A DNA stretch of 11,251 bases from Candidatus Zixiibacteriota bacterium. Its GTDB lineage: Bacteria; Zixibacteria; MSB-5A5; UBA10806; 4484-95. Shown piece by piece: positions 1-11,251 of the stretch. Each line of letters starts with the position of its first letter. Position 1 is the stretch's first letter. Location: assembly GCA_029932605.1 (NCBI GenBank), contig JAOZPT010000068.1, positions 1 through 11,251 on the forward strand. The letters run 5' to 3'. The translations under genes and the position numbers were made by a program. The notes below the pieces were generated by a model that was given only the letters and a program-made list of their open reading frames with translations, ran no database searches and was not told where the DNA came from.

Positions 1-1
1 G

Positions 2-301
2 TTATGGTGGATACCATTGGGGGTATCGCTGTTATTTGTTCTTTTGGGAGGTCACTGGTTTAAAGTAATCGGAGAGAACCTGCTCGTTTTCTTCCTTCAC
101 TTTTATGCCTTTTTTGGAATATGCATCGTTGAATTTTATTTTAGAAGTTTTAAGATTTCTGGTTGGATAAGGTTAATTATTTATATATTTTTTACGATGA
201 CCATAATTGTCGCGATCCCAATCCTAGGGATCTTAGGCCTTATTGATAGCCGGTTTGATTTTAGAAAGGTCTCGCATTTTGAAAATAAATCTTTTAATTG
301 A
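2..301 (+). CDS. DUF2232/YybS-family membrane protein, C-terminal part (5'-truncated by the window)
   Basis: Frame is open from position 2 (LWWIPLGVSLL...) to TGA at 299-301. Several hydrophobic segments end in LGILGLIDSRFDFRK, the typical DUF2232 C-terminal G-x-x-D-x-x-x-D-F-R motif. Lies directly upstream of rplI, the usual context of this family. Confidence 0.75.
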   Translation, partial: LWWIPLGVSLLFVLLGGHWFKVIGENLLVFFLHFYAFFGICIVEFYFRSFKISGWIRLIIYIFFTMTIIVAIPILGILGLIDSRFDFRKVSHFENKSFN

Positions 302-318
302 AGACAAGGAGTTTTGCA

Positions 319-777
319 GTGAAAGTGATTCTCAAAGATGATATCAAGAACCTGGGCACTTGTGGAAGTGTTGTCGAAGTTAAAGGTGGTTATGCCCGTA
401 ATTTTCTAATACCCAGAAACATGGCTGTAGCCGCCACTCCAGGAAACATAAAATCGATTGATGAAATAAAAAAACAAAAAGGCTTCCGGGACAACAAGCG
501 AAAAAAAGAGGCTGAGAAGTTTAAGAATAAACTTGAAAAAATATCGATTACCGCCAATGTTCAGGTTGGCGAGGAGGACAAGGTCTTCGGTTCCGTCACC
601 TCCTCAAATATCGCAAGCCTATTGAGGAACGAAGGATTCGAGATAGATAGACGAATGGTACATCTCGACGAACCAATTAAGGCTCTTGGAGTTTATACTA
701 TTCCTATTAAGCTCGAAAAGGATATCATCGCCAACGTTAAACTATGGGTAGTGAAAAAAGAGGAAGAAAAAGAGTAG
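319..777 (+). CDS. rplI: 50S ribosomal protein L9
   Basis: KVILKDDIKNLG...VEVKGGYARNFLIP N-terminal signature, plus FGSVT and PIKALGVY motifs. Start is most likely GTG at 319 with AGGAG at 307-311 (7-nt spacer), not the TTG at 298. Confidence 0.97.
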   Translation: MKVILKDDIKNLGTCGSVVEVKGGYARNFLIPRNMAVAATPGNIKSIDEIKKQKGFRDNKRKKEAEKFKNKLEKISITANVQVGEEDKVFGSVTSSNIASLLRNEGFEIDRRMVHLDEPIKALGVYTIPIKLEKDIIANVKLWVVKKEEEKE

Positions 778-901
778 ATGAAAAGGCAATATTTAAATAA
801 TAACACTCTTATATTCCTGTTAAGGTCTCTTACGATAATAAGGAATCTATTTTTGACAAAGTTAACATTTAACAGGTTATTCGTAATAGGTAAATAAACT
901 A

Positions 902-910
902 TGGTATTAT
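902..910 (+). promoter_or_regulatory. Candidate extended -10 promoter element for the DUF151 gene
   Basis: TG-G-TATTAT at 902-910 in an AT-rich intergenic region, 34 nt before the ATG. SD-like GGTGG at 934-938. No correctly spaced -35. Confidence 0.4.
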
Positions 911-944
911 ATCATACACAGTTTAGTAAGATTGGTGGCAATAA

Positions 945-1427
945 ATGGAATTTATAAAAGCAAGAATAGACGGACTGGCACTTGATATAACTACAAATTC
1001 ACCTGTGGTTACTCTCAGTCCTGAAAACTCCAAAAAAATCCTACCGATATGGATAGGACACTACGAGGCCTGGGCAATTGGAATGGAGATATCCGGCGTG
1101 ATTTCCAAGCGACCACTGACACATGACCTTTTATATGGGGTCATCAAGAGCATGGGTGGCAAGGTTGAAAAAATATGTATAACCGAACTTAAAGAGCAAA
1201 CGTTTTTTGCCAAGATCCACATTAAATCAAATGGTGATATAATTGAGGTCGATGCTCGACCTTCCGATTCTATCGCACTGGCTTTAAAAGCCAAAGCACC
1301 CATTTTTGTAAACGATGAGTTGTTCAGACTCAAAGATGAAAAAACCTCGGGCATTCCCGACCAGGAAACCCTTCGCGATAGACTACGTCGTATTAATCCT
1401 GAAGATTTCGGTAAGTATCAATTATGA
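945..1427 (+). CDS. Bifunctional nuclease (DUF151/BFN, DNase-RNase) family protein
   Basis: Family motifs LPIWIGxxEAxAI, RPLTHDL, FFAKI and VDARPSDSIALAL..APIFV. Ends in a PEDFGKY tail. No C-terminal UVR domain. Confidence 0.92.
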   Translation: MEFIKARIDGLALDITTNSPVVTLSPENSKKILPIWIGHYEAWAIGMEISGVISKRPLTHDLLYGVIKSMGGKVEKICITELKEQTFFAKIHIKSNGDIIEVDARPSDSIALALKAKAPIFVNDELFRLKDEKTSGIPDQETLRDRLRRINPEDFGKYQL

Positions 1428-1569
1428 TAATTTCCAGCAAAGATAAAATACCACTTGCAGAGAGTTGTCGTATCTCTGGTTATAATCCTGTAATATGTTC
1501 TAAATATAAAAAAACTAATAAACAACGACTGAATTTTAACGACTTTGGCTTAAATCATCAATATCATCC

Positions 1570-3369
1570 ATGAGGCTATCGATTAAGAAGATCACAGCGT
1601 GGATAATAGTTTTTTGTGCGGTGACATATTCGCAGAATATCCCCTCATCTCCACGAGAGGGGTTATATCAGGCGCTGGAGATTTATAGCTTGGGGAGATA
1701 CGAGGATGCTTATCTTATGTTCAAGTCTTTGTCTGAATTTTATGTTTTGGATGAACATCACTCAATTTTCAGATTTATGGCCGCCAAGTCGCTCTACAAA
1801 GCCGGTGATTTTGAAAAAGCTCGTCTGGAATTCGAACGTTTCTGTAAGGAATTTCCCGGTTCATCCTACATCAGCGCCGCCAATCTATATCTTGGCCATA
1901 TCGCCTACCTTAATGACAACCTCTACAAGAGCGCTTCCCGGTATCTCAAAGCTAACAACCTGGCTCCCAATTCCAAAGCCGGCGAAATCGCCGCCGATAA
2001 TCTGATACCTATGCTTGAGAATGAACTCTCTATCAATGAACTCTCCTCGTTAATCGATAACTATCCAAAATCAAACCTTGCTGGCGAAATCGTATATAAC
2101 TTAGGCAAAAGGCTCTTCGAACAGCAGAAATATAAGAGAGCAATCAGGCTGTTTGAAAAATACCTCGAAAATTACGTGCCAAGTAATCATAGCGCTGAGG
2201 TTAAGGAGTTGTTAAGCACATGTAAGGAAAACATCCATAACAAAGTAGTCATTGGTGTTCTTGCACCTCTTTCAGGCTCATTTGCTGATTATGGTCAAAG
2301 TCTGGTAGAGGGTGTAAAGCTTGTTTTTGAGGAAAATAATGAGATTAATGGAAAACGGGTGGAGTTGATTATCAAAGACACGAAAGGGTCACCGGTTTAT
2401 GCGACAATGGCTGTCAGTCAGCTTGCACTGGATGAACCCGTAGCGATAATCGGCCCGCTAAGGTCCGAATCGGCAGTAGGAGCTGCAGTAGTAGCCAGCT
2501 TTCACAATATTCCGATTATCACACCCACCGCCTCGGAAAGCGGAATAGCCAAACTTGGAGAGAATGTTTACCAGGTATCCCCACCAGCCGAGGTTATGGC
2601 TGTTACTATGGCTGAATATGCAGTAAATAAAATGGGTATCAAAGAATTCGGTATAATTGCTCCTGGCGACTTTACAGGAAGGCAGGTTTCTAAGGCTTTC
2701 ACCCAAAGAGTGTACCAGCTTGGCGGAGAGGTGTTATCCAATACATTTTATGAGACCGGGCAGGTGGATTTTACAAACCAGATCAAACCGTTGCGCGAGG
2801 TTTTATTGATGAAGACAGAGGAATTACTGGCTACCCAACAAATAGATTCAACCGAGTATTATGATTTTGAAAAGGAGGAATGGCTTGAACAGGATGACTG
2901 GCGAGTACATCTTGGCGGACTTTTCTTACCTGGTTATGCCGAAGAACTCTCTCTCCTGATACCTCAAATAAGATACCATGTCATTTCAACACAGTACTTG
3001 GGCTTGGATGGCTGGGATTCACCCAAACTTATAGGTAGCATCGAGCGCTATATACAGGGCTCGGTTTTCGCCACCGACTATCATCCCCTTTCTGAAAATA
3101 AGATTTGGAATGATTTTTATACGGAATTTTATAAAAAGTACAAGCACGAGTCCGATAGGGTTTCAGCTTTATCATATGATGTTGCAAATCTGATAAAAAT
3201 GGCTTTGGAGAATGGAGCGGATTCGGCTGAAGATGTCAACAGCTATCTTGGTTCGGTTGAATCTTATAACGGAACGGGTTGTACTATCAATTTCAAATCA
3301 ACCAATCATGCCAATAATTCGGTCGGTATATTCATTATTGAGGATAATACTATTAAAAAACTTAAATAA
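1570..3369 (+). CDS. Exported TPR + type 1 periplasmic-binding-fold protein (LpoA/LppC-like penicillin-binding-protein activator or ABC substrate-binding family)
   Basis: N-terminal signal-like segment (MRLSIKKITAWIIVFCAVTYSQ). BamD/YfiO-like TPR repeats (FPGSSY, YPKSNLA). Then IGVLAPLSGSFADYG, IIGPLRS, PIITPTAS, DFTNQI and ALSYD motifs of the LivK/LppC-type binding fold. Confidence 0.75.
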   Translation: MRLSIKKITAWIIVFCAVTYSQNIPSSPREGLYQALEIYSLGRYEDAYLMFKSLSEFYVLDEHHSIFRFMAAKSLYKAGDFEKARLEFERFCKEFPGSSYISAANLYLGHIAYLNDNLYKSASRYLKANNLAPNSKAGEIAADNLIPMLENELSINELSSLIDNYPKSNLAGEIVYNLGKRLFEQQKYKRAIRLFEKYLENYVPSNHSAEVKELLSTCKENIHNKVVIGVLAPLSGSFADYGQSLVEGVKLVFEENNEINGKRVELIIKDTKGSPVYATMAVSQLALDEPVAIIGPLRSESAVGAAVVASFHNIPIITPTASESGIAKLGENVYQVSPPAEVMAVTMAEYAVNKMGIKEFGIIAPGDFTGRQVSKAFTQRVYQLGGEVLSNTFYETGQVDFTNQIKPLREVLLMKTEELLATQQIDSTEYYDFEKEEWLEQDDWRVHLGGLFLPGYAEELSLLIPQIRYHVISTQYLGLDGWDSPKLIGSIERYIQGSVFATDYHPLSENKIWNDFYTEFYKKYKHESDRVSALSYDVANLIKMALENGADSAEDVNSYLGSVESYNGTGCTINFKSTNHANNSVGIFIIEDNTIKKLK

Positions 3370-4190
3370 TGCTTGATAAAGAGAAGAAACTGATAAATAT
3401 AATAAGACAACTTGGTTCGGTTGTTATAGGATTTTCCGGGGGAGTTGATTCAACTTTGATGGTGCACTTGTGTATCAAACATCTTGGTCTTAACGATGTC
3501 TGGGTTGTTACTGCCAATTCGAAATCGACTATGCCCGAGGAGATAAAGTTCTGTAAGAAAATGATGACCAAGATGGGTATTCCCAAAGACCACTTTACAA
3601 TCATTAATACAAATGAGCTTGATGACCAGAACTATACATCCAACCCTGAGAACCGATGTTATTTTTGCAGACGGGAACTTTTTGGTAAATTGAAAAAGTA
3701 TGCCCGAGAAGTGGGGGCTAAAAATATCGTTGATGGAAGCAATGCCTCCGATTTGACCGATTACCGTCCGGGTATGAAAGCTAAAAATGAATTTGAGGTC
3801 CGCTCGCCGCTTGCCGAAGCCGGTTTTACCAAAAGGGATGTCCGAAATCTGGCCAAGAGATCGGGCCTGACCAACTGGGATAAACCAGCAACACCCTGCT
3901 TGTCCTCGAGAATTCCATATCATTCAAAGATCACATTAAAAAAGCTCGAACAAATCGCTACTGCCGAGAGACTTTTAAAAAACCTGGGATTCAAACAGGT
4001 TAGAGTGAGACACCATGACCATATCGCCAGGCTGGAAATAGAGGATTTCGAACTACTGCTTAAAAACGGCATAAAAGAAAAAATAAACGAAAAATTAAAA
4101 AAGGCGGGATTTACTTACGTAGCCGTCGACCTGGGGGGATTTCGTTCAGGAAGTTTAAATGACGCCATCAAAGAAAAGAGGAAAAGATGA
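3369..4190 (+). CDS. larE: LarE-family ATP-dependent sulfur insertase (PP-loop), three-cysteine [4Fe-4S] type
   Basis: PP-loop SGGVDS, NPENRCYFC, DGSNASDLTDYRPG, SPLAE, WDKPATPCLSSRIPY, QVRVRHH and DLGGFRSGSLN are all LarE signatures. Start overlaps the upstream stop (TAATG, 3367-3371). Confidence 0.92.
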   Translation: MLDKEKKLINIIRQLGSVVIGFSGGVDSTLMVHLCIKHLGLNDVWVVTANSKSTMPEEIKFCKKMMTKMGIPKDHFTIINTNELDDQNYTSNPENRCYFCRRELFGKLKKYAREVGAKNIVDGSNASDLTDYRPGMKAKNEFEVRSPLAEAGFTKRDVRNLAKRSGLTNWDKPATPCLSSRIPYHSKITLKKLEQIATAERLLKNLGFKQVRVRHHDHIARLEIEDFELLLKNGIKEKINEKLKKAGFTYVAVDLGGFRSGSLNDAIKEKRKR

Positions 4191-4408
4191 CCGAAACCGG
4201 CAAGCGAGTAGCTCTAACAGTCACGGTTGGAGACCAGAAGCGTGAGATAACCTTCGATGAGCTTACCCTATCAAATAACTTTGCCCTTGAGGCTTTAGTC
4301 AAACTGCTCGTGGATAAAAAGATCATCGAGGTCAAGGAATTGCAGGAAATCATGAACAAAATCCGGAAGGAGCGCTATAAGGATCCTCCCAAAACCAATG
4401 CTGAATGA
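4187..4408 (+). CDS. Small hypothetical helical protein (73 aa)
   Basis: ATGA overlaps at both ends (4187-4190 and 4405-4408) and GAGGA at 4178-4182. Amphipathic helical pattern ALEALVKLLVDKKII..EL. Confidence 0.75.
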   Translation: MTETGKRVALTVTVGDQKREITFDELTLSNNFALEALVKLLVDKKIIEVKELQEIMNKIRKERYKDPPKTNAE

Positions 4409-4848
4409 ATATGGAAAAACTTACATGGGTTTCTCATCCAGCTAAGATCAGAAAAACCGCCACAATTATAGTGCTGTTGTTTATAGTGGCTATATTTATC
4501 GTGGTTTATTCAGTGACATACTCAATCTTAATGGTCATGCTGGCCGGATTTATTTTCCTGGGCACACTCTCGACATTTTTCTTTCCTACAAAATACGAAC
4601 TTACCAAGGATAAGATAAAAATAAAATATCTTGTCAACAGGGTTGAAAAGGAAATGAAAGTTTTTCGATCATACTATCCCGATAAAAATGGTGTATTGTT
4701 GTCGCCGTTCACGCGCCCCTCACGGTTGGAGAATTTCCGTGGCTTATATGTACGCTATCATCAAAATAAGGACGAGGTCGATTCCTTTATAAAAAAGATA
4801 TTCGAGGAAAGAAAATTTGAAGACAAAGAACAACTCCAAACCGAATAA
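4405..4848 (+). CDS. Hypothetical membrane protein (two TM helices + soluble beta-rich, possibly bacterial PH-like domain)
   Basis: Two hydrophobic segments (about aa 20-38 and 40-60), then FFPTKYELT..KIKIKY and GVLLSPFTRPSRLENFRGLYVRY. ATGA overlap with the upstream ORF. Confidence 0.8.
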   Translation: MNMEKLTWVSHPAKIRKTATIIVLLFIVAIFIVVYSVTYSILMVMLAGFIFLGTLSTFFFPTKYELTKDKIKIKYLVNRVEKEMKVFRSYYPDKNGVLLSPFTRPSRLENFRGLYVRYHQNKDEVDSFIKKIFEERKFEDKEQLQTE

Positions 4849-5299
4849 ATCCGCAGGTTCAGACGATACCAAACCAACACCTGAGGAGCAAGAATTAATA
4901 GACCGCGTGGCTAAGCTGGTTGTCCGCAAAGGGCTCACAGTGCCAGCAATCTTGTTTTTTGAAACAAGCAAACCATTGAACTGGATCGGCTCTCAGGGAA
5001 TGATTATCCTTGAACCATTTGTCTGGGCTATCAATCCTTTTCTTTACGCATTTTTCAGGTTAAAACACGAGGATTATTTAAAATTTCAGCGTCTCATAGA
5101 AAAACGCCATAACGTGGAGAACCTGCTTCTGGCTATAGAGAAATTTGACAGCCAGGCAAGAATTAAAGAAGATGAAATTCGCCGAGAGTTAAAAATCAAG
5201 AAAAAAGAGTTAAGAGCTAAAAGAAAAGCTAAGCGTCAAAAATTTTTAAGAAAACTTTTCGGAAGAGAAAAACCGGAAGACCTCGGAAAATCCCACTGA
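4817..5299 (+). CDS. Hypothetical protein with central hydrophobic region and highly basic C-terminal helix
   Basis: TTG start at 4817 with GAGGA at 4804-4808; 32-nt overlap with the upstream gene. Ordered-looking core LIDRVAKLVVRKGLTVPAILFFETSKPLNWIGSQ and a K/R-rich tail. Exact start uncertain. Confidence 0.78.
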   Translation: MKTKNNSKPNKSAGSDDTKPTPEEQELIDRVAKLVVRKGLTVPAILFFETSKPLNWIGSQGMIILEPFVWAINPFLYAFFRLKHEDYLKFQRLIEKRHNVENLLLAIEKFDSQARIKEDEIRRELKIKKKELRAKRKAKRQKFLRKLFGREKPEDLGKSH

Positions 5300-5461
5300 T
5301 TACTTTATCAGATAAATATTGTTAACATATATTATTTTAAAATCCTTCAGTCTGTCTTTAAGAATCTATCCACATATGGAAAAACTTATTTCGATCATAA
5401 CATTTTTCGAGGTAACGCTATCTGTAATGTTTAAAACGTTTACGTTTTCGCCAACCTACAT

Positions 5462-6121
5462 TTAAATATATTCATCGACAAACAACGCCCTTTCTATTTC
5501 CATAAAATCCTTAAAAACTCTTTGGGCTCGATTGAGATATTTTGCCTCAAGGGTGGTGCATACAGCCCAGCAGGTCAAACCAGCATCAACCGCCGAGGCG
5601 ATACCAGTGGGAGCATTCTCTATGGCAATTATACTTTCTTTAGGCAATCCTGAAAGTTTTATCGCGTATAAATATGGTTCAGGATCGGGCTTACCCCTCT
5701 CTGTACTTTCATAATCCACAACAAAGTCGAAATAACCATTAAAAAATTTACTTATAACCCTATCCACTATCGATGATACGCTACCAGTAACAACTCCGAG
5801 CCTGACTTTGCTTTTGAGTTTATCTAATAATCCAATGATACCCTGAGTCGGTTTAAAGTCGGCGATATGCTCAAAAATCTCCCGCTTGAGTGTATAGATT
5901 TTCCTGATGGTTTCCTCATCAGGGTTATCGATGCCAAGCTTTCTTAATCGCTGGCGGACTGTGATAGGATGTTTCACGCCCTCGTTAAGGTAGAACTCCA
6001 GTTCATCGGGATGGTAACCGAATTGGGCAAACGCTTTCATCCAGGCTTTTACATGGTATTTCATGGAGTCGATTAATACCCCGTCCATGTCGAAGAATAT
6101 ACCTTTAAAGTTTTTTATCAT
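5462..6121 (-). CDS. HAD-superfamily phosphatase (beta-phosphoglucomutase-like, subfamily IA)
   Basis: Motif I FDMDGVLIDS, motif II VTGS, motif III GKPDPEPY, motif IV IENAPTG. Confidence 0.92.
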   Translation of the reverse strand: MIKNFKGIFFDMDGVLIDSMKYHVKAWMKAFAQFGYHPDELEFYLNEGVKHPITVRQRLRKLGIDNPDEETIRKIYTLKREIFEHIADFKPTQGIIGLLDKLKSKVRLGVVTGSVSSIVDRVISKFFNGYFDFVVDYESTERGKPDPEPYLYAIKLSGLPKESIIAIENAPTGIASAVDAGLTCWAVCTTLEAKYLNRAQRVFKDFMEIERALFVDEYI

Positions 6122-6136
6122 TAATGTTGATTATCG

Positions 6137-6691
6137 TCAAAGCCCGAGGTGGTCGGCAACCTTCTGGAGAGCCTCAATCACATTACCGATATGTTCATCA
6201 AGCGGTATCCCGAGCTCTTCAGCGCCCTTGATTATCTCCTCGCGGGATACCTGGCGAGCAAAGGCTTTATCTTTCATCTTCTTTTTTACCGATTTCACCC
6301 TGACATCCTCAAGTTTCCTTGATGGTCTTACCAGAGCAACCGCTATTATGAAACCGCAAAGTTCGTCCACTGCGTAAAGTGTTTTCTCAAGCTTGGTTTC
6401 TCTTGGAACCCCGGTGAAATCGACATGGGATAGAATCGAGTTGATAAAAGCCTCATCGAAACCCTCGGCCCGCAATATATCCGGTCCGGCAAGAGGGTGT
6501 TTATCGGGATATTTTTCATAATCGAAATCATGCAACAGCCCGATTGCTCCCCAGTACTCTACATCCTCGCCAAATTTCTCAGCATAGTAACGCATGGCCG
6601 CCTCAACGGCAAGGGCATGTTTACGCAACGACCCTGTCTCTGTATAACGGCAAAGCAACTCCCAGACCTTTTGCCTACTTATATTCTGCAT
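6137..6691 (-). CDS. HD/HDIG-domain predicted metal-dependent phosphohydrolase
   Basis: HD-superfamily metal-ligand pattern: RKHALAVE, LLHDFDYE, KHP, ILSH, AVDELCG. Followed by ALVRPS and SVKKKMKDKAFARQVSRE. Confidence 0.9.
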   Translation of the reverse strand: MQNISRQKVWELLCRYTETGSLRKHALAVEAAMRYYAEKFGEDVEYWGAIGLLHDFDYEKYPDKHPLAGPDILRAEGFDEAFINSILSHVDFTGVPRETKLEKTLYAVDELCGFIIAVALVRPSRKLEDVRVKSVKKKMKDKAFARQVSREEIIKGAEELGIPLDEHIGNVIEALQKVADHLGL

Positions 6692-6869
6692 ATTCCTTTA
6701 AAGCTTTGATAATCGATTTTGTCAGACGCTCTCTTATCTTTTGCTCCTCAGAACCAACCGTAACATCAGCCCAGATTTCATCATATATCCTGTTTACCAG
6801 TTTCTTAATGAAATCGTCAAGCTCCTGCCCGGAGAACTCTATTGGCTTAAAATCATTCTTTTTCTTCAT
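6675..6869 (-). CDS. Small hypothetical protein (64 aa), probably leaderless first gene of the HD-HAD operon
   Basis: ATG-started ORF that fills the gap and overlaps the HD gene by 17 nt. Two amphipathic helices. A promoter is placed so that +1 is at or near the ATG. Confidence 0.65.
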   Translation of the reverse strand: MKKKNDFKPIEFSGQELDDFIKKLVNRIYDEIWADVTVGSEEQKIRERLTKSIIKALKEYAEYK

Positions 6870-6875
6870 ACTGAC

Positions 6876-6904
6876 ATAATATAGTTATTTTAAAAAAGGG
6901 TCAA
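6876..6904 (-). promoter_or_regulatory. Sigma70-type promoter TTGACC-N17-TATTAT
   Basis: On the minus strand, -35 TTGACC (6904-6899), 17-nt AT-rich spacer, -10 TATTAT (6881-6876). Each hexamer matches consensus at 5/6. Confidence 0.7.
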
Positions 6905-7005
6905 TAGAAATGTAACATAAAGGGTTAATAAGAAAATAGTTTATTTAAAAACGGGGTTTCTAAGCAAACTTCTTCTCTCTATCTAATTGCTCTATTAATC
7001 AACCT

Positions 7006-8301
7006 TTAAATATACTTATGTTCCTTGGCAAACTTCTCCAATTCTTCTCTAAACTGCGGCGCCGCTACATTAATAAGAGCTTTTGCTCTCTCCCTTACAG
7101 TTTTGCCATATAAATTAACAGCACCGTATTCTGTTACTATCCAGTGGACATCGGCACGAGTAGTTGTTACTCCGGTACCGGTAGGTATATAAGGTACGAC
7201 TCGTGAAACAGTTCCTTTCTTAGCCGTAGCGGGGAACGCTATAAACGGTTTTCCCCCTCTGGATTTTGCCGCACCTCGGACGAAATCCACCTGTCCACCA
7301 AATCCGGAATAAAACATGAAGCCAAGTGAATCAGAAAAAACCTGGCCTGTTAAGTCGATTCCCAGAGCTGAGTTGATTGACACCATCTTATCATTCTGGG
7401 CAATGACGAAAGGGTCGTTGGTATATTTACATGGGTGAAACTCAAAGATAGGATTATCATCGCAAAACTCGAAAATCTTTCTTGTGCCAAGGGTAAATGC
7501 AGCCACTATCTTGCCGGGGTGAAGGGTTTTCTTGGAATTATTAATCACCCCGCTTTCCACCAATGAAATTATACCATCGGAGAACATCTCAGTATGAATG
7601 CCCATATCCTTTCGCCCCTCAAGAGCAAACAGGAAAGCGTCAGGGATAGCTCCGATACCCATCTGCAGTGTAGAACCATCCTCAATATTGTCAGCTATTA
7701 ACTTGCCAATCTTCATGGAGACCTCATCCGGTGTTCCCTGTGGCATCTCTAAAAGCGGGGCATCATGTTCAACTACGTGGGTCAACTTACTCACATGTAT
7801 AAAACAATCACCATGAACCCGTGGCATTTGAGGATTAACCTGAGCAATGACAGTCTTGGCGCAATGAGCAGCTGACATTGTGATGTCAACACCTACCCCA
7901 AATGAGCAAAACCCATGTTCATCTGGCGGGCTAACCTGAATAAGTACAACATCGATAGGAAGCTGACCTGATAACCATAAATTTTCTACCTCCCCAAGAA
8001 AGATATGAGTTTGGTCTGCGCGTCCTTCATTTACAGCCTGACGCACATTTTTTCCTATAAACAGAGACCTATGCCTGAAATGACCTTCCATACCCGGCTG
8101 GGCATAGGCAGCCTTTCCCTCAGTAAGAATATGAGTGACGGTTACATTTTCCAGCTCATCCTTACGTGCTACCATGGCATCAACAAGATACTCGGGGGTA
8201 CAGCAACCGGGATGAATATAAACTGTGTCGCCTGACTTTATCGACTTTGCCGCCTCCTCAGCAGTAGTTCTTTTACTATGATAAAAGTCAATCCACTTCA
8301 T
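7006..8301 (-). CDS. Acetyl-CoA hydrolase/transferase family (4-hydroxybutyrate CoA-transferase-like) family I CoA-transferase
   Basis: VSPPDEHGFCSFG, NPQMPR, TLQMGIGAIPDA, catalytic-Glu motif GIHTEMFSDG, SGFGGQVDFVRGA, VTTTRADVHWIVTEYG. The acyl substrate cannot be determined from motifs. Confidence 0.93.
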   Translation of the reverse strand: MKWIDFYHSKRTTAEEAAKSIKSGDTVYIHPGCCTPEYLVDAMVARKDELENVTVTHILTEGKAAYAQPGMEGHFRHRSLFIGKNVRQAVNEGRADQTHIFLGEVENLWLSGQLPIDVVLIQVSPPDEHGFCSFGVGVDITMSAAHCAKTVIAQVNPQMPRVHGDCFIHVSKLTHVVEHDAPLLEMPQGTPDEVSMKIGKLIADNIEDGSTLQMGIGAIPDAFLFALEGRKDMGIHTEMFSDGIISLVESGVINNSKKTLHPGKIVAAFTLGTRKIFEFCDDNPIFEFHPCKYTNDPFVIAQNDKMVSINSALGIDLTGQVFSDSLGFMFYSGFGGQVDFVRGAAKSRGGKPFIAFPATAKKGTVSRVVPYIPTGTGVTTTRADVHWIVTEYGAVNLYGKTVRERAKALINVAAPQFREELEKFAKEHKYI

Positions 8302-9431
8302 CTCGCACCCCCGGTTTTCAAAATATTCTTGAGCGATTTAGCCTTAATCCCCAGCTTGTTTGCTATCACCTGCTTAAGAAGTTCACCCTGATAGCTATAA
8401 AGTCCCTTCGCCAGCCCATAGTCACTCTGTATTGCCTTTTCAAACCCAACCTCGGCTATCAGGTAAACATACGGTAAAATAGAATTAGACAATGCATAGG
8501 TCGCTGTGCGGCTGATGTTTGACGGCATATTGGGGACACAAAAATGAATCACATTATGCTTAATAAACGTGGCATTAGCCCAGTTGGTTGGACGGGAGGT
8601 CTCAACACATCCCCCCTGGTCGATTGAGGCATCGATAATCACCGACCTGGGCTTCATAGACTTTACCATTTCCTCGGTGATCAACTTAGGCGGTTCCTCG
8701 CCATGAATCAAAATTGCTCCAACCAACACATCAGCAATCGGCACAGCCTTTTCGAGGTTATATTCAAAGGGTAAATATGTAACAAGCTGTCTGTTGAATA
8801 ACTCATTAGCGTGCCGGAGCTTATTTATATCGTTATCGAATAATATTACATTACAACCCAATCCCTTAACCGCTCTGACAGCATTCATTCCAAGTGTTCC
8901 TGCACCTACAACCAATACCGTTGCAGGTGGAACCCCGGCACCACCACCCAAAAGTATACCTCGACCACCACCGCTGTTGGACAGGTAGTAGCTTGCAATG
9001 CCTGCGCACATTTGGCCTGCCAGACCCGACATCGACACCACGACCGGCAAGCCACCATCATCATCTTCGATGATCTCATAACCAACAGCGGAAATCTTCC
9101 TCTCCAACAATAGCTTTACGCTTTCCTCAGGAGCCACTGCCAGATGGAACGCCGTTAACACTATCTGATCCGGTGGCATCATCTTGTATTCCTCAATGGT
9201 CGGTGGTGCAACCTTCAAAAGCAGCTTTGAACGCAGAAATATCTCCTCAGTTGAATAAACAAGTTTTGCACCTACCTCAAGGTAATTCTCATCGGTGAAA
9301 CCTGACCCTTCACCAGCACCCTGCTCCAGATAAACATTATGGCTGGCTTTAACAAGTGTCTTAACACCGGCAGGAGTAAGCGCCACCCTGTTCTCAAGAT
9401 GATGACCTTCCTTAGCTATCCCTATATCCAT
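8298..9431 (-). CDS. Alanine dehydrogenase-like protein (AlaDH/PNT family) with a divergent substrate site
   Basis: ENRVALTPAGV, GAGEGSGFTD, GGRGILLGG, Rossmann VVGAGTLG, IDASIDQGGCVETSRPT and CVPNMP are present. KVAPP replaces KVKEP, so the ald symbol is withheld. SD GAGGAG at 9443-9438. ATGA overlap with the CoA-transferase. Confidence 0.88.
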   Translation of the reverse strand: MDIGIAKEGHHLENRVALTPAGVKTLVKASHNVYLEQGAGEGSGFTDENYLEVGAKLVYSTEEIFLRSKLLLKVAPPTIEEYKMMPPDQIVLTAFHLAVAPEESVKLLLERKISAVGYEIIEDDDGGLPVVVSMSGLAGQMCAGIASYYLSNSGGGRGILLGGGAGVPPATVLVVGAGTLGMNAVRAVKGLGCNVILFDNDINKLRHANELFNRQLVTYLPFEYNLEKAVPIADVLVGAILIHGEEPPKLITEEMVKSMKPRSVIIDASIDQGGCVETSRPTNWANATFIKHNVIHFCVPNMPSNISRTATYALSNSILPYVYLIAEVGFEKAIQSDYGLAKGLYSYQGELLKQVIANKLGIKAKSLKNILKTGGAR

Positions 9432-9507
9432 AATTATCTCCTCTTTAAGTTGGCCTTATCAGTATATTAAATCAAATTATTATAAATATGCAATGAAATC
9501 AAGTATT

Positions 9508-9525
9508 ATGTGAAACAAATCACGA
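9508..9525. promoter_or_regulatory. Candidate Rex (or CRP-family) operator upstream of the Ald-like/CoA-transferase operon
   Basis: ATGTGAA-ACAA-ATCACGA matches TTGTGAA-N4-TTCACAA at 11/14 positions and TGTGA-N6-TCACA at 9/10. Lies about 77 nt upstream of the start codon, near a minus-strand TATAAT (9484-9479). Confidence 0.55.
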
Positions 9526-9651
9526 AATATTATTATCCCAAAGACAGATTTACTACAAAGAAAAGATTATGTATTTTTTCAATATCAAATTGAGATTTCA
9601 ATAGCACAGGCTCATGACTTACAATTCAGGAGAACTGCTATGCGCCTAACT

Positions 9652-10584
9652 CTACTTAAACCTTCGGGGGCTTCTCTTTTCCCATTCCACAATAACAGGG
9701 CTAGCCACAAACACCGATGAATAGGTGCCGACAAGTATGCCAAAGAATAGAGCCAATGAGAAATCCCGAAGAACCTCGCCACCAAATATCAAAAGCGAAA
9801 GTACTGCCAGCAAAGTAGTGCCGGTGGTTATAATGGTTCGGGAGAGAACCTCATTTATAGAAGCGTTAACGGTACCAGCAAAATCTCCCCGTTTGCGAAA
9901 CTGTTTCAAATTTTCTCGAATACGGTCATATACAACTACCGTATCAGTTAATGAATATCCCGCTAATGTCAACAAAGCAGTCATTAGAAGAAGGGATATC
10001 TCTTTGTGTAAAAGAAAATATATACCCAGTACTGCCAGAACATCATGAAATGTGGCAATAGTGGCTGCTACACCAAACCTGAAATCAAATCTTATCCATA
10101 TGTAAACAAGAATACCTAAAAGGGCAAAAATCACAGCCCAGCGCGCCTGCTCCTGAAGAGTTTTCCCGACTGCTCCACCGATATCATCAACACTGTCGAT
10201 ATGAAATTCGTTATCAGGGAAACGTTTTTTAATCCGGGAAGCTATGATATCAGTAAGAAGAGAATCCCCAATTATATCAGATTCCCCTTTGGTGCGGATT
10301 ATAAATGAATTGTGGGGAACTGTCTCACCGCTTACACTTTGAATATCGGCCCCACCGAATCCCTCAGCCGAAAGTGCTGATCTCAGGTCGTTCACCGAAA
10401 CGTATTCGTCAAAGTTGCCAAGTATCATAGCCCCACCTACAAAATCGATCCCCAAGTTAGCTTTTCCCAGAAGAATCAGAAAGAAAGCTGTCAGGCCTAC
10501 AAGTATTAGAATTCCGGAAAATATAAAAGAGAACTTCCGTTTGCCTATAAAATCAATTTTAGTATTTTTAATAATCTCTATCAT
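9652..10584 (-). CDS. secF: Protein translocase subunit SecF
   Basis: IDFIGKR, NLGIDFVGG, YIWIRFD, ATFHDVL, GYSLTDTVVVYDRIREN, SINEVLSRTIIT and GTYSSVFVASP. SD GGTGGAG at 10595-10589. Confidence 0.97.
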   Translation of the reverse strand: MIEIIKNTKIDFIGKRKFSFIFSGILILVGLTAFFLILLGKANLGIDFVGGAMILGNFDEYVSVNDLRSALSAEGFGGADIQSVSGETVPHNSFIIRTKGESDIIGDSLLTDIIASRIKKRFPDNEFHIDSVDDIGGAVGKTLQEQARWAVIFALLGILVYIWIRFDFRFGVAATIATFHDVLAVLGIYFLLHKEISLLLMTALLTLAGYSLTDTVVVYDRIRENLKQFRKRGDFAGTVNASINEVLSRTIITTGTTLLAVLSLLIFGGEVLRDFSLALFFGILVGTYSSVFVASPVIVEWEKRSPRRFK

Positions 10585-10597
10585 TGTACTCCACCAT

Positions 10598-11251
10598 CTA
10601 AATGCTTAGCGTCCTGTATTTTTTCCTCATATCGAAAATGACCTTGGTTATCAATAAGGCCGTGAAAAGCGAAAGCGTTACCCCGACCGACAAAGTCACG
10701 GCAAACCCTTTGATTGGGCCGGTGCCGAACATAAACAAAAACAGAGCCGTTATCAACGTTGTAACATGAGAATCGATAATCGTCAGCAATGCTCTGGAAT
10801 ATCCAGCATCAATAGCTGCCCGTATTGTCTTGCCCGTTTTCAATTCCTCCCTCACGCGCTCAAAAATAAGCACATTTGAATCCACAGAAATTCCCATGGT
10901 CAATATGATGCCGGCAATACCCGGCAGTGTTAAGGTGGCGTTGATTCCCGGGACAATCATAAAGGCAAATATAAAGAGGAAATTTAAAAGTAAAGCGAAA
11001 TCAGCTATCAAACCGGATAACCTATAGTAAAACAACATGAAACAAATCACTGCTAGTAATCCAATTATCACAGCTTTCTTGCCTTTGTTGATCGAATCCT
11101 GCCCTAGGGAGGGGCCAATTACTGAGTTCTGGATTATCTCTACCTTTGCTGGTAAAGCACCCGCTTTTAATACCACCGACAACAAGCGGGCATCATCCCA
11201 GCTGGCACCAGAACCGCCCAGCTCTATCTGGCCGGTTTTACGGATACGACT
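10598..11251 (-). CDS. secD: Protein translocase subunit SecD, C-terminal part (5'-truncated by the window)
   Basis: Frame is open to the window edge ([13 protein letters not shown]...[15 protein letters not shown]). Motifs [42 protein letters not shown] and [12 protein letters not shown]. Directly upstream of secF. Confidence 0.97.

Follow-up and report, generated by a model that had tools for sequence, protein, structure and literature searches.

The window analysed here is a stretch of 11,251 nucleotides that makes up positions 1 to 11,251 of contig JAOZPT010000068.1 (assembly GCA_029932605.1, Candidatus Zixiibacteriota bacterium), and the features of interest within it are two co-oriented genes and the DNA ahead of them (Table 1). 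The first gene encodes an alanine-dehydrogenase-like protein (hereafter ADLP) with the Pfam domains AlaDh_PNT_N (PF05222, 2.4e-36) and AlaDh_PNT_C (PF01262, 1.2e-65), and the second a CoA-transferase (CoAT) with the domains AcetylCoA_hydro (PF02550) and AcetylCoA_hyd_C (PF13336). The original prediction placed an ATGA overlap between the two open reading frames and regarded the pair as set off by intergenic gaps on either side, both of which are confirmed, the overlap being read on the minus strand. Upstream, 220 nt (9432-9651) separate the pair from secF; downstream, 314 nt (6692-7005) separate it from an HD-domain gene with a promoter-like site of its own. The same 4-nt overlap is found in 16 of 24 related loci (the broken locus L024 being excluded), a recurrence that puts it beyond chance. 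Moreover, the relatives displayed have G-rich runs at the same place before the CoAT start codon as the Shine-Dalgarno-like run of the window.

Table 1. Positions of the genes, sequence motifs and regulatory features at the ADLP-CoAT locus.
Feature	Position in window	Strand	Basis or remark
CoAT gene, class I (4-hydroxybutyrate / butyryl-CoA:acetate type) CoA-transferase, 431 aa	7006..8301	-	ORF; Pfam; PDB match
Glu238 codon of HTEM (residues 236-239), predicted catalytic glutamate	7588..7590	-	invariant in CoAT alignment
CoAT loop SPPDEHG, residues 124-130, identical to TtCoAT loop 120-126	7912..7932	-	
ATGA, ADLP stop overlapping CoAT start	8298..8301	-	plus strand reads tcat
ADLP gene, alanine-dehydrogenase-like, 377 aa, Lys75-less	8298..9431	-	ORF; Pfam
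GGGGG, Shine-Dalgarno-like run, 7-11 nt before CoAT ATG, within ADLP 3' end	8308..8312	-	
DQGG, residues 271-274, nicotinamide-ribose contacts	8610..8621	-	
Asp199 codon (in ILFDND, 196-201), acidic end of second Rossmann strand, adenine-ribose contact	8835..8837	-	
GAGTLG dinucleotide-binding loop, residues 176-181	8889..8906	-	G176, G178, G181 invariant in homologue alignment
Ala75 codon, place of catalytic Lys of KVKEP	9207..9209	-	alignment to 2vhw; = Ala77 of TtADLP
Arg67 codon, aligned to TtADLP interface residue Arg69	9231..9233	-	ungapped alignment to 9vae_A
AGAGGAG, Shine-Dalgarno, 6 nt ahead of ADLP ATG	9438..9444	-	read from sequence
Promoter-like site TTCACA, 18 nt, CATATT	9485..9514	-	consensus match only
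Rex-type palindrome TGTGA-N6-TCACG	9509..9524	.	93 nt upstream of ADLP ATG

Over residues 1-364 the ADLP aligns with the canonical alanine dehydrogenase (AlaDH) of M. tuberculosis, Ald (PDB 2vhw; 312 bits), with which it shares the two-domain AlaDH/PNT fold throughout and the Rossmann motifs. Its score against the alanine dehydrogenase equivalog model TIGR00518, however, is 372.6 bits, under the cut-off of 391.85, and in the alignment to 2vhw the KVKEP motif of the canonical enzyme reads KVAPP in the window protein. In other words, the degeneracy of the substrate site that had been proposed consists specifically in the replacement of Lys75 by Ala and of Glu76 by Pro, while Arg15, His96 and Asp271 stay. 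Each of 29 canonical AlaDHs carries both Lys75 and Glu76, whereas all 41 CoAT-adjacent homologues lack them and have A, S, F or R instead. Twelve further positions that are invariant in the canonical enzymes also differ in the window ADLP and are relaxed among its CoAT-adjacent homologues. The NAD-binding parts, on the other hand, are intact as claimed, with GAGTLG, the Asp of ILFDND and DQGG all in place, and among the best 120 homologues Ser135, Asp199 and Asp271 are each found in 120 and Gln272 in 112.

These features could also belong to an active NAD-dependent dehydrogenase with a substrate other than alanine, maybe an acid that the CoAT makes or consumes, such that the two genes would encode two steps of one pathway. 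The AlaDH/PNT fold hosts other reactions, the NAD site is fully retained, and the gene is under strong purifying selection (dN/dS 0.02-0.10 for pairs with dS < 1.2); a different catalytic activity is conceivable, moreover, because Arg15, His96 and Asp271 are kept. We nevertheless consider such an enzyme quite unlikely, given the uniform loss of Lys75 and Glu76 in favour of unlike residues and the relaxation of the twelve other positions. His96 is itself missing from six CoAT-adjacent members of the phylum (L119, L120, L127, L128, L129 and L131), and the ADLP of Thermus thermophilus (TtADLP), which is described below, is inactive on pyruvate and all 20 amino acids and binds no CoAT substrate (bioRxiv 10.1101/2025.10.31.685773).

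In a tree built without TtADLP, the canonical AlaDHs group into a single clade (100*), and the window ADLP lies outside it. Holding all Lys75-less proteins together gives a tree that is 9.9 lnL units better than that of the free search (p-AU 0.764), and a single clade of CoAT-adjacent ADLPs, a group defined after the tree had been seen, is 26.4 lnL units lower (p-AU 0.103), a score that leaves such a clade neither supported nor excluded. Lys75-less look-alikes of AlaDH make up 70 of the best 150 cluster representatives at 50% identity. As regards the genome itself, which is 99.96% complete, a search for a separate KVKEP-type ald gene returned no second member of the AlaDH family, and the window gene is the only one. 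The expectation that automated pipelines would label such proteins as ald is borne out, since, of the best 120 homologues, the 48 that have a name are without exception called alanine dehydrogenase or L-alanine dehydrogenase, and Lys75 occurs in none of the 120.

The best PDB match of the window CoAT is the T. thermophilus enzyme TtCoAT (9vag/9wns/9wnu) at 514.7 bits, the next scoring 455. Against TIGR03948 it reaches 318.6 bits, below the cut-off of 674.8, and for that reason no substrate is assigned to it. The HTEM motif is retained, as the original prediction had it; its Glu238, which we take to be the catalytic glutamate of the CoA-transferase family, is invariant in the CoAT alignment, as is the G215-I216-G217 stretch of the G(V/I)G loop. 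Here too dN/dS is low (0.02-0.055 for pairs with dS < 1.2).

The natural point of comparison is a pair of proteins from T. thermophilus HB27, whose description in a recent preprint substantiates the earlier mention of an inactive AlaDH-like regulator of a CoA-transferase in that organism (bioRxiv 10.1101/2025.10.31.685773). In this pair the ADLP (TT_C1082), in which the catalytic Lys is replaced by Ala77, is without AlaDH activity and has affinity for NAD+ as well as NADH; it associates in a complex with the CoAT (TT_C1083), whose activity it inhibits only in the presence of NAD+ (structures 9vae, 9vag, 9wns and 9wnu; 10.1101/2025.10.31.685773). Cryo-EM places TtCoAT loop 120-126 inside the ADLP cleft, with Glu2, Arg69 and Arg88 as contacts, and the NAD contacts named for TtADLP are Ser136, Asp199, Asp270 and Gln271 (10.1101/2025.10.31.685773). 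Acetylation of Lys5 of TtCoAT relieves the inhibition, a feature which the preprint confines to Thermus (10.1101/2025.10.31.685773).

Much of this finds a counterpart in the window. Both ADLPs have the AlaDH fold with Ala in place of the catalytic Lys, and in both organisms the ADLP gene adjoins, and is co-oriented with, that of a class I CoAT of the 4-hydroxybutyrate type. The NAD contacts correspond to S135, D199, D271 and Q272 of the window protein (the Thermus numbering being matched by motif position), alongside the GAGTLG loop, and the cleft-entering SPPDEHG loop is identical in the two CoATs. Within a 45-aa segment around Ala75, TtADLP (9vae_A/9wns_A) scores 23.3 bits (E 3.7e-4) and canonical AlaDHs at most 15.6 bits; the alignment to 9vae_A is ungapped at an offset of +2, such that Ala75 falls on Ala77 and Arg67 on the interface residue Arg69. 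All 41 CoAT-adjacent homologues have an Arg at the position of Arg67, as do 5 of 29 canonical AlaDHs; 24 of the 32 remaining Lys75-less proteins have a gap there. Taken at the level of sequence, the window pair is supported as having the features of the Thermus system, namely the lost Lys, the NAD site, a co-transcribed TtCoAT-like CoAT and the interface Arg.

The SPPDEHG loop was also considered as a signature of partnership with an ADLP, and was rejected as such. It is near-invariant in 42 ADLP-adjacent CoATs and differs only in distant paralogues (~35% identity), and it offers no evidence of co-adaptation, because it is equally kept in the CoAT orthologues of two relatives, G027 and G040, in which the ADLP is absent. 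Two attempts to raise TtADLP above canonical AlaDHs by other queries likewise failed: a profile of CoAT-adjacent ADLPs gave 444 bits for canonical AlaDHs and 362 for TtADLP, and with a Chloroflexota ADLP as query TtADLP again stayed below. TtADLP comes first only when the query is limited to the 45 aa that surround the lost catalytic site.

The two systems also differ in several respects. They belong to different phyla, the close homologues of the window ADLP being labelled Zixibacteria; the window ADLP has 377 aa at full length against 345 aa for chain 9vae_A; the window genes overlap by 4 nt; and Thermus has a canonical AlaDH paralogue, TT_C1770, whereas the window genome is without one. At the interface, Arg88 of TtADLP aligns with Pro86, and residue 2 of the window ADLP is Asp. 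In the window CoAT, Ser9 stands where TtCoAT has its acetylated Lys5, but the acetylation site does not define the wider family, since the preprint confines it to Thermus.

Such differences bear on whether the window ADLP might bind its CoAT by a logic other than that of Thermus, acting as an activator, as a sensor of NADH or as a plain scaffold or stabiliser. In this regard, conservation is demonstrable for only one of the three named TtADLP contacts, the window CoAT lacks the acetylation site, and the pair is distant from the Thermus one, canonical AlaDHs scoring higher (312 bits) than TtADLP (250.6 bits) against the full-length window protein. Yet all of the NAD contacts named in the preprint are retained, the cleft-entering loop is the same in both CoATs, and a Rex-type operator on the operon, discussed below, points the same way, towards an enzyme that is active when the cell is reduced. 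A different logic is, on this evidence, unlikely.

The association of the two genes extends well beyond the window. Among 41 relatives, the CoAT gene lies directly downstream of ADLP in 25 of the 25 ADLP loci found; in a sample of 201 genomes of the phylum, 34 contain the pair, and the order of ADLP then CoAT holds in 15 of 15 further loci. For other phyla, a survey with a 14-row alignment as query yielded 80 loci, a sample of more than 600 matches, in which CoAT adjoins 18 of 51 Lys75-less loci and 0 of 29 canonical ald loci, and the pair occurs in Ignavibacteriota, Kryptoniota and Chloroflexota. Adjacency is conserved in other genomes, therefore, as the original prediction required; as for the proposed test of a Lys75-less clade that co-localises with CoA-transferase genes, the Lys75-less proteins are compatible with one group, and 32 of the 51 loci outside the phylum have no neighbouring CoAT. 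An equation of Lys75-less proteins with CoAT partners is accordingly too broad for this sample of the matches. The look-alikes have at least two further conserved contexts: in Bacteroidota, with PorX-like/TsaE genes, and in Aminicenantes-type genomes, with NuoE/F/G-like flavoproteins.

Within the relatives, G012 (98% complete) gave no match to either the ADLP or the CoAT query, and in G001 both genes are broken by frameshifts or stops; this joint decay was not counted as evidence, as it could equally reflect indel error in an assembly of 10 contigs. Distances between ADLPs and between CoATs are correlated in a mirror-tree comparison (r 0.80, 53 pairs, with 0 of 999 permutations as high), a value to which no weight is given for binding, because co-inherited neighbours would show such a correlation anyway.

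Neighbouring genes often do not interact, and the two might in principle be merely co-transcribed, with no physical or regulatory link between their products. This is, however, highly improbable, given that within the phylum the ADLP is never found without an adjoining CoAT at any of the loci counted above, that the adjacency recurs in three other phyla, and that the 4-nt overlap is conserved. The Thermus pair, moreover, forms a measured complex (10.1101/2025.10.31.685773).

What is new here is a predicted Rex-type operator upstream of the ADLP-CoAT operon, the Thermus preprint containing 0 occurrences of Rex. The site in the window has 9 of the 10 core bases, with two mismatches to the 12 specified bases of TTGTGA-N6-TCACAA, and one half of the palindrome is the -35 hexamer TTCACA of the promoter-like site. 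Sites with at least 9 of 10 core bases occur at the orthologous position in 18 of 23 relatives of the order, eight of them perfect over the whole 18-mer; the 6,657 nt ahead of the ADLP genes contain 19 such sites, and the remaining 85,341 nt of the same loci 0. The whole genome has 54 sites at this threshold. It also has a rex gene (C8:24157-24798; NF003993, 251.3 bits, cut-off 217), and 20 nt ahead of that gene stands the one perfect TTGTGA-N6-TCACAA of the genome. Outside the order, a Rex-type site was found at 1 of 29 canonical loci and at none of the 32 remaining CoAT-adjacent or the 34 remaining Lys75-less loci; within the genome, the two hbd-like loci and the two ETF loci have none nearby.

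In clostridia, Rex represses genes of butyrate and alcohol pathways. The arrangement in the window resembles the Rex regulons of anaerobes in that a palindrome of the TTGTGA-N6-TCACAA type lies on the predicted -35 element of a short-chain acyl-CoA operon, and in that rex has a perfect site of its own. It differs in that the window site is imperfect and in that the operator fronts a CoA-transferase with its own predicted sensor of NAD+ at the level of protein.

By analogy with Thermus, the window ADLP probably lacks catalytic activity and acts as an NAD(H)-binding partner that attaches to the CoAT and inhibits it in the presence of NAD+. In such a mechanism an ADLP hexamer would bind CoAT dimers, and NAD+ would hold the ADLP open, such that the SPPDEHG loop of the CoAT could enter the former substrate cleft and lock the enzyme; NADH would relieve the lock. 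In this Zixibacteria order, Rex would additionally repress the operon at low NADH, and both layers would then turn the CoAT on in the reduced cell. More tentatively, and with rather more doubt than confidence, the whole may be drawn as two stacked switches, in which Rex silences the promoter at low NADH and the ADLP clamps the CoAT at high NAD+, with the only 'alanine dehydrogenase' of the genome not being one and with the Lys75-less look-alikes forming a large, consistently misnamed family whose other contexts may denote other partners.

As judged from its sequence, the Zixibacteria pair is a further member of the known ADLP-CoAT system, and a mode of CoA-transferase control that has only just been described would thereby be extended from Thermus to this pair. 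The preprint states of the pair that its 'distribution appears limited' (10.1101/2025.10.31.685773), whereas the loci counted above show a much wider occurrence of the gene pair. For the organism, metabolic reconstructions would wrongly credit the genome with the interconversion of alanine and pyruvate, because the named homologues of the window protein are called alanine dehydrogenase and yet the genome has no true one. The conserved Rex-type operator, for its part, suggests that a single enzyme is subject to redox sensing at two levels, transcription and protein.

The window pair, whose alanine-dehydrogenase-like protein (ADLP) is P0001 and whose class I CoA-transferase (CoAT) is P0002, has the arrangement claimed for it in the original prediction, with the stop codon of P0001 overlapping the start of P0002 in an ATGA at 8298-8301 and with a gap on either side, of 220 nt upstream, after secD/secF, and of 314 nt downstream, before an HD-domain gene, which has a promoter-like site of its own, and a HAD hydrolase gene. 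The motifs read there are likewise present, GAGTLG at residues 176-181, ILFDND at 196-201 and DQGG at 271-274 of P0001, and HTEM at 236-239 of P0002. P0001 aligns to Mycobacterium tuberculosis Ald (2vhw) with 312 bits over residues 1-364, and the KVKEP of 2vhw is KVAPP in P0001. In other words, Lys75 and Glu76 are both lost, bearing out the degenerate substrate site that had been proposed, while Arg15, His96 and Asp271 are retained. On the alaDH equivalog model, P0001 scores 372.6 bits, under the cut-off of 391.85. Elsewhere in the window, 4405-5299 holds two overlapping plus-strand ORFs, one of 147 aa with hydrophobic stretches and one of 160 aa with a Lys/Arg-rich tail, neither with a Pfam match.

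Features of the ADLP-CoAT locus
Feature	Position	Strand	Description
P0001 (ADLP) ORF, 377 aa	8298-9431	minus	AlaDH/PNT, both domains
P0002 (CoAT) ORF, 431 aa	7006-8301	minus	acetyl-CoA hydrolase/transferase, both domains
Rex-type palindrome	9509-9524		9/10 bases of TGTGA-N6-TCACA; 93 nt upstream of ADLP start

The Thermus report invoked in the original prediction exists as a bioRxiv preprint (Yoshida et al., 31 Oct 2025, 10.1101/2025.10.31.685773). According to the preprint, TT_C1083 (TtCoAT) is a short-chain acyl-CoA transferase, its gene adjoins that of TT_C1082 (TtADLP), and the two proteins co-purify. TtADLP has Ala77 at the position of the catalytic Lys, a residue which the authors report missing from every protein of the ADLP clade, and is inactive on pyruvate and on all 20 amino acids; it binds both NAD+ and NADH, and inhibits TtCoAT only in the NAD+-bound state. 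By cryo-EM, the Thermus ADLP hexamer carries one to three CoAT dimers, with TtCoAT loop 120-126 within the ADLP inter-domain cleft and TtCoAT Asp123-His125 touching TtADLP Glu2, Arg69 and Arg88. The preprint already notes the system in further phyla.

The best PDB match of the window CoAT is TtCoAT (9vag/9wns/9wnu, 514.7 bits; next entry 455), and the loop SPPDEHG is identical in the two. This loop was ruled out as a sign of ADLP-CoAT co-adaptation, on which it is uninformative, since it is also retained in CoAT orthologues without an ADLP. Full-length window ADLP matches TtADLP (9vae_A/9wns_A) with 250.6 bits, below the 312 bits of canonical AlaDHs, and a profile of CoAT-adjacent ADLPs gives 362 against 444 bits, such that TtADLP is a divergent, shorter relative. 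In the dead-site segment, residues 56-100 of P0001 (45 aa), the top match is TtADLP (23.3 bits, E 3.7e-4), canonical proteins reaching at most 15.6 bits, and with an ungapped offset of +2 the window Ala75 and Arg67 correspond to TtADLP Ala77 and Arg69. The interface Arg88 is not kept, the window having Pro86 there, and the acetylation site Lys5 of TtCoAT is Ser9 in the window CoAT, which fits the preprint's remark that the acetylation layer is confined to Thermus. Judged by sequence, the window pair belongs to the ADLP-CoAT system as a representative from Zixibacteria, the system itself being already described, other phyla included; the sequence had been read correctly and the right precedent named.

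The window genome (2.53 Mb, 99.96% complete) gave no second AlaDH-family gene in protein and family searches, and hence no separate canonical ald, for which a check had been proposed. It does contain two genes of the 3-hydroxyacyl-CoA dehydrogenase type and two with ETF domains, indicating short-chain acyl-CoA metabolism. Among the best 120 homologues (50-99% identity), several of them labelled Zixibacteria, none has Lys75, the 117 that can be read at position 67 all have Arg67, and S135, D199 and D271 are kept in every one. Source names are attached to 48, every one of them (L-)alanine dehydrogenase, as had been foreseen of automated pipelines.

Across 41 related genomes, the window's own included, a CoAT lies directly downstream of the ADLP in 25 of 25 ADLP-type loci, an adjacency whose absence elsewhere the original prediction had listed among its refuting conditions; 16 of 24 loci share the 4-nt overlap. 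Position 75 is F (13), A (5), S (3) or R (2), and never K, in the 23 readable loci, which leave out L024 (broken) and L025 (cut by a contig start). In L024 (G001:C6:161228-164866) both frames are broken by two frameshifts each, the ADLP also having stop codons; the two genes may have decayed together, or the 10-contig assembly may contain indel errors. In a 201-genome phylum sample, 34 genomes from only five families have an AlaDH-family gene, one apiece, and the 15 additional loci, those outside the set examined before, are all Lys75-less and followed by a CoAT, with Arg67 in 14 of 14 readable. G027 and G040 have a CoAT without an ADLP, in each case (L112, L113) with a fused 2-oxoacid:ferredoxin oxidoreductase gene (TPP_enzyme_C + POR) directly upstream of it; the reverse was not seen in the phylum loci examined, and G012 (98% complete) matched neither query. 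For pairs with dS <1.2, dN/dS is 0.02-0.10 in ADLP and 0.02-0.055 in CoAT, such that the look-alike is constrained as much as the enzyme. P0001, with Arg15, His96 and Asp271 all present, may, less probably, have some other catalytic activity, but His96 has gone from several CoAT-adjacent relatives. These ADLPs of the phylum are L119, L120, L127, L128, L129 and L131, two of which, L129 and L131, have VAQGG in place of DQGG. In these proteins the NAD site, or at least its nicotinamide-ribose contact, may be degenerating further.

A wider scan (one genome per species; some flanks shortened by contig ends) listed 80 loci among its matches. KVKE[PY] occurs in 29, none with a CoAT within 3-kb flanks; Lys75 is missing from 51, of which 18 are immediately followed by a co-oriented CoAT gene (Ignavibacteriota, Melioribacteraceae, Kryptoniota, Chloroflexota, one Bacteroidota MAG and one Bacillota MAG), 32 have none and one ends at a contig edge. 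In a 91-row IQ-TREE phylogeny with a PntA outgroup, canonical AlaDHs form a single clade (support 100) and the window ADLP falls within a 7-row clade of its own order (100), the backbone of the Lys75-less lineages being weakly supported. A tree constrained to keep all Lys75-less rows together improved on the unconstrained search by 9.9 lnL (p-AU 0.764), whereas the 26 CoAT-adjacent rows alone, a group defined after the tree was viewed, came out 26.4 lnL worse (p-AU 0.103). The CoAT partnership may therefore have one origin or several, and a general co-localisation of Lys75-less proteins with CoAT, as had been envisaged, is too broad, the neighbour being absent from those 32 loci. All 41 CoAT-adjacent proteins have Arg67, against 5 of 29 canonical ones, while 24 of the 32 remaining Lys75-less proteins have a gap there, and twelve more (near-)invariant canonical positions are relaxed besides Lys75 and Glu76, a pattern consistent with the former catalytic site having been lost and an interface gained.

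One Lys75-less clade (99, 28 rows), of Bacteroidota with one Rhodothermota and one Chlorobiota row, has members of ~407 aa with K[VI][EA]PP and no CoAT nearby. In its five scanned loci (L046, L047, L079, L094, L102; gene match at about 2900-4120) a TsaE gene is directly upstream in all five, and beyond it lies a PglZ-domain response regulator (PorX-like) in 4/4 scanned (L046, L047, L079, L094); another partner or role seems likely for this clade. In L041, L042 and L044 (Aminicenantes/Eubacteriales MAGs), Lys75-less AlaDH-like genes with VLNISPL (about 3000-4110) are immediately followed by NuoE-, NuoF- and NuoG-like genes, called by Pfam in L041 and L044 and by matching ORF layout in L042, giving the dead-site fold a further setting in which NAD(H) is handled.

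Upstream of the window pair, a promoter-like site has one half of the palindrome as its -35 hexamer. The window copy has two mismatches to TTGTGA-N6-TCACAA; at the orthologous place at least 9/10 bases occur in 18 of 23 relatives of the order and 10/10 in eleven, TTGTGA-N6-TCACAA being perfect in eight. The order's sites, in the window and among L002-L022, lie about 91-141 nt upstream of the operon. The 6,657 nt that precede ADLP genes contain 19 sites of at least 9/10 and the remaining 85,341 nt of these loci none, the window genome having 54 in total. Its sole perfect 18-mer (G000:C8:24818) precedes its own rex gene by 20 nt (251.3 bits on NF003993, cut-off 217), and Rex is above cut-off in 39 of the 41 relatives. 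The palindrome may instead be read by a CRP/FNR-type regulator. A search for the Rex-type site in front of 32 further CoAT-adjacent ADLP genes, from outside the order, found none, and Rex goes unmentioned in the preprint.

What the analysis adds is the breadth of the ADLP-CoAT pair and its systematic mis-naming, the invariance of a predicted interface arginine (Arg67), and a lineage-specific, putative Rex-type operator, which would stack transcriptional redox control on the predicted protein-level NAD+ switch of the CoAT.
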